In this document: one piece after another, positions 1-64,000 of the stretch
How the letters are laid out: every line of letters starts with the position of its first letter
Position numbering within the stretch: the stretch's first letter is position 1
Origin: an uncultured Actinomycetes bacterium
GTDB lineage: Bacteria > Actinomycetota > Thermoleophilia > Gaiellales > JAICJC01
Length of the DNA: 64,000 nucleotides
Direction: 5' to 3'
Assembly (NCBI GenBank): GCA_963809325.1
Contig: CAWEIZ010000007.1
Span: 836,851 to 900,850, forward strand
Notes under the pieces: generated by a model
What the model was told of the DNA's origin: nothing
Databases searched by the model: none
The model's input: only the letters and a program-made list of their open reading frames with translations
Translations under genes and position numbers: made by a program

Positions 1-1045
1 CCGCCAGGCCCGTGTAGAAGACGCCGAAGACGAGCGCCAGGCGGACGCAGCCGGCGTGGTCGAGGCCGCGGGCGAGGAGCACGAGGATGACGCCGCCCCA
101 GACGACGTGGATCAGGGCATGGCGGGGATCGGCGTTCGCAAACCGGTACGGCATCCGGTCGCTCGCGTTCCCGCTCGCGTCGAGCGCCCATGACGCGAGC
201 CCCTGCGCGAGCAGCGCCGCGCCGAGCACGGCGAGGAACCCGCGCAGCGAGGAGGTCACGCCGGCTCCCGGACGGGACGAGGCGACGACGGCCGCTCCCA
301 GCCCCGCGAGGCCGGCGGCCAGCCCCACGGCCCAGACGTAGGTCGACGGGCCGCCGTCGAACTTCGCGTGATGGACGAGCGAGACGACCGCCGTCGACCC
401 GACGAGCACGAGCGAGCTCCATGCGAACGGCCGCACCGCCTGCGGCCGCCGCTCACGAGCCGCAAGCGCGGCGCCGAGCGCGAAGGCGAGGAAGATCGCG
501 GCATACGTCCGGGCCAGGACCGGCGTGAGCGCCCACGGCCACAGCCGGACGGCCGTGCCGGGCGCCACGGCGAGGACGACGCCGAGCACGGCGAAGATCG
601 CCGCCTCGGCCTCGTACACCGGGCTCAGCCGGTGCCGGCCAGGGAGGGCTGCCCGCCTCAGGTCGAGCGTGCGGAGCGCGATGACGCCGACGACCGGCTC
701 GATCACATACGAGCCCACCCAGGGATACGGGACGCCGCCGGCGGTGAACGTCGACCAGTACCAGATCGTCGCGACCAGGAGGAGGGCGGTCACGGCGGTG
801 AAGCCGGCCAGGTAGATGCGGGTGTCGACGGCCCGCCGGGCGGCGGCCGACGCCAGGAGGCCCGTGGCGCCGGCGAGGTAGAAGGAGGCCACGAACCGGA
901 CGTTGAGCGGCGTGGTCGGGAGCGGAAACCCCACCACATGCGCCGGGCGCGCCAGCCCCGAGATCGCGATCGCAAGCCCCTGCGCCGCACCGACGAGGAG
1001 GTAGACGCGAACCCACGCGGGGACTCCCCGTTGTGACGGTTGCAC
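1..1045 (-). CDS. polytopic membrane protein of unknown function (N-terminal part; 3' end runs off the window)
   Basis: Minus-strand frame is open from the window edge to GTG (complement of 1043-1045). My translation (VQPSQRGVPAWVRVYLLVGAAQGLAIAISGLA...LVFGVFYTGLA) is strongly hydrophobic with many helices. Absent from the ORF track because it has no in-window stop. Confidence 0.45.
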   Translation of the reverse strand, partial: MQPSQRGVPAWVRVYLLVGAAQGLAIAISGLARPAHVVGFPLPTTPLNVRFVASFYLAGATGLLASAAARRAVDTRIYLAGFTAVTALLLVATIWYWSTFTAGGVPYPWVGSYVIEPVVGVIALRTLDLRRAALPGRHRLSPVYEAEAAIFAVLGVVLAVAPGTAVRLWPWALTPVLARTYAAIFLAFALGAALAARERRPQAVRPFAWSSLVLVGSTAVVSLVHHAKFDGGPSTYVWAVGLAAGLAGLGAAVVASSRPGAGVTSSLRGFLAVLGAALLAQGLASWALDASGNASDRMPYRFANADPRHALIHVVWGGVILVLLARGLDHAGCVRLALVFGVFYTGLA

Positions 1046-1046
1046 C

Positions 1047-2429
1047 ATGGCGGAAGGCTCGCGAGAATATCGCACTCTGAACGCCACGAAACACCTTCCG
1101 CCCGGCCCCGGCCCGACGGGCTCGCTGCGGGTCCTCGCCGGTCTTCACCGCGATCCGACAGCGGTCATGACCGGCCTGCGCGCGCGCTACGGCGACCTCG
1201 TGCACTTCCGGATCGGGCCGCAGCACGTCTTCGTCGTCATGCGGGCCGACCTCGCCCGCGAGGTGCTCGTCACGCACCAGCGCTCGTTCAAGAAGGGGCC
1301 GGGATTCGAGCGCGCGCGGATCGTGCTCGGGAACGGGCTCCTGACGAGCGAGGGCGACTTCCACCTGCGGCAGCGGCGGATGATGCAGCCGGCGTTCCAC
1401 CGCCGGCGGGTCGCCGCCTACGCCGGCATCATGGCCGAGGAGGCCGTTCGGGTCGGAGACGCGTGGCGGGAGGGCGAGGCCCGCGATGTGGCCGCCGACA
1501 TGACCCAGCTCGCGCTCCGCGTCGTCACCCGGGCCCTCTTCGGCGCCGAGCTCGACGCCGACGCCGAGAGGATCGGGCGCGCCGTGGCCGAGGTCGGCGA
1601 GTTCTTCGACTACCTCACGATCGCGCTCCTGCCGGTGCTGCTGCGGACGCCACTGCCCCGGGTGCGGCGCTTCAAGCAGGGCATCCATGAGCTCGAGGGC
1701 GCGACCTCGCGCGTCATCGCCGAGCGCCGCTCCGCCGGAGGCGAGGAGGACGGCGACCTGCTCTCGATCCTGCTCGCCGCCCGCGACGTCGAGGGCGACG
1801 GAACCGGCATGACCGACACGCAGGTGCGTGACGAGGCGCTGACGCTGATCACCGCCGGCCACGAGACCACCGCCAACGGGCTCAACTGGACGTGGTACCT
1901 GCTCGCGCAGCACCCGGAGGTCGAGGCCCGCTTCCACGCCGAGCTCGACGACGTTCTCGGCGAGGGGCCCGTCGGCGCCGACGAGGCCGGACGGCTGCCC
2001 TACACCGAAGCGGTGCTGCTCGAGGCGATGCGGCTCTACCCGCCGGCCTGGGGCATCGAGCGGCGGGCCGTCGCCGACCAGGCGATCGGCGGCCATGTGA
2101 TCCCGGCGGGCGCCGCCGTCCTCATGCCGACGTTCGTCATGCACCGCGACCCGCGCTTCTTCCCCGACCCGCTGCGCTTCGATCCGGGCCGCTTCCTCCC
2201 CGACGGCAGCGCGGACCGGCCCGACTGGGCCTATCCGCTGTTCGGCGGCGGCACGCGCAAGTGCATCGGCGTCGGCTTCGCGATGCTCGAGGCCACGCTC
2301 GTCCTGGCCGAGCTCGGGAGGCGATGGCACCTGCGGCTCGATCCGTCGCGGCCGGTCGTGCCCCAGGCCCGGGTGTCGCTGCGGCCGCGCGACGGGCTGT
2401 GGATGGTCCCGGAGCGGAGGGCCGCGTGA
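1047..2429 (+). CDS. cytochrome P450
   Basis: Haem-Cys loop FGGGTRKCIG, I-helix AGHETTA, EAMRLYPP region; 460 aa. Confidence 0.9.
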   Translation: MAEGSREYRTLNATKHLPPGPGPTGSLRVLAGLHRDPTAVMTGLRARYGDLVHFRIGPQHVFVVMRADLAREVLVTHQRSFKKGPGFERARIVLGNGLLTSEGDFHLRQRRMMQPAFHRRRVAAYAGIMAEEAVRVGDAWREGEARDVAADMTQLALRVVTRALFGAELDADAERIGRAVAEVGEFFDYLTIALLPVLLRTPLPRVRRFKQGIHELEGATSRVIAERRSAGGEEDGDLLSILLAARDVEGDGTGMTDTQVRDEALTLITAGHETTANGLNWTWYLLAQHPEVEARFHAELDDVLGEGPVGADEAGRLPYTEAVLLEAMRLYPPAWGIERRAVADQAIGGHVIPAGAAVLMPTFVMHRDPRFFPDPLRFDPGRFLPDGSADRPDWAYPLFGGGTRKCIGVGFAMLEATLVLAELGRRWHLRLDPSRPVVPQARVSLRPRDGLWMVPERRAA

Positions 2430-3370
2430 ACGCCGACCCCGACGCCGCCGGGCCGGGCCTGAACGAGGCGCTCGCGGTCTGGGCCGCCCTCGGCGTCGTC
2501 GCGGCGATGGTGTGGATCACCTATGCGCGCCTGCCGGCCGACGTCTTCTACAACGTCACCGGGACCGGGATCCGCGCCGGCGCGTCGCGCGTCCTCGTGC
2601 TGCTCGGCTGGCCCATCTCGATCGCGGCCGTCGCGCTGCTCGCCGTGGCCGCCGACCGCTACCTGGCGTCGTCGCCCCCGCCGGCTGCGCGCCGCGCGGC
2701 GGTCGCGGCGTCGGTCGCCTCCGCACTCCTGTGCGCGACGATGGCGTGGCCCGGCGTGATCGACGAGGCCGACCTGGACGCCAAGCCGTCGAACGCGCTC
2801 GCGGCCGTCGGCGTGGGCATCGCGCTCGTGCTGACGCTCGCCGCCGTCCGCCGCGCGGGCGCCGGCGCGTTCGTGCGCCACAGGCCCGGCGACGGCGTCG
2901 GGATCGCGCTCATCGTCCTGCTTCTGATCGCCGGGATCCCCTGGATCCTGTCGAACGCGGGGTTCTACGCCGGCGACGTGCCCGGCCTGCGGAGCATCTT
3001 CATGTCGAAGCAGATCCTCCCCGAGCCGGGCCACCCCACCCTGCACGCCGTCCACCTGGGAAATCACGAGGGCATCGACGGCATCCTCCTCGCCGCGACC
3101 GCGCTCGCTCTGCGCCGCGTGCTCCCCCAGATGCGGCCGACCCGGCTTCGCACGGCGCTCAGCGCCTACCTCGCGCTGGTGCTGCCGTACGGGCTGCTCG
3201 TGGCCGTGAACGACGGCTGGAACGAGCAGATCGTGAAGCGCGGGTGGACCGGCGTCGGGACGCCGAACGTGCTGAATCCCGGCCCCACGCCGAGCACCGC
3301 GCTCCTGATCGCGCTCGCCGTCGTGCTCTACCTGACCGTCTTTCGGATCAGGCCCGCGCCGGTTGAGTAG
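2426..3370 (+). CDS. multi-pass membrane protein, unknown function
   Basis: GTG at 2426 overlaps the P450 stop (GTGA). From VNADPDAAGPGLNEALAVWAALGVVAAMVW onward there are about 8 hydrophobic segments. The upstream part of ORF 1892..3370 is Arg-rich off-frame sequence inside the P450 gene. Confidence 0.6.
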   Translation: MNADPDAAGPGLNEALAVWAALGVVAAMVWITYARLPADVFYNVTGTGIRAGASRVLVLLGWPISIAAVALLAVAADRYLASSPPPAARRAAVAASVASALLCATMAWPGVIDEADLDAKPSNALAAVGVGIALVLTLAAVRRAGAGAFVRHRPGDGVGIALIVLLLIAGIPWILSNAGFYAGDVPGLRSIFMSKQILPEPGHPTLHAVHLGNHEGIDGILLAATALALRRVLPQMRPTRLRTALSAYLALVLPYGLLVAVNDGWNEQIVKRGWTGVGTPNVLNPGPTPSTALLIALAVVLYLTVFRIRPAPVE

Positions 3371-4454
3371 GGTGGAGGGCGTGCGCGCCGCGGTCTGCCA
3401 CACGTTCGGCGAGCCGCTGGTCGTCGAGGACGTCCACCTGGAGGCTCCGCGGGACGGCGAGGTGCGCGTGCGTCTCGAGGCGTGCGCGATCTGCCACAGC
3501 GACGTGGCCTATGCCGACGGCGCCTGGGGCGGCAGCCTCCCGACCGTGCTCGGGCACGAGGCGTGCGGGCTGGTTGCCGAGACCGGTGCGGGCGTCTCGG
3601 CGTTGCGGGCGGGTCAGCGTGTCGTGGTGAGCCTCGTCCGGCACTGCGGGGCGTGCGACCGCTGCCTCGGGGGCGAGCCTGCCCTGTGCGGTGCCACGTT
3701 CGCGCTCGACCAGCGCTCGCCGATCACGCGCCCTGACGGCAGCGGCGTCGACCAGGGGCTGCGGTGCGGGGCGTTCGCAGAGGAGGTGGTCGTGCACGCG
3801 TCGCAGGCCGTCCCGGTGCCGCCTCACCTCCCGGCCGCCAGCCTGTGCATCCTGGGCTGCGCGGTCCTGACCGGCGTCGGCGCCGCCGAGCGGGCCGGGA
3901 ACGTCGGCCCGGGCCAGACGGTGGCCGTGATCGGAGCGGGCGGCGTCGGGCTGAACGCGATCCAGGGGGCGGTGATCGCCGGAGCCGATCCCGTGATCGC
4001 GATCGACGTCGCCGAGGAGAAGCTCGCCGTCGCGCGCGCGTTCGGCGCCACGGCGGGCGTGGACGCCCGATCGGCGGATCCCGTCGCCGCCGTCCGCGCA
4101 ATTGCCGGGGGCGCCGACGTGGTGATCGCCACCGCGGGCTCCGCTCGGGCCGTCGAGCAGGGCCTCGCGCTCCTGCGGCGCGGCGGGACGCTCGTCGTCG
4201 TGGGCATGCCCGCAAGCGGCGAGGAGGCCCGGTTCGATCCCACCCAGCTGGCCCACGACGGGATGCGGATCGTCGGCACGAAGATGGGCTCCGCACGGCC
4301 CGCGGACGACATCCCCCGGCTGGTCGCCCTCTACGAGGACGGCCGGCTGAAGCTCGACGAGCTCGTCACGGCCACGTACCCGCTCGACCGGATCAACGAG
4401 GCGGCCGACGCGATGCGGCGGGGCGAGGCGGTGCGCAACGTGATCGTGTTCTGA
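3363..4454 (+). CDS. zinc-dependent alcohol dehydrogenase (MDR family, class III-like)
   Basis: CAICHSD...GHEACG catalytic Zn motif, CGACDRC structural Zn site, GAGGVGLNAIQG Rossmann motif. Confidence 0.85.
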   Translation: MSRVEGVRAAVCHTFGEPLVVEDVHLEAPRDGEVRVRLEACAICHSDVAYADGAWGGSLPTVLGHEACGLVAETGAGVSALRAGQRVVVSLVRHCGACDRCLGGEPALCGATFALDQRSPITRPDGSGVDQGLRCGAFAEEVVVHASQAVPVPPHLPAASLCILGCAVLTGVGAAERAGNVGPGQTVAVIGAGGVGLNAIQGAVIAGADPVIAIDVAEEKLAVARAFGATAGVDARSADPVAAVRAIAGGADVVIATAGSARAVEQGLALLRRGGTLVVVGMPASGEEARFDPTQLAHDGMRIVGTKMGSARPADDIPRLVALYEDGRLKLDELVTATYPLDRINEAADAMRRGEAVRNVIVF

Positions 4455-4455
4455 G

Positions 4456-6996
4456 CTAGCCGCCTCCCGGCCAATGCGCCTGGAGCCACTTCTTGGCCTC
4501 CTCGAGGCGCTCGCCCACGTCGTCGGCGAGCTCGCCCACCTCGTCGGCGATGCTCCTCGGAAGGCTGACCACACGCCACGCGTGTGCTCCAGCCGCCGCC
4601 AACGTGTGGACGATCGAGGGGAGCGTGTCGTCCTTGCGCACGGCGCGCAGCGCTGACAGGACCGCATCCCTGCGCCCCTCCACGCCCTGGTGCTCGTCGA
4701 GGACGTCCTTCGCGGTCGCCGTGCCCAGCGTGTATGCGGCGAATGCCGCCGTGAGCGCCTGTGGGGACGGCGCGGACTCCTGGCCGAGCGCCTCCATCCA
4801 GCCGGCCGCCGCCTCCCTCGTGCCGCTGTCCGCGTTTGCCACCTCGGCCCGCAGGATCGGGAGCTCGTCGGCCAGGACGTCGATCTGCGCGCGGCGTGTG
4901 AGGAGCGTGCGCAGCTCGTCGACGTGTGCGCTCACGTCGCCGCCCTCGCCGGCCTCCGCGATGGCGTTCACGGCGCCCCGCACCTTCTCATCCTCGCCGA
5001 GTGCCTCGGCCAAGCCGTCCGCCAGCCCGGCTGGCTCGCTTGCGGCAAGCGTGCGAAGCCGCGTCTCGTCGAGCAGCACCTGTGCGACGTGGGCGCAGCC
5101 GTCGAGCCTGCCCCACATCCAGTCGTTCAGGCGCCACGACGGCCGCAGGAACGCCCCGAAGTGGTTCAGGGCGAGGCCGTAGAGCACGCGCCCGTTGGGA
5201 TTCGGGAGGCCCGGCATCTGCCGGAGCCCCACCCGGCGGAACGTGAAGCGAGGCACCGGCGGATCGAGCGTCGGCGCCGTGAACGTGCCCTGCACGACGG
5301 CGACGACGAGCTGGCGGCCGATTGCCTCCGCCTCACCGCCGGCGAGTGCAAGGCTCGTCTGCACGTCGGCCCCGAGCATCGCCCTCGCGTCGATGATCGC
5401 CTTCGCGGCGTCCCAGACCTCCGCCGTGAGGCGCTCGCCGTGCTCGCCGCACACACGGGCGAAGCGGTCGGCGCCGGCCTTGCCGATCGTCGCGCTGTCC
5501 GCGTCAGGGTCGGTCTTGGAGTCGCGGATCGCGGCCTCGAATGCCTCGCCCATCGCCACGATCCTGCGGTGGCTCGCGCTGATCGCAGCCGCCGTCCCGT
5601 AGAGCTCACGCCGCGAGAGCAGGACGTCCCGGACCGCGTCGAGCCAGTTGTGCACGATCGCCTCGGCGACCGACAGCCCGAAGCGCCAGGCGTCGGAGCG
5701 CCCGGCCGGCGGATCGAGGCTCTCCGGGACCCAGGGCGCCTCGAGGTCCTTCGTCGCCGGAGGCGCCGTCCAGGCCGGCGCAGGGCGAAGCGAGATCGTC
5801 GCGGCCGACGCGTTGGCCAGCGTCTCCCGGAGTTGCCAGATCCCGCCGAGATAGCGCCGCTCGCGGTAGAGCGGCAGCAGCTCGGCGGCCATCGCGGCGA
5901 CCTGGCCGCCCTTTCCGGCGCCCCGCAACAAGCGCTCGGTGGTGCCGCGGTCCACCGAGACGCGGGCGAGCATGGTGCGGACGGCGTCGAGCTGCTCCAC
6001 GATGTTCGTCTCCCGCGGGAGCGACGTCGCCAGCCACAGCGGCTTGAGGAACCCGGGCTTCGTCGCCTCGGTGCGCGCCGTCGGGTCGTCGGGCTCGTCC
6101 CCGGCCGACGGCACGAGATATGCCAGAACGCGCCGTGTCCCGCGCTCCACGGGCCGTTTGCGGATCTCCTCCAGGACCGGGGCGAACGGCTCGTTGTCGA
6201 GCACGCCCCCGTCCATCAGCCAGTCCGGCTCGCGAAGCGAGCACAGCCCGGGGGCATCGGCCGGGGGCGCGGGCGGATGGATCGGCGCGAACGCACCGGG
6301 GAAGGAGGCCGTTGCCCGCGCCGCCTTCGGGAGGAGCGCGGCTCCCTTCGCAAAGGTGTCGGTGAGCTTGTCGGGGCCCGCAGCCTCCAGATCGGGCTCG
6401 AACGCGCGCCGGAACCGGTACAGCGTGCGGTACTCGCGCTGCTCGAACGGGACGCGCGCCTGATCGGCGTAGGTGTTCACGTCGCCGTGCAGCGCCGTTG
6501 CGGTCAGCGTCAGCGCGACGGTGCTCGGCGCGAGGCTCTCGTCCTCGTCCCTCTCGTCCTTGTCCGGAACCCCCTTCTCCGCCATCTTGGTGAAGACGTC
6601 GGCGATCGACTCCGCGAAGAAGTCGCCGTCGAGCACCGACAGCTCCGTGTTGTCGTCCTTGCGGATCAGCAACCGATCGAAGTCGCCGAGCCGCTTCCAC
6701 GTGTCTCGCAGGTTCGGCATCGGCGCGCGCCGCGCGATGGCGGCCGCGAGCACCGCGCCGTTCAGGCCGCCGGCGCTCGTCCCCGCCACCACGTCGATCG
6801 TGACACGCGTCCCGAGCGCCTCGCACACCTGCTCCCACACGCCGACGCCCTCGCCGCGGGGCAGCGCCGCGAAGCCCGCCCGGCGCGCCCGGTCGAGCTC
6901 GCACGTCACCCCGCCCATCCAGATCGCGAGGCTCACGCCACCGTTCAGGACGAGCGCGAGCCGCACCTCCTCCTCGTACCGGCCGGCGTCCGACAC
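4456..6996 (-). CDS. patatin-like phospholipase with a long C-terminal extension
   Basis: LNGGVSLA (Gly-rich oxyanion loop), GTSAG (GxSxG), MDGGVLDNEPF (DGG Asp), plus about 550 further residues; 846 aa. Confidence 0.85.
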   Translation of the reverse strand: MSDAGRYEEEVRLALVLNGGVSLAIWMGGVTCELDRARRAGFAALPRGEGVGVWEQVCEALGTRVTIDVVAGTSAGGLNGAVLAAAIARRAPMPNLRDTWKRLGDFDRLLIRKDDNTELSVLDGDFFAESIADVFTKMAEKGVPDKDERDEDESLAPSTVALTLTATALHGDVNTYADQARVPFEQREYRTLYRFRRAFEPDLEAAGPDKLTDTFAKGAALLPKAARATASFPGAFAPIHPPAPPADAPGLCSLREPDWLMDGGVLDNEPFAPVLEEIRKRPVERGTRRVLAYLVPSAGDEPDDPTARTEATKPGFLKPLWLATSLPRETNIVEQLDAVRTMLARVSVDRGTTERLLRGAGKGGQVAAMAAELLPLYRERRYLGGIWQLRETLANASAATISLRPAPAWTAPPATKDLEAPWVPESLDPPAGRSDAWRFGLSVAEAIVHNWLDAVRDVLLSRRELYGTAAAISASHRRIVAMGEAFEAAIRDSKTDPDADSATIGKAGADRFARVCGEHGERLTAEVWDAAKAIIDARAMLGADVQTSLALAGGEAEAIGRQLVVAVVQGTFTAPTLDPPVPRFTFRRVGLRQMPGLPNPNGRVLYGLALNHFGAFLRPSWRLNDWMWGRLDGCAHVAQVLLDETRLRTLAASEPAGLADGLAEALGEDEKVRGAVNAIAEAGEGGDVSAHVDELRTLLTRRAQIDVLADELPILRAEVANADSGTREAAAGWMEALGQESAPSPQALTAAFAAYTLGTATAKDVLDEHQGVEGRRDAVLSALRAVRKDDTLPSIVHTLAAAGAHAWRVVSLPRSIADEVGELADDVGERLEEAKKWLQAHWPGGG

Positions 6997-7096
6997 GTCG
7001 CCACCTCCTCTCGAGCGCGGCCTGCCTCGGACCGCGGGGCGACCACTCTACGCCACCGCGAGCCGGTTGATCAGGGGACGTACCGAGATTGTGCGG

Positions 7097-7125
7097 TTGC
7101 ATACGAACTGGCCGACCTGTAGGAT
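7097..7125 (+). promoter_or_regulatory. candidate sigma-70-type promoter (TTGCAT-N17-TAGGAT)
   Basis: Hexamers at 7097-7102 and 7120-7125 with 17-nt spacing, about 25 nt upstream of the 7150/7156 start. Confidence 0.3.
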
Positions 7126-7149
7126 CGCCGCTCCCCATCAGGATGCGAG

Positions 7150-8421
7150 GTGCCCATGGCGGCACGGTTCATCCTCATCGGTGCAGCGATGGTCGGGACG
7201 GGCGCGCTCCTTCCGCAGACGGCCGTGGCCGCGCCCACGACGATCCGCGTCAGCGTCTCGTCAGCCGCGGTGGAGGCGAACGGCGGCAGCGGTGTCGGCA
7301 CGGTTGCCGTGTCGGCGAACGGCCGCTTCGTCGCCTTCGCCTCGGTTGCGTCGAACCTCGTTCCCGGCGACGGCAACGGCGTGCTCGACGTGTTCGTACG
7401 GGACACGGTGTCAAATACGACCGAGCGCGTGAGCGTGTCGTCGGCCGAGGTGGAGGGAGACGACCGGAGCTCCTCGCACGCGCTCGCGATCTCGCCGGAC
7501 GGGCGATACGTCACGTTCACGTCGTTCGCGACGAACCTCACGCCGGGAAACGACGACTCGACATGCGCGCCCGACCCGTGTCCCGACGTGTTCATCCGCG
7601 ACCGCACGGCCGGCACGACCCGGATGCTGGTGCCGTTCAGTGCGTTCGCGGTGAACGACCTCGCGCTCTCCGCCGGCGCGCGCTGGTACGCGTACGACGA
7701 CGAGTTTCTGCAAGGAGTAGCCCGGTGCAAGCGCGCGACCGGACACTGCACGAACGCCGGCGTGCTCCCTCCCCCGATCAAGCTCGACACTGCCGACGCG
7801 AACGCGATCCTGGGAGGGATCTCGCGGAACGGCAGGTACGTTCTCTTCAAGGCGATCGGGTTTCCGCTGCCGCCGAACACGATCGCAGGGGGCGTCTTCG
7901 TGCGCGACATCACCGCCGGCCGCACCCGGATCGTGACGACGCATGCGGCCGACGAAGCCGACGCGATCTCGGCGAACGGCGACGTCAGCCTGTTCACGAG
8001 CAGCTCGCGGAAGCTGATCAGACACGACACGAACGGCAAGCGCGACGTCTTCGTCAAGAACCGCGTCACCGGCGCCGTCCACCGCGTGAGCGTGTCGTCG
8101 AGCGAGCACCAGGCCAACCGCAGCAGCTTCGGCATCGCAATCTCCGCGGACGGGCGCTACTGCCTCTTCTCGTCGAAGGCCGCCAACCTGGTCGCCGGTG
8201 ACACGAACGGCCGGGCCGACATCTTCCTGCGCGACCGCGTGCTCGGAACGACCGTCCGCGTCGATGTCTCGGTCACCGGGGCGCAGGCCAACGGGAACGT
8301 CGGCCCGGCGGCGCTCTCGTCGGACGGCCACTCGGCGGCCTTCCAGTCGTCTGCGTCAAATCTCGTCGCGGGCGATACGAACGGCTTGCGCGACGTCTTC
8401 GAGCGCGCCCACCTGCACTAG
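7150..8421 (+). CDS. secreted PD40/TolB-like beta-propeller repeat protein
   Basis: Signal-peptide-like N-terminus (AARFILIGAAMVGTGALLPQTAVAAP). About 7 repeats of VSVSS..ANG.S....IS.DGRYV.F.S.A.NLV.GDTNG..DVF.RD. Confidence 0.75.
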   Translation: MPMAARFILIGAAMVGTGALLPQTAVAAPTTIRVSVSSAAVEANGGSGVGTVAVSANGRFVAFASVASNLVPGDGNGVLDVFVRDTVSNTTERVSVSSAEVEGDDRSSSHALAISPDGRYVTFTSFATNLTPGNDDSTCAPDPCPDVFIRDRTAGTTRMLVPFSAFAVNDLALSAGARWYAYDDEFLQGVARCKRATGHCTNAGVLPPPIKLDTADANAILGGISRNGRYVLFKAIGFPLPPNTIAGGVFVRDITAGRTRIVTTHAADEADAISANGDVSLFTSSSRKLIRHDTNGKRDVFVKNRVTGAVHRVSVSSSEHQANRSSFGIAISADGRYCLFSSKAANLVAGDTNGRADIFLRDRVLGTTVRVDVSVTGAQANGNVGPAALSSDGHSAAFQSSASNLVAGDTNGLRDVFERAHLH

Positions 8422-8422
8422 A

Positions 8423-8884
8423 TCAGCTCGCCTTGAGATGCGCCGCCGGGGGCTCCGCGACCGGCTGCCGGAATGCGACCGCCAGCCGGTTGAAGCCGTT
8501 GATCGAGACGATCAGGTAGGTGAGGGCGACGAGCTCCTCCTCGGAGAACGTTCCCGCCACCTCGGCGTAGGCGGCGTCGGAGGCATGCGTGTCGCCGATC
8601 AGCGTCACCTCCTCGCACCACCTGAGAGCGGCCCGCTCGCGCTCGGAGTAGCACGGCGCGTCGCGCCAGACGGAAAGCAGGTGAAGGCGCTGATCGGTCT
8701 CGCCGCGGGCCTGCGCGGCCCGGACGTGGGTGTCCACGCAGTATGCGCAGCCGTTCAGCTGCGAGGCCCGGATCTTGACCAGCTCGACGAGCGCCTGCTC
8801 GAGCGGGCTCCGGCGCACCTCGCGCACGAGCGCGACCATCGCCTTCATCGCACCGGGCATGATGTCCGCATAGCGCGAGCGCAT
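8423..8884 (-). CDS. AhpD-like / carboxymuconolactone decarboxylase family protein
   Basis: CMD core with CxxC motif LNGCAYCVDTH; 153 aa. Confidence 0.8.
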   Translation of the reverse strand: MRSRYADIMPGAMKAMVALVREVRRSPLEQALVELVKIRASQLNGCAYCVDTHVRAAQARGETDQRLHLLSVWRDAPCYSERERAALRWCEEVTLIGDTHASDAAYAEVAGTFSEEELVALTYLIVSINGFNRLAVAFRQPVAEPPAAHLKAS

Positions 8885-8989
8885 GGGTGAACTATCGGCC
8901 CGGCAGGCCGGGCGAACATCGGGAGCGGCCCCGATCCCCCCATCGGGAAATTACGCCCCGGCGCGGCGTCCGTTGTCAGACGCGGCGAC

Positions 8990-9018
8990 TTGACAATGCC
9001 CGAACCAGGGTGTTTCAT
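8990..9018 (+). promoter_or_regulatory. candidate promoter (perfect TTGACA -35, weak TTTCAT -10)
   Basis: TTGACA at 8990-8995, 17-nt spacer, TTTCAT at 9013-9018, upstream of the GTG at 9079. The -10 element is poor. Confidence 0.25.
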
Positions 9019-9078
9019 CGCGGCGAGGACGGTGAGCGCGGGCACGCACGGCCGCGCGATACGAGGAAAGGGCACAAG

Positions 9079-10860
9079 GTGACGGGGAAGCTGTCCGGGC
9101 TTGTCTCCGACTTCGCCGAGAAGGTGGACCGGTCGTTCGGCTGGGCGCGGCTGCCGACGGTGGCCGCCATCCCGATCCTGATCGGCCTTCGCGACCGGCT
9201 GCGCGCGAAGAACCTCTACGACACCGGGCGCGGGCCGCTCGACAAGCCCGCGTACGAGGACCCCGACGTCGCCCGGCACCTCGGTGCGCGGATGATGAAC
9301 GGCACCTACAACGACCTCGACGATCCCCTGATGGGCTCGCTGGGGAGCCGGTTCGGGCGGAACGTGCCGCTCGAGCACACCTATCCCGAGGAGCCCGAGC
9401 GGCTGCTCGACCCGAACCCGCGCCTCATCAGCCGGCGGCTCCTCACGCGCGAGAGCTTCCAGCCGGCGACGACGCTCAACCTGCTGGCCGGCGCCTGGAT
9501 CCAGTTCGAGGTGCACGACTGGCTGAGCCACAACCCCGAGCAGGCCGACCCCTGGGAGATCCCGCTCGAGAAGGACGATCCGTGGCCCGACCACCCGATG
9601 AAGATCCTGCGCACGATGCCCGACCCGAGCCCCGACGCGACCGGGCCGCCGACCTACGTCACCGGCGACACCCACTGGTGGGACGGATCGCAGGTGTACG
9701 GAGGCAAGCCGGACTTCGCCGACGGCCTGCGATCGCACGAGAAGGGACGGCTCCGCATCGACGACCTGGGCCTCCCGCCGGAGGACCTGCAGAAGTTCGC
9801 CGACCTGTCGGGCGTCGCCGGCAACTTCTGGGTCGGCCTCGCCATCCTCCACTCGCTCTTCATGCGCGAGCACAACGCGATCTGCGAGCGGCTCGCGGCG
9901 GAGTACCCGGAGATGTCCGACCAGGAGCTCTACGACAAGGCACGGCTGGTGAACGCCGCGCTCATGGCCAAGGTCCACACCGTCGACTGGACGCCGGCGA
10001 TCATCGCCCACCCGACCACCGTCCTGGCGCTGCGGACGAACTGGTACGGGCTCCTCGGCCAGCACCTCCACGACCTCGTCGGGAAGGTCACCGACGACGA
10101 GGTGCTCCACGGCATCCCCGGCTCGCAGACGAACCACCACGGCGTGCCCTACTCGCTGACCGAGGAGTTCGTGGCCGTCTACCGGATGCACCCGCTGATC
10201 CCCGACGAGTTCACGTTCCGCTCGGTCGACGACGACCGCGTCCTCGCCGAGCACGACCTGCCCGACGTCGGCGTGCTGCACGTCCGCGAGCGGCTGTCCG
10301 AGGTGTCGATGGCCGACCTCTTCTACTCGTTCGGGCGCTCGCACCCCGGCGCGATCACGCTGCACAACTACCCCAGGTACCTCCAGCACTTCGACCGCGC
10401 GGACGGCTCGCTGATCGACCTGGCGGCGATCGACGTCCTGCGCGTGCGCGAGCGCGGCGTCCCGCGCTACAACGAGTTCCGGCGCCTCTTCCACATGAAC
10501 CCGGTCAGGAGCTTCGAGGAGCTGACCGACAACCCGGTCTGGGCCGAGGAGCTGCGCCGGATCTACGGCGACGTCGAGCGGGTCGACCTGATGATCGGGA
10601 TGTACGCCGAGCCGAAGCCGAAGGGGTTCGGCTTCAGCGACACCGCGTTTCGGGTCTTCATCCTGATGGCGTCGCGGCGGCTCGAGAGCGACCGCTTCTT
10701 CACCCGCGACTTCCGGCCCGAGGTCTACACCCAGGCCGGCTTCGACTGGGTGAACGAGAACACGATGCGGACGGTCCTCCTGCGCCACTTCCCGGAGCTC
10801 GAGCCTGCGCTCGAGGGCGTCGAGAACCCGTTCGCGCCCTGGACGGCGGTCGGTGGCTAG
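9079..10860 (+). CDS. haem peroxidase-cyclooxygenase superfamily enzyme, alpha-dioxygenase-like
   Basis: AWIQFEVHDW, FMREHN, HTVDWT, NWYGLLG, HGVPYSLTEEFVAVYRMHP, RERGVPRYNEFRR, GFGFSDTAF, RRLESDRFFT. GTG at 9079 is preceded by AGGAAAG. The upstream ORF-track extension is Arg-rich. Confidence 0.85.
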   Translation: MTGKLSGLVSDFAEKVDRSFGWARLPTVAAIPILIGLRDRLRAKNLYDTGRGPLDKPAYEDPDVARHLGARMMNGTYNDLDDPLMGSLGSRFGRNVPLEHTYPEEPERLLDPNPRLISRRLLTRESFQPATTLNLLAGAWIQFEVHDWLSHNPEQADPWEIPLEKDDPWPDHPMKILRTMPDPSPDATGPPTYVTGDTHWWDGSQVYGGKPDFADGLRSHEKGRLRIDDLGLPPEDLQKFADLSGVAGNFWVGLAILHSLFMREHNAICERLAAEYPEMSDQELYDKARLVNAALMAKVHTVDWTPAIIAHPTTVLALRTNWYGLLGQHLHDLVGKVTDDEVLHGIPGSQTNHHGVPYSLTEEFVAVYRMHPLIPDEFTFRSVDDDRVLAEHDLPDVGVLHVRERLSEVSMADLFYSFGRSHPGAITLHNYPRYLQHFDRADGSLIDLAAIDVLRVRERGVPRYNEFRRLFHMNPVRSFEELTDNPVWAEELRRIYGDVERVDLMIGMYAEPKPKGFGFSDTAFRVFILMASRRLESDRFFTRDFRPEVYTQAGFDWVNENTMRTVLLRHFPELEPALEGVENPFAPWTAVGG

Positions 10861-11224
10861 CGCCCGGACGACCAGCGACTACGCCCGGATCGCGCTCGCC
10901 ACGATCCGGATCGTGAACGGCGCGAGCGCGCTCGTCGCGCCCCGCCTCCTGACGCGGCGGCTGGGCGCCGACGACACGGCGGTCTATCCGTTCCGGCTGT
11001 TCGGGATCCGCACGATCGTGATCGGCGGCGATCTCCTGCTGCGCGACCGGGAGGTGCGCGACCATGCTCTGCGGCTGGCGCTCCTCGTGCATGCGTCCGA
11101 CGTCGCGTCCGCGGTCATCGCCGGAGCCCGCCGCCAGGTCCCGCTGCGGTCGGCAGCGACTGCAGCGGCGATCTCGTCCGTCAACACGGCGCTCGCGCTC
11201 GTCGCGCGGACGCCGCAGACCTGA
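10853..11224 (+). CDS. small hydrophobic protein, unknown function
   Basis: Very high GC3 in this frame, 8-nt overlap with the upstream gene, 123 aa with hydrophobic segments. Ends at a TGA that is in frame with the next gene. Confidence 0.55.
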   Translation: MASARTTSDYARIALATIRIVNGASALVAPRLLTRRLGADDTAVYPFRLFGIRTIVIGGDLLLRDREVRDHALRLALLVHASDVASAVIAGARRQVPLRSAATAAAISSVNTALALVARTPQT

Positions 11225-11260
11225 CGGGCGGCCGATGTCGCGGACGCCGAGTTCGACTAC

Positions 11261-14200
11261 GTGGTGGTCGGCTCCGGCGCCGGCGGCGGCCCGATCGCCG
11301 TCAACCTCGCCCGCGCGGGCATGCGCGTGCTGCTCCTCGAAGCCGGCGGCGCCGACGAGAACTTCCACTACTCGGTGCCGGCGTTCCACGGCGAGGCGAC
11401 CGAGGACGAGGCGCTGCGCTGGGACTACTTCGTGCGCCACTACACCGACGACGACCGGTCGCGGCTCGATCCGAAGTTCTGCGAGGACGAGGGCGGCGTG
11501 TGGTATCCGCGCGCCGGAACGCTGGGCGGCTGCACGGCGCACAACGCGATGATCACGATCTCCGGCCCCAGGACGGACTGGGACGCGATCGCCGACGAGC
11601 TCGACGACCCGACGTGGAGCAGCGAGGCGATGCGGGGCTACTTCGAGAAGCTCGAGCGGTGCACGTACGTGCACTGGTTCCAGCGGCTCTTCGGCAACAG
11701 GCGCCGCCACGGATACCGCGGCTGGCTCACCACCAGCCTCCCGGACGCCACGGTCGCGCTGCACGATCCGGCGCTGCTCGGCGAGATCCTGGCGGGCGCG
11801 CGAGCAGAGCTCCGAAGCGCGGTCGCCGGGCTGAGCTCGATCGAGGACTACCACCGCTACCTGCGGACGTGGCTTGACCCGAACGATTGGCGCGTCGCCG
11901 GCGGCGACCTGAGAGGGCTCTGGCTCGTTCCGCTCACGACCGCCCACGGGCGCCGGAACGGCACGCGCGAGCACATCCAGGCGAGGGCGGCCAAGCGGCG
12001 CGGGAACCTGGTCGTCCGGACGCACGCGCTCGTCACGAACGTCGTGTTCGACGACGAGACGACCGCCGTCGGGGTCGACTACCTGGAGCTCCCGCACGCC
12101 TACGCTGCCGACCCGCGCTCGCGGGATCGCGGGTCGCTGCCGGCCGCGACGCGTGCGCTCGTCCGCCGGGAGGTGATCCTGGCCGGCGGCACGTTCTCGA
12201 CACCGCAGCTTCTGAAGCTGTCGGGAATCGGCCCGCGCGCGGAGCTCGAGGCGCACGGGATCCGCGTCCGGGTCGACCTGCCCGGCGTCGGCGAGAACCT
12301 TCAGGACCGCTACGAGGTGGGCGTCGTGAGCAGGCTTCGCGAGGACCGGTTCACGCTCCTCGACGGGTGCAGCTACGCGCCTCCCGTTGGCGACAGCCCC
12401 GACGACAGGTGCTTCGCAGCGTGGCGCCGCGGGAAGGGCGCGTACACGAGCAACGGCGCCGTCATCGCGGTCGTGCCCCGAGCCGACCTCTTCATCTTCG
12501 GGCTGCCGGCGAGGTTCGAGGGCTACCGCCCGGGGTACTCGGCCCAGCTCGAGCGCCAGAGCACGACCTTCACATGGGCGATCCTGAAGGCGCACACCCG
12601 AAACACCGCCGGCACGGTCACGCTGCGATCCACCGACCCGACCGATGTCCCCGACATCAACTTCCGCTACTTCGACGAGGGCAGCGGGGACTGGAGCGAG
12701 GATCTCGACGCCATCGTGTGGGGCGTCGAGTTCGTGCGGCGCATGGCGCACAGGTCGGGCATCGAGGCCACCGAGCTCGTGCCCGGCGACTCGGTCCGTA
12801 CGCACGACGACCTGCGCGAGTTCGTCCGAACGCATGCGTGGGGCCACCACGCGTCCTGCACGTGCAAGATCGGACCGGACGACGATCCGATGGCGGTCCT
12901 CGACGGCAGCTTCCGCGTACGCGGGGCCCGCAACCTGCGCGTGGTCGACGCGTCGGTGTTCCCGCGGATCCCGGGCTACTTCATCGTGACACCCACCTAC
13001 ATGATCAGCGAGAAGGCGAGCGACGCCGTGCTGGCCGACGCCGGCGTCGCCGTCTCCACCGCCGACGCTGAGGAGGCACCGATGGCCGACCACAACGACC
13101 CGAACGCCGTCAACTCGATCTTCTCCGACATCGACGTCAGCGCGGCCGACGTGTACGACCTCTTCGGGTACCCGAGCGACGACCGAAGCGACGGCGAGCG
13201 CGTGGTCATCGCGCTCACGTTCGCGTCGGTGCCGACGGCGGGCGTCTTCGACACCGACATGCTCTACCGCCTCCTGGTCACGACGGCGCCGCGGGTCGCC
13301 TGGCCCGAGCACGACCGCGACCTCGGTGCGCTCCTCGGCTACGTCGACGCCGTGAAGGACAAGTACCTGGGCGACCTGCGCCCGGCGGAGGTGCGCGTGA
13401 CCGCCGATGCCGAGCGGCGCGCGAAGGTCGACTTCCTGAACTTCCCCGGAGGGAGCTTCTCGGTCACCGTCGACCTCGACACGGCGGTCACCGAGAAGGC
13501 GCCCGACGGGAGCGCGATCCGGCTCTTCCTGGGCGGCCGCGACGACGCCTTCTTCAACGACCTGCCCGGGTTCTTCCGGTCGATCAACTACGCGCCCCAG
13601 TTCTACCACGTGCCCCATACGCGGCCCGACCTGCGCGAGCTTCCGATCCCGAAGACGCTGCTCGAGCTCGAGGGCAACCACCTCTTCAACTTCGACCCCG
13701 AGAACCCGCTCCTCGGCCACGGGGTGAAGCTCGACCTGCCGCCCGGGCCGCTCACCTGGGAGGGCGACCGCTTCGCGAAGGACGCCGACGGCAACTTCCG
13801 GTTCGTCTACAGCGGCGCCGACGCGCAGGCGGGCAAGAACGTGAACGCGATCATCCTCGAGCTGCCGCTGCGCTATCTGACCCACTCCCCCGAGCACGAC
13901 CGCATCGTGAACGTGTGGGGCGAGAGCTGGGTGCTGAAGGCCGCGAACAAGGTCGAGACGATCCCCGACCACCCGCTCTGGATCGAGCATCCGTGGGCGC
14001 TCATCGACGCCGTCAAGCTCGACGACGAGCTGAAGCGCTACAAGCTCGTCGACACCGTCGGCCAGCCGTTCGCCGACGCGGGCCTGAGCGAGCGAGAGGA
14101 CAACCGCCAGCTCGGCGCCAACAACTTCTGGCTCGCCCCGCACTTCGTGAAGCGGCTCGCGCACCTCGGCTGGGGGTTCGGGCCGTCGATCAGCGCCCTG

Positions 14201-14653
14201 GGCCTCGCCACGTCGTTCGACCACGACGACTCGCCGGTCTCGGTGCACCGGACGTACACCCTCGCCGCCACCGCCTTCCCGCGCGTGCGGCGGGTCATCT
14301 TCCAGGAGCTGAACATGCCGGACGACTCGTGGAACCCGAGCGGCGCCGACATCCCGCTTCGGCGGTCGTTCGAGATCTTCGTCCCGAACGTGTGCGCGAT
14401 CGACATGGACACGACCGGCACGTGGCCGTTCGGGCGGCGGCTCGAGGATCAGGTGGCGACCCGGTTCCTCTCGCTCTTCCTCGACATGGAGGCGGAGCTC
14501 GGCGGCCGCTTCTACCACCTCGACATGCTGAACGACCAGGCCCTCTGGGACGCCGCGCCGATCGTCCCGAAGACGCCTCCGAACCCGCTTCGGAACGATC
14601 GCGAGTTCCTGCCCGAGTTCCCCTACCTCGCCGCGCCGCATGCCGGGTACTAG
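11261..14653 (+). CDS. GMC-family FAD oxidoreductase fused to a C-terminal DUF4331-like domain
   Basis: VVVGSGAGGGPIAVNLARAG FAD motif and GMC C-terminal block PTYMISEKASDAV. Residues ~605-1130 (ADHNDP..DVYDLFGY ... FPYLAAPH) resemble DUF4331 from memory. First canonical start is GTG 11261. Confidence 0.8.
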   Translation: MVVGSGAGGGPIAVNLARAGMRVLLLEAGGADENFHYSVPAFHGEATEDEALRWDYFVRHYTDDDRSRLDPKFCEDEGGVWYPRAGTLGGCTAHNAMITISGPRTDWDAIADELDDPTWSSEAMRGYFEKLERCTYVHWFQRLFGNRRRHGYRGWLTTSLPDATVALHDPALLGEILAGARAELRSAVAGLSSIEDYHRYLRTWLDPNDWRVAGGDLRGLWLVPLTTAHGRRNGTREHIQARAAKRRGNLVVRTHALVTNVVFDDETTAVGVDYLELPHAYAADPRSRDRGSLPAATRALVRREVILAGGTFSTPQLLKLSGIGPRAELEAHGIRVRVDLPGVGENLQDRYEVGVVSRLREDRFTLLDGCSYAPPVGDSPDDRCFAAWRRGKGAYTSNGAVIAVVPRADLFIFGLPARFEGYRPGYSAQLERQSTTFTWAILKAHTRNTAGTVTLRSTDPTDVPDINFRYFDEGSGDWSEDLDAIVWGVEFVRRMAHRSGIEATELVPGDSVRTHDDLREFVRTHAWGHHASCTCKIGPDDDPMAVLDGSFRVRGARNLRVVDASVFPRIPGYFIVTPTYMISEKASDAVLADAGVAVSTADAEEAPMADHNDPNAVNSIFSDIDVSAADVYDLFGYPSDDRSDGERVVIALTFASVPTAGVFDTDMLYRLLVTTAPRVAWPEHDRDLGALLGYVDAVKDKYLGDLRPAEVRVTADAERRAKVDFLNFPGGSFSVTVDLDTAVTEKAPDGSAIRLFLGGRDDAFFNDLPGFFRSINYAPQFYHVPHTRPDLRELPIPKTLLELEGNHLFNFDPENPLLGHGVKLDLPPGPLTWEGDRFAKDADGNFRFVYSGADAQAGKNVNAIILELPLRYLTHSPEHDRIVNVWGESWVLKAANKVETIPDHPLWIEHPWALIDAVKLDDELKRYKLVDTVGQPFADAGLSEREDNRQLGANNFWLAPHFVKRLAHLGWGFGPSISALGLATSFDHDDSPVSVHRTYTLAATAFPRVRRVIFQELNMPDDSWNPSGADIPLRRSFEIFVPNVCAIDMDTTGTWPFGRRLEDQVATRFLSLFLDMEAELGGRFYHLDMLNDQALWDAAPIVPKTPPNPLRNDREFLPEFPYLAAPHAGY

Positions 14654-15737
14654 CGCCCCCGCTCTCACGACCGATCACGCGCGCGACCTCGACCGGCTCT
14701 CGGCCGAGATCGCCGACCTGGCGCGCCCGCCGGGTCCGGCGCACGCCGAGCAGGCGACCCGGCTCGCATCGTGCCGCGTGAACCGGGCGTCGCTCTCGGG
14801 CGACGTCTCCGAGATGCGGCGCGCAGCGGAGTCGGTGGACGCGGCGCTCGCCCGGTTCGGCCCCTGGTCCGACCTGTGCTATCTGCGCGCGGGGGTCCAC
14901 CTGAAGCAGCACCGGCTCGCCGACGCCGTCGCCAGCCTGGAGCGGGCGGACGGCCTGGCCGACTCGCCCGACGGCCGGGCGATCCGGGCCGACGCCGATC
15001 TTCAGCTCGGGCGGTATGCGGAGGCCCGCCGCGCGTACGAGCGGCTGGTCGCCGAGACGCGCTCATGGGACAGCCTCGCGCGACTGGCGCACTTCGAGCA
15101 GGTGCTGGGAGACCCCGAGCGGGCGGACGCGCTCTACGCCGAGGCCGCCGACGAGATCACCGCCAAGGAGCTTCGCTCCTATGCGTGGGTCGAGACCCAC
15201 TGGGGCCGCCTGCACCTCCGCCACGACAGGCTCGACGAGGCGGAGCAGCACTACAAGCGGGCCGAGGCGGCGTACTCCGGCTACTGGCTCGTCGACAGGC
15301 ACATCGCCGAGCTCCGCGCCGCGCAGGGCCGGCTCGACGAGGCGATCACGCTCTGCGAGGACGTCGCCACCCGCACCGCGCGGCCCGAGCTGGCGCAGGC
15401 CGCCGGCGACCTCCACCGGCGCGCAGGGCAACCGGACGAGGCGCGGGCCTGGCACGAGCGGGCCCTGGCCGGGTACCTCGAGTCGGCGAGCCTCGGCGAG
15501 GTGCAGTACCACCACCACCTTGCGGAGTACTACGCCGACGTCGAGGGCGACGGCGACGCCGCCGTGCTCTGGGCCGAGCGGGATCAGGCGCTCCGGCCGC
15601 ACTACGCCACGGACGCGGCGCTGGCATGGGCGCTCCACCGCGCCGGCCGGCCCGAGGAGGCGCTGGAGGCGGCACGCCGAGCCGTCGCGTCGGGTGTCCG
15701 CGACCCGCATGTGCTCCGCCGGGCCGGCGCGATCTGA
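14640..15737 (+). CDS. TPR-repeat protein
   Basis: Repeated helical Ala/Leu/Arg-rich ~34-aa units (e.g. LQLGRYAEARRAYERLV, RHDRLDEAEQHYKRAEAAY). 14-nt overlap with the upstream gene. Confidence 0.75.
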   Translation: MPGTSAPALTTDHARDLDRLSAEIADLARPPGPAHAEQATRLASCRVNRASLSGDVSEMRRAAESVDAALARFGPWSDLCYLRAGVHLKQHRLADAVASLERADGLADSPDGRAIRADADLQLGRYAEARRAYERLVAETRSWDSLARLAHFEQVLGDPERADALYAEAADEITAKELRSYAWVETHWGRLHLRHDRLDEAEQHYKRAEAAYSGYWLVDRHIAELRAAQGRLDEAITLCEDVATRTARPELAQAAGDLHRRAGQPDEARAWHERALAGYLESASLGEVQYHHHLAEYYADVEGDGDAAVLWAERDQALRPHYATDAALAWALHRAGRPEEALEAARRAVASGVRDPHVLRRAGAI

Positions 15738-15821
15738 AGGGAGTCCGATGGCTTCGAACGCAACCGCAACGCTCGAGGCGAGACTGGGAGCTCGTCGAGC
15801 GACAGGGAACGGAGGTCGCGA

Positions 15822-16313
15822 ATGCGCCGGATCGGTCTGATCGCACTCCTCGCCGCGGCGCTCGCCGCGGGCGCCGCAGCGCCGGCAGCGAATGCCGGGC
15901 CGGCCTGTACTGCGACGGTCGACCCGGCGTGGGTCGTGGACGATGCGGTGGTCGGCTGGATGGTCGGGACGAACGCGGTGCAGGCGACCTGCGACCCGAC
16001 CTGGCGGGTCGCGCTCTCGCCGCAGTACCAGACCGAGGACGGCCTGTGGCACGGCGGCAGGCGGGTGTTCAACCACATCTACTACCCGGCCATCAACAGG
16101 TACTTCGCCGCCGGCAGCGCGCAGACCGTCGACCTCGCCTGCTGCATCCTCTACTGGGACAACGGCGACGGGACGGAGGCGTTCGCGCCGCTCTGCCAGT
16201 ACGCGTGGCGGGTCCACGCCGGCTTCTGGACCGAGACCCCGGTCGGTCCGGCGAAGTTCGACGACGCCTACTCCGACCCTGCGCCGGCCACCTGCCCTTC
16301 CGGATCACCCTGA
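15822..16313 (+). CDS. secreted Cys-containing protein, unknown function
   Basis: Signal peptide MRRIGLIALLAAALAAGAAAPAANA, GGAGG RBS, high GC3, 6 Cys in the mature part. Confidence 0.6.
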   Translation: MRRIGLIALLAAALAAGAAAPAANAGPACTATVDPAWVVDDAVVGWMVGTNAVQATCDPTWRVALSPQYQTEDGLWHGGRRVFNHIYYPAINRYFAAGSAQTVDLACCILYWDNGDGTEAFAPLCQYAWRVHAGFWTETPVGPAKFDDAYSDPAPATCPSGSP

Positions 16314-16423
16314 CGAGACGGGCTGTCTACGACATTCCGGGGATGCCGTCCGCCTTCAGACGGTGACCCAAAATGGCCGCTCTGGCGATGCCGGGCCGGT
16401 GAGCGAGCGCCGAGTGACAGGGC

Positions 16424-16921
16424 ATGCTCACTCGACTCATCATCCTCGCAGCCGCGCTCCTCGCCGTCGCGGCCACCCAGCCGGGGATCGCCGCCGCATC
16501 GTCGACGCCGCCCCGGAAGCTTCTCCTGAAGCGGATCAACCACTCTCGTGTCCGGCACGGGCTCGCTCCCGTGCGCTCCAGCCGCGCGCTTCACGCCGCC
16601 GCCATCCGCCACTCGGGCGACATGATGGGCCGCGACTACTTCGCCCATACGAGCCCCACCGGATCGACGATGACCGACCGTATCCTGAAGACCGGGTACG
16701 TCTCGGGCTACAGCTGGGTCGCCGGCGAGACGCTCGCCTGGGGCTGGGGAACGCGGGCCGGCGCACGGGCCACCGTCCGCGCCTGGCTGCACAGCCCCGA
16801 GCACCGGGCCATCCTGCTCTCGCCCAAGTACCGCACGATCGGCGTCGCCCGTTCCTGCGGGCGCTTCCTCGGCTACTCCGGCGCGTGCGTGTGGACGGCC
16901 GACTGGGTCACACGCTGGTAG
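16424..16921 (+). CDS. CAP/SCP (PR-1-like, YkwD-type) domain secreted protein
   Basis: Signal peptide followed by HSGDMMGRDYFAHTSPTG, GETLAWG and WLHSPEHRAILL blocks. Confidence 0.8.
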   Translation: MLTRLIILAAALLAVAATQPGIAAASSTPPRKLLLKRINHSRVRHGLAPVRSSRALHAAAIRHSGDMMGRDYFAHTSPTGSTMTDRILKTGYVSGYSWVAGETLAWGWGTRAGARATVRAWLHSPEHRAILLSPKYRTIGVARSCGRFLGYSGACVWTADWVTRW

Positions 16922-17810
16922 CGACCAGTCTCCGGGCGAGCTCGACGAGCGCCCGGGCCGAGGATCGCTCGGCGTCGTCCATGTCGACGTCGTAGCACAT
17001 GAGGTTCAGGCCGGCACAGGCCGGATCCTGCGCCAGCGGACGCGCGAGCGCCACCAGCTCGTCGAGCTCGAGACCTCCGGGCTGCTTGACGGGCGTCGAG
17101 GGGAACGCTGCGTCCGACATCACGTCGACGTCGATCGAGAGCCAGAACCTGCCCGTGGAGCCGGACAGGGTCGCAGCCGCCTGCGCCCCGACCGCGGCCG
17201 GTCCGGCCGCCTGCACGTCGGCGCAGTCACGCGACACCGCGATCCCGAGATCGGCGGGCATCACGCTCCCGTAGGACCGGGCCTCGTCGCTGTCGCGGTG
17301 GGCGAGGAGCGCGATGTGGCGCGGCTCGATCATCGGCACGTCCGGCCCGAGGGCGACGAGCGCCGGGTCGCCGTGACCGGCGACGATCGCGAGCGGCAGG
17401 TCGGCCGCCTCGCCCGTCGGGCTCGTGCGGCCGTCATACAGGTCGAGATGGCCGTCGACGTAGGCCATGCCGGCCGGTCGCGGGTCGACCGTCCGCAGCG
17501 CCGCCGCCACGCCGGGGACGAGCGTGCAGCAGCCTCCGAGGACGACCGGGAAGGCTCCGTCGCGAAGAAGCGGGGCGAGGCCGTCGCGGACCCCTTCGCA
17601 CGTCGCGACGACCGTGGGGTAGCCGACGATCCCGCTCTCGGGGTCGCGCTCCGTCCCGACGATCCTGACGTCGAGGTCGCCGGCGTCGCGCGCACCGAGC
17701 GCCTCCACGATCCCCGCCTCGCGGAGCGCGGCCGGCGCGAGCTCGGTGCCGCCGGGCTTTCCCAGCGAGTCGATCGGGACGCCGACCACGACAGGGTCGC
17801 GCTCTGTCAC
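16908..17810 (-). CDS. arginase/agmatinase/formimidoylglutamase family hydrolase
   Basis: Metal-site blocks YVDGHLDLYD and SIDVDVMSDAAFP. GTG start (complement 17808-17810) overlaps the upstream esterase stop by 4 nt. The longer ORF-track N-terminus is Arg-rich. Confidence 0.8.
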   Translation of the reverse strand: MTERDPVVVGVPIDSLGKPGGTELAPAALREAGIVEALGARDAGDLDVRIVGTERDPESGIVGYPTVVATCEGVRDGLAPLLRDGAFPVVLGGCCTLVPGVAAALRTVDPRPAGMAYVDGHLDLYDGRTSPTGEAADLPLAIVAGHGDPALVALGPDVPMIEPRHIALLAHRDSDEARSYGSVMPADLGIAVSRDCADVQAAGPAAVGAQAAATLSGSTGRFWLSIDVDVMSDAAFPSTPVKQPGGLELDELVALARPLAQDPACAGLNLMCYDVDMDDAERSSARALVELARRLVATSV

Positions 17811-18643
17811 GCCGGCCCGAGGACGGAGCCCACGAACCCGAGCGCCGGGAGCGTCACGCTGTCCCAGTAGACCCGGGTGTGCGCGCCGGGCGCGTAGGCG
17901 ACCACCCGGGGGCGCTCGGGCAGCGCGGCCACGAGCTTGCGCACGTCGGGGTAGAGCGGGTCGTCGCGCCCGCACCACACCCCGAGCGGGGTCCCCGCGA
18001 GGCGTCCGATGGACGAGAACACGTCGTCGCCAGGGGCGACTGCAGGGCTGAATACGGCGGCTCCGCGCACGAAGCCGGGCCGGGTCTCGGCGACGTGCAG
18101 CATGCCGAATCCACCCATCGACCATCCCCACCCCGCGAGCCGGCCCGAGTCGAAGCCGCGCTCCTCGGCCCAGCGCGGCAGCTCGTCGAGCACCATCCGC
18201 CCCGGATCGTCATCGCTCTCGGGATCGCGCTCCCAGTAGAGAAGCCCGCCGTCGGCGCCCATCAGCACGAACGGCGGCGCGCCGCGGCGCACGGCGGCCG
18301 TCAGGAACCGTGGGAGCCCGAACGGCTGGAAATCCGACGGCCGCGCTGTGGCACCGTGGAGGACAAGGCAGACGGGGAGTCCCGCCCCGGCTCCGTAGCC
18401 TTGCGGCACCGCCGTGAACAGGTCGACGTCGCGCCCGCGGGCGGCGGAGTGCACCGTCTCGAGCTTGACGACCCCTTCCGGCGCGGAAGGGATGAAGGCA
18501 TCGGGGCGGCGGAGGATCCAGTCGCGGAAGCGGCGGGCATCGTCGTGCAGGGCAGCCGGCCCGGCCGCCGCGGCGCTGAGCAGCCCGGCACCGGCGATGC
18601 CGGCGCCGGCCGCGAGGAGCCGCCGCCTGGTGAGGGTCGTCAT
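17807..18643 (-). CDS. Tat-exported esterase / alpha-beta hydrolase
   Basis: MTTLTRRRLLAAGAG twin-Arg signal and GWSMGG nucleophile elbow. ATG is the complement of 18641-18643. Confidence 0.75.
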   Translation of the reverse strand: MTTLTRRRLLAAGAGIAGAGLLSAAAAGPAALHDDARRFRDWILRRPDAFIPSAPEGVVKLETVHSAARGRDVDLFTAVPQGYGAGAGLPVCLVLHGATARPSDFQPFGLPRFLTAAVRRGAPPFVLMGADGGLLYWERDPESDDDPGRMVLDELPRWAEERGFDSGRLAGWGWSMGGFGMLHVAETRPGFVRGAAVFSPAVAPGDDVFSSIGRLAGTPLGVWCGRDDPLYPDVRKLVAALPERPRVVAYAPGAHTRVYWDSVTLPALGFVGSVLGPA

Positions 18644-19281
18644 CAGTCGCGACGGCCGACGAGCGCCAGGCGGACGCCGAGGCCGATCATGACGACGCCG
18701 CCGATCCCGCCGAGCGCCTCGAGCCGCTGCGGCGACCTGCCGAGCCAGGCGCGCGCATAGCCCGCGGCGAGCCCCCAGATGCTGTCCGAGATCAGGGCGA
18801 TGGCAACGAAGACGAGGCCGAGCACGAGGAGCTGGAGCGGCACGTGACCCCTGGCCGGGTCGGTGAACTGGGGCAGGACCGCGGCCATGAAGACCGCCGC
18901 CTTGGGGTTCGTGACGCCGACGACGAACCCCTCCCAGAGGATCCGGCGCGTGCCGCGCGGGGCCGTGGCCGCGTCGAGCACGCTCGCGAGCTTCCGCCGG
19001 TGCCGGATCGCCTGCACGCCCAGGAAGACCACGTACGCGGCGCCGACGAGCTTGACCGCGGTGAAGAGCGTCGCCGAGCGCTCGATGAGCGCTCCGAGCC
19101 CGAGGGCGACGACGACCACCTGCGAGTAGGCGCCGGCGGCGTTCCCGACCACGGTCGCGACGGCCGCCCGGCCTCCCAGCGCGACGCCCCGGCTGATGAC
19201 GAAGAGCACGCTGGGACCGGGGACGACGATCAGGACGAACGCCGTCGCCGCGAAGGCGAGCAGGGAGCCGGTCGGAACCAC
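18643..19281 (-). CDS. LysE/RhtB family amino-acid exporter
   Basis: VVPGPSVLFVISRG motif and 5-6 hydrophobic helices. Start is uncertain: GTG 19281 was chosen to avoid the divergent gene, with ATG 19338 and 19413 as alternatives. Confidence 0.7.
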   Translation of the reverse strand: MVPTGSLLAFAATAFVLIVVPGPSVLFVISRGVALGGRAAVATVVGNAAGAYSQVVVVALGLGALIERSATLFTAVKLVGAAYVVFLGVQAIRHRRKLASVLDAATAPRGTRRILWEGFVVGVTNPKAAVFMAAVLPQFTDPARGHVPLQLLVLGLVFVAIALISDSIWGLAAGYARAWLGRSPQRLEALGGIGGVVMIGLGVRLALVGRRD

Positions 19282-19319
19282 AGCCGGGGAGGATACCGGG
19301 GTCGTGTAGCCTGACCCGC

Positions 19320-19970
19320 GTGGAACCGGCACCCGCATACGGCGTCCTGCACCTCGACGCGATCGATGCGATCCCGGTCGCCGGGGTGCGCTGGAAGCCC
19401 GTGCGGAGAACACTCGGGATCCAGGCGTTCGGCATCAACGCCTACACCGCCGACTTCGGCGAGCACGTCGTCGAGGATCACGACGAGACGGGCGGCGGGG
19501 CGGGCGGCCACGAGGAGGTCTACGCCGTCATCGCCGGCCGCGCCAAGTTCACGGTGGCAGGCGACGAGATCGATGCCGGCCCCGGCACGCTCGTCTTCGT
19601 GCGCGACCCCGGCGCCCGCCGCTCGGCCGTCGCCGCGGCCGACGGCACGACCGTCCTCGCGCTGGGAGGCACGCCGGGCGAGGCCTTCCGGCCGTCGCCG
19701 TGGGAGTGGTCGTTCGCCGCCGAGCCGCTCGTCCGCGCGGGCGACCACGAGGCGGCGATCGCGATCATGCTCGAGGCGGTCGAGCTGCACCCCGACAACG
19801 CCTCCACGCTCTACAACCTCGCCTGCTTCGAGGCGCTCGCCGGCCGGGCGGACGAGGCGATCGGGCATCTCACGCGGGCCGCCGAGCTCGATCCGAAGGC
19901 CTCGGCGTGGGCCGACGGCGACACCGATCTGGATTCACTCCGGGAGCGGCCGGACTTCCCGTTCGCGTAG
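19320..19970 (+). CDS. cupin-like domain protein with C-terminal TPR-like helices
   Basis: HDETGGGAGGHEEVYAVIAGRAKF..GPGTLVFV beta-barrel-like block, then AIAIMLEAVELHPDNASTLYNLACFEALAGRADEAIGHL. Confidence 0.6.
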   Translation: MEPAPAYGVLHLDAIDAIPVAGVRWKPVRRTLGIQAFGINAYTADFGEHVVEDHDETGGGAGGHEEVYAVIAGRAKFTVAGDEIDAGPGTLVFVRDPGARRSAVAAADGTTVLALGGTPGEAFRPSPWEWSFAAEPLVRAGDHEAAIAIMLEAVELHPDNASTLYNLACFEALAGRADEAIGHLTRAAELDPKASAWADGDTDLDSLRERPDFPFA

Positions 19971-20008
19971 CGGTCAGGGGGCGCAACCGGGCGTGAACAT
20001 CGACCTGG

Positions 20009-21238
20009 TCACCGCTCCAACCGCAATTTGGCGGCCAGGCCGGCGGCGCCGTCGCCGGGGACGATTTGGATACGGCGGAGCGTGAAGGGCTCGGTGACGC
20101 GGGCGTAGCCGGGGATGGTTGTGGACGCCAGCTGGTAGCCGGCCCGGCGGACGGCGCTGATTACGGCGGTGTCGAAGCGGCCGGCTGGGTAGCAGAAGAA
20201 GTTCACGGGGATACGGAATGCGTTCTGCAAGAATCGGCGCGATCCGGCGACCTCTGCCGGGAGAGAGTCGGCGCTGAGCCCGGTCAGGTCTGCGTGGGTC
20301 AGGGTGTGCGAGTCGACCTCCCAGTCTCGAGCGATCATGGTGCGGACGCGGTGTCGCCCGAGCTCGCCGGAGCGGACGTGATGGACGACGAGGTTGAGGA
20401 CGCCGGCCCAGCCATGGTGGGTGAGGATCGGCATGGCGTTGCGGTACTGGGTTCGGTAGCCGTCGTCGAAGCTGACGATGATGGGGCGGCTGGGCAGCGG
20501 ATCGCCGTGCCAGTAGTCGTACGCATCCTGCAGGCTGATGACGTGGTAGCCGTGTGTGGCCAGGTAGCGCATCTGCGCTGCGAATTCCCGTCGTGGCACC
20601 CAGAGCTGCGGGAAGGCGGCGCCGGGTGGCGCTACCGCGACGGCGTGGTACAGCAGCATCGGAACCGGGGCGGTGTGGGACGCCACCAGTGGGTGCGCGC
20701 AGCCCACACGGTGATCCTCGGCGTCCGCGATGCAGAGGTCGATGCCGGAGCCGCCGTCCAAACGGTCAAACGGTCGGCCGTCGCGGGCCTTCAGCGTATC
20801 CCGGCCGGTGCCGCCACTGAGGCTGTCTTGCTGACCAGGGCCTGCGACGAGCACGTCGCCGCCCTGGTTGCCGCGAAGAACGTCGTTGCCGGCGCCGCCG
20901 CGCAAGACGTCACGACCTCCACCCCCGAATACGGTGTCCGGCCCACCTCCGGCGCAAATCACATCACGCCCCGGCGTTCCAATCAGCGTGTCCTGCCCGG
21001 GCGTTCCGAAGATCGTGCACGCGGATCGCGCCGCGGCGGCATCGGACGCCCCGAACCACGCACACGGCCACCCGGAAATGGTCGCCAAACCCACGCCGGT
21101 CCATGGTGCTCCCAGACTGAGACATGTCGTTCGCGCGGCGACAGCATCAGACGCCCCGAACCAGGCGCACGGACACCCGGTCAGCCCAATCGCCAGGCCA
21201 ACAGCGATCCCCACTAGCCAGCGGCGGCACCCACACAT
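20009..21238 (-). CDS. lipoprotein with Gly/Asp-rich RTX-like repeats and a polysaccharide deacetylase (NodB) domain
   Basis: Lipobox LTGC after MCGCRRWLVGIAVGLAIG. Repeats GGGPDTVFGGGGRDVLRGGAGNDVLRGNQGGDVL. NodB block IIVSFDDGYRTQY...HTLTH. Confidence 0.75.
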   Translation of the reverse strand: MCGCRRWLVGIAVGLAIGLTGCPCAWFGASDAVAARTTCLSLGAPWTGVGLATISGWPCAWFGASDAAAARSACTIFGTPGQDTLIGTPGRDVICAGGGPDTVFGGGGRDVLRGGAGNDVLRGNQGGDVLVAGPGQQDSLSGGTGRDTLKARDGRPFDRLDGGSGIDLCIADAEDHRVGCAHPLVASHTAPVPMLLYHAVAVAPPGAAFPQLWVPRREFAAQMRYLATHGYHVISLQDAYDYWHGDPLPSRPIIVSFDDGYRTQYRNAMPILTHHGWAGVLNLVVHHVRSGELGRHRVRTMIARDWEVDSHTLTHADLTGLSADSLPAEVAGSRRFLQNAFRIPVNFFCYPAGRFDTAVISAVRRAGYQLASTTIPGYARVTEPFTLRRIQIVPGDGAAGLAAKLRLER

Positions 21239-21426
21239 CCCCCACTCACCCGACCCGTAGACCGAACCCTCCAGCGGGCTGCCTGAACGAGATGATCTCA
21301 CATTGAGACGAATGTTGCAAGGAAGCTCCGCCCCACGACATCCTGCTTCGGCGAAAGCCAATTGACACTCGACGACGAGAGAGTGGCCGCCGGGTGCGGC
21401 CGAGGCCCCGCCCCCTCCGCCCTCGC

Positions 21427-21756
21427 CTACACCGGGTCGATCAGAAAGAGCGTCGTCGCCCCCTGCGCCACGTTGTGCCCTTGGTGCGCCGGCCCACCGC
21501 CGACGAGCCACAGCGCATCGCCCGCCCCGACCCGCAGCGGCGGCGACCCGTCGTCGAACCAGTACTCGATCTCGCCCTCGAGCACCATGCCGTAGTGCCC
21601 GTCGAGGCACCAGTCGTCGCGCGCCGCGCCGGGGCCGTACTCGACGATCGCGAACCGGCGGCCGTCGACCCCGTCGATCGCGCGGGCCCGGATCCCGGGC
21701 GCGTCGTCGGCCCACTCCGCGCCGGTGAGAGGCACGAGGCGGCCGCCGGCGCTCAT
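21427..21756 (-). CDS. small cupin domain protein
   Basis: 109 aa. ATG overlaps the upstream ligase stop (ATGA). HYGMVLEGEIEYWFDDG...GDALWL cupin-like strands. Confidence 0.65.
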   Translation of the reverse strand: MSAGGRLVPLTGAEWADDAPGIRARAIDGVDGRRFAIVEYGPGAARDDWCLDGHYGMVLEGEIEYWFDDGSPPLRVGAGDALWLVGGGPAHQGHNVAQGATTLFLIDPV

Positions 21757-23273
21757 CGGCCGCTCCCCGTACCGGCCGCCTCGCGCTCTTGCTCGACGAG
21801 CACGCGGCGGAGGATCTTCCCTGACGGGCTTCGCGGGATCGCCGCGACGGCCTCGATCCGGCGGATGCGCTTGTGCCGCGCGACCCGGTCTGCGACGTAC
21901 GCCCGCAGATCGTCGAGCTCGACCTCGTCGCGCAGGACGACGAACGCCTTCGGCACCTCGCCGCCGTGCCGGTCGGGTGACGGCACGACCGCCGCGTCGG
22001 CCACGGCGGGGTGCGCCTGGAGTACGGCCTCGAGCTCGGCCGGGGCGACCTGGAGCCCGCGCACCTTGATCAGCTCCTTCAGGCGGTCGACGATGAAGAG
22101 CCACCCGTCGCCGTCGACGTGCCCGATGTCGCCGGTGTGGAACCAGCCGTCCGCATCGATGGCCGCGGCCGTCGACGCGGGGTCGCGCAGATATCCGCGC
22201 ATCACCTGCGGGCCGCGGATCACGATCTCGCCGTCCTCGCCGGGAGGCAGCGGCTCACCCGACTCGATGTCGACGGCGCGGCACTCCGTCCCCGGAAGCG
22301 GCGGACCCACCGAGGCCGGCTTGGCGTCCATGCCCGGCCCCTCCGGAGGGAGGTGCGTGACCGGGCTGGTCTCGGTCAGCCCGTAGCCCTGGACGACCCG
22401 GCAGCCGATGCGCTCGGCGACGGCCCGCGCGATCCGCTCGTCGAGCGGGGCCGCACCGGAGACGATCAGGTCGAGCGAGCTCAGGTCGTGGCGGTCGACC
22501 AGCGGATGCTTTGCGAGCGCAAGCAGGATCGGCGGCACGAGGAAGGCGCGGGTCACGCGGTGGCGCTCGATCGTCTCGAGAAACCCCGCCAGGTCGAACC
22601 GGGCCATCGTGACGACGGTGGCGCCGCGGGCGAGCGCGAAGTTCATGTTCACCGTGAGGCCGTAGATGTGGAAGTAGGGCAGCACGGCCAGGAGCACGTC
22701 GCCCTCGTCACAGCGGAAGGCGCCCTCCACCTGGACGATGTTCGCAGCCAGGTTGCGATGGGTGAGCATCACGCCCTTCGGAAAGCCGGTCGTGCCGCTG
22801 GAGTACGGAAGAGCGGCCAGATCGTCGGCGCCCGCCGGCTCCGGCGCGACGCTCTCGCCGCGAAGCTCCTCCGTCCCGACGAGCAGGACACGGGCGTCAC
22901 CCGCGGCCGCCGCGACGGCCGGGGCCAGCTCAGGCGAGGTGACGACGAACCGTGCCCGGGCGTCCCGGAGCTGCGTTCCGATCTCGGCCGGCGTCAGCGC
23001 GGGGTTCACCGGCGTGACGACGCCGCCACGCTCGAGGACCGCGTGGAACACGACCGCGAACTCGGGCACGTTCGGCAGCACCACACCGACGACGTCACCG
23101 GGAGCGTGGCCCGCCCGCGCCAGGCCGCCGGCCAGAGCGGCGATCTCGGCGGGAAGGTCGCCGTAGGCGATCGCCCGGCCGGAGGCGGAATCGACGAGCG
23201 CCGCCTTCGCCCCGAGCCTCGAGGCGTGGCGGAGCACGAGCGGCGTGAGTGAGGTGTCCGGCAGGTCGATCAT
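21753..23273 (-). CDS. AMP-dependent acyl-CoA synthetase/ligase (4-coumarate/long-chain type)
   Basis: YSSGTTGFPKGVMLTHRN, GYGLTETS, WFHTGDIG, KELIKVRGLQVAPAELE. ATG 23273 is preferred over 23318, which would overlap the divergent CBS gene. Confidence 0.9.
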   Translation of the reverse strand: MIDLPDTSLTPLVLRHASRLGAKAALVDSASGRAIAYGDLPAEIAALAGGLARAGHAPGDVVGVVLPNVPEFAVVFHAVLERGGVVTPVNPALTPAEIGTQLRDARARFVVTSPELAPAVAAAAGDARVLLVGTEELRGESVAPEPAGADDLAALPYSSGTTGFPKGVMLTHRNLAANIVQVEGAFRCDEGDVLLAVLPYFHIYGLTVNMNFALARGATVVTMARFDLAGFLETIERHRVTRAFLVPPILLALAKHPLVDRHDLSSLDLIVSGAAPLDERIARAVAERIGCRVVQGYGLTETSPVTHLPPEGPGMDAKPASVGPPLPGTECRAVDIESGEPLPPGEDGEIVIRGPQVMRGYLRDPASTAAAIDADGWFHTGDIGHVDGDGWLFIVDRLKELIKVRGLQVAPAELEAVLQAHPAVADAAVVPSPDRHGGEVPKAFVVLRDEVELDDLRAYVADRVARHKRIRRIEAVAAIPRSPSGKILRRVLVEQEREAAGTGSGR

Positions 23274-23303
23274 CCGGGCCTCCGACAGTACACTTCTGCC
23301 GCG

Positions 23304-23705
23304 ATGGGAACCAGTCACGTCAGCCTGGACGAGGCCGCGATCCTCACGGTCGGCGAGGTCATGATCTCACGCCCGAAGACGCTCCCGGCCACGGCGACCG
23401 TCGCCGACGCGCGCCGGCTCTTCGAGAACCCGAGCGTCCGGACGGCGCTCGTCGTCGAGGACGGCCGCTACGCCGGGGAGCTGACGCGCGAGGACGTCGC
23501 CGGCGAGGACGACGGCGCCGCGGTCGCCGCGCTGGCCTCGACCTCCACGGGGACGGCGGCGCACGACGACACCGTCGCGTCCGCGCTGGAGCGGATGGAC
23601 GCCGCCGGCACCGACCGCCTCGCAGTCGTCGACCCGGACGGAACGCTCCGCGGGCTCGTGTGCCTCAGCCGGTCGCACGGTCAGCTCTGCACCGACCCGC
23701 GATGA
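23304..23705 (+). CDS. CBS-pair domain protein
   Basis: Two CBS-like units (VGEVMISRPKTLPATATVADARRLF...; TVASALERMDAAGTDRLAVVDPDGTLRGLV). Confidence 0.75.
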   Translation: MGTSHVSLDEAAILTVGEVMISRPKTLPATATVADARRLFENPSVRTALVVEDGRYAGELTREDVAGEDDGAAVAALASTSTGTAAHDDTVASALERMDAAGTDRLAVVDPDGTLRGLVCLSRSHGQLCTDPR

Positions 23706-25339
23706 GGCTCATCGCGCTGCGTGACGCCGTCAAGTCGTACGGCAGCCGCACCGTGCTCCGCGGTCTCGACCTCGAGGTCGGTGAGCGCGCCCGGATCGGC
23801 GTGATCGGCCAGAACGGCTCGGGGAAGAGCACCCTGCTTCGGATCCTCGCCGGGCTCGACGAGCCGGACTCCGCGCCTGCGGTGCGAAGGCGCGGGATGG
23901 TCGCCTCCTACCTCCCCCAGCTCGTCGGCCCCGACCCGCGCACGCCGATCGAGATCTGCCACGCCGCCCGGCCGGACATCGCCCGGGTCGAGCGCGAGCT
24001 CGAGGAGTGCGCGATCCGCCTCGGGAGCCCCGAGGCGGTCGCCGACATGGCGGTGATGCAGCGGGCGATCAACCGGCAGGAGCGCCTGATCCAGGAGTAC
24101 GACCAGCTCGGCGGCCACGCCTTCGACGGGACGGTGCGCGGGCACCTCCAGACCCTCGGCCTGACCGACGCCGAGGTCGAGCGCCCGCACTCCGAGCTCT
24201 CGGGCGGAAAGCGCAAGCTCGTGGCGCTGGCGGCGTGCCTCGCCCAGGAGCCCGACCTGCTGCTCCTCGACGAGCCCGAGACGCACCTCGACGCCGTGCG
24301 CCGGAGCGGGCTCGAGGAGCTCGTGGGCGAGTTCCCCGGAGCGGTGATCATGGTGTCGCACGACCGCTACCTGCTCGACGAGTCGGTGACGGCGATCGCC
24401 GAGCTCGACCGGGGCGTCATCCGCATGTGGCCCGGCAACTACTCCGCCTACCAGGCGGCCCGCGAGCTCGAGCTCCAGCAGCAGGCGGCGGCGTTCGCCG
24501 CGCAGCAGAAGGAGATCGCACGCCTCGAGGAGGCGATCCGGCGCTACAAGCAGTGGGCGAGCATGGTCGACGACCGCCGCCACACGATCCGAGCCCGAAA
24601 CACGCAGCGCCGGATCGAGCGGATGGACAAGGTCGACCGGCCCGTCATGGAGCGCCGCCGGATCGGGCTGGCGCTGCGAAGCGGAGAGCGCGGCGGAAAG
24701 CGTGTCGCCGAGCTGCGCGACGTCACGGTCGCGTTCGACGACGATCCGGTGCTCGTCGACGTCGACCTCACGATCTTCCGCGGCGAGCGGATCGGCGTCA
24801 TCGGCCGAAACGGCAGCGGGAAGAGCGTCCTCGTGAAGGCACTGACCGGCATGCTGCCCGTCGCCGAGGGGGAGGCCTGGCGCGGGCCGTCGATCCGCAT
24901 CGGGTATCTGGCCCAGGAGCACTCGCCCGCCCCACCGGGGCGCACGCCGGTCGACATCCTGCGGGCGCAGAAGCCCTGCACCGAGGAGGAGGCCGTCCAG
25001 GCGCTGCTTCGGTTCCTCTTCAGCTACGAGCAGTGCCGCCAGCCGGTCGCGTCGTTCTCGGGCGGCGAGCGCACGCGCCTCGAGCTGCTCCTGCTCATGC
25101 GCGGCGGCGCGAACTTCCTCGTCCTCGACGAGCCGACGAACCACCTCGACATCGACTCGGTCGAGACGCTCGAGGCCGCGATCGAGAGCTACGACGGGAC
25201 GGTCGTGGCAGTGTCACACGACCGCTACTTCCTCGACCGGATCGCCGACCGCATCGTCGAGGTGGCCGGCGGCGAGGCGCACGCGTACGAGGGCGGCTAC
25301 TCCACGTGGTACGCCCGCCACCGCGCCCCCGCCGCGTAG
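23702..25339 (+). CDS. ABC-F family ATPase (two ABC cassettes, no TM domain)
   Basis: Walker A GQNGSGKST and GRNGSGKSV, signatures LSGGKRKL and FSGGERTRL. ATG 23702 overlaps the CBS stop (ATGA). Confidence 0.9.
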   Translation: MRLIALRDAVKSYGSRTVLRGLDLEVGERARIGVIGQNGSGKSTLLRILAGLDEPDSAPAVRRRGMVASYLPQLVGPDPRTPIEICHAARPDIARVERELEECAIRLGSPEAVADMAVMQRAINRQERLIQEYDQLGGHAFDGTVRGHLQTLGLTDAEVERPHSELSGGKRKLVALAACLAQEPDLLLLDEPETHLDAVRRSGLEELVGEFPGAVIMVSHDRYLLDESVTAIAELDRGVIRMWPGNYSAYQAARELELQQQAAAFAAQQKEIARLEEAIRRYKQWASMVDDRRHTIRARNTQRRIERMDKVDRPVMERRRIGLALRSGERGGKRVAELRDVTVAFDDDPVLVDVDLTIFRGERIGVIGRNGSGKSVLVKALTGMLPVAEGEAWRGPSIRIGYLAQEHSPAPPGRTPVDILRAQKPCTEEEAVQALLRFLFSYEQCRQPVASFSGGERTRLELLLLMRGGANFLVLDEPTNHLDIDSVETLEAAIESYDGTVVAVSHDRYFLDRIADRIVEVAGGEAHAYEGGYSTWYARHRAPAA

Positions 25340-25383
25340 CCGCATACAAAACGGGGTCAGACCCCAATGTTGCACCGAGATGC

Positions 25384-25773
25384 CTAGCCGGGTGTGACAG
25401 GCGTCCCGGTGGGACCGGGCCCGCGGTTCAACCACCAGCGATCGAGGATCGAATCGGCAGTCACGTAGAACCCGACGGCGATCCCGATCGTCCCGCCGCC
25501 GAATCCTGCGCCGGCGAGCAGAAGCCCCTCGTATGCGACCGCCATGACGCCGAAGCCGACCCCGAACGAGAGCCACAGGGGCGTCGAGCCGCAGGCGGGC
25601 AACCGGCGCCGACCGAAGAGGCGCCGCGAGGCCAGCGACGCCACCACGGCACAGCCGAGCAGGAGCACAAACCCGGCCAGGCCGTCGCTGGGCCCGAACA
25701 GCGCCAGCGGCACCATGAACGCCTGCCAGATGGCGAGGAACCCGAGATCCGCCCGGGTGATGAGCCTGCCCAT
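25384..25773 (-). CDS. small integral membrane protein, unknown function
   Basis: 129 aa with 4 hydrophobic segments. Flanked by the GGGGTC-N-GACCCC motifs. Confidence 0.5.
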   Translation of the reverse strand: MGRLITRADLGFLAIWQAFMVPLALFGPSDGLAGFVLLLGCAVVASLASRRLFGRRRLPACGSTPLWLSFGVGFGVMAVAYEGLLLAGAGFGGGTIGIAVGFYVTADSILDRWWLNRGPGPTGTPVTPG

Positions 25774-25836
25774 GGGGCGAGTGTACCGCCCCGCCCCGAA
25801 CGAATGGGGTCTGACCCGGTTCTTCCACCCGCGGCC

Positions 25837-26826
25837 TCAGCAGACGCACACCACACCGTCCACGCCGGGCACGCGATCCGACGCCACGAGGGCGATCACG
25901 CAGCCGCCGAACCCGCCGCCCGTGAGGCGGGCGCCGTACGCGCCGAGGCCGAGAAGCCGGTCGACCAGGGCGTCGAGCTCCGGCGTCGAGACCGCGAAGT
26001 CGTCGCGCAGGCTGCGGTGGCCCTCGGTGAGGATCGCGCCCGCATCCTCGAGGTCGCCCGCGCGGAGGGCGCGCACCATGCGATGCACCCGCTCGTTCTC
26101 GGAGACGACGTGCCTCGCGACCGGGTCGTCGGCGACCTGCTCGGGCGTCGCATAGCGAAGCGACGGCACGCCGACGCGCTCGGCCGCGGCGTCACAGGCT
26201 GCGCGCCGCTCGGCGTAGCGACCGTCCGACAGCGACCGGCGAACCCCGGAGTCGACGACGACGATCGCCGCGTCGTCGGGAAGCGCGACCCGCTCGACGA
26301 CAGCGTCGCGGCAGTCCACGAGAAGCGGCTCACGCGGGCGCCCGAGCGCCGCGACCATCTGATCCATGAACCCGCACGGCACACCGGTCGCCCGCTCCTC
26401 GGCCCGCCGGCAGGCCTCCGCGAGCACCGCCGGCTCGAGGGCGAGGCCGGCGACGCGGCAGAGGGCGATGCCGAGCGCGATCGAGAGCGCGCCGCTCGAT
26501 GCCAGGCCGGCGCCCATCGGGACGCTCGTGGCAACGGCGGCGTCCACACCCACGGCCTCGCGCCCCTCCTCCGCCAGGGCCTCGAGCAGCGCGTCGGTCC
26601 ACGGCTCGATGTCGTCAGGCGCGTCGAGCGAGACGACGTTGACCGCGCCGTCAGCGCGCGGCCGGTACCCCACCAGGCAGTCGAGCTCGAGCGCCATCGG
26701 CAGCACCCAGCCGCCGTTGTAGTCGGTGTGCTCGCCGATCAGGTTGACGCGCCCGGGCGCGCGCACGAACGCCACGTCGTCGCCCGTTCCCAGGGCGGCG
26801 GCAACGGCGTCGGCGCGGCGTTCCAC
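25837..26826 (-). CDS. galK: galactokinase-like GHMP kinase
   Basis: GRVNLIGEHTDYNGG galactokinase signature and PMGAGLASSGAL GHMP motif. At 329 aa it is shorter than typical GalK. Confidence 0.8.
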   Translation of the reverse strand: MERRADAVAAALGTGDDVAFVRAPGRVNLIGEHTDYNGGWVLPMALELDCLVGYRPRADGAVNVVSLDAPDDIEPWTDALLEALAEEGREAVGVDAAVATSVPMGAGLASSGALSIALGIALCRVAGLALEPAVLAEACRRAEERATGVPCGFMDQMVAALGRPREPLLVDCRDAVVERVALPDDAAIVVVDSGVRRSLSDGRYAERRAACDAAAERVGVPSLRYATPEQVADDPVARHVVSENERVHRMVRALRAGDLEDAGAILTEGHRSLRDDFAVSTPELDALVDRLLGLGAYGARLTGGGFGGCVIALVASDRVPGVDGVVCVC

Positions 26827-26851
26827 CGCGCGAGCCTACTTGGCTGATCTA

Positions 26852-27104
26852 GATGATTGATCGATAACTTCCGCGCGCCTGGACGCCCGACGCGCTGGAA
26901 CGGCCGAATCGCGGCGGCGCTGCGGCTGCGAACCTTCGCATCGCGGCGTCCTCGGTCGGGCCAATATTCCCGATATTGGCCCTCCCTGCGTCCTTGCGCT
27001 ACTCGGTTCTCGCCCGTTCGCGGCCTGCTGGATAGCAGGCCGCTCACGATCGCCACAAGCCAAGGCTTGCGGCTGGGACATCACGGAGCTATCGATCAAT
27101 CATC
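26852..27104. repeat. structured MITE-like repeat, copy A (253 bp)
   Basis: TIRs GATGATTGATCGATA / TATCGATCAATCATC, flanked by TA (26850-51, 27105-06). Shares two near-identical core blocks with copies B and C. Internal hairpins at 26958-26982 and 27020-27043. Confidence 0.85.
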
Positions 27105-27511
27105 TAACGCTTGGCGAGGTGCGCGCCGACCCGCACGCGCAGCTCCTGCGGCGAGAACGGCTTCGTCAGGTAGTCGTCGGCGCCGAGCGAGAAGCCGGCA
27201 TCGACGTCGCGGTCCTGCGCGCGGGCGGTCAGCATGATGACCTTCATGTCACGATGCGACTCGTCCTCGCGCAGCGCCTTCAGCACCTCGAAGCCCGAGC
27301 GCTTGGGCATCATCACGTCGAGCACGCACAGATCCGGATGCTCGGTGCGGGCGAGCTCGAGGGCCGCCTCACCGTCGGTCGCGGTGATCACGTTGTACCC
27401 CTCGCGCTCCAGCCGGAACTTCACGAGGCGGAGCAGATGCGGCTCGTCGTCGGCGACGAGCACCGTGGCGGACTCGGTCTCGGTCATGGTCGACTCCTCT
27501 CGGGTTTGCAC
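27104..27511 (-). CDS. single-domain response regulator (CheY-like receiver)
   Basis: VLVADDEP...DLCVLDVMMP...IMLTA...LTKPF receiver motifs with no output domain. Confidence 0.85.
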   Translation of the reverse strand: MQTREESTMTETESATVLVADDEPHLLRLVKFRLEREGYNVITATDGEAALELARTEHPDLCVLDVMMPKRSGFEVLKALREDESHRDMKVIMLTARAQDRDVDAGFSLGADDYLTKPFSPQELRVRVGAHLAKR

Positions 27512-27546
27512 CTCATCGCCGCCTTATCGGCCAGACTAGCCTCCGA

Positions 27547-28293
27547 ATGAAGCGCGGGCCAACCGCCGCCCGCCCGACGACGGAGCACGTGTGCAGCAGG
27601 ACCCGGAGGAAGTTCCTTCGCGTAACGGCCGATTTCGAGGTGGAGGTGGAGCCGCGAAGCGGTGGCACGCCGTTCACCGCCCACACCGTGAACGTCTCCG
27701 CCGGCGGCGCGAAGCTGGTCGCCGAGAAGCCGGTGGCGCTCAACGACCGGCTCCGGCTCGAGATCCGCTTCGAGGGCCCGACGTTCCTGGTCTTCGTCGA
27801 CGCCACGGTCGTTCGCATCGAGAAGTCGCGCTCGCCGTGGGTGTTCGCCGTCCAGTTCCACGACCTCGACCGCTACATCGAGCAGCGAATCGTGCGCTGG
27901 GTCTTCGCGGAGGATCGCCGGGTCGCCGAGCGCCGGGCCGCGGTGCGCGTCCCGGTGAACGTCCTCGCCTGGTGCCGGCCCGCCGACGGCGGCATCCGGT
28001 TCCGCGCCGGGACGATCGACCTCGCCGCCGACGGGGCACGCATCATCACGTTCCAGGCGTGCAACGTGGGCGACCACCTCGAGATCGAGTTCGACGTCGA
28101 CGAGCCCGCCTACCACGTCACAGCGGTCGCCGAGATCGTGTGGATGGAGCGGGTGTTCGACGGCCGCTGGACGTACGGCATGCGCTTCGAGCAGCTCGAC
28201 CGGGCGATCCAGCGCCAGATCGTCGAGCATGCGCTCCGCGCAACGGGCGGTCGGCCTCCCCCGTCCGGGGGACAGCGCGATACGCCGAAATGA
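27547..28293 (+). CDS. tandem PilZ-domain protein (putative c-di-GMP receptor)
   Basis: Module 1 is RRKFLR ... NVSAGG. Module 2 is RRAAVR ... DLAADG. Matches the RxxxR / (D/N)xSxxG pattern. Confidence 0.75.
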   Translation: MKRGPTAARPTTEHVCSRTRRKFLRVTADFEVEVEPRSGGTPFTAHTVNVSAGGAKLVAEKPVALNDRLRLEIRFEGPTFLVFVDATVVRIEKSRSPWVFAVQFHDLDRYIEQRIVRWVFAEDRRVAERRAAVRVPVNVLAWCRPADGGIRFRAGTIDLAADGARIITFQACNVGDHLEIEFDVDEPAYHVTAVAEIVWMERVFDGRWTYGMRFEQLDRAIQRQIVEHALRATGGRPPPSGGQRDTPK

Positions 28294-28334
28294 TGATGCC
28301 GCCACTCCGGCTCCGGGGTCGATGAACCCGCAGC

Positions 28335-29342
28335 ATGGCGGCCCCCCTCCTCGTATCGCTCGCGCTCGTCGCGATCGGGTTCATGTTTGCGCTGCTCCTC
28401 TGCGCCCGCCGTGTCCACGCGAACCGGTTGGAGCGCGAGGATCTCGCCGCCCGCCGTCACGCTGAGCCGATCCTGCACGCCCTGCTCGACGGCGACGAGG
28501 CCGATCGACGCATGAGCGCCGACGACGCCACGCTGGCGACCATGCTGGCCGAGCTCTCCCCGTCGCTCACCGGCGACACGCGTGCGTCGATCGCCGAGCA
28601 CTTCGAGTCGACCGGCGCGATCGGACGGGCGACCCGCGGGCTGGGCCATCCGCTCGCGCACCGCCGTGCCGAGAGCGCGGCGCTCCTCGGCGACATGTGC
28701 AGCAACCAGGCCGAGCCGGTGCTCCTCCTGGCGCTGAACGATCGCGACCCCGACGTGCGCCTGGCCGCGACGCGCAGCCTCGGCCGCCTGCGCGCCCGCT
28801 CGGCCGTCATCCCGATCCTGCACTCGCTGGCCTGCCGTCACGTGCCGCGCGCCGTGGCGGCGAACGCCGTCCTCACGATCGGCGCCGCCGCGCTCCCGGG
28901 GATCCGGACGCTGATCCACACCGAGCATCCCGCCACCCGGGCAGCTGCCGTCGAGCTCCTCGGCCGGCTCGGGAACCCGCGCGACGGCGTGTCGCTGCGC
29001 GGTCGCCTCACCGACGACGCGCCCCTCGTGCGCGAGCGGGCATGCGAGGCGCTCGCGTATCTCGGCGCCGACGACGTCGACGGGGCGCTCGAGGATCTCC
29101 TCGCCGACGACGTGCGGAACGTGCGCGTCGCCGCAGCCGCGGCGCTGGCCCGGGTCGGCGGCCCGCACAACGCAGCGCGCCTGCTCGAGATCGTGCACCA
29201 CGACTGCGCCGAGGTCGCCGAGGTCGCGGCCGCCACGCTCGCAACCATCGCGCCGGCGATCGTCTCGCGAGCCGCCGCCGAGGAGGACGCCCACCCGCGC
29301 GTGCGGCACGCGGCCAGCATGCTCGAGGCCGGCCTCGCATGA
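28335..29342 (+). CDS. membrane-anchored HEAT-repeat protein
   Basis: N-terminal TM helix, then DPDVRLAATRSLGRL, HPATRAAAVELLGRLG, APLVRERACEALAYLG and VRNVRVAAAAALARVG repeats. Confidence 0.7.
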   Translation: MAAPLLVSLALVAIGFMFALLLCARRVHANRLEREDLAARRHAEPILHALLDGDEADRRMSADDATLATMLAELSPSLTGDTRASIAEHFESTGAIGRATRGLGHPLAHRRAESAALLGDMCSNQAEPVLLLALNDRDPDVRLAATRSLGRLRARSAVIPILHSLACRHVPRAVAANAVLTIGAAALPGIRTLIHTEHPATRAAAVELLGRLGNPRDGVSLRGRLTDDAPLVRERACEALAYLGADDVDGALEDLLADDVRNVRVAAAAALARVGGPHNAARLLEIVHHDCAEVAEVAAATLATIAPAIVSRAAAEEDAHPRVRHAASMLEAGLA

Positions 29343-30739
29343 GAACCGCGGTCGAGGTCGTCGGCATCCTGTCGGTGGCCTACGCCGCGGCGATCAACGT
29401 CTGCTATCTGCTGCTGTGGCCGCTCGCCCGGCGTGGGATGCAGAAGACCATCCGCCGCCGCGGCTGGGCCTGGCACCAGGAGGCGCTGTCCTCACCGCTC
29501 ACGCCCGGCGTGTCGATCGTCGTGCCGGCGTTCAACGAGGAGGAGGTGATCCTCGACTCGGTCGCCTCGCTCCTTGGCCAGCGCTACCCGGTCTTCGAGA
29601 TCGTGATCGTGGATGACGGGTCGACCGACGCGACGGCCGCCAGGATGATCGAGGAGCATGGCCTGCGCCGCGTCGAGCCCGCACCGCGGAACCTGCTCCA
29701 GTACGAGCCGGTGCGCGAGCTCTACCGCGGCGGGTCCCCGATCGACGTCACCCTCGTCCGGAAGGACAACGGCGGCCGGGCCGACGCCCTGAACGCCGGG
29801 CTCGACCTGGCCAGGCACCCATACGTGTGCGTCACCGACGCCGACTCGATCCTCGACCCCGACGCGCTGACGGTCATGATGCGGCCGGTGCAGGAGGACC
29901 CCGACCGGGTGATCGCCGTCGGCGGGACCGTGCGGGTCGCGAACTCCTCGCGGGTCGAGGCCGGCCGCGTCGTGGAGCCGCGCATGCCGGCCGGGCACCT
30001 GGCCCGCTTCCAGGTCGTCGAATACCTGCGTGCGTTCCTGTACGGCCGCGTTGCGTGGGATGCGATCGGCGCGCTCTTCATCGTGTCCGGCGCGTTCGGC
30101 CTCTTCCGCCGCGACGTGGTCGAGGAGGTCGGCGGCTACTGGGTCGACACGGTCGGCGAGGACCTCGAGTTGACGGTGCGGCTGCACCGGCACATGCGCG
30201 ACCAGGGGCGGCCCTACCGGATCACGTTCGCGGCCGACCCGGTGTGCTGGACGGAGGCGCCCGCCGACTTGGCCATCCTCGGAAGCCAGCGGCGCCGCTG
30301 GCACCGCGGCCTGTGGGAGAGCCTGTGGCGGCACCGCTCGATGATGCTGCGCCGCCGCTACGGCGCGGTCGGGATGCTGGCGCTGCCCTACTGCCTCGTG
30401 TTCGAGTTCGGAAGCCCGCTCATGGAGGCTGCCGCCTGGATCGCCTTCCCGATCGGCATAAGCCTCGGCGTGATCGACGTCGCGATCGTGTTCGCGTACA
30501 TCGTCTTGGCGTGGATCTTCGGGACGGTGATCACGCTGATCGCCTGCGGGCTCGAGGAGCGCGGCTACCGCCACTACCGGCGCACGCGCGACCTGGGCCG
30601 CATGTTCGTGGCAGCCGTCTTCGAGAACATCGGGTTCCGGCAGCTCGTCGACGTCTACCGACTCCGGGGCGTTTGGGACCTCGCCCGCCGCCGGGAAGGC
30701 TGGGGCACGATGAAGCGCCGCGGCTTCGAAACCACGTAG
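29339..30739 (+). CDS. processive family-2 glycosyltransferase (PgaC/IcaA/cellulose-synthase-like polysaccharide synthase)
   Basis: VVPAFNEE, DADSILDPD, GEDLEL, QRRRWHRG (QxxRW). TM helices at both ends. ATG overlaps the HEAT gene stop (ATGA). Confidence 0.85.
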   Translation: MRTAVEVVGILSVAYAAAINVCYLLLWPLARRGMQKTIRRRGWAWHQEALSSPLTPGVSIVVPAFNEEEVILDSVASLLGQRYPVFEIVIVDDGSTDATAARMIEEHGLRRVEPAPRNLLQYEPVRELYRGGSPIDVTLVRKDNGGRADALNAGLDLARHPYVCVTDADSILDPDALTVMMRPVQEDPDRVIAVGGTVRVANSSRVEAGRVVEPRMPAGHLARFQVVEYLRAFLYGRVAWDAIGALFIVSGAFGLFRRDVVEEVGGYWVDTVGEDLELTVRLHRHMRDQGRPYRITFAADPVCWTEAPADLAILGSQRRRWHRGLWESLWRHRSMMLRRRYGAVGMLALPYCLVFEFGSPLMEAAAWIAFPIGISLGVIDVAIVFAYIVLAWIFGTVITLIACGLEERGYRHYRRTRDLGRMFVAAVFENIGFRQLVDVYRLRGVWDLARRREGWGTMKRRGFETT

Positions 30740-30755
30740 GGGCCGGCGAACCCCA

Positions 30756-30782
30756 GGGCCAGGCCCCATCCGGGCCTGGCCC
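30756..30782. terminator. GC-rich hairpin (11-bp stem, CATCC loop) between convergent genes
   Basis: GGGCCAGGCCC-CATCC-GGGCCTGGCCC sits 17 nt after the GT2 stop. No U-tract. A near-identical ~40-mer recurs at 43521-43562. Confidence 0.5.
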
Positions 30783-30816
30783 CGGTGGTCCGCCCGACCG
30801 CCACCCCGGCCCGCAG

Positions 30817-31473
30817 CTACGGGGCGCCGGCGGCGTCGGTCAGGATCGTGGTGCGGTCGGCCGGCAGGAGGCTCGCGGGATAGCGCCGATCGGGCCCGCG
30901 GAGCACCGCCGCGATCGCTTCGGCCTTGGACGCGCCCGGCGCCAGGATGAGGATCGACACGGCGCGCTCGAAGACCGGCAGGGTGAGCGTGATCCGGCGC
31001 GGCGGCGGCTTCGACGCCGTCACGGCGACCGCCGCCCGGTCGCGCACGTCCAGGGCCGGGCTCTCGGGGAAGAGCGACGCGGTGTGCCCGTCCGGGCCGA
31101 GCCCGAGCAGCGCCAGGTCGAGCGCGACCCCATGGATCGCGGTCGCATACGCGGCGGCGGCCGCCTCCGGGTCGTCCTCCCCGCGGATGCGGTGGACGTT
31201 TCGCTCGGGGATGTCGATGCGCGAGATGAGGGTCTCGGCGGCGGTGCGGTAGTTCGAGTCGGGGTCGTCAGGTGGGACGCAGCGCTCGTCACCGAACCAC
31301 AGCTCGACCCGCGACCAGTCGATCCCCGGCTCAGCCGCGAGGAGCTCGTACGTCCGCCGCGGCGTGTTGCTGCCCGCGAGAGAGATCGCGCCGCCCGTGC
31401 GCGCGACGGCCGCCATCGCCGCAGCGGCTCGGAGCGCCGCTTCCTCGGGATCGGCAGCGACGGTCAGCTGCAC
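30817..31473 (-). CDS. pgl: 6-phosphogluconolactonase
   Basis: SLAGSNTP, WFGDERCVP, LLGLGPDGHTASLFP. GTG 31473 lies 10 nt after the ppk stop and is preferred to the overlapping 31536 start. Confidence 0.8.
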   Translation of the reverse strand: MQLTVAADPEEAALRAAAAMAAVARTGGAISLAGSNTPRRTYELLAAEPGIDWSRVELWFGDERCVPPDDPDSNYRTAAETLISRIDIPERNVHRIRGEDDPEAAAAAYATAIHGVALDLALLGLGPDGHTASLFPESPALDVRDRAAVAVTASKPPPRRITLTLPVFERAVSILILAPGASKAEAIAAVLRGPDRRYPASLLPADRTTILTDAAGAP

Positions 31474-31483
31474 CGCGTCACCG

Positions 31484-33601
31484 CTAGACGGAGCGCGGCG
31501 TCCGCCGGCTGCGGGGCCGCGCCCGCAGGCGCGCACGCCGCATGAGGACCGCGTGGCTCCCGCGCTTGGTCCCGCGCCGCTCGGGGCGAAGGCGCGTCCA
31601 CGACCCGTCGGCCTCGAGCACCCAGGCCTGGGTGCGATCGCCGAGCAGCGTGTCGAAGATCGTCGAGATCTCGTGCTGGAGGCGTGCGTCCTCGACCGGT
31701 GTCAGGACCTCGATCCGGTGGTCGAGGTTGCGCGGCATGATGTCGGCGCTCCCGAGCAGGTAGGTCGCCTGGTCGCCGGCCTCGAACGCGAAGAGGCGGC
31801 TGTGCTCGAGGAAGCGGCCGGCGATCGAGCGCACGTGGATCCGTTCCGACAGGCCGGGGACGCCCGGCCGGAGCGAGCAGATCGAACGCGCCACGATGTC
31901 GATGCGGGCGCCGGCCTGCGATGCGCGGTAGAGCTCCTCGATGACGGCGGGATCGGTGAGCGAGTTGACCTTCATTCTGACCGTCGCCGGCTGGCCGGAG
32001 GCGGCGGCGTCGGCAACCGAGCGGATGTGGTCGATCAGGCGCGTGCGCAGGTTGAACGGCGCCACGAGGAGCTTCCGGAACTGCTGCGGCCGGCCGAACC
32101 CGGTCATGTGGTTGAAGAGGTCGGCGACGTCCGCGGTGATCGCCTCGTCGTCGGTGAACAGGCCGAGATCCTCGTAGAGGCGCGCGGTCGCGCCGTTGTA
32201 GTTGCCGGTTCCGATGTGCGCGTAGCGGCGCAGCACGCCGCCCTCGCGCCTGATCACGAGCGTCGTCTTGGCGTGGATCTTGAGGTCGCGGAACCCGTGG
32301 ACGACGTGCACGCCCGCCTGCTCCATCGCCCGCGTCCACTCGATGTTCCGGCGCTCGTCGAAGCGGGCCCTCAGCTCGACCAGGCACACCGCCTGCTTGG
32401 CCCGCTCGGCCGCCTCGATCAGCGCCGGGAGGAGCGCGGTGTCGTCGGACGTTCGGTAGACCGTGGTCTTGACCCCCACGACGCCCGCGTCCTTGGCCGC
32501 CGCGCGCACGAAGGCCTCGACGGACGTGACGAACGACTCGTACGGCAGGTGCACGAGCAGGTCGTCGGCCCGGATCCGCGCGAAGAGGTCTCCGGAGGCC
32601 TCGGGATCCGCCAGACGGGCACGGGTCACCGGAATCCACGGATCGTGCTTGAGGTCCGGCCGGTCGAGGTCGGCGATCTCGCGCAGGTCGGCCATATCCA
32701 TCAGCCCCGGCGTGTCGTACACCTGCGCGTCGGTCACGCCCAGGCCGTTGCACAGCCGCTCGCGCATCGCGGCCGACATCCCGTCCGAGACCTCGAGCCG
32801 CACGGCGTCGCCGAACCGGCGCCGGCGCAGCTCCGACTCGACGGCCTCCAGCAGGTCGTCGGCCTCGTCCGAGAGCTCGAAGTCGGCATCGCGGGTGACG
32901 CGGAAGAGGCTCTGCTCGAGGATCTCGATCCCCGGAAAGAGGCGGCTCGAGAAGTGCGCGATCACCTCCTCGAGCGGCGCGAGCCGCCAGCCCGGCCCCT
33001 CACCGACCGGGACGAACCGCGCCAGCCCCTCGGGCACCTTGACCCGAGCGAAGCGCTCCTCGCCCGACACCGGGTCGCGCGCGATGAACCCGAGGCTGAG
33101 CGAGAGGCCGGAGATGTACGGAAACGGCTGCCCGGGGCCGACGGCGAGCGGCGTCAGCACCGGATACACGTTCCGCTCGAACCACTCGCCCACCGCCGCC
33201 TGCTCGGTCGCCGTGCAGCTCTCGAACGTGCAGATCTCAATGCCCTCGGCGCGCAGGGCGGGCACGAGGACCTCCTGCCAGAGCTCGACCTGGCGCGCCC
33301 GCAGGGCGATGACGCGCTCGCGGATCTCGGCCAGGGCAACGGCCGGCGTCCGCCCGTCGGCGGACCGAACGGCGAGACCCGCCGCGATCTGGCCCTCGAG
33401 GCCGGCGACCCGGATCATGAAGAACTCGTCGAGCGTCGCGGCCACGATGGAGCACATCCGCACGCGCTCGAGGAGCGGCCACGCGTCGTCCTCGGCGAGC
33501 TCGAGGCACCGCCGGTCCCAATCGAGCCAGGAGAGCTCCCGATTCAGGTAGCGGTCGCCGGGAGCCTCGGGCGGGCGAATGACGGCGGCCAGCTCATCCA
33601 T
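31484..33601 (-). CDS. ppk: polyphosphate kinase 1
   Basis: YLNRELSWLDWDRRCLELAED N-terminus, 705 aa, typical PPK1 length and blocks. Confidence 0.92.
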   Translation of the reverse strand: MDELAAVIRPPEAPGDRYLNRELSWLDWDRRCLELAEDDAWPLLERVRMCSIVAATLDEFFMIRVAGLEGQIAAGLAVRSADGRTPAVALAEIRERVIALRARQVELWQEVLVPALRAEGIEICTFESCTATEQAAVGEWFERNVYPVLTPLAVGPGQPFPYISGLSLSLGFIARDPVSGEERFARVKVPEGLARFVPVGEGPGWRLAPLEEVIAHFSSRLFPGIEILEQSLFRVTRDADFELSDEADDLLEAVESELRRRRFGDAVRLEVSDGMSAAMRERLCNGLGVTDAQVYDTPGLMDMADLREIADLDRPDLKHDPWIPVTRARLADPEASGDLFARIRADDLLVHLPYESFVTSVEAFVRAAAKDAGVVGVKTTVYRTSDDTALLPALIEAAERAKQAVCLVELRARFDERRNIEWTRAMEQAGVHVVHGFRDLKIHAKTTLVIRREGGVLRRYAHIGTGNYNGATARLYEDLGLFTDDEAITADVADLFNHMTGFGRPQQFRKLLVAPFNLRTRLIDHIRSVADAAASGQPATVRMKVNSLTDPAVIEELYRASQAGARIDIVARSICSLRPGVPGLSERIHVRSIAGRFLEHSRLFAFEAGDQATYLLGSADIMPRNLDHRIEVLTPVEDARLQHEISTIFDTLLGDRTQAWVLEADGSWTRLRPERRGTKRGSHAVLMRRARLRARPRSRRTPRSV

Positions 33602-33646
33602 TCGTGTGCGTGTCCCTCGTGCCCCGGGTGCTGCGACAGCTGCGGC

Positions 33647-33949
33647 CTACTCCCAGGAGAATTCGCTGGCGTGGGTGGTCTCCATCCACCCTCGGGGCTG
33701 GCTGTCGGCAGCGTCGACCGCCGGCATGGACTCGGTGTCCGCGCCCATGTCTGGGACCGCGGGATGCTCGCCGGTCTCCTCCTCCTCACGACGCGCGTCC
33801 GCCTCGGTCTTGAACAGCGGGTGGTTGTCGAACGGGTCGTCGTCCCGGAACTCCTCCAGCGGAAGATCGTCGTCAAGATGCTGATTTCGGCGCTTCAGCT
33901 CGAGGTGATGCTCGATCGCGGAAGCAAACAGAGAACCGCTCGTAGTCAT
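33647..33949 (-). CDS. small acidic protein, unknown function
   Basis: 100 aa, Asp/Glu-rich, reasonable GC3. No family recognised. Confidence 0.45.
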   Translation of the reverse strand: MTTSGSLFASAIEHHLELKRRNQHLDDDLPLEEFRDDDPFDNHPLFKTEADARREEEETGEHPAVPDMGADTESMPAVDAADSQPRGWMETTHASEFSWE

Positions 33950-34052
33950 CCACCGTCCTCCCGATCAGTGGTCACTGGGTACGAAAACGCGATGCCAAGT
34001 GTACCAAGCGAGCGGGCGATCCGTCCGGTAGGGGACGTCCGCGTTGTCCGAT

Positions 34053-35303
34053 TCACCACGCCTCGGCGACGGTCACGTGGTTCTTGCCGTCGCGCTTGGC
34101 CTGGTAGAGCGCGGCGTCCGCGGAGGCGATGAGGTCGATCTGGGTCATCGAGTCCTCGGGGCCCGCCGCGACGCCGAAGCTGGCAGTGATGCCCTCGATC
34201 TCGTCGGCGCCGAACCGGATCGGCCGTGTTGCGATCTCGCGGCGGAGGCGTTCGGCGAGCTGAGCCGCGCCGTCCTGCGCCGTCTGCGGCAGGAGGATCG
34301 CGAACTCCTCGCCGCCGTACCGCGCGGCCAGGTCGATCTCGCGGATCAGCTCAGCGAGCGTGGTGGCCACGCCGTGCAGCACCGCGTCGCCCGCCAGGTG
34401 GCCGCGAGTGTCGTTGATCTGCTTGAAATCGTCGATGTCGAGGAGGATCAGCGAGAGCGGCGTCCCGAACCGCTGAGAGCGCTCGTACTCCCGCCCCAGC
34501 ACCTCGTAGAACTGGCGCCGGTTGGCGAGGCCGGTCAGCGCGTCGGTGACCGCCTGGCGCTCGACGACGCGGTGCAGCCGCGCGTTCTCGATCGCGACGC
34601 CGGCCTGTACGGCGAGCGCCGAGAGCGACTCGATGTCGTCGTCGCCGAAGCCGCCGTCCTCGGGATCGACGGTGGTGACGAGGCCGAGCAGCTGGTGCTC
34701 GCGCAGGATCGGGACTGCGAGCATCGCGCGGGGAGCCTGGACGACGCGCGGCTCGTGCGCCGAGAGCGCCTCCCCCTCGAGGCCGATCCCGGCGGCAACG
34801 ACCATGGGCAGGTCGGTGCGCGATCCGCGGGCTGTGCCGATGCGGGCCTGCTCGATCGCCTCTCCACGCTCGGGGTCGTACAGCAGGAGGCGGCCGCCGC
34901 GGGCCCGGGTCGCCTGCACCGCCGTGTCGAGGACGGCACCGACGAGCGCATTCAGGTCGTGCGTCGCCGCCAGCGTCTCGCCGTAGCGCTGGAGGGTCTC
35001 CTTGAACCGGCCGCGCTCGGCCTCGAGCTCGCCGACCCGCGAGGAGAGCTCGCCCGAGATCTGGTCGATGGCGGCGCCGAGCTGGTCGAGCTCGTCGCCA
35101 CGGGTGCCGCCCCGGGCCAGCACCATGGCGCGCTCGGCCAGGTCGTTCAGCGCCCTCGACATCCAGTCGGCGGCGGCGAACGCCAGGACGCCGACGATGA
35201 GCGCGACCAGGATCAGCGGCACCAGGATGCGCAGCCGCTGGGAGTCGATCGCGTTATCGAGGGCGGAGCGCGGATACATCGCGACGAGCGAGCAGGACTT
35301 CAT
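34053..35303 (-). CDS. diguanylate cyclase (TM-HAMP-GAF-like-GGDEF)
   Basis: GGEEF active site with I-site REID five residues upstream. DALTGLANRR. TM helix LVPLILVALIVGVLAFAAADW near the N-terminus. Confidence 0.85.
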   Translation of the reverse strand: MKSCSLVAMYPRSALDNAIDSQRLRILVPLILVALIVGVLAFAAADWMSRALNDLAERAMVLARGGTRGDELDQLGAAIDQISGELSSRVGELEAERGRFKETLQRYGETLAATHDLNALVGAVLDTAVQATRARGGRLLLYDPERGEAIEQARIGTARGSRTDLPMVVAAGIGLEGEALSAHEPRVVQAPRAMLAVPILREHQLLGLVTTVDPEDGGFGDDDIESLSALAVQAGVAIENARLHRVVERQAVTDALTGLANRRQFYEVLGREYERSQRFGTPLSLILLDIDDFKQINDTRGHLAGDAVLHGVATTLAELIREIDLAARYGGEEFAILLPQTAQDGAAQLAERLRREIATRPIRFGADEIEGITASFGVAAGPEDSMTQIDLIASADAALYQAKRDGKNHVTVAEAW

Positions 35304-35935
35304 CGCTGCAGGGGATGCTCACGGCCAGGGCGCGCATCGAGACGCCCGGGATCGTCGCGTCGCTCGCCTCGCCGACGCCGATGCCCCTGGACCGGCCCGA
35401 CCACCGAACCGGTCGATGCGACCAGACGCCCGTCGGCGACGAGGCCGATGTCTCGGAAGCTGACCGGGTCAGACCGTCTGTCGAGCCGCTGGCCCAGCAG
35501 GTCGGCGCTGAAGGGAACGGCCGACGACCACCCGGCACCCGCTGCAATTGTCGATCTGCCACATTGCCTTCGAGGTACGGCACCGCTGGGGGGCCGCCCA
35601 CCTTGGCCTTGCCGCCTTTCTCGATGATCACCCGCGTGCCTTGGGAGGCGTCCGAGCAGGAAGCTCTGAAGGGTGGCGGCGTCGAGCGCCGGGTGCGCAG
35701 AGCGGGCGGCGGTCTGCACCTCGAGGCGGGCGGCGATGGTCGCCGCAGCGGTCTGAGCCTGAGCCACCTGCAAGCGGTACGCCTGACCGCCCGCCGTCAC
35801 GGCAGTCACCAGACCGCTGTCGACATTGGAGACCTTGTCGTGCTCGAGCAGCCGCAGCACGAGGTATCCGGCGGCTACCAGCGGAACCAGCGCCAGGCCG
35901 ATCAGCACGATGGAAAGCTTGTGACGAAACCGCAC
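35300..35935 (-). pseudogene. N-terminal TM plus extracytoplasmic sensor-like region upstream of the GGDEF gene, with apparent multiple frame switches
   Basis: The ORF is open in one frame, but GC3 and residue composition point to another path. It runs frame 1 (MRFRHKLSIVLIGLALVPLV...), frame 2 (ASQGTRVIIEKGGKAKVGGPPAVPYLEGNVA), frame 1 (STIAAGAGWSSAVPFSADLLGQ...VVGPVQG), frame 2 (IGVGEASDATIPGVSMRALAVSIPCS), then the GGDEF frame. Confidence 0.4.
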
Positions 35936-36078
35936 CTATGGCGCTCCCCGGGAAGCCCGTCCGTGGGCGTGTTCGATTCTATCCCGCGATGTGAAAACTG
36001 CCTCCCCCAGACGGGGGATGCCCTGCCAAGCGGAGTTCCACCGCGCCCGCGGCGTTCCTGCCGGCGGGCTGGAGCCTA

Positions 36079-36331
36079 GATCGTTGATTCCCAATTCCCG
36101 CGCGCCTGGACGCAATACTGCCTATGCAGGCCGACGGTGGCGGGGCTGCGGCTGCGAACCGTCGCATCGCGGCGTCCTCGGTCGCGCCGATATTCCCAAT
36201 ATCGGCGCTCCCTGCGTCCTTGCGCTACTCGGTTCTCGCCCATGAGCGACCTGCTGGATAGCAGGTCGCTCATGACCGCGGCAAGCCGTCGGCTTGCCGC
36301 TGGAACATCACGGAATCGGGAATCAACGATC
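36079..36331. repeat. structured MITE-like repeat, copy B (253 bp)
   Basis: TIRs GATCGTTGATTCCCAATTCC / GGAATCGGGAATCAACGATC within CTAG...CTAG. Hairpins at 36184-36208 (11 bp) and 36241-36274 (15 bp perfect). The right TA plus C forms the E1-beta stop codon. Confidence 0.85.
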
Positions 36332-37311
36332 TAGTAGGCGGCGAGCTCGCGCGCCGCCCGGAGGATGTCGTCCTCGGTCGGCAGGTACTCGTGCTCGAGC
36401 ACGGGCGTGAACGGGACCGGCGTGTCGATCGCCGCGACGCGCGTCACGGGCGCGTCGAGGTGCTCGAAGGCCTCCTGCGCGACGATCGCCGCGACCTCCG
36501 CGCCGAACCCGCCGGTGAGGTTGTCCTCGTGCACGATCATCGCCTTGCCCGTCTTCCGGACCGACGCCAGCACCGACTCGCGGTCGAGCGGCACGAGCGT
36601 GCGCAGGTCGATGACCTCGACCGAGGTGCCCTCGGCTGCGAGGGTGTCCGCGACGGCCAGCGACAGCTGCACCGTCGAGGCGTACGTGATGATCGAGATG
36701 TCGGTGCCGGCCCGAGCGACCCGCGCCGAGCCGATCGGCACGATCCGGCCCTCGGCTCCGGTGGGGACGTCGTCCTTCTCCCGCCGGTAGAGGAACTTGT
36801 GCTCGCAGAAGACGACCGGGTTGGGATCCTGGATCGACGCGCGCAGGAGCCCGTATGCGTCGGTCGCGGTGGCCGGGCACACGATCTTCAGGCCGGCGTG
36901 GTGGTGGAACCAGGCCTCGACGTTCTCGGAGTGGTACGGGCCGCCGCCGACCCCCCCGCCGTTGGGGCAGCGCACGACCAGCGGGACCGCCCAGCCGATG
37001 CGGTAGTGCATCTTGGCGGCGCAGGTCACGATCTGGTCGAAGGCGATCGAGACGAAGTCGCCGAACTGCATCTCGGCGACGGGCCGCTGGCCCGCCATCG
37101 CCGCGCCGATCGCGACGCCCGCGATGCCCGCCTCGGCGACCGGCGTGTCGATCGAGCGGAGCTCGCCGTAGGTCTGCTGCAGCCCCTTGGTGGCGCCGAA
37201 CGCCCCGCCCTGGCGGCCGACGTCCTCGCCCATGCAGAACACGCGCGGGTCGGCCTCCATCTCGTCGTGGAGGGCGGCGTTGATCGCCTCGAGGTAGGTG
37301 AGCTCAGGCAT
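36331..37311 (-). CDS. 2-oxoacid (pyruvate/branched-chain/acetoin) dehydrogenase E1 beta subunit
   Basis: MPELTYLEAINAALHDEM..., FGATKGLQ, DTPVAEAGIAG blocks; 326 aa from the ATG at 37311. Confidence 0.9.
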   Translation of the reverse strand: MPELTYLEAINAALHDEMEADPRVFCMGEDVGRQGGAFGATKGLQQTYGELRSIDTPVAEAGIAGVAIGAAMAGQRPVAEMQFGDFVSIAFDQIVTCAAKMHYRIGWAVPLVVRCPNGGGVGGGPYHSENVEAWFHHHAGLKIVCPATATDAYGLLRASIQDPNPVVFCEHKFLYRREKDDVPTGAEGRIVPIGSARVARAGTDISIITYASTVQLSLAVADTLAAEGTSVEVIDLRTLVPLDRESVLASVRKTGKAMIVHEDNLTGGFGAEVAAIVAQEAFEHLDAPVTRVAAIDTPVPFTPVLEHEYLPTEDDILRAARELAAY

Positions 37312-38341
37312 CCCAACCGTCCTCGGCGAAGACGCCGGTATGGGCTTCTGCTGCGTCGGGGTACCCGTCCTCCTCGGCCCGCTCGACCGCCGCGCGCACC
37401 TCGTCGCGAACCCGCTCGCGGATGCGCTCGAGCCGCTCCTCCGAGATCTCGCGCTCCTCGAGCAGGGCGGCCTCCGCGCGCTTGATCGGATCCTTGTCCG
37501 ACCACTCGGCGAGCACCTCCATCGGCATGTAGCTCTCGTACTTGTCGTGGGCTGCATGCCCGCCCATGCGGTAGGTCTTGCACTCGATGAACTGCGGGCC
37601 GCCGCCGGCCCGCGCGGCATCGACCGAGGCCTTCATCGCGGCATAGACCGCGAACACGTCGTTGCCGTCGACCGAGACCGCCGGGATGCCGTACGCCGCG
37701 GCCTTCTTGTGCAGGTCGGTCACCTTCGTCTGCTTCGAGATCGGCGTCGAGTAGCCCCAGCCGTTGTTCTCGGCGACGAACACCGCGGGCACCTCGAGCA
37801 CGGCCGCCATGTTCAGGCCCTCGTGGAAGTCGCCGCGCGACGTGGCGGCGTCGCCGAAGCTCGTGAGCGCGACCCGCTTCTCGTCACGCTGCTTGTAGGC
37901 CAGGGCGGCGCCGACGGTGAGCGGGATCATGTCGGCCATGTGCGACACCTGGCACGGGATGTTCCACTCGCGGCCGCCGATGTGCAGGTTGCCGTCCTTG
38001 CCGCGCGTCGTCGAGCCCGCCTTGCCCATGAACTGGGCGAAGATCCGCCACACGGGCACGCCGTGCACCAGGTAGGAGCCCAGGTCGCGGATCCAGGGCG
38101 AGAGCCAGTCGCCGCTCTCGCCGCGCTCGAGCGGCAGCGCGATCCCGACGGCGATGGCCTCCTGGCCGCGGCCGGTGTAGTAGCTGCCGGGGAGCTTGCC
38201 CTGGCGGTACAGGTTGAGCGCCCGCTCCTCGACCCCGCGCGTCAGCGTCATCCAGTAGTAGAGCTCGAGGGCGAGGTCATCGGAGACCTCGACCGGCGGC
38301 AGATCGGGAACAGCGGAGATCTTGCGGGCGGGGGACGTCAC
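37304..38341 (-). CDS. 2-oxoacid dehydrogenase E1 alpha subunit (TPP-dependent)
   Basis: YRQGKLPGSYYTGRGQEAIAVG, GDAATSRGDFHEGLN, ENNGWGYSTP. GTG 38341 chosen. 8-nt overlap with E1 beta. Confidence 0.85.
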   Translation of the reverse strand: MTSPARKISAVPDLPPVEVSDDLALELYYWMTLTRGVEERALNLYRQGKLPGSYYTGRGQEAIAVGIALPLERGESGDWLSPWIRDLGSYLVHGVPVWRIFAQFMGKAGSTTRGKDGNLHIGGREWNIPCQVSHMADMIPLTVGAALAYKQRDEKRVALTSFGDAATSRGDFHEGLNMAAVLEVPAVFVAENNGWGYSTPISKQTKVTDLHKKAAAYGIPAVSVDGNDVFAVYAAMKASVDAARAGGGPQFIECKTYRMGGHAAHDKYESYMPMEVLAEWSDKDPIKRAEAALLEEREISEERLERIRERVRDEVRAAVERAEEDGYPDAAEAHTGVFAEDGWDA

Positions 38342-38471
38342 AGGCGCGTTATCGGCAGATCTGCCGGTGGGGCAAGAGGCAGTGTAGTGGGGGCCTCCAC
38401 GGATGTCGGAGGACCCGGCACAAAGGGGTCTACGACTAAAGCCGCCGGTCGGATCGCCGAATACGCAGCCG

Positions 38472-40911
38472 ATGGCGCTTCGCACGTCCTCCCTCCCGTC
38501 GTCCACCGCCGCTCCCGCCCCCGCGCTCGACTGGCGCGTCCGCGTGCAGCAGGCCGTGGCCGGTGCCGCCGCCGCGATCGCGGCCGGCGATCACGACCGC
38601 CTGGCGACCGCGTTCGCCGAGCTCGCCGAGTGGGAAGACCGCCACCGCGCCTACCAGGCCCGCTGCGGGATCGTCGAAGCCGTCCTCGCCTACCAGCCCA
38701 CCTCCTCGGACGGCTGGGTGGGCCCGTTCGTCACCGCCGCGCGCGGCGCTGCTCGACGCGCTCGAGGTCGAGCCGCGCGAGCCGGTCCTCCTGAACCATG
38801 CAGGCGTCTTCCTGTACGAGCTGCTCGAGGCGGGCGCGGCCGAAGATCTCTTCAAGGCGGCGCTGCGGCTCGACCCGAGCCAGCCGTACGCGGCCGAGAA
38901 CCTCCAGCAGGCGAGGATCAGGAAGCGCAGCCCCAGCCGCCTCAAGGGCGCGTTCGGCGCGCGCATGCGCGGCCTGGCGGCACGCGGCCGGAAGGTCGCC
39001 GCCCAGGCGCGGCCGGTGCCCGGCCTGCGCCTCTCGCTGTGCATGATCGTGAAGGACGAGGAGGAGATGCTCCCCGGGTGCCTCGAGCCGCTTTGCGGCG
39101 TCGTCGACGAGATGATCGTCGTCGACACGGGCTCGACCGACAGAACGGTCGAGATCGCGGAGTCGTTCGGCGCCAGGGTCGTGCACTTCCCGTGGAACGG
39201 CTCGTTCGCCGACGCCCGCAACGTCTCGCTCGAGAACGCCACGGGCGACTGGATCATGTACCTCGACGCCGACGAGCACCTCGAGGCCGAGGACGCCCCC
39301 CGGCTGCGCGATCTGCTCGGCCGCACGTGGCGTGAGGGCTTCAACCTCGTCGAGACGAACTACACGGGCGGCGAGGACACCGGCTCCGCCACCACCCACC
39401 TGGCGCTCCGCCTGTGGCGGCGCCGGCCGGAGTACCGGTTCGAGGGCCGCATCCACGAGCAGAAGACGCACACGATGCCGATGTACCTGCCGGAGCGGTT
39501 CGAGACGACCACCATCCGCGTCCGCCACTACGGCTACCTGAACCAGCGGATCGCGTCCAAGGAGAAGTCGCAGCGCAACATCGAGCTGCTCGAGCAGGAG
39601 GCGCGCGAGAACCCGAGCCCGTTCAACGACTACAACCTGGGCTCCGAGTACCTGGCCCTCGGCGACGCTGCCAAGGCCCGCACGCACTTCGACCGGGCAT
39701 GGGAGTCGCTGCGGTCGGTCCCGGGCATGAGCTCCGCCGGCTACGTGCCGCTGCTCGTCTCCCGCGCCGCCCGCGCCCGCCGCGAGGCCGGCGACCACGC
39801 CGCTGCCGGGCTGGCCGTCGACGAGGGTCTCGCCGCGTATCCCGACCACACCGACCTCGTCATGGAGGCCGCGCTCTCGGCACGCGAGCAGGGCAACCTG
39901 GCCCGGGCCCGCGAGCTCGCCGAGCGGTGCCTCGAGATGGGCGACGCGCCCAACATGTACGCCGCCACGGTCGGCACCGGCACGTTCCTCGCGATGACCG
40001 TGCTGGCCGAGATCCACGCCGCCCAGGGCGACCACGCGGGTGCCGAGGGGCTCTACCGCCGCTCGCTGCGCGAGCACCCCGAGTACGCCGGCCCGGTGCT
40101 GCCGCTGGCCGGGATCCTCGCCCGCCGCGACGCGCCGATCGCCGAGATCGAGCAGGTCGTCCCCGACCGCCCGTCGGCCCGGCTCCTGGCGGCGACGGCG
40201 CTCTACGAGGCCGGCCGCGCCGCGGACGCCGAATCGTGGTTCCGGCACGTGCTCGAGGCCCAGCCCGCCAACTCCGCCGCCCGGATCGGCCTTGCCGAGG
40301 CGCTGCTCTCGCAGCGGCGCTACGCCGAGGCCGCCGCCGAGGCCGCGGCAGAGCCCGCAGACTCTCCGCTCGCCGGCGCCGCCGTCGAGGTGCAGGTCTT
40401 CGCCGCAGCGGTGGCCCGTGATCACGCCGCGATCGACCGCATCGTCTCGGCCGCAGAAGCGGCGCTCCCCGCCCACAAGATCCAGCTCTTCGGCGCCTGG
40501 GCGACCGCGATCCGCGGCGACGCCCCGCCGACGTGGCTGCCCGCCGCCGCCGGCCCTCTCTGCGGCACGTACCTCGAGGCCCTTCTGCGGGTCGAAGAGG
40601 TCGACGCGTTCGCCGTCCTCCTCGGCGTCTTCGGCACGATCGCCGCCGACCCACGCGAGCGGCACGAGTACCTGGCCAGCATGTACCTGCGGCGAGGCTT
40701 CCTCGGAGCCGCGGCCGACGAGTGGATCGAGGTCGTCCAGACGGCGCCCGACGCACGGGCCATGATCGGCCTGGCGCTGGTCGCCGTGGCCAAGGGCCTT
40801 CCCGAGGACGCTCGCGGGTTCGCCGCCGAAGCCGTCGCACTCGAGCCGGGGAACACGACCGCGGCAGCCCTCAACGAATCTATTAAACAGCGATTTCCAC
40901 AAGCTGCCTAA
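38472..40911 (+). CDS. TPR-flanked family-2 glycosyltransferase (candidate flagellin glycosyltransferase), apparent frameshift near 38745
   Basis: GT2 block LSLCMIVKDEEEMLPGCL..VVDTGSTDRT..YLDADE. TPR-like helices lie before and after it. The N-terminal ~90 aa (MALRTSS...GWVGPFVTAAR) are in the frame of ORF 38403 and the rest is in the frame of ORF 38563. Confidence 0.6.
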
Positions 40912-40935
40912 ATTCCGCTGACTTTGCGCCGATCA
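40909..40935 (+). promoter_or_regulatory. sigma-28 (FliA/SigD)-type promoter, TAAA-N15-GCCGATCA
   Basis: Exact 15-nt spacing and a close match to the TAAA-N15-GCCGATAA consensus, 48 nt upstream of the flaG ATG in a locally AT-rich patch. Confidence 0.55.
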
Positions 40936-40982
40936 CCTCGGTGAACTCGTGGTCCACGGAGGGACCGAGGAGGATCAACGTA

Positions 40983-41297
40983 ATGGAATACGGCCCTGTA
41001 CCTATATCGGGCGTCGGTAAGCCCACACAGCGAACGGCACCACCGCCGCGTTCAGCGCTGCGCGCCGAGCACGACACGCCGCCTCCTGCCGTTCAGCAGG
41101 AGTTCGACGTCGCGGCCCGGGTCATCGAGGAGCTGTCCTCGCGCCAGGTGAACCTGCACTTCGAGGTCGACCACCAGGCCGGCAAGGTCCGCGTGCAGGT
41201 GCTGAGCGGCGACGGCTCGGTCGTCCGCGAGATCCCCGCCCGCAGCCTGCTCGACACGCTCTCGGGCGGCGGGCTCATCGTCGACCAGCTCGGATAG
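40983..41297 (+). CDS. flaG: flagellar protein FlaG
   Basis: LHFEVDHQAGKVRVQVLSGDGSVVREIPARSLLD is typical of FlaG. ATG 40983 has a GAGGAGGA RBS. The 40941 GTG would precede the predicted TSS. Confidence 0.75.
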   Translation: MEYGPVPISGVGKPTQRTAPPPRSALRAEHDTPPPAVQQEFDVAARVIEELSSRQVNLHFEVDHQAGKVRVQVLSGDGSVVREIPARSLLDTLSGGGLIVDQLG

Positions 41298-41300
41298 CCC

Positions 41301-42740
41301 GTGGCAGACCTCCCCTCCTCCGTCACCGCATCGACATCGGCGGCGCCGCTCTTCAACATCGGCGGCATCGCCTCGGGGCTCGACACGAACACGATCATCG
41401 GCCAGCTGCTCGCGATCGAGCGCCAGCCGGAGGTACGGGCGCTCCAGCAGCAGCACATCGAGGAGGCGCGGCAGAACGCGCTCCGGGACGTCAACACCAG
41501 GCTCACCAACCTGCAGACGGCGATCGCCGGCCTGCGGGACGTCTCGACGTGGGGCGACGTCCAGTCGGTCACGTCGTCCGACGCGGCCAACGTCGGCGTC
41601 GTCCGAACCGGCGGCGCGGCTCCGGGCGGCTACCAGGTGCAGGTGACCCAGCTCGCCCGCGCCCATCAGGTCACGTCGGTGGCGATGGCGTCCGCCGCGA
41701 ACGACGATGAGCTGCACATCGCGGTCGGATCGGGCACGGCCGTCGACGTCGCCGTGAAGGACGGCGACAGTCTGGACACCATCGCAGCGAAGATCAACTC
41801 GGCGTCGGGCATCCAGGTCTATGCCTCGGTCGTGAGCTCGAAGCTCGTGCTCTCGGGCAAGGTGACCGGCGCGGCCAACACCATCTCGGTGACGGCCGAT
41901 GCGGGGCTCGACACGGACCTCGGGTTCACGCAGTCGCTCTCGGCCCGCGACGCGAAGTACACCGTCGACGGCGGCGCCGTGCAGTCGTCGGCGTCCAACG
42001 TCGTCACGGCCGCCATCCCGGGCGTGACGCTGACGTTCAAGGGCGTCATGGCGAGCGCCGCCTCGGTCGTGGTCGGAAGCCCGGCCCCGAATACCGACGT
42101 CGTCCAATCCAAGATCCAGGCCTTCGTCGACCAGTACAACTCGACCGTCGACTTCATCTACTCCAAGCTGAAGGAGCAGAAGGTCGTGAACCCCACGACC
42201 GACGACGACCGGGCGAAGGGCGTCCTGAACGCCGACCCGGGGCTCGAGAGCATCCTCACGCAGCTGCGCGGGGCCATCGGCAACTCGTTCGTCGGCGCCC
42301 AGCCCGACCTGAACCAGCTCGGCCTCGTGGGTCTCTCGACCGGCAAGACCGTCGGCGGCGGCACCATCAACCAGGACTCGATCGAGGGCCTGCTCACGCT
42401 CGACTCGGACAAGCTCTCGGACATGCTGACGAACCGGTTCAGCGACGTGAAGAAGCTCTTCACGAACGTCACCGGCACGTACGACAGCGAGGGCCTGGCC
42501 CAGCGGCTCGACGACCTGATCAGGCCGCAGGTGCAGACGGGCGGAGTGCTCGCAAGCCGCATCGACAGCCAGCAGTCGGCGATCAACGACCTGAAGCAGC
42601 GCCAGAAGGACATCGAGACCCGGGTGGCGCTGCGCGAGACCCAGCTTCGGGCGCAGTTCACGGCGATGGAGACGGCCCTCTCGCAGTCGCAGTCCCTGAT
42701 GTCGCAGCTCTCGGGCCAGTTCGCCGCGCTGTCGCAGTAG
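41301..42740 (+). CDS. fliD: flagellar filament cap protein FliD
   Basis: FNIGGIASGLDTNTIIGQLLAIERQP N-terminus and C-terminal coiled coil ...QFTAMETALSQSQSL. Confidence 0.9.
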   Translation: MADLPSSVTASTSAAPLFNIGGIASGLDTNTIIGQLLAIERQPEVRALQQQHIEEARQNALRDVNTRLTNLQTAIAGLRDVSTWGDVQSVTSSDAANVGVVRTGGAAPGGYQVQVTQLARAHQVTSVAMASAANDDELHIAVGSGTAVDVAVKDGDSLDTIAAKINSASGIQVYASVVSSKLVLSGKVTGAANTISVTADAGLDTDLGFTQSLSARDAKYTVDGGAVQSSASNVVTAAIPGVTLTFKGVMASAASVVVGSPAPNTDVVQSKIQAFVDQYNSTVDFIYSKLKEQKVVNPTTDDDRAKGVLNADPGLESILTQLRGAIGNSFVGAQPDLNQLGLVGLSTGKTVGGGTINQDSIEGLLTLDSDKLSDMLTNRFSDVKKLFTNVTGTYDSEGLAQRLDDLIRPQVQTGGVLASRIDSQQSAINDLKQRQKDIETRVALRETQLRAQFTAMETALSQSQSLMSQLSGQFAALSQ

Positions 42741-42780
42741 CGGCTCAAGACCGGCTTCCCAGCGCCGACTACAAGGCGCG

Positions 42781-43185
42781 ATGGACTACGCGGGCGCGCA
42801 CCGGGCTTACACGGAATCGAGCATCCTGACGGCGCCGCCGGAGCGGCTCGTCGTCATGCTCTACGACGGCGCCATCCGCTTCCTCAAGCAGGCCGCCGCC
42901 GCGGAGCGGGGCGGCCAGCACCAGATGTTCCTCGACCGCCTGCGCCGCGGCGAGGCGATCATCGACGAGCTGAACGTCACGCTCGACATGTCGCAGGGCG
43001 AGGTGGCGGCACAGCTCCGCTCGATCTACCTCTTCTGCAAGCGGCACCTCGTCCAGGCCCACCTCAAGCGCGACGCCGGCCACATCGACGAGGTCGTGCG
43101 CCTCCTGACCGACCTGCGCGAGAGCTGGCAGCAGCTGGCCGTGCAGGGCGCGAGCGAGGGACGCCCCGCCACCGCTACGGGCTGA
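42781..43185 (+). CDS. fliS: flagellin chaperone FliS
   Basis: YTESSILTAPPERLVVMLYDGAIRFL, LYLFCKRHL; 134 aa. Confidence 0.9.
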   Translation: MDYAGAHRAYTESSILTAPPERLVVMLYDGAIRFLKQAAAAERGGQHQMFLDRLRRGEAIIDELNVTLDMSQGEVAAQLRSIYLFCKRHLVQAHLKRDAGHIDEVVRLLTDLRESWQQLAVQGASEGRPATATG

Positions 43186-43190
43186 GGCAC

Positions 43191-43511
43191 GTGGACGCTC
43201 TCGCCGCCTACGCGAGGCTCGTCGAGATGTGCGAGCAGGAGCGCGAGCTGATCGCCGCCGCGGACTGGGATGCGGTCGTACAGCTGGGTGGCGAGCGGGC
43301 CGTGCTCGTGGCCGGGCTTCCGGCCCATCCTCCCGCCGGTGCGCGATCCCATCTTCAGCGGGCCGAGGAGCTGGGGCGGTCGAACGCCGCGGCCCTCGCG
43401 GCTGCGCGTGCGGCGACGGTGGCCGAGCTCGGCCAGCTGCGCACGGTTCGCCAGACGATCCGCGCCTACGTCGGCGACGCGCCGGCCGTGTTCGTCGACA
43501 CGCGCCGCTAG
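43191..43511 (+). CDS. small helical protein, possible FliT/FlgN-like export chaperone
   Basis: 106 aa, all-helical composition, sits immediately after fliS. Assignment is by position only. Confidence 0.4.
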   Translation: MDALAAYARLVEMCEQERELIAAADWDAVVQLGGERAVLVAGLPAHPPAGARSHLQRAEELGRSNAAALAAARAATVAELGQLRTVRQTIRAYVGDAPAVFVDTRR

Positions 43512-43528
43512 ACCACGGGGGAACCCAG

Positions 43529-43557
43529 GGGCCAGGCCCCCATCCGGGGCCTGGCCC
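43529..43557 (+). terminator. GC-rich hairpin (12-bp stem, CATCC loop)
   Basis: GGGCCAGGCCCC-CATCC-GGGGCCTGGCCC sits 18 nt after the stop at 43511. Sequence paralog of the 30756-30782 hairpin. Confidence 0.5.
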
Positions 43558-43571
43558 GGTGGTTCATGCTG

Positions 43572-43600
43572 TTGCACGCCAATGACATAGCATGTATGCT
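43572..43600 (+). promoter_or_regulatory. candidate sigma-70-type promoter TTGCAC-N17-TATGCT overlapped by an 18-bp palindrome
   Basis: Hexamers at 43572-77 and 43595-600. Palindrome CATAGCATGTATGCTATG at 43586-43603. AT-rich island in front of the lipoprotein gene. Confidence 0.3.
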
Positions 43601-43613
43601 ATGAGAAAGAGCG

Positions 43614-44189
43614 ATGCGCCCGGCCCTCCTTCTCGCTGTCGCCGCCGCCGCCGCCGTCGCGGCAGGGGCGGGCTGCGGCTGGATCGGCGACAACCAGCCG
43701 ACAGGGCCGAGGCAGCGCAGCATCGACGAGCTGGCTGGGAGCTACAAGGGAGTCGCGTTGGGCGATCCGAAGAGCGCCGCCATCCGGGCCTTCGGGAAGC
43801 CCGCCGAGACCACCGGCCCGTCGACGCCGCTCGGCTCGGACTTCTCCGACGGCGGCCCGCTCATCCAGAAGAATCCGCCGGGGTACGACAGGAAGCCCGA
43901 CCTGCTCCGCTACGAGAACGTGGCGTTCCTCTCGACACCGACCCCGTCGGGGATCCACAGCATCGTGATCGACGACCCGCGGGCCGCCACGCAGAAGGGC
44001 GTCGGGATCGGCGATCCGCTCGCCGCCGCGAGGCGCGCGTATCCGACCGTCCGGTGCCAGAAGGGCCACGACATCGGCGAGTCGCACATGCCGGCCCACT
44101 GCTCGGGCAAGCTCGCCGACGACCGCTACATCTGGTTCGGGAACGACCCGATCCGGATCATCGCCCTCTCGCCGACGCCGATGGGGTAG
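43614..44189 (+). CDS. lipoprotein, unknown function
   Basis: Signal peptide with lipobox MRPALLLAVAAAAAVAAGAGC; 191 aa; embedded in the flagellar locus. Confidence 0.6.
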   Translation: MRPALLLAVAAAAAVAAGAGCGWIGDNQPTGPRQRSIDELAGSYKGVALGDPKSAAIRAFGKPAETTGPSTPLGSDFSDGGPLIQKNPPGYDRKPDLLRYENVAFLSTPTPSGIHSIVIDDPRAATQKGVGIGDPLAAARRAYPTVRCQKGHDIGESHMPAHCSGKLADDRYIWFGNDPIRIIALSPTPMG

Positions 44190-44253
44190 CGGCCGGCAGG
44201 GCCACCCCGCCCTAGCATGAGAAGCCGGCGCCAACTGAACGGGCCCACGCTGC

Positions 44254-44280
44254 TCAACCCCGCCGCCCCCCGGCCGATTA
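44254..44280 (+). promoter_or_regulatory. sigma-28-like motif TCAA-N15-GCCGATTA
   Basis: 15-nt spacing, 80 nt upstream of flgB. The -35 element is imperfect. Confidence 0.35.
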
Positions 44281-44359
44281 CCGGCCTACCGCACGGATCG
44301 CGGGTCAGCACGACACCCATGGACGGGTCTTTCGTCTTTCGACGGGAGGGACCCCTACG

Positions 44360-44725
44360 TTGGAACTGTTCGACACCACAATCGTCGGGCTCGAGCGCGC
44401 CATGTCCGGCTCTGCGTTGCGGCAACAGGTGATCGCGAACAACATCGCGAACGCCAACACGCCGAATTTCAAGGCGTCAGACGTCGACTTCCACGCCGCG
44501 CTGGCACAGGCGTTCGCCGGCCAGCCCACCGTGGATCAGATCGGCGCCACCGACTTCTCGGTCCAGACCGACTCCGCCAGCACCGGCCGGCTCGACGGCA
44601 ACAACGTCGACATCGACCAGCAGATGGCGAGCCTCAGCGAGAACACGCTCGACTACCAGTCGCTGGAGTCGGTCATGGCCTCGCGCATCTCGATCCTGAA
44701 GACCGCGATCGGGCAGGTGCAGTGA
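44360..44725 (+). CDS. flgB: flagellar proximal rod protein FlgB
   Basis: QQVIANNIANANTPNFKASDVDF; 121 aa. Confidence 0.9.
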   Translation: MELFDTTIVGLERAMSGSALRQQVIANNIANANTPNFKASDVDFHAALAQAFAGQPTVDQIGATDFSVQTDSASTGRLDGNNVDIDQQMASLSENTLDYQSLESVMASRISILKTAIGQVQ

Positions 44726-45132
44726 TGGGCATGTTCGACGCGTTCGCCATCTCCGGCTCGGGCATGACCGCCGAGCGCCTGCGGATGGACGTCATCGCCG
44801 GCAACCTCGCCAACGCCGACTCCACCCAGGGCGCCAACGGCCAGCCGTACCGGCGCCGGCTTGTCGTCCTCCAGACGGCGTCGCCGAGCTTCGGCCAGGT
44901 GCTGGCCGGGGTCAAGGTGGCCGGCATCGTCGAGGACCAGAGCCCGCTTCGCCGCGTCTACGACCCGTCGCACCCCGACGCCGACGCGCAGGGCTACGTC
45001 ACGTTGCCGAACGTGAACCCGGTCACCGAGATGGTCGACCTGATCACGTCCAGCCGCGGCTACGAGGCCAACGTGACCGCGATGAACGCCGCCAAGCAGA
45101 TGTTCTCGAAGACCTTCGACATCCTCCGCTGA
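44722..45132 (+). CDS. flgC: flagellar proximal rod protein FlgC
   Basis: ISGSGMTAERLRMDVIAGNLANADST...VTLPNVNPVTEMVDLITSSRGYEANV. Confidence 0.92.
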   Translation: MMGMFDAFAISGSGMTAERLRMDVIAGNLANADSTQGANGQPYRRRLVVLQTASPSFGQVLAGVKVAGIVEDQSPLRRVYDPSHPDADAQGYVTLPNVNPVTEMVDLITSSRGYEANVTAMNAAKQMFSKTFDILR

Positions 45133-45461
45133 TGCAGATCCCAAGCTTCCAGCCCATCCAGCCGATCGACCCTTTCGGGACTGGATCGGAGTTCCAGGTC
45201 GGCTCGGTCGACGCCTCCGCGACCGGCGCCTCGGCGCCTGCGGGCGCATTCGGCGGAATGCTGACCCAGCAGCTCTCCAACCTGAACGACCTTCAGAACA
45301 CCGCCGCCTCGCAGTCCCAGGCCCTTGCCACCGGCCAGGCGCAGGACGTCACCCAGGTCGTGGCCGACGTCGAGAAGGCCGCGCTGGCGATGCAGCTCGC
45401 CGTCCAGGTGCGAAACAAGGCGGTCGACGCCTACAACGAGCTCTTCCGCATCCAGATCTAA
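45132..45461 (+). CDS. fliE: flagellar hook-basal body protein FliE
   Basis: C-terminal DVEKAALAMQLAVQVRNKAVDAYNELFRIQI. Position between flgC and fliF. Confidence 0.85.
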   Translation: MQIPSFQPIQPIDPFGTGSEFQVGSVDASATGASAPAGAFGGMLTQQLSNLNDLQNTAASQSQALATGQAQDVTQVVADVEKAALAMQLAVQVRNKAVDAYNELFRIQI

Positions 45462-45484
45462 CCCTCCCCTAGACCCCCCACACC

Positions 45485-47032
45485 ATGCCGAACATCAACT
45501 CAGTGCGCGATACATGGCGCAACGTCGAACCGCGCGGCCAGCTCACGCTCGTGATCTCGTTCCTCCTGATCGCGGTCACCGGCTACTTCCTGTGGAGCTA
45601 CGCGACGAAGCCGAGCTACACGGCCGTCCAGACCAACCTGAACCCCGCCGACACGAACCGCGTGACGCAGGCGCTCGCCTCGGCCGGCGTCACGTACAAG
45701 GTCGTGAACGGCGGCACCGAGGTGGACGTCCTCTCGAGCCAGCAGTCGAAGGCGCAGGTCGCGCTCGCGTCCAAGGGCGTCGGGCCGGGCAACCACGCGA
45801 GCCTCGCCGACATGTCGAGCCTGGGCCTCGGCGCGACCGATTTCCAGCAGCGGGTCGCGTTCCAGCGCGGCCTCGAGGGCGACATCGCGTCGCAGATCGA
45901 GGGCATCGACGGCGTCACCGCCGCGCAGGTGCAGCTCGTGCTCCCGCAGGACACGCTCTTCCAGGATCAGGCCTCGGCGGCACGTGCGTCGGTGCTCCTG
46001 ACGGACAACGGCACGCTCGCGGGCTCCACGGTGGCGGGCATCGCGCACATGGTGTCCTCGAGCGTCCAGGGACTCGATCCGAACGACGTCACGGTCACCG
46101 ACAACCTCGGCCAGCTCCTGTGGCCGGCGAACGGCGCGGGCGGGGTGGGCGGCACGTTCGGCGCCACCGCGAAGCTCGCCCAGCAGCAGGCGTACGACGC
46201 CCAGGTGGCCGCCGACATCAACGCGATGCTCGCGCGAACGCTCGGCCCCGACAAGGCCGAGGCGCGGGTGAACGCCCAGCTCGATCTGAACCAGGTCACC
46301 AGCGACTCCGTGACGTACGACGGCAAGGTTGTGCCGCTGGTCGTGCAGAAGGACGACGAGAGCCTGTCCGGAAGCGGCGCAGGGGCAGGCGGCGCCGCGG
46401 GCACCGCGGGCAACATCCCGCCGGTCTATCAGGGCGGCGCGGGCGGCGCAGGTGGCTCCGGATCGACGTACACCCACCAGTCCGGCACCACGACCAACGG
46501 CGCCAACAAGGTGATCTCGCACGAGACGGTCGCGCCCGGCGCCGTCGAGAAGCAGAGCGTCGCGCTCATCTTCGACTCGTCGATCAAGCCTCCGGCGATC
46601 ACGGCGATCAAGAACACCGTCTCCGGGATGGTCGGGCTCGATCCCAGCCGCGGCGACGTGATCACGACCGCGTCCGTGCCCTTCACGAAGGTGCCTGCGG
46701 CGGGCGCAGCCTCCGCGGGCCTCATGGGCCTGCCGCTCTCGATCATGGACATCGTGAAGTACGTCGTCGGCGGCATCGGCAGCGTGATCTTCCTCTTCCT
46801 CGTCCGCAAGAACCTGAAGCGGCGCGAGGGCGAGGCGCGCCACCCGGAGCCCACCTGGCTCCGCGAGATCTCCGGCCACACGCCGATCGCCGCGCTCGAG
46901 CCGAGCATCGCCGACCGCGTGCCGCCCGAGCTCATCCAGCAGCGCCAGCAGGTTCAGCGTCAGGCTGAGGAGATCGTCACGAAGCAGCCCGAGCACGTCG
47001 CGATGCAGGTGCAGCAATGGATGAACGAGTAG
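45485..47032 (+). CDS. fliF: flagellar MS-ring protein FliF
   Basis: N-terminal TM, YTAVQTNLNPADTNRVTQALASAGV, C-terminal TM plus FliG-binding tail; 515 aa. Confidence 0.9.
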   Translation: MPNINSVRDTWRNVEPRGQLTLVISFLLIAVTGYFLWSYATKPSYTAVQTNLNPADTNRVTQALASAGVTYKVVNGGTEVDVLSSQQSKAQVALASKGVGPGNHASLADMSSLGLGATDFQQRVAFQRGLEGDIASQIEGIDGVTAAQVQLVLPQDTLFQDQASAARASVLLTDNGTLAGSTVAGIAHMVSSSVQGLDPNDVTVTDNLGQLLWPANGAGGVGGTFGATAKLAQQQAYDAQVAADINAMLARTLGPDKAEARVNAQLDLNQVTSDSVTYDGKVVPLVVQKDDESLSGSGAGAGGAAGTAGNIPPVYQGGAGGAGGSGSTYTHQSGTTTNGANKVISHETVAPGAVEKQSVALIFDSSIKPPAITAIKNTVSGMVGLDPSRGDVITTASVPFTKVPAAGAASAGLMGLPLSIMDIVKYVVGGIGSVIFLFLVRKNLKRREGEARHPEPTWLREISGHTPIAALEPSIADRVPPELIQQRQQVQRQAEEIVTKQPEHVAMQVQQWMNE

Positions 47033-48045
47033 CGCCGACCAGCATGCCCGGCCGCCGGAAGGCGGCGATCCTGCTCGTCTCGCTCGGCTCGAAGGGGGCG
47101 GCCGAGGTCTTCCGCCACCTCCCGAACGAGATGATCGAGCAGCTGACGGTCGAGATGGCCAAGATGCAGTCCGTCGAGCCCGAGTTCGCGTCGAAGGTCA
47201 TGCAGGAGATGGTCGACACCGCCTACGCGCGCGGGTATATCGCCGAGGGCGGCCTGCGCTTCGCCCGCGACGTGCTCGAGCAGTCGGTCGGGTCGCAGCG
47301 GGCCGGCGAGATCCTGAACCGCCTCTCGGTGATCATCGAGCAGACGCCGTTCGAGTTCCTGCGCAACACCCCGCCCGACCAGATCGCGGCGTTCCTGCGA
47401 AACGAGCACCCGCAGACGGTGGCCATGGTCGTCGCGCAGCTCCCGACGACGACGCTCGCAGCGAAGGTGATGGAGCTGCTCGAGGCGGAGCTCCAGGCGG
47501 ACGTCGCGATGCGGATCGCGATGATGGGCCAGACCTCGCCGGACGTCGTGAAGGAGGTCGCGCAGGTGATGGAGCGCAAGCTCGAGACGGTGCTCCAGCG
47601 CGAGTGGGCGGCCGCCGGCGGTGTCCGCTCGCTGGCCGCGATCCTGAACGCCGCGAACCGCTCGACCGAGCGGAACATCCTCGAGCACCTCGCCACGGAG
47701 GACGACGAGGTCGCCAACGAGGTGCGCTCACTCCTCTTCGTCTTCGAGGACATCCTGAAGTTGGACGACCGCTCGATCCAGATGGTGCTGCGCGAGGTCG
47801 ACTCGAAGGACCTCGGGCTCGCGATGCGCGGCGCCTCGCCCGACGTGCAGTCCAAGATCCTCGACAACATGTCCCAGCGCGGAGCCGAGATGCTGCGCGA
47901 GGAGATGGAGTACATGCCGCCGCAGCGACGCCGGGTCGTCGAGGAGGCGCAGACCAAGATCGTGGGCGTCGTGCGCAAGCTCGAGGACTCGGGCGAGCTC
48001 GTGATCTCCCGCGGCGGCGACTTCGAGGACGAGCTCATTGCCTGA
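47017..48045 (+). CDS. fliG: flagellar motor switch protein FliG
   Basis: GRRKAAILLVSLG, EHPQTVAMVVAQL, MLREEMEYMPPQRRRVVEEAQTKIV. Confidence 0.92.
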   Translation: MDERVAPTSMPGRRKAAILLVSLGSKGAAEVFRHLPNEMIEQLTVEMAKMQSVEPEFASKVMQEMVDTAYARGYIAEGGLRFARDVLEQSVGSQRAGEILNRLSVIIEQTPFEFLRNTPPDQIAAFLRNEHPQTVAMVVAQLPTTTLAAKVMELLEAELQADVAMRIAMMGQTSPDVVKEVAQVMERKLETVLQREWAAAGGVRSLAAILNAANRSTERNILEHLATEDDEVANEVRSLLFVFEDILKLDDRSIQMVLREVDSKDLGLAMRGASPDVQSKILDNMSQRGAEMLREEMEYMPPQRRRVVEEAQTKIVGVVRKLEDSGELVISRGGDFEDELIA

Positions 48046-48655
48046 GACCTTCGAGTTCGGTGCCCTCGAGGCGCCGCCGCACCTGGTCATCGAGCCCGGC
48101 ACGGCCGAGGAGCGCCTGCGGGCGATCGCAGCCGAGACGCGCCGGCGTGCGCACGAGGAGGGGCTCGCAGAGGGCCTGGCGGAGGCGCGCGCGCTGGTCG
48201 CGCCCGCGTTCGAGGCCGTCGCCGAGGCGGAGCGGCTGATCCGGGCGCGCGAGGAGGACTTCCTCCGCGCCGCCGAGCGCTCGGCCGTCGAGCTGGCGCT
48301 CGCGATCGCCGAGAAGATCGTCGGCGCGGCGGTGTCGGCCCGCCCGGAGACCGTGCTCGAGGTGGTCGGAGGCGCGCTCCTTCGCACCGCGACCCGCCAC
48401 CGGCTCGTGATCGAGGTCAACCCGGAGGATCTCGAGCTCGTGTCCGAGAGCGCCGAGGGGCTGGCCGCCCGCCTGGGCGGCGTCCAGCGGCTCGACGTCG
48501 TCGCGGAGCGGCGGGTCGAGCGGGGCGGGTGCATCGTCCGTACCGAGGAGGGCGAGATCGATGCGCGCATCGGCTCGCAGCTCGAGCGCCTCGCCGAGCT
48601 CCTGACCGAGGCCGGCCGCCGGAGCGACGCTCCCGCCCGCCTCGAGGCGGCATAG
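48038..48655 (+). CDS. fliH: flagellar export apparatus protein FliH
   Basis: Coiled-coil N-half and ERGGCIVRTEEGEIDARIGSQLERL C-terminal block. Position between fliG and fliI. Confidence 0.75.
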   Translation: MPETFEFGALEAPPHLVIEPGTAEERLRAIAAETRRRAHEEGLAEGLAEARALVAPAFEAVAEAERLIRAREEDFLRAAERSAVELALAIAEKIVGAAVSARPETVLEVVGGALLRTATRHRLVIEVNPEDLELVSESAEGLAARLGGVQRLDVVAERRVERGGCIVRTEEGEIDARIGSQLERLAELLTEAGRRSDAPARLEAA

Positions 48656-48662
48656 ACACCCG

Positions 48663-50048
48663 GTGGCGCCGGACCCGACGCTCACGCGGTACCGCGCGGC
48701 CGTGGTCGAGGCCGACTCCCACAGCAGGCACGGCCGCGTCACCAACCTCATCGGGCTCGTGATCGAGGTCACGGGCCTGCGCGCCGAGGTCGGCGAGCTC
48801 GTCACGATCTCGGCCGGGCGCAACCGCCCGCCGGTCCCTGCCGAGGTGGTCGGCTTTCGCGAGGGTCGAACGCTTCTCATGCCGCTCGGCGAGATGCACG
48901 GCATCGGCCCCGGCAGGCGCGTCGAGGCCACCGGGAACTCGTTCCGCGTGCGCGTCGGCGACTGCCTCCTGGGCCGCGTCCTCGACGGCCTCGGGCGGCC
49001 GATCGACGGCGGCCCCGAGCTGAGCGCCGATCAGCTTCGCACCGTCGCGGGGAGCCCGCCGTCGCCGATGCACCGCACGCGCATCGTCGAGCGTCTCGAC
49101 CTCGGAGTGCGGGCGCTGGACGCGCTCGTCCCGTGCGGCCGCGGCCAGCGGCTCGGGATCTTCTCGGGCTCGGGCGTCGGGAAGTCGACGCTCCTCGGCT
49201 CGATCGCCCGGTCGACGACCGCGTCGGTGAACGTCATCTGCCTCGTCGGCGAGCGCGGCCGCGAGCTGCTCGAGTTCATCGAGCGTGATCTGGGAAGCGC
49301 GCTCGAGCGCTCGGTCGTGGTCGTCGCGACCTCCGACCAGCCGGCGCTCGTCAGGATCAAGGCCGCGATGGTCGCCACGACCGTCGCCGAGCACTTCCGC
49401 GACGAGGGCCACGACGTGCTGCTCATGATGGACTCGGTCACGCGTCTCGCCATGGCCCAGCGCGAGGTCGGGCTCGCGATCGGCGAGCCGCCCGCGACGC
49501 GCGGCTACACACCGAGCGTCTTCGCCATGCTGCCCCGTCTCCTCGAGCGCGCCGGGACGGCCGAGCGCGGCTCGATCACGGGCCTCTACACCGTGCTCGT
49601 CGAGGGTGACGACATGTCCGAGCCCGTCGCCGACGCCGTCCGGTCGATCCTGGACGGGCACTGCGTCCTCTCGCGTGAGCTCGCCCACAAGAGCCACTAC
49701 CCGGCGATCGACGTCCTCGAGTCGATCTCGCGCCTGGCCACCGAGATCACGACGCCCGAGGTGCTGGTCGCGGCCGCCGGGCTGCGCGAGACGCTCGCCG
49801 CGTACCGCGCCAAGGAGGACCTGATCACGATCGGCGCATACACCGCCGGCGGCGACCCGGCCGTCGACTACGCCATCGCGAAGCTCCCTCACATCAACGC
49901 GTTCCTGCGCCAGCGGGCCGACGAGGCGTCGGCGGCTCGGGACACCGACGCCGCCCTGATCGAGCTCATGGCTGACCGCGGGGAGCCGGGTTCATTCCTC
50001 CCGGTGCGCGCCGATTACCCGGACGTCATCACGATGCCGGAGGCCTGA
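48663..50048 (+). CDS. fliI: flagellum-specific ATPase FliI
   Basis: Walker A GSGVGKST, LLMMDSVTRLAMAQREV, F1/T3SS-ATPase fold blocks. Confidence 0.95.
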   Translation: MAPDPTLTRYRAAVVEADSHSRHGRVTNLIGLVIEVTGLRAEVGELVTISAGRNRPPVPAEVVGFREGRTLLMPLGEMHGIGPGRRVEATGNSFRVRVGDCLLGRVLDGLGRPIDGGPELSADQLRTVAGSPPSPMHRTRIVERLDLGVRALDALVPCGRGQRLGIFSGSGVGKSTLLGSIARSTTASVNVICLVGERGRELLEFIERDLGSALERSVVVVATSDQPALVRIKAAMVATTVAEHFRDEGHDVLLMMDSVTRLAMAQREVGLAIGEPPATRGYTPSVFAMLPRLLERAGTAERGSITGLYTVLVEGDDMSEPVADAVRSILDGHCVLSRELAHKSHYPAIDVLESISRLATEITTPEVLVAAAGLRETLAAYRAKEDLITIGAYTAGGDPAVDYAIAKLPHINAFLRQRADEASAARDTDAALIELMADRGEPGSFLPVRADYPDVITMPEA

Positions 50049-50482
50049 TGTCCACCGCCGAGACCACTCGCCAGCTTGTCATCTTCTCGCTCGGAAGCGA
50101 GGAGTACGCCCTTCCGATCACGCGCGTCCAGGAGATCATCCGCTACACGGAACCACGGATGGTCGCCTCGCGGACAGCGTGGATCCGCGGTGTCATCAAC
50201 CTCCGAGGCAAGATCGTGCCCGTGTGCGACCTCGCCGAGCGGCTCGGCCTCTTTCTCGAGCGCTCCGACGTCGCCAAGATCGTCATCGTCGAGACCGAGA
50301 CCGGCACCGCCGGGGTCATCGTGGACGACGTCGAGGAGGTCCTGACCGTCGACGACGCCCAGCTCGAGGACGTCCCGACCGCCGACACGGCATACGTGGA
50401 CGCGATCGCCAAGCTCGACGACAGGCTCGCCATCCTGCTCAATCCGGACGGGCTCCTCGCCGGTCTGGATATCGCAGCCTAG
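50048..50482 (+). CDS. cheW: chemotaxis coupling protein CheW
   Basis: LVIFSLGSEEYALPITRVQEIIR...IRGVINLRGKIVPVCDL. ATG overlaps the fliI stop. Confidence 0.9.
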   Translation: MSTAETTRQLVIFSLGSEEYALPITRVQEIIRYTEPRMVASRTAWIRGVINLRGKIVPVCDLAERLGLFLERSDVAKIVIVETETGTAGVIVDDVEEVLTVDDAQLEDVPTADTAYVDAIAKLDDRLAILLNPDGLLAGLDIAA

Positions 50483-50681
50483 ATGGTTGACCGATAACTC
50501 CCGCGCGCCTGGACGTCCGGCGCGCTGGAACGGCGAACAGTGGAGGGCTGCGGCTGCGAACCGTCGCATCGCGGCGTCCTCGGTCGCGTCGATATTTCAA
50601 CCAATATCGACGCTCCCTGCGTCCTAGCGCTACTCGGTTCGCAACCGCCCCGGACATCACGGCAGTCATCGATCAACCATC
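50482..50681. repeat. structured MITE-like repeat, copy C (200 bp, lacks one hairpin module)
   Basis: TIRs GATGGTTGACCGAT / ATCGATCAACCATC. The left TA plus G is the cheW TAG stop. Central hairpin at 50586-50613. Core blocks are 39/40 and 27/28 identical to A and B. Confidence 0.85.
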
Positions 50682-50697
50682 TGCCGCTCAGTACCGG

Positions 50698-50724
50698 TAA
50701 ATCCGGCCCGCCGCGAACCGATTA
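50698..50724 (+). promoter_or_regulatory. sigma-28-type promoter TAAA-N15-ACCGATTA
   Basis: Exact spacing, 36 nt upstream of the cheB ATG and 17 nt after repeat copy C. Confidence 0.5.
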
Positions 50725-50759
50725 CCAGACTGCCCGGAAGGCCCGGGCACCCGAACGCC

Positions 50760-51818
50760 ATGCAGACCCGCCAGACCCCCTCACCGTCCCGTGTCCGTGT
50801 CGTCGTCGCCGACGACTCGGCCTTCATGCGACATGTGATCGCAGACGGCCTCGCGGAGCGGGGAGCGGAGGTCGTGGGGGTCGCCTCCAACGGCGACGAG
50901 GCGCTCGCCGAGTGCGCGAAGCAGCGGCCTGACGTGCTGTCGCTTGACCTGGCGATGCCCGGCCTGGACGGCATCGGCGTGCTCAAGGAGCTCCGCGCCC
51001 GTAACTCGGACGTCGCGGTGGTCGTCGTCTCGGCCTTCTCGCCGGCGCACGGCGCGCGCGCCGTCGACGCCCTCGCCGAGGGCGCGGTCGAGCTCGTCGC
51101 CAAGCCGGCGGCCGGAGTCCTCCCCGACGCGTTCTTCGCCGAGCTCTACGACAAGACTCACATGGCCGCTGCGTCGCGTCGCAGGGCCGTCGCACCGCGG
51201 CGCCAGCCGGCCGCCCCGCCGGCCCCGGCGCCCCACCGCGCGCCCGGCAGCGTCGCCGGCATGCGGGCGCTGGTCATCGCGTGCTCGACCGGCGGGCCCA
51301 AGGCGCTGGCCGCACTCGTCCCGACGCTGCCGGCCGACCTCGGCTGCGGGATCGTGATCGTCCAGCACATGCCGGCAGGTTTCACCGGATCCCTCGCCGA
51401 GCGGCTCGACCGGGCCTCCAGGCTCACGGTGCGCGAGGCCCGCTCGGGCGACAAGATCACACCCGGGGTTGCGCTCCTCGCCCCCGGCGGCCACCACCTG
51501 CGCGTCTCCGGCGACGGGACGGTGCGCCTCACCGAGGAGCCCGAGATCGGCGGCCTCCGGCCGCGCGCAGACGTGACGATCCGCGACGCCGCCGCCGTCT
51601 ACCGGAACCGGCTGCTCCTGACCGTGCTCACCGGGATGGGGAAGGACGGCCTCGAGGGCGCGCGCGACGTGAAGCGCCTCGGCGGCCGCATCCTGGTCGA
51701 GGACGAGTCGACCTGCACCGTCTACGGCATGCCGCGCTCCATCTCGGAGGCGCACCTGGCCGACGTCGAGCTCCCGCTCGAAGCCCTGACCGCCGCGATC
51801 ATCGAGGAGGCGGCATGA
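50760..51818 (+). CDS. cheB: chemotaxis response regulator protein-glutamate methylesterase CheB
   Basis: Receiver (VVVADDSAFMR...DVLSLDLAMPGLDG) plus methylesterase (ACSTGGPKAL, IVQHMPAGFT, GMGKDG). Confidence 0.92.
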   Translation: MQTRQTPSPSRVRVVVADDSAFMRHVIADGLAERGAEVVGVASNGDEALAECAKQRPDVLSLDLAMPGLDGIGVLKELRARNSDVAVVVVSAFSPAHGARAVDALAEGAVELVAKPAAGVLPDAFFAELYDKTHMAAASRRRAVAPRRQPAAPPAPAPHRAPGSVAGMRALVIACSTGGPKALAALVPTLPADLGCGIVIVQHMPAGFTGSLAERLDRASRLTVREARSGDKITPGVALLAPGGHHLRVSGDGTVRLTEEPEIGGLRPRADVTIRDAAAVYRNRLLLTVLTGMGKDGLEGARDVKRLGGRILVEDESTCTVYGMPRSISEAHLADVELPLEALTAAIIEEAA

Positions 51819-52606
51819 GCGCCCAGCCCCACGCCATCCACGACGACTTCGTCCAGTTCTGCACCGGCTTCCGCCGCCTGACCGGGATCGACCTGACGCA
51901 GTACAAGCGCCGGCAGATGGAACGGCGCGTGCGCACGTTCGCCGACCGCCGGGCGCCGGATCTGGCCGGCTACCTGCAGATGCTGTCGGGCAGCCGGGAC
52001 GAGCTGAACGAGTTCCTGGATCGCGTCACGATCAACGTCTCCCAGCTCTGGCGCAACCCCGAGCAGTGGGAAGCGCTGGCAAGGATCGTCACCGGCCTCG
52101 CCGAGACGGGGACGGTGCGAGCGTGGAGCGCCGGCTGCTCGTACGGCGCCGAGGCCTACACGCTGGCCGCCATCGGCCGGGAGGTCGCGCCGAACGCACG
52201 CCTCGAGATCCTCGGGACCGACATCGACAAGCGCATGGTGGCGCGCGCCCGCGAAGGCCTGTTCACGATCGACGACGCCCGCAGCGCGCCGCCCGCGCAG
52301 CTCAAGAAGTGGTTCGACCGCCAGCCGGACGGCTGGCGCGCCAAGCCGGAGCTGCGCCTCCTGACCCGGTTCGACACCGGCGATCTCCTGAACGACCGCA
52401 TCCAGGCTGCGCGCTTCGACCTGGTGCTCTGCCGGAACGTCGTCATCTACTTCACGGAGCCCGTCCGCGACGCGCTGCACCAGCGGCTCGTCGAGTCGTT
52501 GCGGCCCGGCGGCTACCTCATGGTCGGCTCGAGCGAGCGGGTCGCCGACCCCCGCGCAATGGGGCTCGCGTCCCCCGCACCCTTCATCTACCGGAAGGCC
52601 GCCTGA
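51815..52606 (+). CDS. cheR: chemotaxis protein methyltransferase CheR
   Basis: DLTQYKRRQMERRV, VRAWSAGCSYGAEAYTLA, VLCRNVVIYF. ATG overlaps the cheB stop. Confidence 0.9.
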   Translation: MSAQPHAIHDDFVQFCTGFRRLTGIDLTQYKRRQMERRVRTFADRRAPDLAGYLQMLSGSRDELNEFLDRVTINVSQLWRNPEQWEALARIVTGLAETGTVRAWSAGCSYGAEAYTLAAIGREVAPNARLEILGTDIDKRMVARAREGLFTIDDARSAPPAQLKKWFDRQPDGWRAKPELRLLTRFDTGDLLNDRIQAARFDLVLCRNVVIYFTEPVRDALHQRLVESLRPGGYLMVGSSERVADPRAMGLASPAPFIYRKAA

Positions 52607-54627
52607 TGGACATCTCCGAGTACCTGGGCATGTTCCTCGCCGAGAGCCGGGAGCACCTGCAGAACCTGAACCTGGCCGTCATCCGCATCGAGGAATCGCC
52701 GGACGACCGCGACACCATCGACGAGATCTTCCGCATCGCGCACTCCCTCAAGGGGATGAGCGGCACGATGGGCTTCGCCCAGATGGCGGCGCTCACACAC
52801 AAGATGGAGGACGTCTTCGAGACGTTGCGCGGCCGGTCCGAGGCCCTCGAGCACTCGGTCGTCGACGTGCTCCTGGGCTGCCTCGACACGCTCGAGGGCG
52901 CGCTCGACAGCATCGAGACGTCCGGCGATGAGGGCCTCGACGCGACGGCGCTCGTGGCCCGCCTCGGCGAGCTCGTCGGCGAGCAGGCACACGCCGCCCC
53001 GGCAGCTCCCGCGGAGAGCGGCATCCCGACAGAGATGCCCGAGATCGTGCGCGGCTACGAGGGCGACGCGCCGCTTCTCCGGATCGAGATCGAGCTTGTC
53101 GCCGACGTGATGATGCCCGCCGTGCGGAGCTACATGACGCTCGCCGCGATCGCGGACCACGGTGAGACCATCCACTCGACGCCGAGCTCCGACGAGGTCG
53201 ACACCTTCGAGGGCCGCCGGCTCGAGGCGTGGGTGGTGACCGAGCACGAGCACGCGACGATCGACGCCGCCGTGCGCGCCGTCCCCGACGTCGGAGCCGT
53301 GACCATCTCGGTGGTCGACCCGGCGACGGCCGGCGAGGCGACTGCACCGGAGCCGGCGGGTGACGCGCCGGCCGCGGCGGAGGCGAAGCCGGCGGCGCCC
53401 GCGCCGCCCTCCGGCGGCGCGGCGCCCGCCCAGGGGCGGTCTGCCACGACCGTCCGCGTCGATGCCGAGCGGCTCGACCAGCTGATGCACTACATGGGAG
53501 AGCTCGTCGTCCACCGCACGCGGGTCGAGTCCCTCGCCGCAGGGAGCGGCGTCGAAGGCCTCACGGAGGCGATCGGCGAGCTCACGCGCAGCTCGCAGTC
53601 GCTCCAGGCGATGGTGATGCAGGTGCGCATGATCGAGGTCGAGGCCGTCTTCATGCGGTTCCCGCGCCTTGTCCGTGACCTCTCGACCAAGTTCGGAAAG
53701 CAGGTCGAGCTCGTCATGACGGGCCGCGACACCGAGCTCGACCGCACGGTCGTGGATGCCCTCGGCGACCCGCTCGTCCACCTCGTCCGAAACTCGCTCG
53801 ACCACGCGCTCGAGTCGCCGGAGGAGCGCCTGGCGGCGGGCAAGCCCGCCACGGGCACGCTCGAGCTCGCCGCCCGCCACGCCGGCTCGAACGTCGTCAT
53901 CACCGTGCGCGACGACGGCCGGGGGATCAACCCCGAGCTGGTCGCAACCCGAGCCGCCGAGCGCGGCCTCATCCCCCGGGACGCGGTCGGCACGATCGAC
54001 ATGGCCCGGGCGATCGAGCTGCTCTTCACGCCGGGATTCTCGACCTCCGAGACCACGAGCGATATCTCGGGCCGCGGTGTCGGCATGGACGCCGTCCGAA
54101 ACGCGATCCGCGGCCTCGGCGGCGCCGTCGTCATGACCTCGGAGCCGGGTGTGGGATCGATCGTGCAGGTGCGCCTGCCGCTGACGCTGGCGATCGTCCC
54201 GGCGCTCCTCGTCGAGTCGCACGAGACGCCCTTTGCGATCCCGCTCGAGCGGGTCGAGCGCACCGTGAACCTCGCCGAGCAGACCGTGCGGTCGGTGATC
54301 GGCCGGCGGACGCTCGTCCTGAGCGACGGGGTGCTGCCGCTGATCGACCTCGCCGAGGCGCTCGGCTACGCGCCCGCGCCGGATGCCGGCTACGTCGTCA
54401 TCACCCGCGGCGCGGACCGGCGCCTGGCCCTCGTGGTCGAACGGCTCGTCGGCCAGCGCGAGCTGGTCACGCGGCCGCTGCCGGCCGAGGTCGGCGACGC
54501 AAGCTCCCTCTCGGGCGGCGCCGTCCTCTCGAACGGCGAGATCGCCCTCATCGTCGATTGCGACGCCCTCGCGGATGCCTGCAGCGGCGCAGCCAACCCC
54601 TCCACCGATCTGCCCACTGCGGCCTAG
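52606..54627 (+). CDS. cheA: chemotaxis histidine kinase CheA
   Basis: HPt IAHSLKGMSG, HATPase blocks LVHLVRNSLDH, DDGRGI, GRGVGMD, and a C-terminal CheW-like domain. Confidence 0.93.
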   Translation: MDISEYLGMFLAESREHLQNLNLAVIRIEESPDDRDTIDEIFRIAHSLKGMSGTMGFAQMAALTHKMEDVFETLRGRSEALEHSVVDVLLGCLDTLEGALDSIETSGDEGLDATALVARLGELVGEQAHAAPAAPAESGIPTEMPEIVRGYEGDAPLLRIEIELVADVMMPAVRSYMTLAAIADHGETIHSTPSSDEVDTFEGRRLEAWVVTEHEHATIDAAVRAVPDVGAVTISVVDPATAGEATAPEPAGDAPAAAEAKPAAPAPPSGGAAPAQGRSATTVRVDAERLDQLMHYMGELVVHRTRVESLAAGSGVEGLTEAIGELTRSSQSLQAMVMQVRMIEVEAVFMRFPRLVRDLSTKFGKQVELVMTGRDTELDRTVVDALGDPLVHLVRNSLDHALESPEERLAAGKPATGTLELAARHAGSNVVITVRDDGRGINPELVATRAAERGLIPRDAVGTIDMARAIELLFTPGFSTSETTSDISGRGVGMDAVRNAIRGLGGAVVMTSEPGVGSIVQVRLPLTLAIVPALLVESHETPFAIPLERVERTVNLAEQTVRSVIGRRTLVLSDGVLPLIDLAEALGYAPAPDAGYVVITRGADRRLALVVERLVGQRELVTRPLPAEVGDASSLSGGAVLSNGEIALIVDCDALADACSGAANPSTDLPTAA

Positions 54628-54642
54628 GAGCGTGACACACCC

Positions 54643-55236
54643 ATGAACCTGAACGACCTCCAGCTCGACGCTCTTCGTGAGATGTCGAACATCGGCTCCG
54701 GCAACGCCGCGACGGCGCTCGCGAGCATGCTGGGCCAGTCCGTCGACCTGCACGTCCCGACGGCGCTCGCGCTCGAGCTCGCGGATGCCGTCGAGGCCGT
54801 GGGGAACCCGGAGGACACCGTCAACGCCGTCATCATCGGCGTGTTCGGCGACCTCGACGCCACGGTCCTCCTGCTGTTCGACCCCGAGAGCGCGAGCACG
54901 CTCTGCTCGCTGCTCGGCGTCGAGGGCGACCCGGAGATGGCCCTCTCGGCGCTCGGCGAGATCGGGAACATCCTCGGCAGCTCGTACGTCCAGGCGATGG
55001 GCACCATGACGAACCTGCAGATGGAGCCGCACCCGCCCGTCGCGATGGCCGACATGCTCGGCGCGATCGTCGCCAGCGTCCTCGCCGTCACCGCCGCCGA
55101 CACCGATCTGGCGCTGCTCCTCGACTCGAAGATGACCGTCGACGGCACGGCCTGCAAGTTCGGCTTCCTGTACGTCCCAAGCGGCGCCGGCGTGGCGCTG
55201 CTCCTCGACCGTCTCGGACTGGGCGAGGCGGCGTAG
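54643..55236 (+). CDS. cheC: CheY-P phosphatase CheC
   Basis: LDALREMSNIGSGNAATALASMLG and a second ALGEIGNILGSSY repeat. Confidence 0.8.
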   Translation: MNLNDLQLDALREMSNIGSGNAATALASMLGQSVDLHVPTALALELADAVEAVGNPEDTVNAVIIGVFGDLDATVLLLFDPESASTLCSLLGVEGDPEMALSALGEIGNILGSSYVQAMGTMTNLQMEPHPPVAMADMLGAIVASVLAVTAADTDLALLLDSKMTVDGTACKFGFLYVPSGAGVALLLDRLGLGEAA

Positions 55237-55746
55237 GTGGCCGAGGTGGTCGTCCGCATGGGTGAAATCGCCGCCACACAGCACGCAGGCGACGTCCTGG
55301 TCGGCCTCGGCCTCGGATCCTGCATCGGGCTCGTCCTCATCGAGGACAGAGGCCCCATCGCCGCCATGGCGCACGTGGTGCTGCCCGAGTCGAACGGCAA
55401 GGCCGCATCGGCCGGCAAGTTCGCAGATACGGCCGTTCCCCGGCTGATCCACGAGGTCACCTCGATCGGCGCCGCCCGCTCGAGGCTGTCGGCCGTGCTC
55501 GTCGGCGGTGCACAGATGTTCGCCACGGCCGGCCGGCTCGACATCGGAAACCGCAACGAGCAGGCGGTGCGAGAGGCGCTGCAGGCCCACGGGATCCCGG
55601 TGCGCGCCGCAGCGACGGGTGGGAGCACCGGCCGCACGATGCGCGTCTACCTCGAGAGCTGCTCGATCACCTGCAAGGAGGCCGGGCGCGACGAGATCGA
55701 GATCGCAGCATGGGGCGGGTTTGCACAGATGGCGAGGGCGGCATGA
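55237..55746 (+). CDS. cheD: chemoreceptor glutamine deamidase CheD
   Basis: GLGSCIGLVLIED...AMAHVVLP...GGAQMF. Confidence 0.85.
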   Translation: MAEVVVRMGEIAATQHAGDVLVGLGLGSCIGLVLIEDRGPIAAMAHVVLPESNGKAASAGKFADTAVPRLIHEVTSIGAARSRLSAVLVGGAQMFATAGRLDIGNRNEQAVREALQAHGIPVRAAATGGSTGRTMRVYLESCSITCKEAGRDEIEIAAWGGFAQMARAA

Positions 55747-56720
55747 ACGACGTCCTCTCGAACGATCAGATCGCCGCCCTCGTCGAGGCCGCCAAGGCGG
55801 GCGAGACCGGGGGGTCGGAGACGCCGGCGCCCAGGCGCCGCGCCCGGCGCGTGCGCGACATCGACTTCTCGCGGCCGAGCAAGTTCGCCCAGGACCAGCA
55901 GCGGCGGCTCGAGCGCGCGCACGAGAGCTTCTGCCGGACCGCCGGCCAGCGCCTGTCGACCGAGCTCCTGTCGCCGATCGAGCTGGAGGTCCTGGGCCTC
56001 GACCAGCTGACATGGTCGACCGCGATCGGCCAGATCCCGCAGCCCTCGATCTGCGCAACCATCGAGTGCCGGCCGCTGGGGACCCATGTCCTCATGACCG
56101 CGGAGCTGGCGCTGATGCTCCGGCTCGCCGAGCGGCTCATGGGCGGGACGTCCGCGACCTTGGTCAAGCCGCGGGAGCTGACCGAGATCGAGGTCGCGCT
56201 GGTTCGGCGGGTGTTCGACACCCTGCTCGAGCAGCTGAGCGTGACGTGGGCGGAGCTGGCCGGCCTGACGACCCACCTCCTGGGGGTCGAGTCACAGATC
56301 GCCAACGTCAACCTGGCCCCGCCGAGCGAGCCGACGCTCATGCTCACCATCGAGGCCAAGATCGACGGCTCGTCCTCGACGATGTCGCTCGTCCTCCCGC
56401 ACCGGGCCGTCGAGCCGGCGCTCGAGCACCTCTCGGGCAGCCAGTTCGGCGAGGTCGAGGTCGACCCCACGGCGCAGGCGGCCGTGCGCAAGGGCGTCGC
56501 GGCCGTCGACGTCGAGATCCGCGCCGAGGTCGCGTCGAGGCACATGCCGGTCGACGAGATGCTCGCACTCAAGCCCGGCGACGTCCTTCGCTTCCGGGTC
56601 CCGGCGGCGAACGGCGTCACGCTCTGCGCCGGTCACGTGCCGGCCCACCGCGCCCAGCCGGGCCGCAACGGCAACTGGCGCGCGGTGCAGGTCACCGGAC
56701 GGGCGGAGGTGCGGTCATGA
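55743..56720 (+). CDS. fliM: flagellar motor switch protein FliM
   Basis: N-terminal LSNDQIAALV CheY-binding-like peptide, RVRDIDFSRPSKF, and a C-terminal SpoA-like GDVLRF block. Confidence 0.88.
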   Translation: MNDVLSNDQIAALVEAAKAGETGGSETPAPRRRARRVRDIDFSRPSKFAQDQQRRLERAHESFCRTAGQRLSTELLSPIELEVLGLDQLTWSTAIGQIPQPSICATIECRPLGTHVLMTAELALMLRLAERLMGGTSATLVKPRELTEIEVALVRRVFDTLLEQLSVTWAELAGLTTHLLGVESQIANVNLAPPSEPTLMLTIEAKIDGSSSTMSLVLPHRAVEPALEHLSGSQFGEVEVDPTAQAAVRKGVAAVDVEIRAEVASRHMPVDEMLALKPGDVLRFRVPAANGVTLCAGHVPAHRAQPGRNGNWRAVQVTGRAEVRS

Positions 56721-57598
56721 CCACCGAAGAGGCCCTCATCCAGCTCGCCGACTCCACCAGCGAGGCAGTGGCCCAGGTGCTCGAGGTGGTCTCGCAGTCG
56801 ACGGTCGAGCGCAGCAAGGTCGCGGTCGTCCACTCCGACGACTCGCCGCTGCGATCGATCGCGATGCCCGCCGTCGTCGCGAACGTGTCGTACATCGACG
56901 GGGTCACGGGCGGGAACATCTTCGTCATGACCCGGCTCGGCGTGCAGCGCCTTGCCGCGGCCATGATGGGCATGGACGCCGCCTCCGTCGAGGAGGCCGA
57001 GGAGCTGTCCGAGCTCGACCTGTCGGCCGCCGGCGAGGCCATGAACCAGATGATGGCGGCCGCTGCGGGCGCGACAGCGAACGTCCTCCAGGAGGAGATC
57101 GAGATCAGCCCTCCGGAGACGCGGTTCTTCGCGACCCACGCCGAGGCGGTCGCAGCGTACGAGCTCACGCCGCACATGACGAGCGTCGGCCTGACGCTCC
57201 TCGGCGAGCCGTGCCGCCTGCTGCAGCTCGTGCCGAACGCCTTCGTCGTCCGCATGACGCGCGCGCTCGACGAGCTCGCCGCCGAGGAGGCGGGCGGGCA
57301 CCTCGACCGCGAGGGCCGCGACGGCATCTCCGGCGACGCCATCCGGTCGATCCCGGTGCGTGTGTGGGCCGAGCTCGGCCGCACCCACATGGCGGTCGGC
57401 CGGGCCGTGAACCTTGCGAACGGAGCAGTGGTCGACCTCGACCGCGCGCCGGACGATCCCGTTGATCTGTTTGTCAACGGCCGCCGCTTCGCCACCGGGA
57501 GGCTGCTCCTGGTCGACGACGAGTGGGCCGTGCGAATCGAATCCGTGCTCCCAGCCGGGAGCCATGCAGACACCGAATCTCGAGGAGGAAACGACTGA
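56717..57598 (+). CDS. fliY: flagellar motor switch phosphatase FliY (CheC-like domain plus FliN domain)
   Basis: C-terminal FliN/SpoA VRVWAELGRTHMAVGRAVNLANGAVVDLD..DLFVNGRRFATGRLLLVDDEWAVRI, with a CheC-like N-part. Confidence 0.85.
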   Translation: MTTEEALIQLADSTSEAVAQVLEVVSQSTVERSKVAVVHSDDSPLRSIAMPAVVANVSYIDGVTGGNIFVMTRLGVQRLAAAMMGMDAASVEEAEELSELDLSAAGEAMNQMMAAAAGATANVLQEEIEISPPETRFFATHAEAVAAYELTPHMTSVGLTLLGEPCRLLQLVPNAFVVRMTRALDELAAEEAGGHLDREGRDGISGDAIRSIPVRVWAELGRTHMAVGRAVNLANGAVVDLDRAPDDPVDLFVNGRRFATGRLLLVDDEWAVRIESVLPAGSHADTESRGGND

Positions 57599-57957
57599 TG
57601 GCACGCGTTCTCGTTGTTGACGACGCCGCCTTCATGCGCAAGATGCTGTCCGACGTGCTGGCCAAAGGCGGGCACGAGGTGATCGGAGAGGGTGCGAACG
57701 GCGTCGAGGCCGTCAGCCAGTATCAGGCGCTGAGGCCCGACATCATGACCCTTGACATCACCATGCCCGAGAAGGACGGCCTGGCGGCGCTCAAGGAGAT
57801 CCTGAACCAGGAGCCGACCGCCCGCGTGGTGATGTGCTCGGCACTCGGCCAGGAGGCGAAGGTGCTCGAGGCGATCAAGGCCGGTGCAAAGGACTTTGTC
57901 GTGAAGCCGTTCCAGCCCGACCGGGTGCTGGATGCGATCGGTAAGGCCCTTTCCTAA
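57598..57957 (+). CDS. cheY: chemotaxis response regulator CheY
   Basis: MARVLVVDDAAFMRKML...DIMTLDITMPEKDG...VMCSALG...KDFVVKPF; 119 aa. Confidence 0.9.
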   Translation: MARVLVVDDAAFMRKMLSDVLAKGGHEVIGEGANGVEAVSQYQALRPDIMTLDITMPEKDGLAALKEILNQEPTARVVMCSALGQEAKVLEAIKAGAKDFVVKPFQPDRVLDAIGKALS

Positions 57958-57965
57958 CAAAATGC

Positions 57966-57992
57966 TCAAAAACCAAGCACGTCAGACGATTA
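57966..57992 (+). promoter_or_regulatory. sigma-28-like motif TCAA-N15-GACGATTA
   Basis: Lies in the AT-rich 60-nt gap between cheY and fliJ, 26 nt upstream of the fliJ GTG. Confidence 0.4.
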
Positions 57993-58017
57993 CCCGGCCT
58001 GACCGCTTCGGACCCCT

Positions 58018-58482
58018 GTGGAACACACCCCATTCACCTTCAGACTCGAGCCGATTCGTGCCCTGCGAGAGCAGGCCGAACGGCAGGCTCAGGAAGCTCT
58101 CGCCCGCGAGCTGCGTCGTCAGCGCGCCCGCGAGACGGAGCTGGACGCGGCCAGCCGCCGCGTCGACAACGCCCGCGGTACGGGCGACCTTGAGCCGGGG
58201 ACGGAGGTCACCGGCCACGACCTGCGCGCGTTCCAGGCATACATGGAGCGCGTCGAGCGCGAACGGGACGCCGCGGCTCACGGCGTCGCGGCGCAGGCCC
58301 TCGAGGTAGACGCCGGCCGATCGCGGCTGGCGCGCGCAGCGCTCGAGCACGAGACCCTCGTCCGCCTGAAGGCGCGACGGCGCTCGGAGCACAACCGGGC
58401 GGTCGCACGGGCCGAGACCGCGGCCCTCGACGAGGTGGCGATCGCACGCCACGTCCGCCTGGCCCGCGAGGAGGCCGCATGA
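58018..58482 (+). CDS. fliJ: flagellar export protein FliJ
   Basis: 154-aa coiled-coil protein, FRLEPIRALREQAERQAQEAL. FliJ-like size and charge pattern. Confidence 0.65.
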   Translation: MEHTPFTFRLEPIRALREQAERQAQEALARELRRQRARETELDAASRRVDNARGTGDLEPGTEVTGHDLRAFQAYMERVERERDAAAHGVAAQALEVDAGRSRLARAALEHETLVRLKARRRSEHNRAVARAETAALDEVAIARHVRLAREEAA

Positions 58483-59063
58483 GCCTCGACGCCGCGATGA
58501 GCCGGATCGGCGAGATCCGGGCGCTCGAGGCGACGCTCGTCCAGGCGCCGGCATCGGCGACGCCGGCCCCGGCCGCGCAGCCGTTCTCGCAGGTGCTTGC
58601 GCAGACGCAGACCGGGACATCCGCCTCGGGCCTCCCGGCCCAGGCGCAGCAGTTTCTGCCTCAGATCCAGCAGGCCGCCGGCAAGTACGGGGTCGATCCG
58701 GCGCTGATCGAGGCCGTGATCCAGCAGGAGTCCGGCTTCAACCCGCAGGCGACCAGCTCGTCGGGCGCCGCGGGCCTCATGCAGCTCATGCCGGCCACCG
58801 CGCAGGGGCTGGGAGTCACCGACCCGTACGACCCCGCCCAGTCGATCGACGCCGGCGCGCGCTACCTGCGCGGACAGCTCGACCGCTATCACGGCGACGT
58901 CCGCCTGGCCCTCGCCGCGTACAACGCCGGCCCGGGCGCGGTCGCGCAGTACGGCGGCGTGCCGCCGTATCCCGAGACCCAGCGATATGTCGCAGCCGTG
59001 CTGCAGAACATGCAGCTCTTCGGCGCCACGACCACCGTCCAACCCAACGGGAGCACCTCATGA
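58479..59063 (+). CDS. lytic transglycosylase (SLT domain), flagellum-associated
   Basis: QQESGFNPQATSSSGAAGLMQLMPATA...AYNAGPGAV. Confidence 0.85.
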   Translation: MSLDAAMSRIGEIRALEATLVQAPASATPAPAAQPFSQVLAQTQTGTSASGLPAQAQQFLPQIQQAAGKYGVDPALIEAVIQQESGFNPQATSSSGAAGLMQLMPATAQGLGVTDPYDPAQSIDAGARYLRGQLDRYHGDVRLALAAYNAGPGAVAQYGGVPPYPETQRYVAAVLQNMQLFGATTTVQPNGSTS

Positions 59064-60479
59064 ACGACAGCGTCCCCGTCGTGGCCAAGCCACCGGCCCG
59101 CGACCATGCGCCGCCAGACCGCGGCCAGGAGCCGGCCCCCTCGGATGCGTTCGCCGCAGCCCTGGGAGCGGCTCAACCGGCCGAGGCCCCGCCCCCGGCC
59201 GAACCCGCCGCCCGGACCGCACCTGCGGAGGGCACGAAGGCCGAAGGCGACTCCTCCGGCCCCCACACCCGAAAGAGTGCCCGCGCGCCTCAAGAGGGCG
59301 CGATTCCGGCCACCTCGGCGGCGCCGGTGCTCGCACCGTCCGCCCCGGCACCCGCCGCAGCTTCGGCCGCAGCGGCCCTGCCTGTGGCCGCCCCGGTCGC
59401 CGCGCCCGTCCGGCGCCCCGGTCGCCGTGCCGGTCGCGCCCGCCCAGGCCGCCGCTCAGGCGACCGCTGGATCGCCGGCAAGCGTCCCGGCGGCCGCCCC
59501 GGCCGCCGAGCTCACTCCCGTGACGCGCGAGGAGGCGGCAGGCGCCGCCCCGGCCAAGAATGCGCAGCCGGCATCGCCGGAGGCGCCGCCACGGGACACC
59601 GCCGCAAGCCCCGCCCCGAAGACCCAGCAGCCGGCCGCCCCGGCGACCGAGCTCGCCGTCGAGCAGGCGGAGGCCCCGGCCGCCGCGGCAGGCAGCGAGG
59701 CCCCGGCAGCCGAGGCCGTACCGTCCGATCCCGCCGGCCGCGCCGTCCGCCCGCCGCAGCGCCCGACCGCCGGCCGCACCGCTCGTCCCGAGCGCTCGCG
59801 GGGCCGCGTCGAGCGCGACGCGGCAGCCGAGCCTGCGACGCCGTCCGCCCGTCCGCTCCGCGCGCCCGCCACGCCCGTGGCGCACCGCGAGCCGGCATCG
59901 ACCCAGGCGCCGGATGTCCGCTCGCCCGACGCCCCGGCGCCGGCACGTGCGGCCGTGGATGTCCAGGCACCGCCGGCCGGCCGCACCGCCGAGCCGGCCC
60001 GGATCGCCGAGCGCCCCGCGCCCGACCAGCCCCAGCCCGACGTCCGGCCGCGTGTGCGGCTGCGCGACGTCCCCGACGTCGCCCGCGCCACCCTGCGGGT
60101 CGCCGTCAAGGCGGGCGGCGCGGCCACGGCGCGCATCAGCCTCCACCCGGCCGACCTCGGCGGGGTGCGGATCACGATGCGCGTGCATGACGGCACCGTC
60201 GCGGCGACGCTCGCCGCCGAGTCGCCCGCCGCAGCGCAGGCGCTCGCCCAGACCGCCTCCGACCTGCGCCGCTCGCTCGAGGGCCAGGGCCTCCAGATCG
60301 CCTCGCTCGACGTCCACGTCGCCGGGGACGGCCCCGCCTCGAGCGGTGACCGCCGGCGCGCGCCGGACCTCGAGCAGGCGATGCAGAACACCGACGGGAC
60401 GGCGTCTGACGACGTCGTCGACATCACGACCGAGCTGCACCTCGTCCCGCTCGGGACGCAGGTCGACGTGCTCGCCTGA
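59060..60479 (+). CDS. fliK: flagellar hook-length control protein FliK, apparent frameshift near 59411
   Basis: ATG 59060 overlaps the SLT stop (ATGA). The N-terminus MNDSVPVV...DAFAAALGAAQ is in the frame of ORF 59060. The Pro/Ala-rich middle and the Flg_hook-like C-domain (ISLHPADLGGVRITMRVHDGTVAATLAAES) are in the frame of ORF 59106. Confidence 0.65.
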
Positions 60480-60488
60480 GGAGGATCC

Positions 60489-60893
60489 ATGAGCTCCGTC
60501 ACACCGACCACGTCCGGCACGCTCGGTGCCGCCGCGGCCGGAACGAACCCGAACGCCATCCTCGGGAAGGACGACTTCCTGAAGCTCCTGGTGACCCAGC
60601 TCCAGCACCAGGATCCGATGAACCCCATGGACGACAAGGACTTCATGGGCCAGATGGCGCAGTTCTCGTCGCTGGAGCAGATCACCAATCTGGTCGCCGC
60701 AACGCAGGCACAGTCGTTCTCGACCCAGATGTCCCAGGCTGTGGGCCTGATCGGCCACAGCGTCTCGTGGGTCGCCGCCGACGGAACCAACGGAACGGGC
60801 ACCGCATCGAAGGTGTCGATCTCCGACGGCGCCATCCAGATCACGGTCGGCGACTCCCAGATCACCCCGGACGAGATCGTGCAGGTCTCCTAG
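60489..60893 (+). CDS. flgD: flagellar hook assembly/capping protein FlgD
   Basis: [41 protein letters not shown]. Confidence 0.88.
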
Positions 60894-60897
60894 CCCG

Positions 60898-61296
60898 ATG
60901 TCCGCCGAGCCCGTCCGCCTGAACCCCGCCCTGGCGCCTCCCGGCGTCGGCGCGACTCCCCGGCCCACGCCGGCGGCACCCGCCGCCGACCGTGCCGCGG
61001 CGAGCTTCGAAGGGGTGCTGCGGGCGAAGCTCGACGGGGCCGCCGAGATCCGCTTCTCGGGCCACGCGCTCGAGCGGCTGAAGCGGCGGGGCATCGACGT
61101 GGGCGAGGCGACCATGGCCAGGCTCCAGGACGGAGTCAGCCGCGCCTCGGCCAAGGGGGCCCGCGAGGCCCTGGTGCTGATCGACGGCACCGCCTTCGTC
61201 GTCTCGGTGCGGAACCGCACCGTCATCACCGCGGTGGGCGCGGATCAGATGCGCGATCGCGTCTTCACCAACATCGACAGCGCAGTCATCAACTAA
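60898..61296 (+). CDS. conserved 'flagellar operon protein' (TIGR02530-like) between flgD and flgE
   Basis: FSGHALERLKRRGI...ALVLIDGTAFVVSVRNRTVITAV...VFTNIDSAV. Family assigned from memory. Confidence 0.6.
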   Translation: MSAEPVRLNPALAPPGVGATPRPTPAAPAADRAAASFEGVLRAKLDGAAEIRFSGHALERLKRRGIDVGEATMARLQDGVSRASAKGAREALVLIDGTAFVVSVRNRTVITAVGADQMRDRVFTNIDSAVIN

Positions 61297-61368
61297 CCAC
61301 GAACCGACAGATGCCGCACGGGCTGGACCTCGCTGAGGAAGCCGGCGGCCAGAAGGGAAGCGATCCCC

Positions 61369-62205
61369 ATGATGCGAGGTATGTTCGCCGCGATCAGCGG
61401 CCTCAAGGTCCACCAGATGATGCTGGACGTGACGGCCAACGACATCGCGAACGTCAACACCATCGGCTTCAAGGCCGAGCGCACGAGCTTCAAGGACGCG
61501 CTCAGCCAGCTCCAGCGCGGCGCGAGCGCGCCGTCCGCAACGCTCGGCGGCACGAACTCGGCCCAGGTCGGGCTCGGTGTCCAGCTGAACGGCATCGACA
61601 ACCTGATGGGCTCCGGCGCCGTGCAGTCGACCGGGAACGCGCTCGACTGCGCGATCCAGGGCGACGGGTTCTTCCGGATCACGGACGATGCGGCGACCTT
61701 CGGCAACATCCTCTACACGCGCGCGGGGAACTTCTCCCGTGACGCCAACGGCGACGTCGTGACGCCCGAGGGCTACTACGTCGTCGGCTACACCATCGAC
61801 CCGCTCACGGGCGCTCCGACGGCCACCGAGACCACGATCAACGTGCCGGCGAACACGAAGTCCGTGACGATCGGCCAGGACGGCATCGTCACGACGATCG
61901 ACCCCGCGGGCGTTGTCACCCAGGTCGCCGCCATCTCGATGGCGAAGTTCCCGAACAACGAGGGCCTCGAGCGCGTCTCGGGCAACAAGTTCGCAGCGTC
62001 GAACAACTCGGGCGCCGAGTCGGTCGGCACCGCCGGCACGAACGGCCTCGGCACGCTCTCGCCGGGTGCCGTCGAGATGTCGAACGTCGACCTCGCCCAG
62101 GAGTTCACCAACATGATCACCGCCCAGCGCGGGTTCCAGGCGAACAGCCGCATCATCTCCACCGCCGACGAGATGCTCCAGGAGCTCGTCAACCTGAAGC
62201 ACTAG
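61369..62205 (+). CDS. flgE: flagellar hook protein FlgE (short, Bacillus-type)
   Basis: MFAAISGL...DVTANDIANVNTIGFK N-terminus and VEMSNVDLAQEFTNMITAQRGFQANSRII C-terminus; 278 aa. Confidence 0.85.
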   Translation: MMRGMFAAISGLKVHQMMLDVTANDIANVNTIGFKAERTSFKDALSQLQRGASAPSATLGGTNSAQVGLGVQLNGIDNLMGSGAVQSTGNALDCAIQGDGFFRITDDAATFGNILYTRAGNFSRDANGDVVTPEGYYVVGYTIDPLTGAPTATETTINVPANTKSVTIGQDGIVTTIDPAGVVTQVAAISMAKFPNNEGLERVSGNKFAASNNSGAESVGTAGTNGLGTLSPGAVEMSNVDLAQEFTNMITAQRGFQANSRIISTADEMLQELVNLKH

Positions 62206-62214
62206 GCCGGGCCG

Positions 62215-62242
62215 GGCCCCGCGGCATCCGCCGCGGGGCCCT
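62215..62242 (+). terminator. GC-rich hairpin (11-bp stem, CATCCG loop) after flgE
   Basis: GGGCCCCGCGG-CATCCG-CCGCGGGGCCC sits 10 nt after the flgE stop. No U-tract. Confidence 0.5.
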
Positions 62243-62260
62243 CCCCACCCCCACACCCCC

Positions 62261-62503
62261 ATGATCCCCGTACACCGCATCACGCAGCGCGACCACGAGC
62301 TCTACGTCAACCCCGAGCTCATCCAGACCGTCGAGGCGAACCCCGACACCGTCATCGCGCTCACGAACGGCTCGAAGTTCGTCGTGTCCGAGACGCCCGC
62401 CGAGGTTGCGCAGCTCATCCGCGATTGGCGCGCCGGCATCGTGGTCGCGAGCGGCGGGCACACGACCTGCGCGAACGTGCTCCCGCTTCGCCCTAGAGCG
62501 TGA
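62261..62503 (+). CDS. flbD: flagellar protein FlbD
   Basis: MIPVHRI..ELYVNPELIQTVEANPDTVIALTNGSKFVVSETPAEV. Confidence 0.8.
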   Translation: MIPVHRITQRDHELYVNPELIQTVEANPDTVIALTNGSKFVVSETPAEVAQLIRDWRAGIVVASGGHTTCANVLPLRPRA

Positions 62504-62530
62504 TGAAGAACAGGCAACTGTGGCCGATTA
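62504..62530 (+). promoter_or_regulatory. sigma-28-like motif TGAA-N15-GCCGATTA
   Basis: Starts immediately after the flbD stop, 67 nt upstream of the motA GTG. The -35 element is imperfect. Confidence 0.35.
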
Positions 62531-62596
62531 CCTGAACAAACGTCGTTCCCCGCAGCCACGGACGGCCGCGGTACTCACCCGAAGGATCGGAACCCA

Positions 62597-63413
62597 GTGA
62601 AAGCCATCACCGCCATCGGCATCGTGTGCGCCTTCGGTGCGCTGCTCGTTGGCAGCATCATGGAGGGCACGAGCCCGATGGCGCTTCATGAACATCCCGG
62701 CGCTGATCCTGATCGTGGGGGGAACGTCGGGCGCCGTCATGGCGTCGACGAACTTCCAGACGTTCATGGGGATGCCCAAGGGGATGATCATGAGCTTCAA
62801 GGGCTCGAGCATCGAGTCCGGCGGAGTCATCCACGACATGGTGGGCCTCGCCGAGAAGGCCCGGCGCAACGGCCTTCTCGCGCTCGAGGAGGACGTCGCC
62901 CGGATCGACGACGCCTACACGAAGAAGGGCCTTCAGCTGGTCGTCGACGGCACGGACTCGGATCTCGTCCGAACCATCCTCGAGTCCGAGGTCGACGGCA
63001 TGGCGCAGCGGCACAGCCAGATCGCCGGCATGTTCACGACCGCGGGCGGCTTCGCTCCGACGCTCGGAATCATCGGGACGGTCATGGGCCTCATCCACGT
63101 CCTCGAGAACCTGTCGGCACCGTCGACGCTTGGCCCGGCGATCTCGGGAGCGTTCATCGCCACGCTGTACGGCGTGTCGAGCGCCAACCTGCTCTTCCTG
63201 CCGGTCGGCAACAAGCTCAAGGAGATGTCGGCCACCGAGGTCAATCACCGCTACATGGTGCTCGAGGCGATCCTCTCGATCCAGGCCGGTGACAACCCGC
63301 GCGTCCTGGCCGAGAAGCTCGAGGCCTACCTGCCGCCGGCGAAGCGCGGCGCCCCCGAGAAGGGCGCGCCCGCGGTCGCTGCGGTCCCTGACGAGGAGCG
63401 GCAGGCGGCGTGA
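62597..63413 (+). CDS. motA: flagellar stator protein MotA, apparent +1 frameshift near 62687
   Basis: TM1 (VKAITAIGIVCAFGALLVGSIMEGTSPMAL) is in the frame of ORF 62597, with a GAAGGA RBS. TM2 onward (MNIPALILIVGGTSGAVMAS ... PTLGIIGTVMGLI ... LYGVSSANLLFLPVGNKL) is in the frame of ORF 62637. Confidence 0.75.
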
Positions 63414-64000
63414 GCGGGCACTCCTCACGCAGAGGGCGGCGCGGCCATGGAGGCGGCGGCGGGCACCAGGGCGGCGACGAGCGCTGGCTCCTCACGTACG
63501 CCGACATGATCACGCTCCTGATGGCGCTCTTCATGGTGCTGTTCTCGATCTCGTCGGTGAACATCTCCAAGTACCAGGTGCTCCAGCGCGCCCTCCAGAA
63601 GGCGTTCATGGGCGGCGTGCTCGACGGCGGCAAGAGCTTCCAGCAGGGCGAGCCCACCCGCATCCAGGGCGTCCAGTCCGCCACCGCGAGCCAGCAGATG
63701 GACTCGACCTTCCAGATCATGTCGCACAACCTGATCGGCAAAGTCGCCCCGAAGTCGCCGGCCCAGAAGGCGGCCGAGAAGCAGCAGGCCGCCGAGGAGC
63801 AGTCGAACCTGGAGGAGATCAAGGCGCAGGTGGACTCGTACGCGAAGCTGCACGGGTTCTCGGGGCTGATCCAGACGTCGATCGACCAGCGCGGGCTCGT
63901 GATCCGGCTCCTCACCGACAAGGTGCTCTTCGACTCGGGCCATGCCGAGCTCAAGGCCACGGGCACGCCGATCCTGACCGAGGTCTCGCACCTGCTCGTC
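63410..64000 (+). CDS. motB: flagellar stator protein MotB (N-terminal part; runs off window)
   Basis: GTG 63410 overlaps the motA stop (GTGA). My translation gives ERWLLTYADMITLLMALFMVLFSIS (TM with conserved Asp) then ...GLVIRLLTDKVLFDSGHAEL (start of OmpA-like domain). The frame is open to 64000. Confidence 0.85.
   Translation, partial: MSGHSSRRGRRGHGGGGGHQGGDERWLLTYADMITLLMALFMVLFSISSVNISKYQVLQRALQKAFMGGVLDGGKSFQQGEPTRIQGVQSATASQQMDSTFQIMSHNLIGKVAPKSPAQKAAEKQQAAEEQSNLEEIKAQVDSYAKLHGFSGLIQTSIDQRGLVIRLLTDKVLFDSGHAELKATGTPILTEVSHLLV

Follow-up and report, generated by a model that had tools for sequence, protein, structure and literature searches.

Correia/NEMIS repeats of Neisseria and ERIC/IRU repeats of enterobacteria are small, non-coding, TA-ended sequences that lie between genes and near them; in transcripts their ends pair to give a single long stem-loop, and they have no known transposase (PMC2229807). 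RUP of Streptococcus pneumoniae uses a TA target, measures 100-250 bp, is present in many intergenic copies and is mobilised by IS630-Spn1 (PMC2229807). In REP and REPIN repeats the terminal TAG (GTAG REPs) is in many cases the source of the adjacent gene's stop codon (PMC3733652). The stretch of DNA analysed here (64 kb, 71% G+C; the window) contains three copies of a repeat that was compared with these systems. The repeat is a previously undescribed family among bacterial MITE/REPIN-like repeats and is widespread in soil Thermoleophilia. Members of the Thermoleophilia, which are abundant in soil, are seldom cultured, and we know of no repeat families described for them. A literature search found no description of these sequences or of such repeats in Thermoleophilia.

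Copy A (26852..27104, 253 bp) lies between a galactokinase gene (25837-26826) and a response-regulator gene (27104-27511; Pfam), both on the minus strand, and has TA on both sides (26850-26851 and 27105-27106). Its left terminal arm (26852..26872) pairs with its right terminal arm (27084..27104). The conserved core (26917..27018) comprises helices P1' and P2, an invariant middle (AAGGACGCAGGGAG / CGACCGAGGACGCC) and a variable hairpin, P3. It is followed by an optional two-hairpin module (27017..27075, hairpins at 27020-27043 and 27052-27073) that is absent from copy C. The TAG stop of the response-regulator gene (27104..27106, minus strand) takes its TA from the flank and its G from the last base of copy A. 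Copy B (36079..36331, 253 bp) has CTAG at each border and lies directly 3' of a transketolase-type E1 beta gene (minus strand, about 37311 to 36331; Pfam), the TAG stop of which is at 36331..36333; its core is at 36143..36245 and its optional module at 36243..36301. Copy C (50482..50681, 200 bp, core 50545..50655) is without the module and is flanked by TA and TG. It is placed between cheW (50048-50482, TAG stop 50480..50482) and cheB (50760-51818), both on the plus strand. The folding strand of all three copies, and of their cores and modules, is the minus strand, which for copy C is antisense to the che operon.

Reading and alignment of the three copies confirmed the coordinates and the shared orientation given in the preliminary description, and the terminal inverted repeats quoted there were present in A, B and C, with flanks TA/TA, C-TA/TA-G and TA/TG, respectively, as noted earlier. 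Mean column identity in the three-copy alignment was 81%, and copy C was missing about 55 nt close to one of its ends. The core 22-mer TCGCATCGCGGCGTCCTCGGTC occurred three times in the window, against 0.01 expected. A core profile run on the window with nhmmer returned precisely copies A, B and C and no others; extra family ends at 7048 and 44357 were set aside as chance matches. At each copy the stop codon of the neighbouring gene is made up of the flanking TA and the terminal G of the element.

A genome collection was scanned with the same exact 22-mer, TCGCATCGCGGCGTCCTCGGTC, and conservation of that segment is partly by construction. All related sequences were MAGs and metagenomes. Further copies, which the preliminary description had proposed to count, were found at a minimum of 108 loci elsewhere. 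Nearly all of the matches listed came from Thermoleophilia MAGs, labelled Thermoleophilia, Gaiellales, Gaiellaceae, Solirubrobacterales, Thermoleophilaceae or 'uncultured Actinomycetes', the exceptions among them being one contig labelled Kofleriaceae and a few unclassified ones. At least 10 matches were found in the single MAG MFD04944.bin.1.18. Three matches in viral contigs were all attributed to chance, none having the right half of the core. About 105 distinct copies were extracted, with a common centre made up of TCGCATCGCGGCGTCCTCGGTC, a variable hairpin and CTCCCTGCGTCCTTGCGCTGCTCGG. Every extracted copy had mutually complementary arms around this centre, giving one long imperfect hairpin. 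Copies measured 100-323 bp across the family, and their complementary ends (14-21 nt in every copy) covaried and were not conserved. The type found in the window is 197-205 bp long, or 253-265 bp with the extra two-hairpin module, and reads TA[GATGRTTGAT...ATCAAYCATC]TA; conservation of its outer 10 nt (GATGRTTGAT) is fairly good within this main family. A second type of about 165 bp has the ends GTGGTCGCTCC...GGAGCGACCAC between two TA, a type of about 162 bp in ribosomal-protein operons runs from ATG to TGA, and short forms of 105-125 bp have a plain closing stem. One copy of 323 bp carried the module on either side of the core. Arm-only derivatives without the core were found at L044 (101 bp) and L137 (62 nt), and at L075 a family copy was split by foreign DNA, a fragment of a tyrosine-recombinase gene.

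Flanks of every copy were compared with all collected loci to find pairs of filled and empty sites. The filled site at L101, ...ggactcTA[GATG...CATC]TAggaacg, is matched in a relative, L090, by an empty site with a single TA (...ggactcTAcgaacg). For the site of copy B, 80 metagenomic loci encoding E1 beta relatives were compared. The site was empty in L112, L113, L114 and L167, in which the stop codon runs straight into the downstream flank with a single TAG; their E1 beta proteins were the closest to the window's among the 80 loci (93-96% amino-acid identity). More filled/empty pairs were L004/L080 and L080/L100, together with sites in ribosomal-protein operons. The empty sites in close relatives define the ends of the element, and presence/absence polymorphism with precise borders, as in MITEs, was thereby found. 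At the E1-beta stop codon, L067 has an oppositely oriented copy from another subfamily, and L137 has a 62-nt arm-only remnant of the GTGGGTC type. Taken with the 253-bp copy of the window, these show that the E1-beta stop site was hit at least three times independently. The filled sites at L060, L067 and L137 need additional small changes to be explained. In L065, the site at which the window has copy A holds a member of another subfamily. Median within-MAG identity was 81%; in one MAG, a pair of copies located on separate contigs reached 99%.

Pooled flanks of 64-66 long copies gave the logo C-T-A[G...C]T-A-G. With this logo, the copies elsewhere and the empty sites, the proposal that the element is a MITE-like mobile repeat is supported, and its target is TA/CTAG. 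CTAG was rare in the window, with 20 occurrences against 166 expected from base composition, and borders of the element accounted for 4 of the 20. The rarity of CTAG suffices to account for the location of copies at TAG stops. In 32 of 66 long copies the element provides the stop of a long high-GC3 ORF, and does so equally at either end; the view that the element always abuts a TAG stop held for the three window copies, where the genes are confirmed by Pfam, but not family-wide. A G at the start of the element and a C at its end restore TAG at either border, which leaves the host gene with its stop.

At empty sites there is a single TA and at filled sites there tend to be two, but no more than 22 of 64 copies had TA on each side. 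Pooled flank conservation fell stepwise from G+1 (99%) to A-1 (85%), T-2 (65%) and C-3 (62%), and the difference between A-1 and T-2 was significant (p = 3e-4). Since TA reads the same on both strands and the element has the ends G...C, a filled site TA[G...C]TA is indistinguishable from T[AG...CT]A, that is, from insertion between T and A with no duplication. With a clean 2-bp duplication, T and A should be conserved to the same degree, which the data do not show. Duplication of a TA target by the element, as read from such flanks, is thus taken as unproven. Of the earlier proposal of an IS630/Tc1-like TA duplication at CTAG, the targeting of TA/CTAG stood, as seen in the logo and the empty sites, and the attribution to IS630/Tc1 was not established, given the 22 of 64 copies with TA on both sides, the flank gradient and the outcome of the transposase search described below.

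The arms and the central hairpin vary among copies yet remain complementary. A consensus fold of 53 copies of about 200 nt gave -72.2 kcal/mol on the window minus strand, with 51 pairs, 26 of them with compensatory changes, and -45.7 kcal/mol on the plus strand, with 42 pairs, 25 of them with compensatory changes. Single-sequence folds of copy A gave -141 kcal/mol (plus) and -155 kcal/mol (minus). When the plus strand was read, A·C combinations outnumbered G·T in the central hairpin P3 (70 vs 8) and in the arms (149 vs 26). This excess means that the minus strand has G·U (G·T) wobbles where the plus strand would mispair, and wobbles favoured the window minus strand by about 6:1; covariation and wobble counts were taken over related copies, which are not independent events. 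The bias was about 5-8:1 in all four host contexts, namely transcription into the folding strand, into the other strand, into both and into neither. Orientation of copies relative to the neighbouring host genes showed no significant bias. Since the wobble bias is alike in all host contexts, the constraint is attributed to the lineage of the element and not to host mRNAs in place. Copies in one genome differed by about 19%, and about 90% of their stem cells were still paired, many through double changes; the diversity is thus that of lineages diverging while holding the fold. As in REPINs, the hairpin is maintained by compensatory change and the fold is specific to one strand.

The core is an asymmetric, nearly invariant centre of about 100 nt that is common to families with unrelated ends. 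For its analysis 65 sequences were aligned on the folding strand, and pairs were counted for a named structure. In this alignment 90.6% of the cells were paired, compared with 79.1% in shuffles and 23-40% with slid partners, and 192 cells showed double changes, compared with 61 in shuffles. None of 500 shuffles matched the observed values for pairing and double changes. Covariation was strong in helices P1' and P3. P2 (GCAGCGC/GCGAUGC) varied in few of the 65 rows; in divergent copies found with the profile it changed on both sides (for example GCAGGCC/GGCAUGU) while the middle stayed fixed. Between P2 and P3 sit the almost invariant strands AAGGACGCAGGGAG and CGACCGAGGACGCC. By hypothesis, these could be drawn as a continuous irregular helix of Watson-Crick pairs, tandem G·A/A·G steps and a bulged A. 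The tandem steps so drawn are two (GGAC opposite GGAC, and GGAG opposite CGACC), with one single G·A in addition, and the juxtaposed purines of the drawing were conserved in 53-65 of the 65 rows; the columns of the core middle are invariant, so that covariation cannot test the G·A drawing. As a separate observation, the core strand GGACGC and a conserved arm segment, GCGUCCAGG, change jointly in one subfamily, and a long-range pairing between them was considered. RNAalifold prefers the GCGUCCAGG segment paired with the opposite arm, and each of the two readings rests on a single subfamily event.

The element is probably a non-autonomous, MITE-/REPIN-like mobile element of about 100-323 bp that is widespread in Thermoleophilia, inserts at TA/CTAG and carries a folded core. 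It inserts at TA, preferably within CTAG, a sequence that is very rare at 71% G+C and found mostly at TAG stops. The propagating lineage may pass through, or act as, a folded single strand, either ssDNA during transposition or an RNA of the element, and the core in that strand may be the recognition site of a protein, which could be a transposase or a host factor. Candidate mobilisers would be a TA-specific DDE transposase (IS630/Tc1 type) or an HUH enzyme (RAYT type). Host mRNAs that carry the folding strand, as at copies A and B, would have a very stable 3' hairpin right after the stop codon; at copy C the che operon would instead contain the weaker-folding strand.

No transposase gene is present inside the element, which is too short for one and has no reading frame conserved across copies. 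A transposase between matching family ends was searched for in 1.19 Mb of related DNA, which consisted of loci and not whole genomes, and none was found; the autonomous element with matching TIRs that the preliminary description envisaged was thus not recovered in this DNA. Family ends at an IS-like spacing enclosed no IS in the window or the loci and occurred in two cases only, L075 and L003. At L075 the pair of ends belongs to the family copy disrupted by the tyrosine-recombinase gene fragment and was rejected as an IS. The pair of solo ends at L003 encloses a cupin-type host gene, called from sequence only, and was likewise rejected. A search of the 1.19 Mb for TA-flanked inverted repeats 0.7-2.5 kb apart gave a single pair, at L056, with ends 2,135 bp apart and unrelated to the family. 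Clustering of the ORFs that neighbour copies gave no recurrent partner gene, and the ORFs adjoining copies A, B and C were ordinary genes or had no Pfam match.

These searches bear first on a classical IS630/Tc1 MITE, in which a DDE transposase acting in trans would bind duplex TIRs and duplicate TA, the hairpin and the core being incidental or left over from a parent IS. This account is possible, if somewhat doubtful. A TA target with a preference for CTAG is the signature of IS630, and the TA/CTAG flanks, the single TA at empty sites and the fairly conserved GATGRTTGAT at the outer ends of the main family are all in its favour. A precedent exists in RUP, which is mobilised by IS630-Spn1 (PMC2229807). 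Against the account, no IS with these ends was found in the 1.19 Mb, and the core is common to families with unrelated ends (GATG..., GTGGTC..., ATG...TGA and the short forms). The ends covary, with the one-strand wobble bias reaching the termini, and the flanks are conserved unequally (A-1 85% vs T-2 65%, p = 3e-4). Covarying ends, an invariant central core and a strand-specific fold are unlike a classical transposase-bound TIR. The link of the element to IS630 is accordingly regarded as unproven.

A more far-reaching proposal is put forward tentatively and is judged rather improbable. The element may be a structure-specified mobile hairpin with free arms, the core of which is read by a protein on ssDNA or RNA and which inserts at T^A without duplication; such an element would be of a new kind for Actinomycetota. 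In another version, the core would be a new structured RNA motif that different MITE backbones picked up and spread repeatedly.

A REPIN-like system, in which a single-copy HUH tyrosine transposase (RAYT/TIRYT) would read the folded strand and cut at a TAG tag with no true duplication, is unlikely. It would account for the strand-specific fold, for the compensatory arms and for the conservation of shape over arm sequence, and the flank gradient would fit an inner A/T that belongs to the element. An NTAG tag at the base of the hairpin supplies stop codons, as GTAG REPs do (PMC3733652). Taken by themselves, however, the arms are not palindromes of the 20-40 nt REP kind. The examined loci showed no HUH gene next to copies or between them, and none of 10,579 ORFs was IS200-like, a weak test, since the sequence of the IS608 TnpA query was approximate. 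Genes flanked by two copies were ordinary host genes (an OmpR-type regulator, a solute-binding protein, a PHP-domain protein and an E2 acyltransferase).

A vertically inherited, immobile structured RNA, encoded by the host as, for example, a 3'-UTR stabiliser, a terminator or a small RNA, is a very improbable reading. The strong structure with its invariant core would suit such an RNA, copies A and B, in the orientation that folds, are located in 3' regions of genes, and short forms occupy conserved places (after greA or clpP, and inside ribosomal-protein operons). Presence/absence polymorphism contradicts it, the sites being empty in relatives at 93-96% amino-acid identity, as does the occupation of one site by different subfamilies in opposite orientations. 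Near-identical copies occur at unrelated loci, and orientation is independent of host transcription. No promoter-like site was found by scans around copies A, B and C, and terminator scans of the same regions gave only a weak 5-bp match inside copy C, on the minus strand. A match to a known RNA family, which would have spoken against a mobile repeat, was not found either. The whole window had no match in Rfam at gathering scores, and a permissive scan of copy A gave nothing meaningful; the best sub-threshold match was isrO, which scored 16 bits where 42 are required. The reading as a small gene for a protein, or as a peptide-coding insertion, suggested by the open frame that spans every copy and by the copies in ribosomal-protein operons that run exactly from ATG to TGA (54 codons), was rejected as hardly credible, since open frames are expected at 71% G+C, the frame over the core differs among families, the length steps of P3 are not multiples of three and the stem substitutions are compensatory.

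In the mobile hairpin preferred here the usual MITE pattern is reversed, the centre being conserved, the ends covarying and the fold belonging to one strand regardless of host transcription. The element is a test case for whether small bacterial repeats spread as end-bound duplex DNA or as folded single strands, and its invariant core could be used as bait for a putative binding protein. Copies at gene ends and in ribosomal-protein and chemotaxis operons could alter the fate of mRNA in an orientation-dependent manner through a hairpin of -140 to -155 kcal/mol. Its copies are so frequent that short-read assemblies break at them.

Of the described systems, RUP has ends that match a resident IS630-family element, whereas the ends of the present element match no IS in 1.19 Mb. 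Integron attC sites are single-strand elements defined by their structure; they immediately follow a gene's stop codon, and their fold is conserved and their sequence variable. Unlike them, the element is without cassette arrays or an integrase, its conserved part is central and not at the base of the hairpin, and its copies are dispersed in both orientations. MIRU of mycobacteria lie inside operons and overlap the flanking stop and start codons with their ends; they are short tandem units with no long hairpin or TA target. The 162-nt ATG...TGA copies in ribosomal-protein operons resemble them. The repeat may also bear some resemblance to the Himar1 inverted repeat (GGTTG...GATAAGTCC). With REP/REPIN the element shares covarying ends, a one-strand wobble bias, families with unrelated ends and a common core, and unequal conservation of the flanks. 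It differs in that it does not consist of two short REP palindromes and has a larger, non-palindromic conserved core, in that its tag is CTAG/NTAG at both ends and not the GTAG/CGTC of tagged REPs, and in that, unlike in RAYT-REPIN systems, neither the genes that adjoin copies nor those lying between two copies in the loci examined included a visible RAYT gene. Like Correia/NEMIS and ERIC/IRU, the element is small, has TA termini, lies near genes and forms one long stem-loop. Unlike these, it is G+C-rich, its arms vary and covary, its asymmetric central core is conserved and common to families with unrelated ends, and its fold is selected on one strand only.

Divergent copies of the almost invariant centre of the element (the core, about 100 nt) were located on soil metagenome contigs at L168:25-131, L171:291-397 and L180:291-397 (L-numbers denote related loci from metagenome-assembled genomes or metagenomes). 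The E1 beta encoded on these contigs shared only ~58% identity with the window protein, and the core thus ranges beyond the close relatives.

Family members of ~162 nt were found within ribosomal-protein operons at L004:892-1053, L004:5620-5781 and L080:6197-6358. The junctions holding them were read from the flanking protein sequences and are presumably rplW-rplB, rplN-rplX and rpsJ-rplC. Each of these copies begins with an ATG, placed at the upstream stop codon or overlapping it, and ends with a TGA that overlaps the next start codon, thus giving a frame of 54 codons that runs the same way as the operon. In relatives these sites were empty.

The stretch lying past copy B downstream of E1 beta (window 35930-36075) has a counterpart in relatives that leads to the conserved start of the next gene, (M/V)RFRHKLSIVL..., and this gene corresponds to the window ORF at 35300-35935 on the minus strand. 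The first 211 residues of the ORF had no match in Pfam. Short-read contigs with an identical cheW gene stopped ~90 nt past the cheW stop codon, within copy C (window 50482-50681), and the repeat thus breaks assemblies. Elsewhere in the window, a 50-nt direct repeat (21026-21075 and 21131-21180; 86% identity, copies 105 nt apart) was assigned to repeat family D12, which is unrelated to the mobile hairpin element.

Arm-only derivatives, in which the family ends were kept and the conserved core was lost, were found at L044:1737-1837 and in L137, where the derivative is the 62-nt stretch that follows the stop codon of E1 beta. Another copy (L075:4427-5509) was split by an insert of ~880 bp, which has a lower G+C content and codes for the C-terminal portion of a phage-integrase-type tyrosine recombinase. 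In a 323-bp copy (L085:4307-4629) the optional ~55-nt two-hairpin module was present on both sides of the core, so it acts as a unit that is independent and can be repeated.

Follow-up and report, generated by a model that had tools for sequence, protein, structure and literature searches.

A probable TA/CTAG-targeting MITE family with a conserved structured core in soil Thermoleophilia

The repeat at positions 36079-36331 of the window (the whole 64-kb stretch of DNA that we analysed) belongs to a family that we read, with a probability of about 0.6, as a non-autonomous, TA/CTAG-targeting MITE family of soil Thermoleophilia whose structured core of ~115 nt is conserved. The element itself is a genuine MITE, and a structured-RNA role for its core is possible but unsupported. 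Thermoleophilia are abundant soil actinobacteria that are genetically almost unstudied, and the family appears to be undescribed and very widespread among them.

RESULTS

Three copies in the window

The window carries three copies of the element (A, B, and C) on the same strand and in direct orientation, and a covariance-model scan of the 64 kb found no copy beyond these. Copy A (26852-27104, + strand) is a long form of 253 nt whose core spans 26913-27025; it is flanked by TA at 26850-51 and 27105-06. Copy B (36079-36331, + strand), a complete long-form class I element, is also 253 nt long and has TA at 36077-36078 and 36332-36333. Copy C (50482-50681, + strand) is a short form of 200 nt, with TA at 50480-81, TG at 50682-83, and its core at 50541-50656; it is without the 56-nt segment that forms two extra hairpins in A and B. 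The terminal repeats of the three, GATGATTGA, GATCGTTGA, and GATGGTTGA, are each paired with their own reverse complement. A sequence-only reading had already described these copies with their blocks, central and distal hairpins, and terminal repeats; all were recovered in place, and so were the paired differences that it had noted in the central hairpin, the distal hairpins (A and B only; absent in C), and the terminal repeats.

Each of the three copies is intergenic and lies within a co-directional gene pair. Copy A is located between the stop codon of a response-regulator gene and the start of galK, both on the - strand; copy B directly follows the TAG stop of pdhB (- strand) and precedes a GGDEF gene, the CTA to its right being the reverse complement of that stop codon; and copy C is located between cheW and cheB on the + strand, where the TA at 50480-81 is part of the cheW TAG stop. 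Relative to their own operons, A and B are antisense and C is sense. A rebuilt TAG stop was seen at all three copies (3/3). The ORFs that overlap the elements are spurious only, and no transposase gene lies inside them.

The anatomy of copy B is as follows, with all features given on the + strand. The left terminal inverted repeat (36079-36098, GATCGTTGATTCCCAATTCC) pairs with 36314-36331 at 17 of the 18 compared positions, and is followed by a conserved class I subterminal motif (36099-36112, CGCGCGCCTGGACG), whose CCTGG is able to pair with a CCAGG-like motif near the right end. A variable spacer (36113-36147), replaced in sister strain L114 at the same site, connects the left arm to the core. 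The core begins with the 5′ arm of its closing helix, P1 (36148-36160, GCGGCTGCGAACC), and continues with conserved block 1 (36161-36183, GTCGCATCGCGGCGTCCTCGGTC), which is the 5′ strand of an internal loop; the P2 hairpin (36184-36208, GCGCCGATAT-TCCCA-ATATCGGCGC), in which the sequence is free to vary and the pairing is kept; conserved block 2 (36209-36230, TCCCTGCGTCCTTGCGCTACTC), the 3′ strand of the loop; and the 3′ arm of P1 (36231-36240), a GGTTCTCGCC variant that has a bulge of 2 nt compared with the GGTTCGCAGCCGC form. The optional two-hairpin module (36241-36297) consists of a 15-bp stem with a GGAT loop, then GCAAGCC-GTC-GGCTTGC, and the right end (36298-36331) consists of the subterminal motif GGAACATCACGG, then the terminal inverted repeat AATCGGGAATCAACGATC.

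Family size and distribution

Further copies were gathered in two collections. An exact 20-mer from block 1, searched against a species-representative genome collection, matched at least 109 stretches, and a 20-mer from block 2, searched against metagenome contigs, matched at least 120 contigs, so that at least 229 stretches beyond the window carry a core 20-mer over both collections. Among the genome matches listed, almost all are MAGs labelled Gaiellales, Gaiellaceae, Thermoleophilaceae, Thermoleophilia, or "uncultured Actinomycetes". Covariance model R1 identified 103 core copies in the window and loci L001-L099, 22 in L100-L125 together with L054 and L067 (11 of which are again the elements of the window, in sister-strain loci L111-L122), and 99 in L126-L225. 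CAVWSF01 and CAVVAA01 are examples of MAGs whose contigs hold many copies, and the proteins of the window are carried on contigs of ENA assemblies ERZ250394xx-ERZ250396xx. A Rokubacteria-labelled MAG (L060) carries a copy matched by model R1, and a Kofleriaceae-labelled match (L080) is a 3.9-kb contig; in L054 (Myxococcaceae) and L067 (Bathyarchaeia) the 20-mer is present with no model match. Element sizes range from 160 to 270 nt, with peaks at 160-169, 200-209, and 250-269 nt.

The sequence-only reading knew no RNA family that fits the element, and Rfam 15 agrees: there were 0 hits on the window at the gathering score, and a permissive scan around copy B returned noise (E about 6). Plasmid and phage records gave no match to the element DNA, and a literature search by taxon, sequence strings, and MITE terms found no description of the repeat. 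No tRNA or tmRNA was found, no tandem array was present at the elements (copies are single), and an all-against-all comparison of 719 ORFs yielded no recurrent neighbouring protein.

Insertion into TA within CTAG

Empty alleles at the copy A site (L118 and L124) have …AAGCGCTA joined directly to GATCAGCC…, i.e., …GCGCTA followed by GATC…, and occupied alleles (the window and L119-L122) read …AAGCGTTA, then the element (GATGATTGA…TCAATCATC, its ends also given as GATGATTGATCG…CGATCAATCATC), then TAGATCAGCC…. Comparison of the empty with the occupied allele shows insertion in 5′-CTAG-3′ with duplication of TA (CTAG becoming C/T-TA[element]TA-G). A purely MITE explanation had earlier been held to be incomplete; the two allelic states and the TA duplication inside CTAG show that the element is a MITE. 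Copy C is missing from sister strain L110, where the junction is not a clean TA duplication, and neither is the one in the empty-site comparison for the L117 insertion. The empty site GCGCTAGATC and many CTAG…CTAG flanks fit a CTAG preference, and of 158 well-bounded elements, 47% have TAG on the left and 41% have CTA on the right, against a background of 2.2%.

The genomes have ~70% G+C, and TA and CTAG occur in them mostly at stop codons, so copies pile up at gene ends and between cistrons. Because the target TA lies in the stop codon and the element starts with G, a TAG stop is rebuilt.

CTAG/TA is also the target of the IS427 group of the IS5 family. TA duplication is the rule for IS630/Tc1-mariner elements (PMC2170065), and references cited in that paper give IS630 itself as preferring TA within CTAG. 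A search of 1.5 Mb of loci for an autonomous insertion sequence whose terminal repeats match gave none, and we therefore infer the transposase family from the target alone. Candidates for an autonomous parent were sought in all loci as pairs of terminal-repeat-like sequences 0.4-4 kb apart; the pairs proved to be MITEs lying next to each other or matches due to chance. An attachment site at L081 was likewise considered and rejected; the locus holds a truncated copy beside a tyrosine-recombinase fragment.

Terminal-repeat carriers and internal replacement

The same core is found within at least three unrelated terminal-repeat carriers. Class I, the type seen in the window, is ~200 nt long, or ~255 nt with the two-hairpin module; its ends read TA-GATGRTTGAT…, and its inner arms are subfamily specific (e.g., TCCACGCCCCCG, CGATAACTCCCG, TCCGAATTCGACG, and TCCCAATTGCCG). 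Class II (~164-168 nt) has ends TA-GTGGTCGCTCC…, with CTCC in the left arm and GGAG in the right arm, and often lies directly before a start codon. Class III (~160-165 nt) lies between cistrons, with TGATG or TAATG on both flanks. There are also minimal forms of ~112-121 nt that are closed by P1 alone and sometimes TA-flanked (L069 and L041), as well as a class I shell without the core (L045:1737-1836, 99 nt) and one with entirely different cargo (L231:2225-2393).

The terminal arms are ~20-24 nt long and paired in each copy. Their outermost ~10 nt (GATGNTTGAT) are fairly conserved, and in class I there is little change at the outermost positions (GAT…TGAT) and variation in the rest of the repeats; the inner parts differ widely between subfamilies, even in one genome. 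Such varied inner terminal repeats are awkward for a single sequence-specific transposase. The left arm scored on average 17.95 against its own right arm and 9.86 against the arms of other copies, and in 32 of 58 copies no other arm was a better partner than the own right arm, which bears out the earlier observation that the terminal repeats co-vary. In typical MITEs the ends are the better conserved part; in this element the centre exceeds the terminal repeats in conservation.

Sister strain L113 is without the 56-nt two-hairpin module at the copy B site, and L114 has another spacer, another 3′ arm of P1, and an altered block 1 at this locus, with virtually identical flanks. These internal differences show fast internal replacement, for which gene conversion between copies is the simplest explanation. 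A further subfamily has the two-hairpin module inside block 1 (L117, L130, L182, L190, L217, L219, and L227).

Core structure and covariation

The core common to all copies (~115 nt) is made up of the closing helix P1 (consensus GCGGCTGCGAACC … GGTTCGCAGCCGC), block 1, the P2 hairpin, and block 2. The blocks (consensus GTCGCATCGCGGCGTCCTCGGTCG and CTCCCTGCGTCCTTGCGCTGCTC, respectively) are each ~23 nt long and nearly invariant; among the window copies they are nearly identical, block 1 being GCTGCGGCTGCGAACC[G/T]TCGCATCGCGGCGTCCTCGGTCG and block 2 CTCCCTGCGTCCT[T/A]GCGCTACTCGGTTC. P2, by comparison, is 22-28 nt long over the family and varies freely in sequence.

P1 and P2 were 84.7% paired in 79 distinct core copies from genome contigs, and together they contained 185 double-change cells, compared with 58.7 ± 4.8 after column shuffling (0 of 500 shuffles reached the observed value) and 14-28 in slid controls with the partner shifted by 1-3 columns; double changes occurred at 18 of the 23 pairs. 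The 99 copies of a second set were collected through block 2, independently of the first ascertainment, and gave 352 double-change cells vs. 110 ± 7 in shuffled alignments and 27-53 in slid controls. Here, double changes were present at 13/13 P1 pairs and 9/10 P2 pairs; P1, which is the GAACC/GGTTC pairing of the sequence-only reading, is the best-supported helix. There are well over a dozen distinct P2 stems, and therefore many independent events, and both optional hairpins show co-variation too. The stem covariation first seen among the window copies is thus reproduced in both sets, and the near-invariance of the blocks is confirmed under two independent ascertainments: in copies collected by block 2, block 1 is still conserved as GNCGCATCGC[G/C/T]GCGTCCTC[G/A]GTCG.

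Pairing between block 1 and block 2, proposed by RNAalifold, was not convincingly supported, and the two blocks are accordingly taken as the strands of a large asymmetric internal loop. One inter-block pair is compensated in two rare copies, from C-G to G-C (L086:218-332) and to T-A (L093:2859-2962); in the second set the proposed pairs 38-175 and 47-167 are often unpaired, and the remaining pairs hardly vary.

Class III copies and constraint on the core

Class III copies occur in ribosomal-protein and other operons. The ribosomal-protein junctions, some of them shared between MAGs, are S10/L3 (L086), L23/L2 (L004 and L108), and L14/L24 (L004 and L029). The core is about 95% identical between L004 and L029 at the L14/L24 site, its central ~97 nt having four differences, two of which constitute a compensatory G-C to C-G swap in P1, whereas third codon positions are 67% identical in the flanking rplN and 73% in rplX, and the outer arms of the element about 55-60%. 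Within the core, third codon positions are conserved equally with the other positions in this comparison. The core at this site evolves slower than synonymous sites, which implies either purifying selection on its nucleotides or continual overwriting from other copies. Gene conversion, visible at the copy B locus, could give orthologous sites the look of purifying selection.

The length of P2 is exactly 25 nt in 31/31 class III copies, and 25 of these 31 have a frame of 53-56 codons reading …AAANRRIAASSVAPVASGYERSLRPCAARFSP…. Its start codon, ATG or GTG, overlaps the upstream stop or directly adjoins it (TAATG, TGATG, TAAGTG), and its stop overlaps the downstream start (CTGATG, CTAATG, GTGA, ATGA). 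In the derived ~160-168-nt classes, a Shine-Dalgarno sequence (GGAG-type) is located in the right arm and its complement in the left arm. In DNA this rich in G+C, chance alone often leaves a frame open (25-77% per frame), so the case for class III is built on the overlaps and the constant length and does not depend on a lack of stops. Judged from these sequence features, the arrangement is best read as one that would preserve translational coupling across a tolerated insertion.

The class III frame is also what would favour regarding the core as a small protein-coding gene in which structure is incidental. For the family as a whole this is rejected because P2 (22-28 nt in class I, 22-25 nt in class II) is not a multiple of three across copies; moreover, the blocks stand in different relative frames, the equal conservation of third codon positions is not that of a coding sequence, open frames are as common by chance as given above, and window copies A, B, and C are without the class III start/stop arrangement. 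We consider a coding origin extremely improbable.

Strand symmetry

Intramolecular templated repair can produce compensatory change in long DNA palindromes, so covariation alone is no proof of selection at the RNA level. Gene arrangements around the elements, counted with a crude ORF caller, were 26 convergent (>E<), 24 and 19 co-directional (>E> and <E<, respectively), and 7 divergent (<E>), and element ends abut stop codons on either side at similar frequency. The family as a whole has no orientation preference and avoids divergent promoter regions; among the classes, only class III is oriented relative to transcription, because of its frame. Copy B folds equally well on the + strand (-155 kcal/mol, z = -11.6) and the - strand (-154 kcal/mol, z = -10.1). 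G·U-type mismatches in the first set numbered 198 on the + strand and 134 on the - strand, and 45 and 50 after removal of subfamily-fixed columns; in the second set, the totals were 125 and 135 and the sporadic mismatches 26 and 42, respectively. Neither set has an excess of G·U (G·T) over A·C that would pick the folding strand. No promoter-like or intrinsic-terminator-like signals were found inside the element.

These results bear on whether the core is a strand-specific functional RNA carried as transposon cargo, its covariation reflecting selection on RNA folding. Candidates would be a cis-regulatory element, a protein-binding RNA, a self-cleaving ribozyme, or a small RNA, the last with pyrimidine-rich anti-Shine-Dalgarno-like loops (UCCUC, CUCCCU, UCCUU). 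Two variable, compensated helices flanking two invariant ~23-nt strands have the classic look of a functional RNA, which would be a new one given the lack of an Rfam match. The core is shared by unrelated carriers and exceeds synonymous-site conservation at an orthologous and certainly transcribed ribosomal-protein operon site, and the outer stem of classes II and III sequesters a Shine-Dalgarno sequence right beside start codons. However, class I has no orientation bias (A and B antisense, C sense, in the window), the folding energy is equal on both strands, G·U is not in excess over A·C, the element yielded no promoter- or terminator-like signals, one subfamily has its block 1 split by the two-hairpin module, and class III is apparently translated through, which would unfold an RNA. 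We regard a strand-specific RNA as improbable. The sequence-only reading had proposed a selected secondary structure and possibly a novel structured RNA; its covariation and conserved blocks stand, and nothing in orientation, folding, or mismatches, all of which are neutral, indicates a strand-specific RNA.

The symmetry of the strands in every test suits a different account, in which pairing is an unselected by-product of palindrome dynamics, with template switching or intra-element gene conversion copying one arm onto the other, and the blocks are DNA binding sites used in transposition only and kept in old copies by conversion from active ones. Template switching that corrects quasi-palindromes is an established mutational mechanism. 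The arms are often perfect within a copy and strongly different between subfamilies, and at the copy B site near-identical flanks enclose internal segments that differ between the window and both L113 and L114, as this account would have it. Unrestrained arm-copying should, however, symmetrise the blocks, yet they stay asymmetric family-wide, and this argues against it. The conservation of the orthologous core and the adapted arms (Shine-Dalgarno, overlapping codons) fit local selection better, and known IS630/Tc1 transposases bind terminal repeats, not the centre of their elements (PMC2170065). We take this account to be unlikely, although it deserves some weight.

DISCUSSION

We favour a non-autonomous MITE family with a structured core, for which the following mechanism may be proposed. 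Copies would be moved in trans by a cut-and-paste DDE transposase, probably of the IS630/Tc1-mariner type. Insertion into the TA of 5′-CTAG-3′ duplicates TA, as it did at the copy A site, and at stop codons the first base of the element, G, restores TAG, as at the window copies. The whole element, an imperfect palindrome, is predicted to fold into a rod on either strand. Pairing in the terminal repeats, P1, P2, and the optional hairpins is kept by compensatory change of the kind recorded above, and the two blocks of the asymmetric internal loop would be under purifying selection at the nucleotide level. The blocks may form a hairpin-displayed platform for recognition by a protein, a role that is a guess. 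The structure would act irrespective of strand, either as a stem-loop at mRNA ends and between cistrons that lets the insertion be tolerated or as a cis-element of the transposon.

A more novel reading is that the core, taken as ~95-115 nt, is an autonomous functional nucleic-acid module, i.e., either a structured RNA of a new kind (a ribozyme, for example, or a regulatory element bound by protein) or a folded-DNA site recognised by an as yet unrecorded, structure-guided mobilisation system, that was repeatedly captured by, or drives, several unrelated TA-targeting carriers and was domesticated in ribosomal-protein operons. It stays alive because the core outconserves the terminal repeats, unrelated carriers share it, and its conservation in ribosomal-protein operons exceeds that of synonymous sites; we hold the module to be unlikely.

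As an example of a TA/CTAG-targeting MITE whose insertions fall on stop codons and restore them, the family is a clean one. Its architecture is unusual in having an internal hairpin and two invariant loop strands that evolve slower than synonymous sites and are common to carriers with unrelated ends. If the core is a functional RNA or a protein-docking site, a regulatory module has been spread genome-wide by transposition, ribosomal-protein operons included; if it is not, the family cautions that strong covariation in a palindromic mobile element is insufficient for calling a functional RNA.

Comparison with known systems

A review (PMC2229807) covers bacterial MITEs that have TA ends and open frames and give long stem-loop transcripts, and three of them resemble the Thermoleophilia element. 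RUP of pneumococcus, thought to be moved by IS630-Spn1, is likewise small (~100-200 nt), non-autonomous, intergenic, and multicopy, with terminal inverted repeats and a TA target (PMC2229807). It is unrelated in sequence, host phylum, and size; its terminal repeats match a known insertion sequence, whereas none was found for the Thermoleophilia element in 1.5 Mb, and it is without a conserved structured core common to different terminal-repeat carriers. The Correia elements (NEMIS) of Neisseria share the TA ends, long terminal repeats, stem-loops in transcripts, size variants differing by an internal segment, and positions beside genes and inside operons (PMC2229807). They have a site for IHF as well as promoter elements and are cleaved by RNase III, whereas no promoter-like site was found in the Thermoleophilia element, in which the conserved part is the centre and not the terminal repeat. 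ERIC/IRU of enterobacteria is an imperfect palindrome of transcribed intergenic regions with a conserved central part, TA ends, open frames, and longer variants that arise from internal insertions at fixed points (PMC2229807). ERIC is unrelated in sequence and phylum, its terminal repeats are short (7 bp), and no internal loop is described for it in which co-varying helices close two invariant blocks of unlike sequence.

Two further groups of repeats are similar in part. MIRU, in the work of Supply et al. from 1997, are reportedly intercistronic and in one orientation, with a small frame that overlaps the upstream stop and the downstream start. Class III copies, as opposed to the window copies, are like them in being intercistronic, in having the overlapping frame (25/31), and in their single orientation; MIRU, however, are 40-100-bp units, often in tandem, without terminal repeats or TA duplication, whereas class III copies are single hairpins of 160-165 nt. 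REP/BIME, mobilised by RAYT transposases, are also hairpin repeats concentrated at gene 3′ ends and are recognised as a structure rather than as a long sequence, but REP are 20-40 nt long, make no target duplication, and are linked to an HUH transposase, whereas the Thermoleophilia element has TA duplication, ~20-nt terminal repeats, and no linked gene. The best-supported assignment of the family is to MITEs of the Correia, ERIC, or RUP kind.

Modular organization of the element family

The shell (the outer, terminal-repeat part of the element) and the core are separable from each other, because one locus, L045:1737-1836, is a 99-nt shell of class I (the type found in the window) with normal terminal repeats and the core absent, and another, the 168-nt element at L231:2225-2393, has terminal repeats as in this shell around an unrelated interior. 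The two-hairpin module (~56-75 nt) is made up of a 15-bp stem, whose loop is GGAT, TGAT or GGGT, and a downstream CAAGCC…GGCTTG hairpin, and it behaves as an optional insert in its own right. It follows the 3′ arm of the closing helix P1 in the long class I copies (window 36241-36297 and 27015-27075) and lies inside conserved block 1 in another subfamily (L117:897-976; also L130, L182, L190, L217, L219, and L227). At the site of copy B, it is carried by some strains and missing from others. Among the loci examined, the module was found only within elements of this MITE family.

Variation at occupied and element-free sites

We compared the copy B site (window 35900-36345) with the corresponding regions of two sister strains (L113:3965-4560 and L114:3965-4400). 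The flanks are near-identical and the element interior differs between strains: L113 has a 56-nt deletion inside the element, and L114 differs in the spacer, in the P1 3′ arm, and in block 1 (GCGGCG to GCTGTG). Differing interiors between near-identical flanks suggest gene conversion between copies. Internal deletions are also present in two derivatives (L107:3086-3251 and L074:2318-2442). The L107 deletion spans from the GTCCT of block 1 to the GTCCT of block 2, and its being bounded by these two repeats suggests slippage between them.

Two alleles lack the element, yet are not simple pre-insertion sites. At the copy C site (L110:3413-3735, from a sister strain, compared with window 50460-50780), L110 reads GCAGCCTGAACGGCTCAG and the occupied allele GCAGCCTA[…]TGCCGCTCAG; L123:1855-1940 reads CGTTAGGTTCGACCGGCC, and the clean empty allele at that site CGCTAGATCAGCC. 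Both may represent footprints of excision or have arisen through independent changes. Copy C itself lies within a flagellar export and chemotaxis cluster (window ~47000-53000; fliG/H/I, cheW, cheB, cheR, and cheA), with cheW (50048-50482) on one side and cheB (50760-51818) on the other; relatives of the genome carrying this cluster are labelled Thermoleophilia or Gaiellales.

Divergent cores with a much longer hairpin in place of P2 occur at L060:2730-2851 and L013:7489-7625. In the former case, the host contig (245 kb) belongs to a MAG labelled Rokubacteria, which may reflect either a distribution of the family wider than Thermoleophilia or misbinning of that contig. A copy without its left arm (L081:4453-4788) adjoins a tyrosine recombinase fragment from the C-terminal end (…HDLRH…TLDTYSHV…); this junction has the look of a local rearrangement rather than of an attachment site.

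Genomic settings

Three copies of class II, which has other ends than class I (L043:6069-6182, L009:3945-4058, and L031:203-316), occupy nearly the entire gap between divergently transcribed genes. In L043 and L009, start codons are within ~10-15 nt of both element ends; in L031 this holds for the left end, and the distance at the right end is ~80 nt. Any promoters there would have to be inside the element.

In one strain, pdhA and pdhB have a class II-like element between them, and block 1 of this element contains the two-hairpin module (L117:868-1090, compared with L115:2950-3025). The two genes overlap by 8 nt in the remaining strains, whereas in L117 they are separated by the element, and pdhA is three codons shorter, with a new TAG stop provided by the element.
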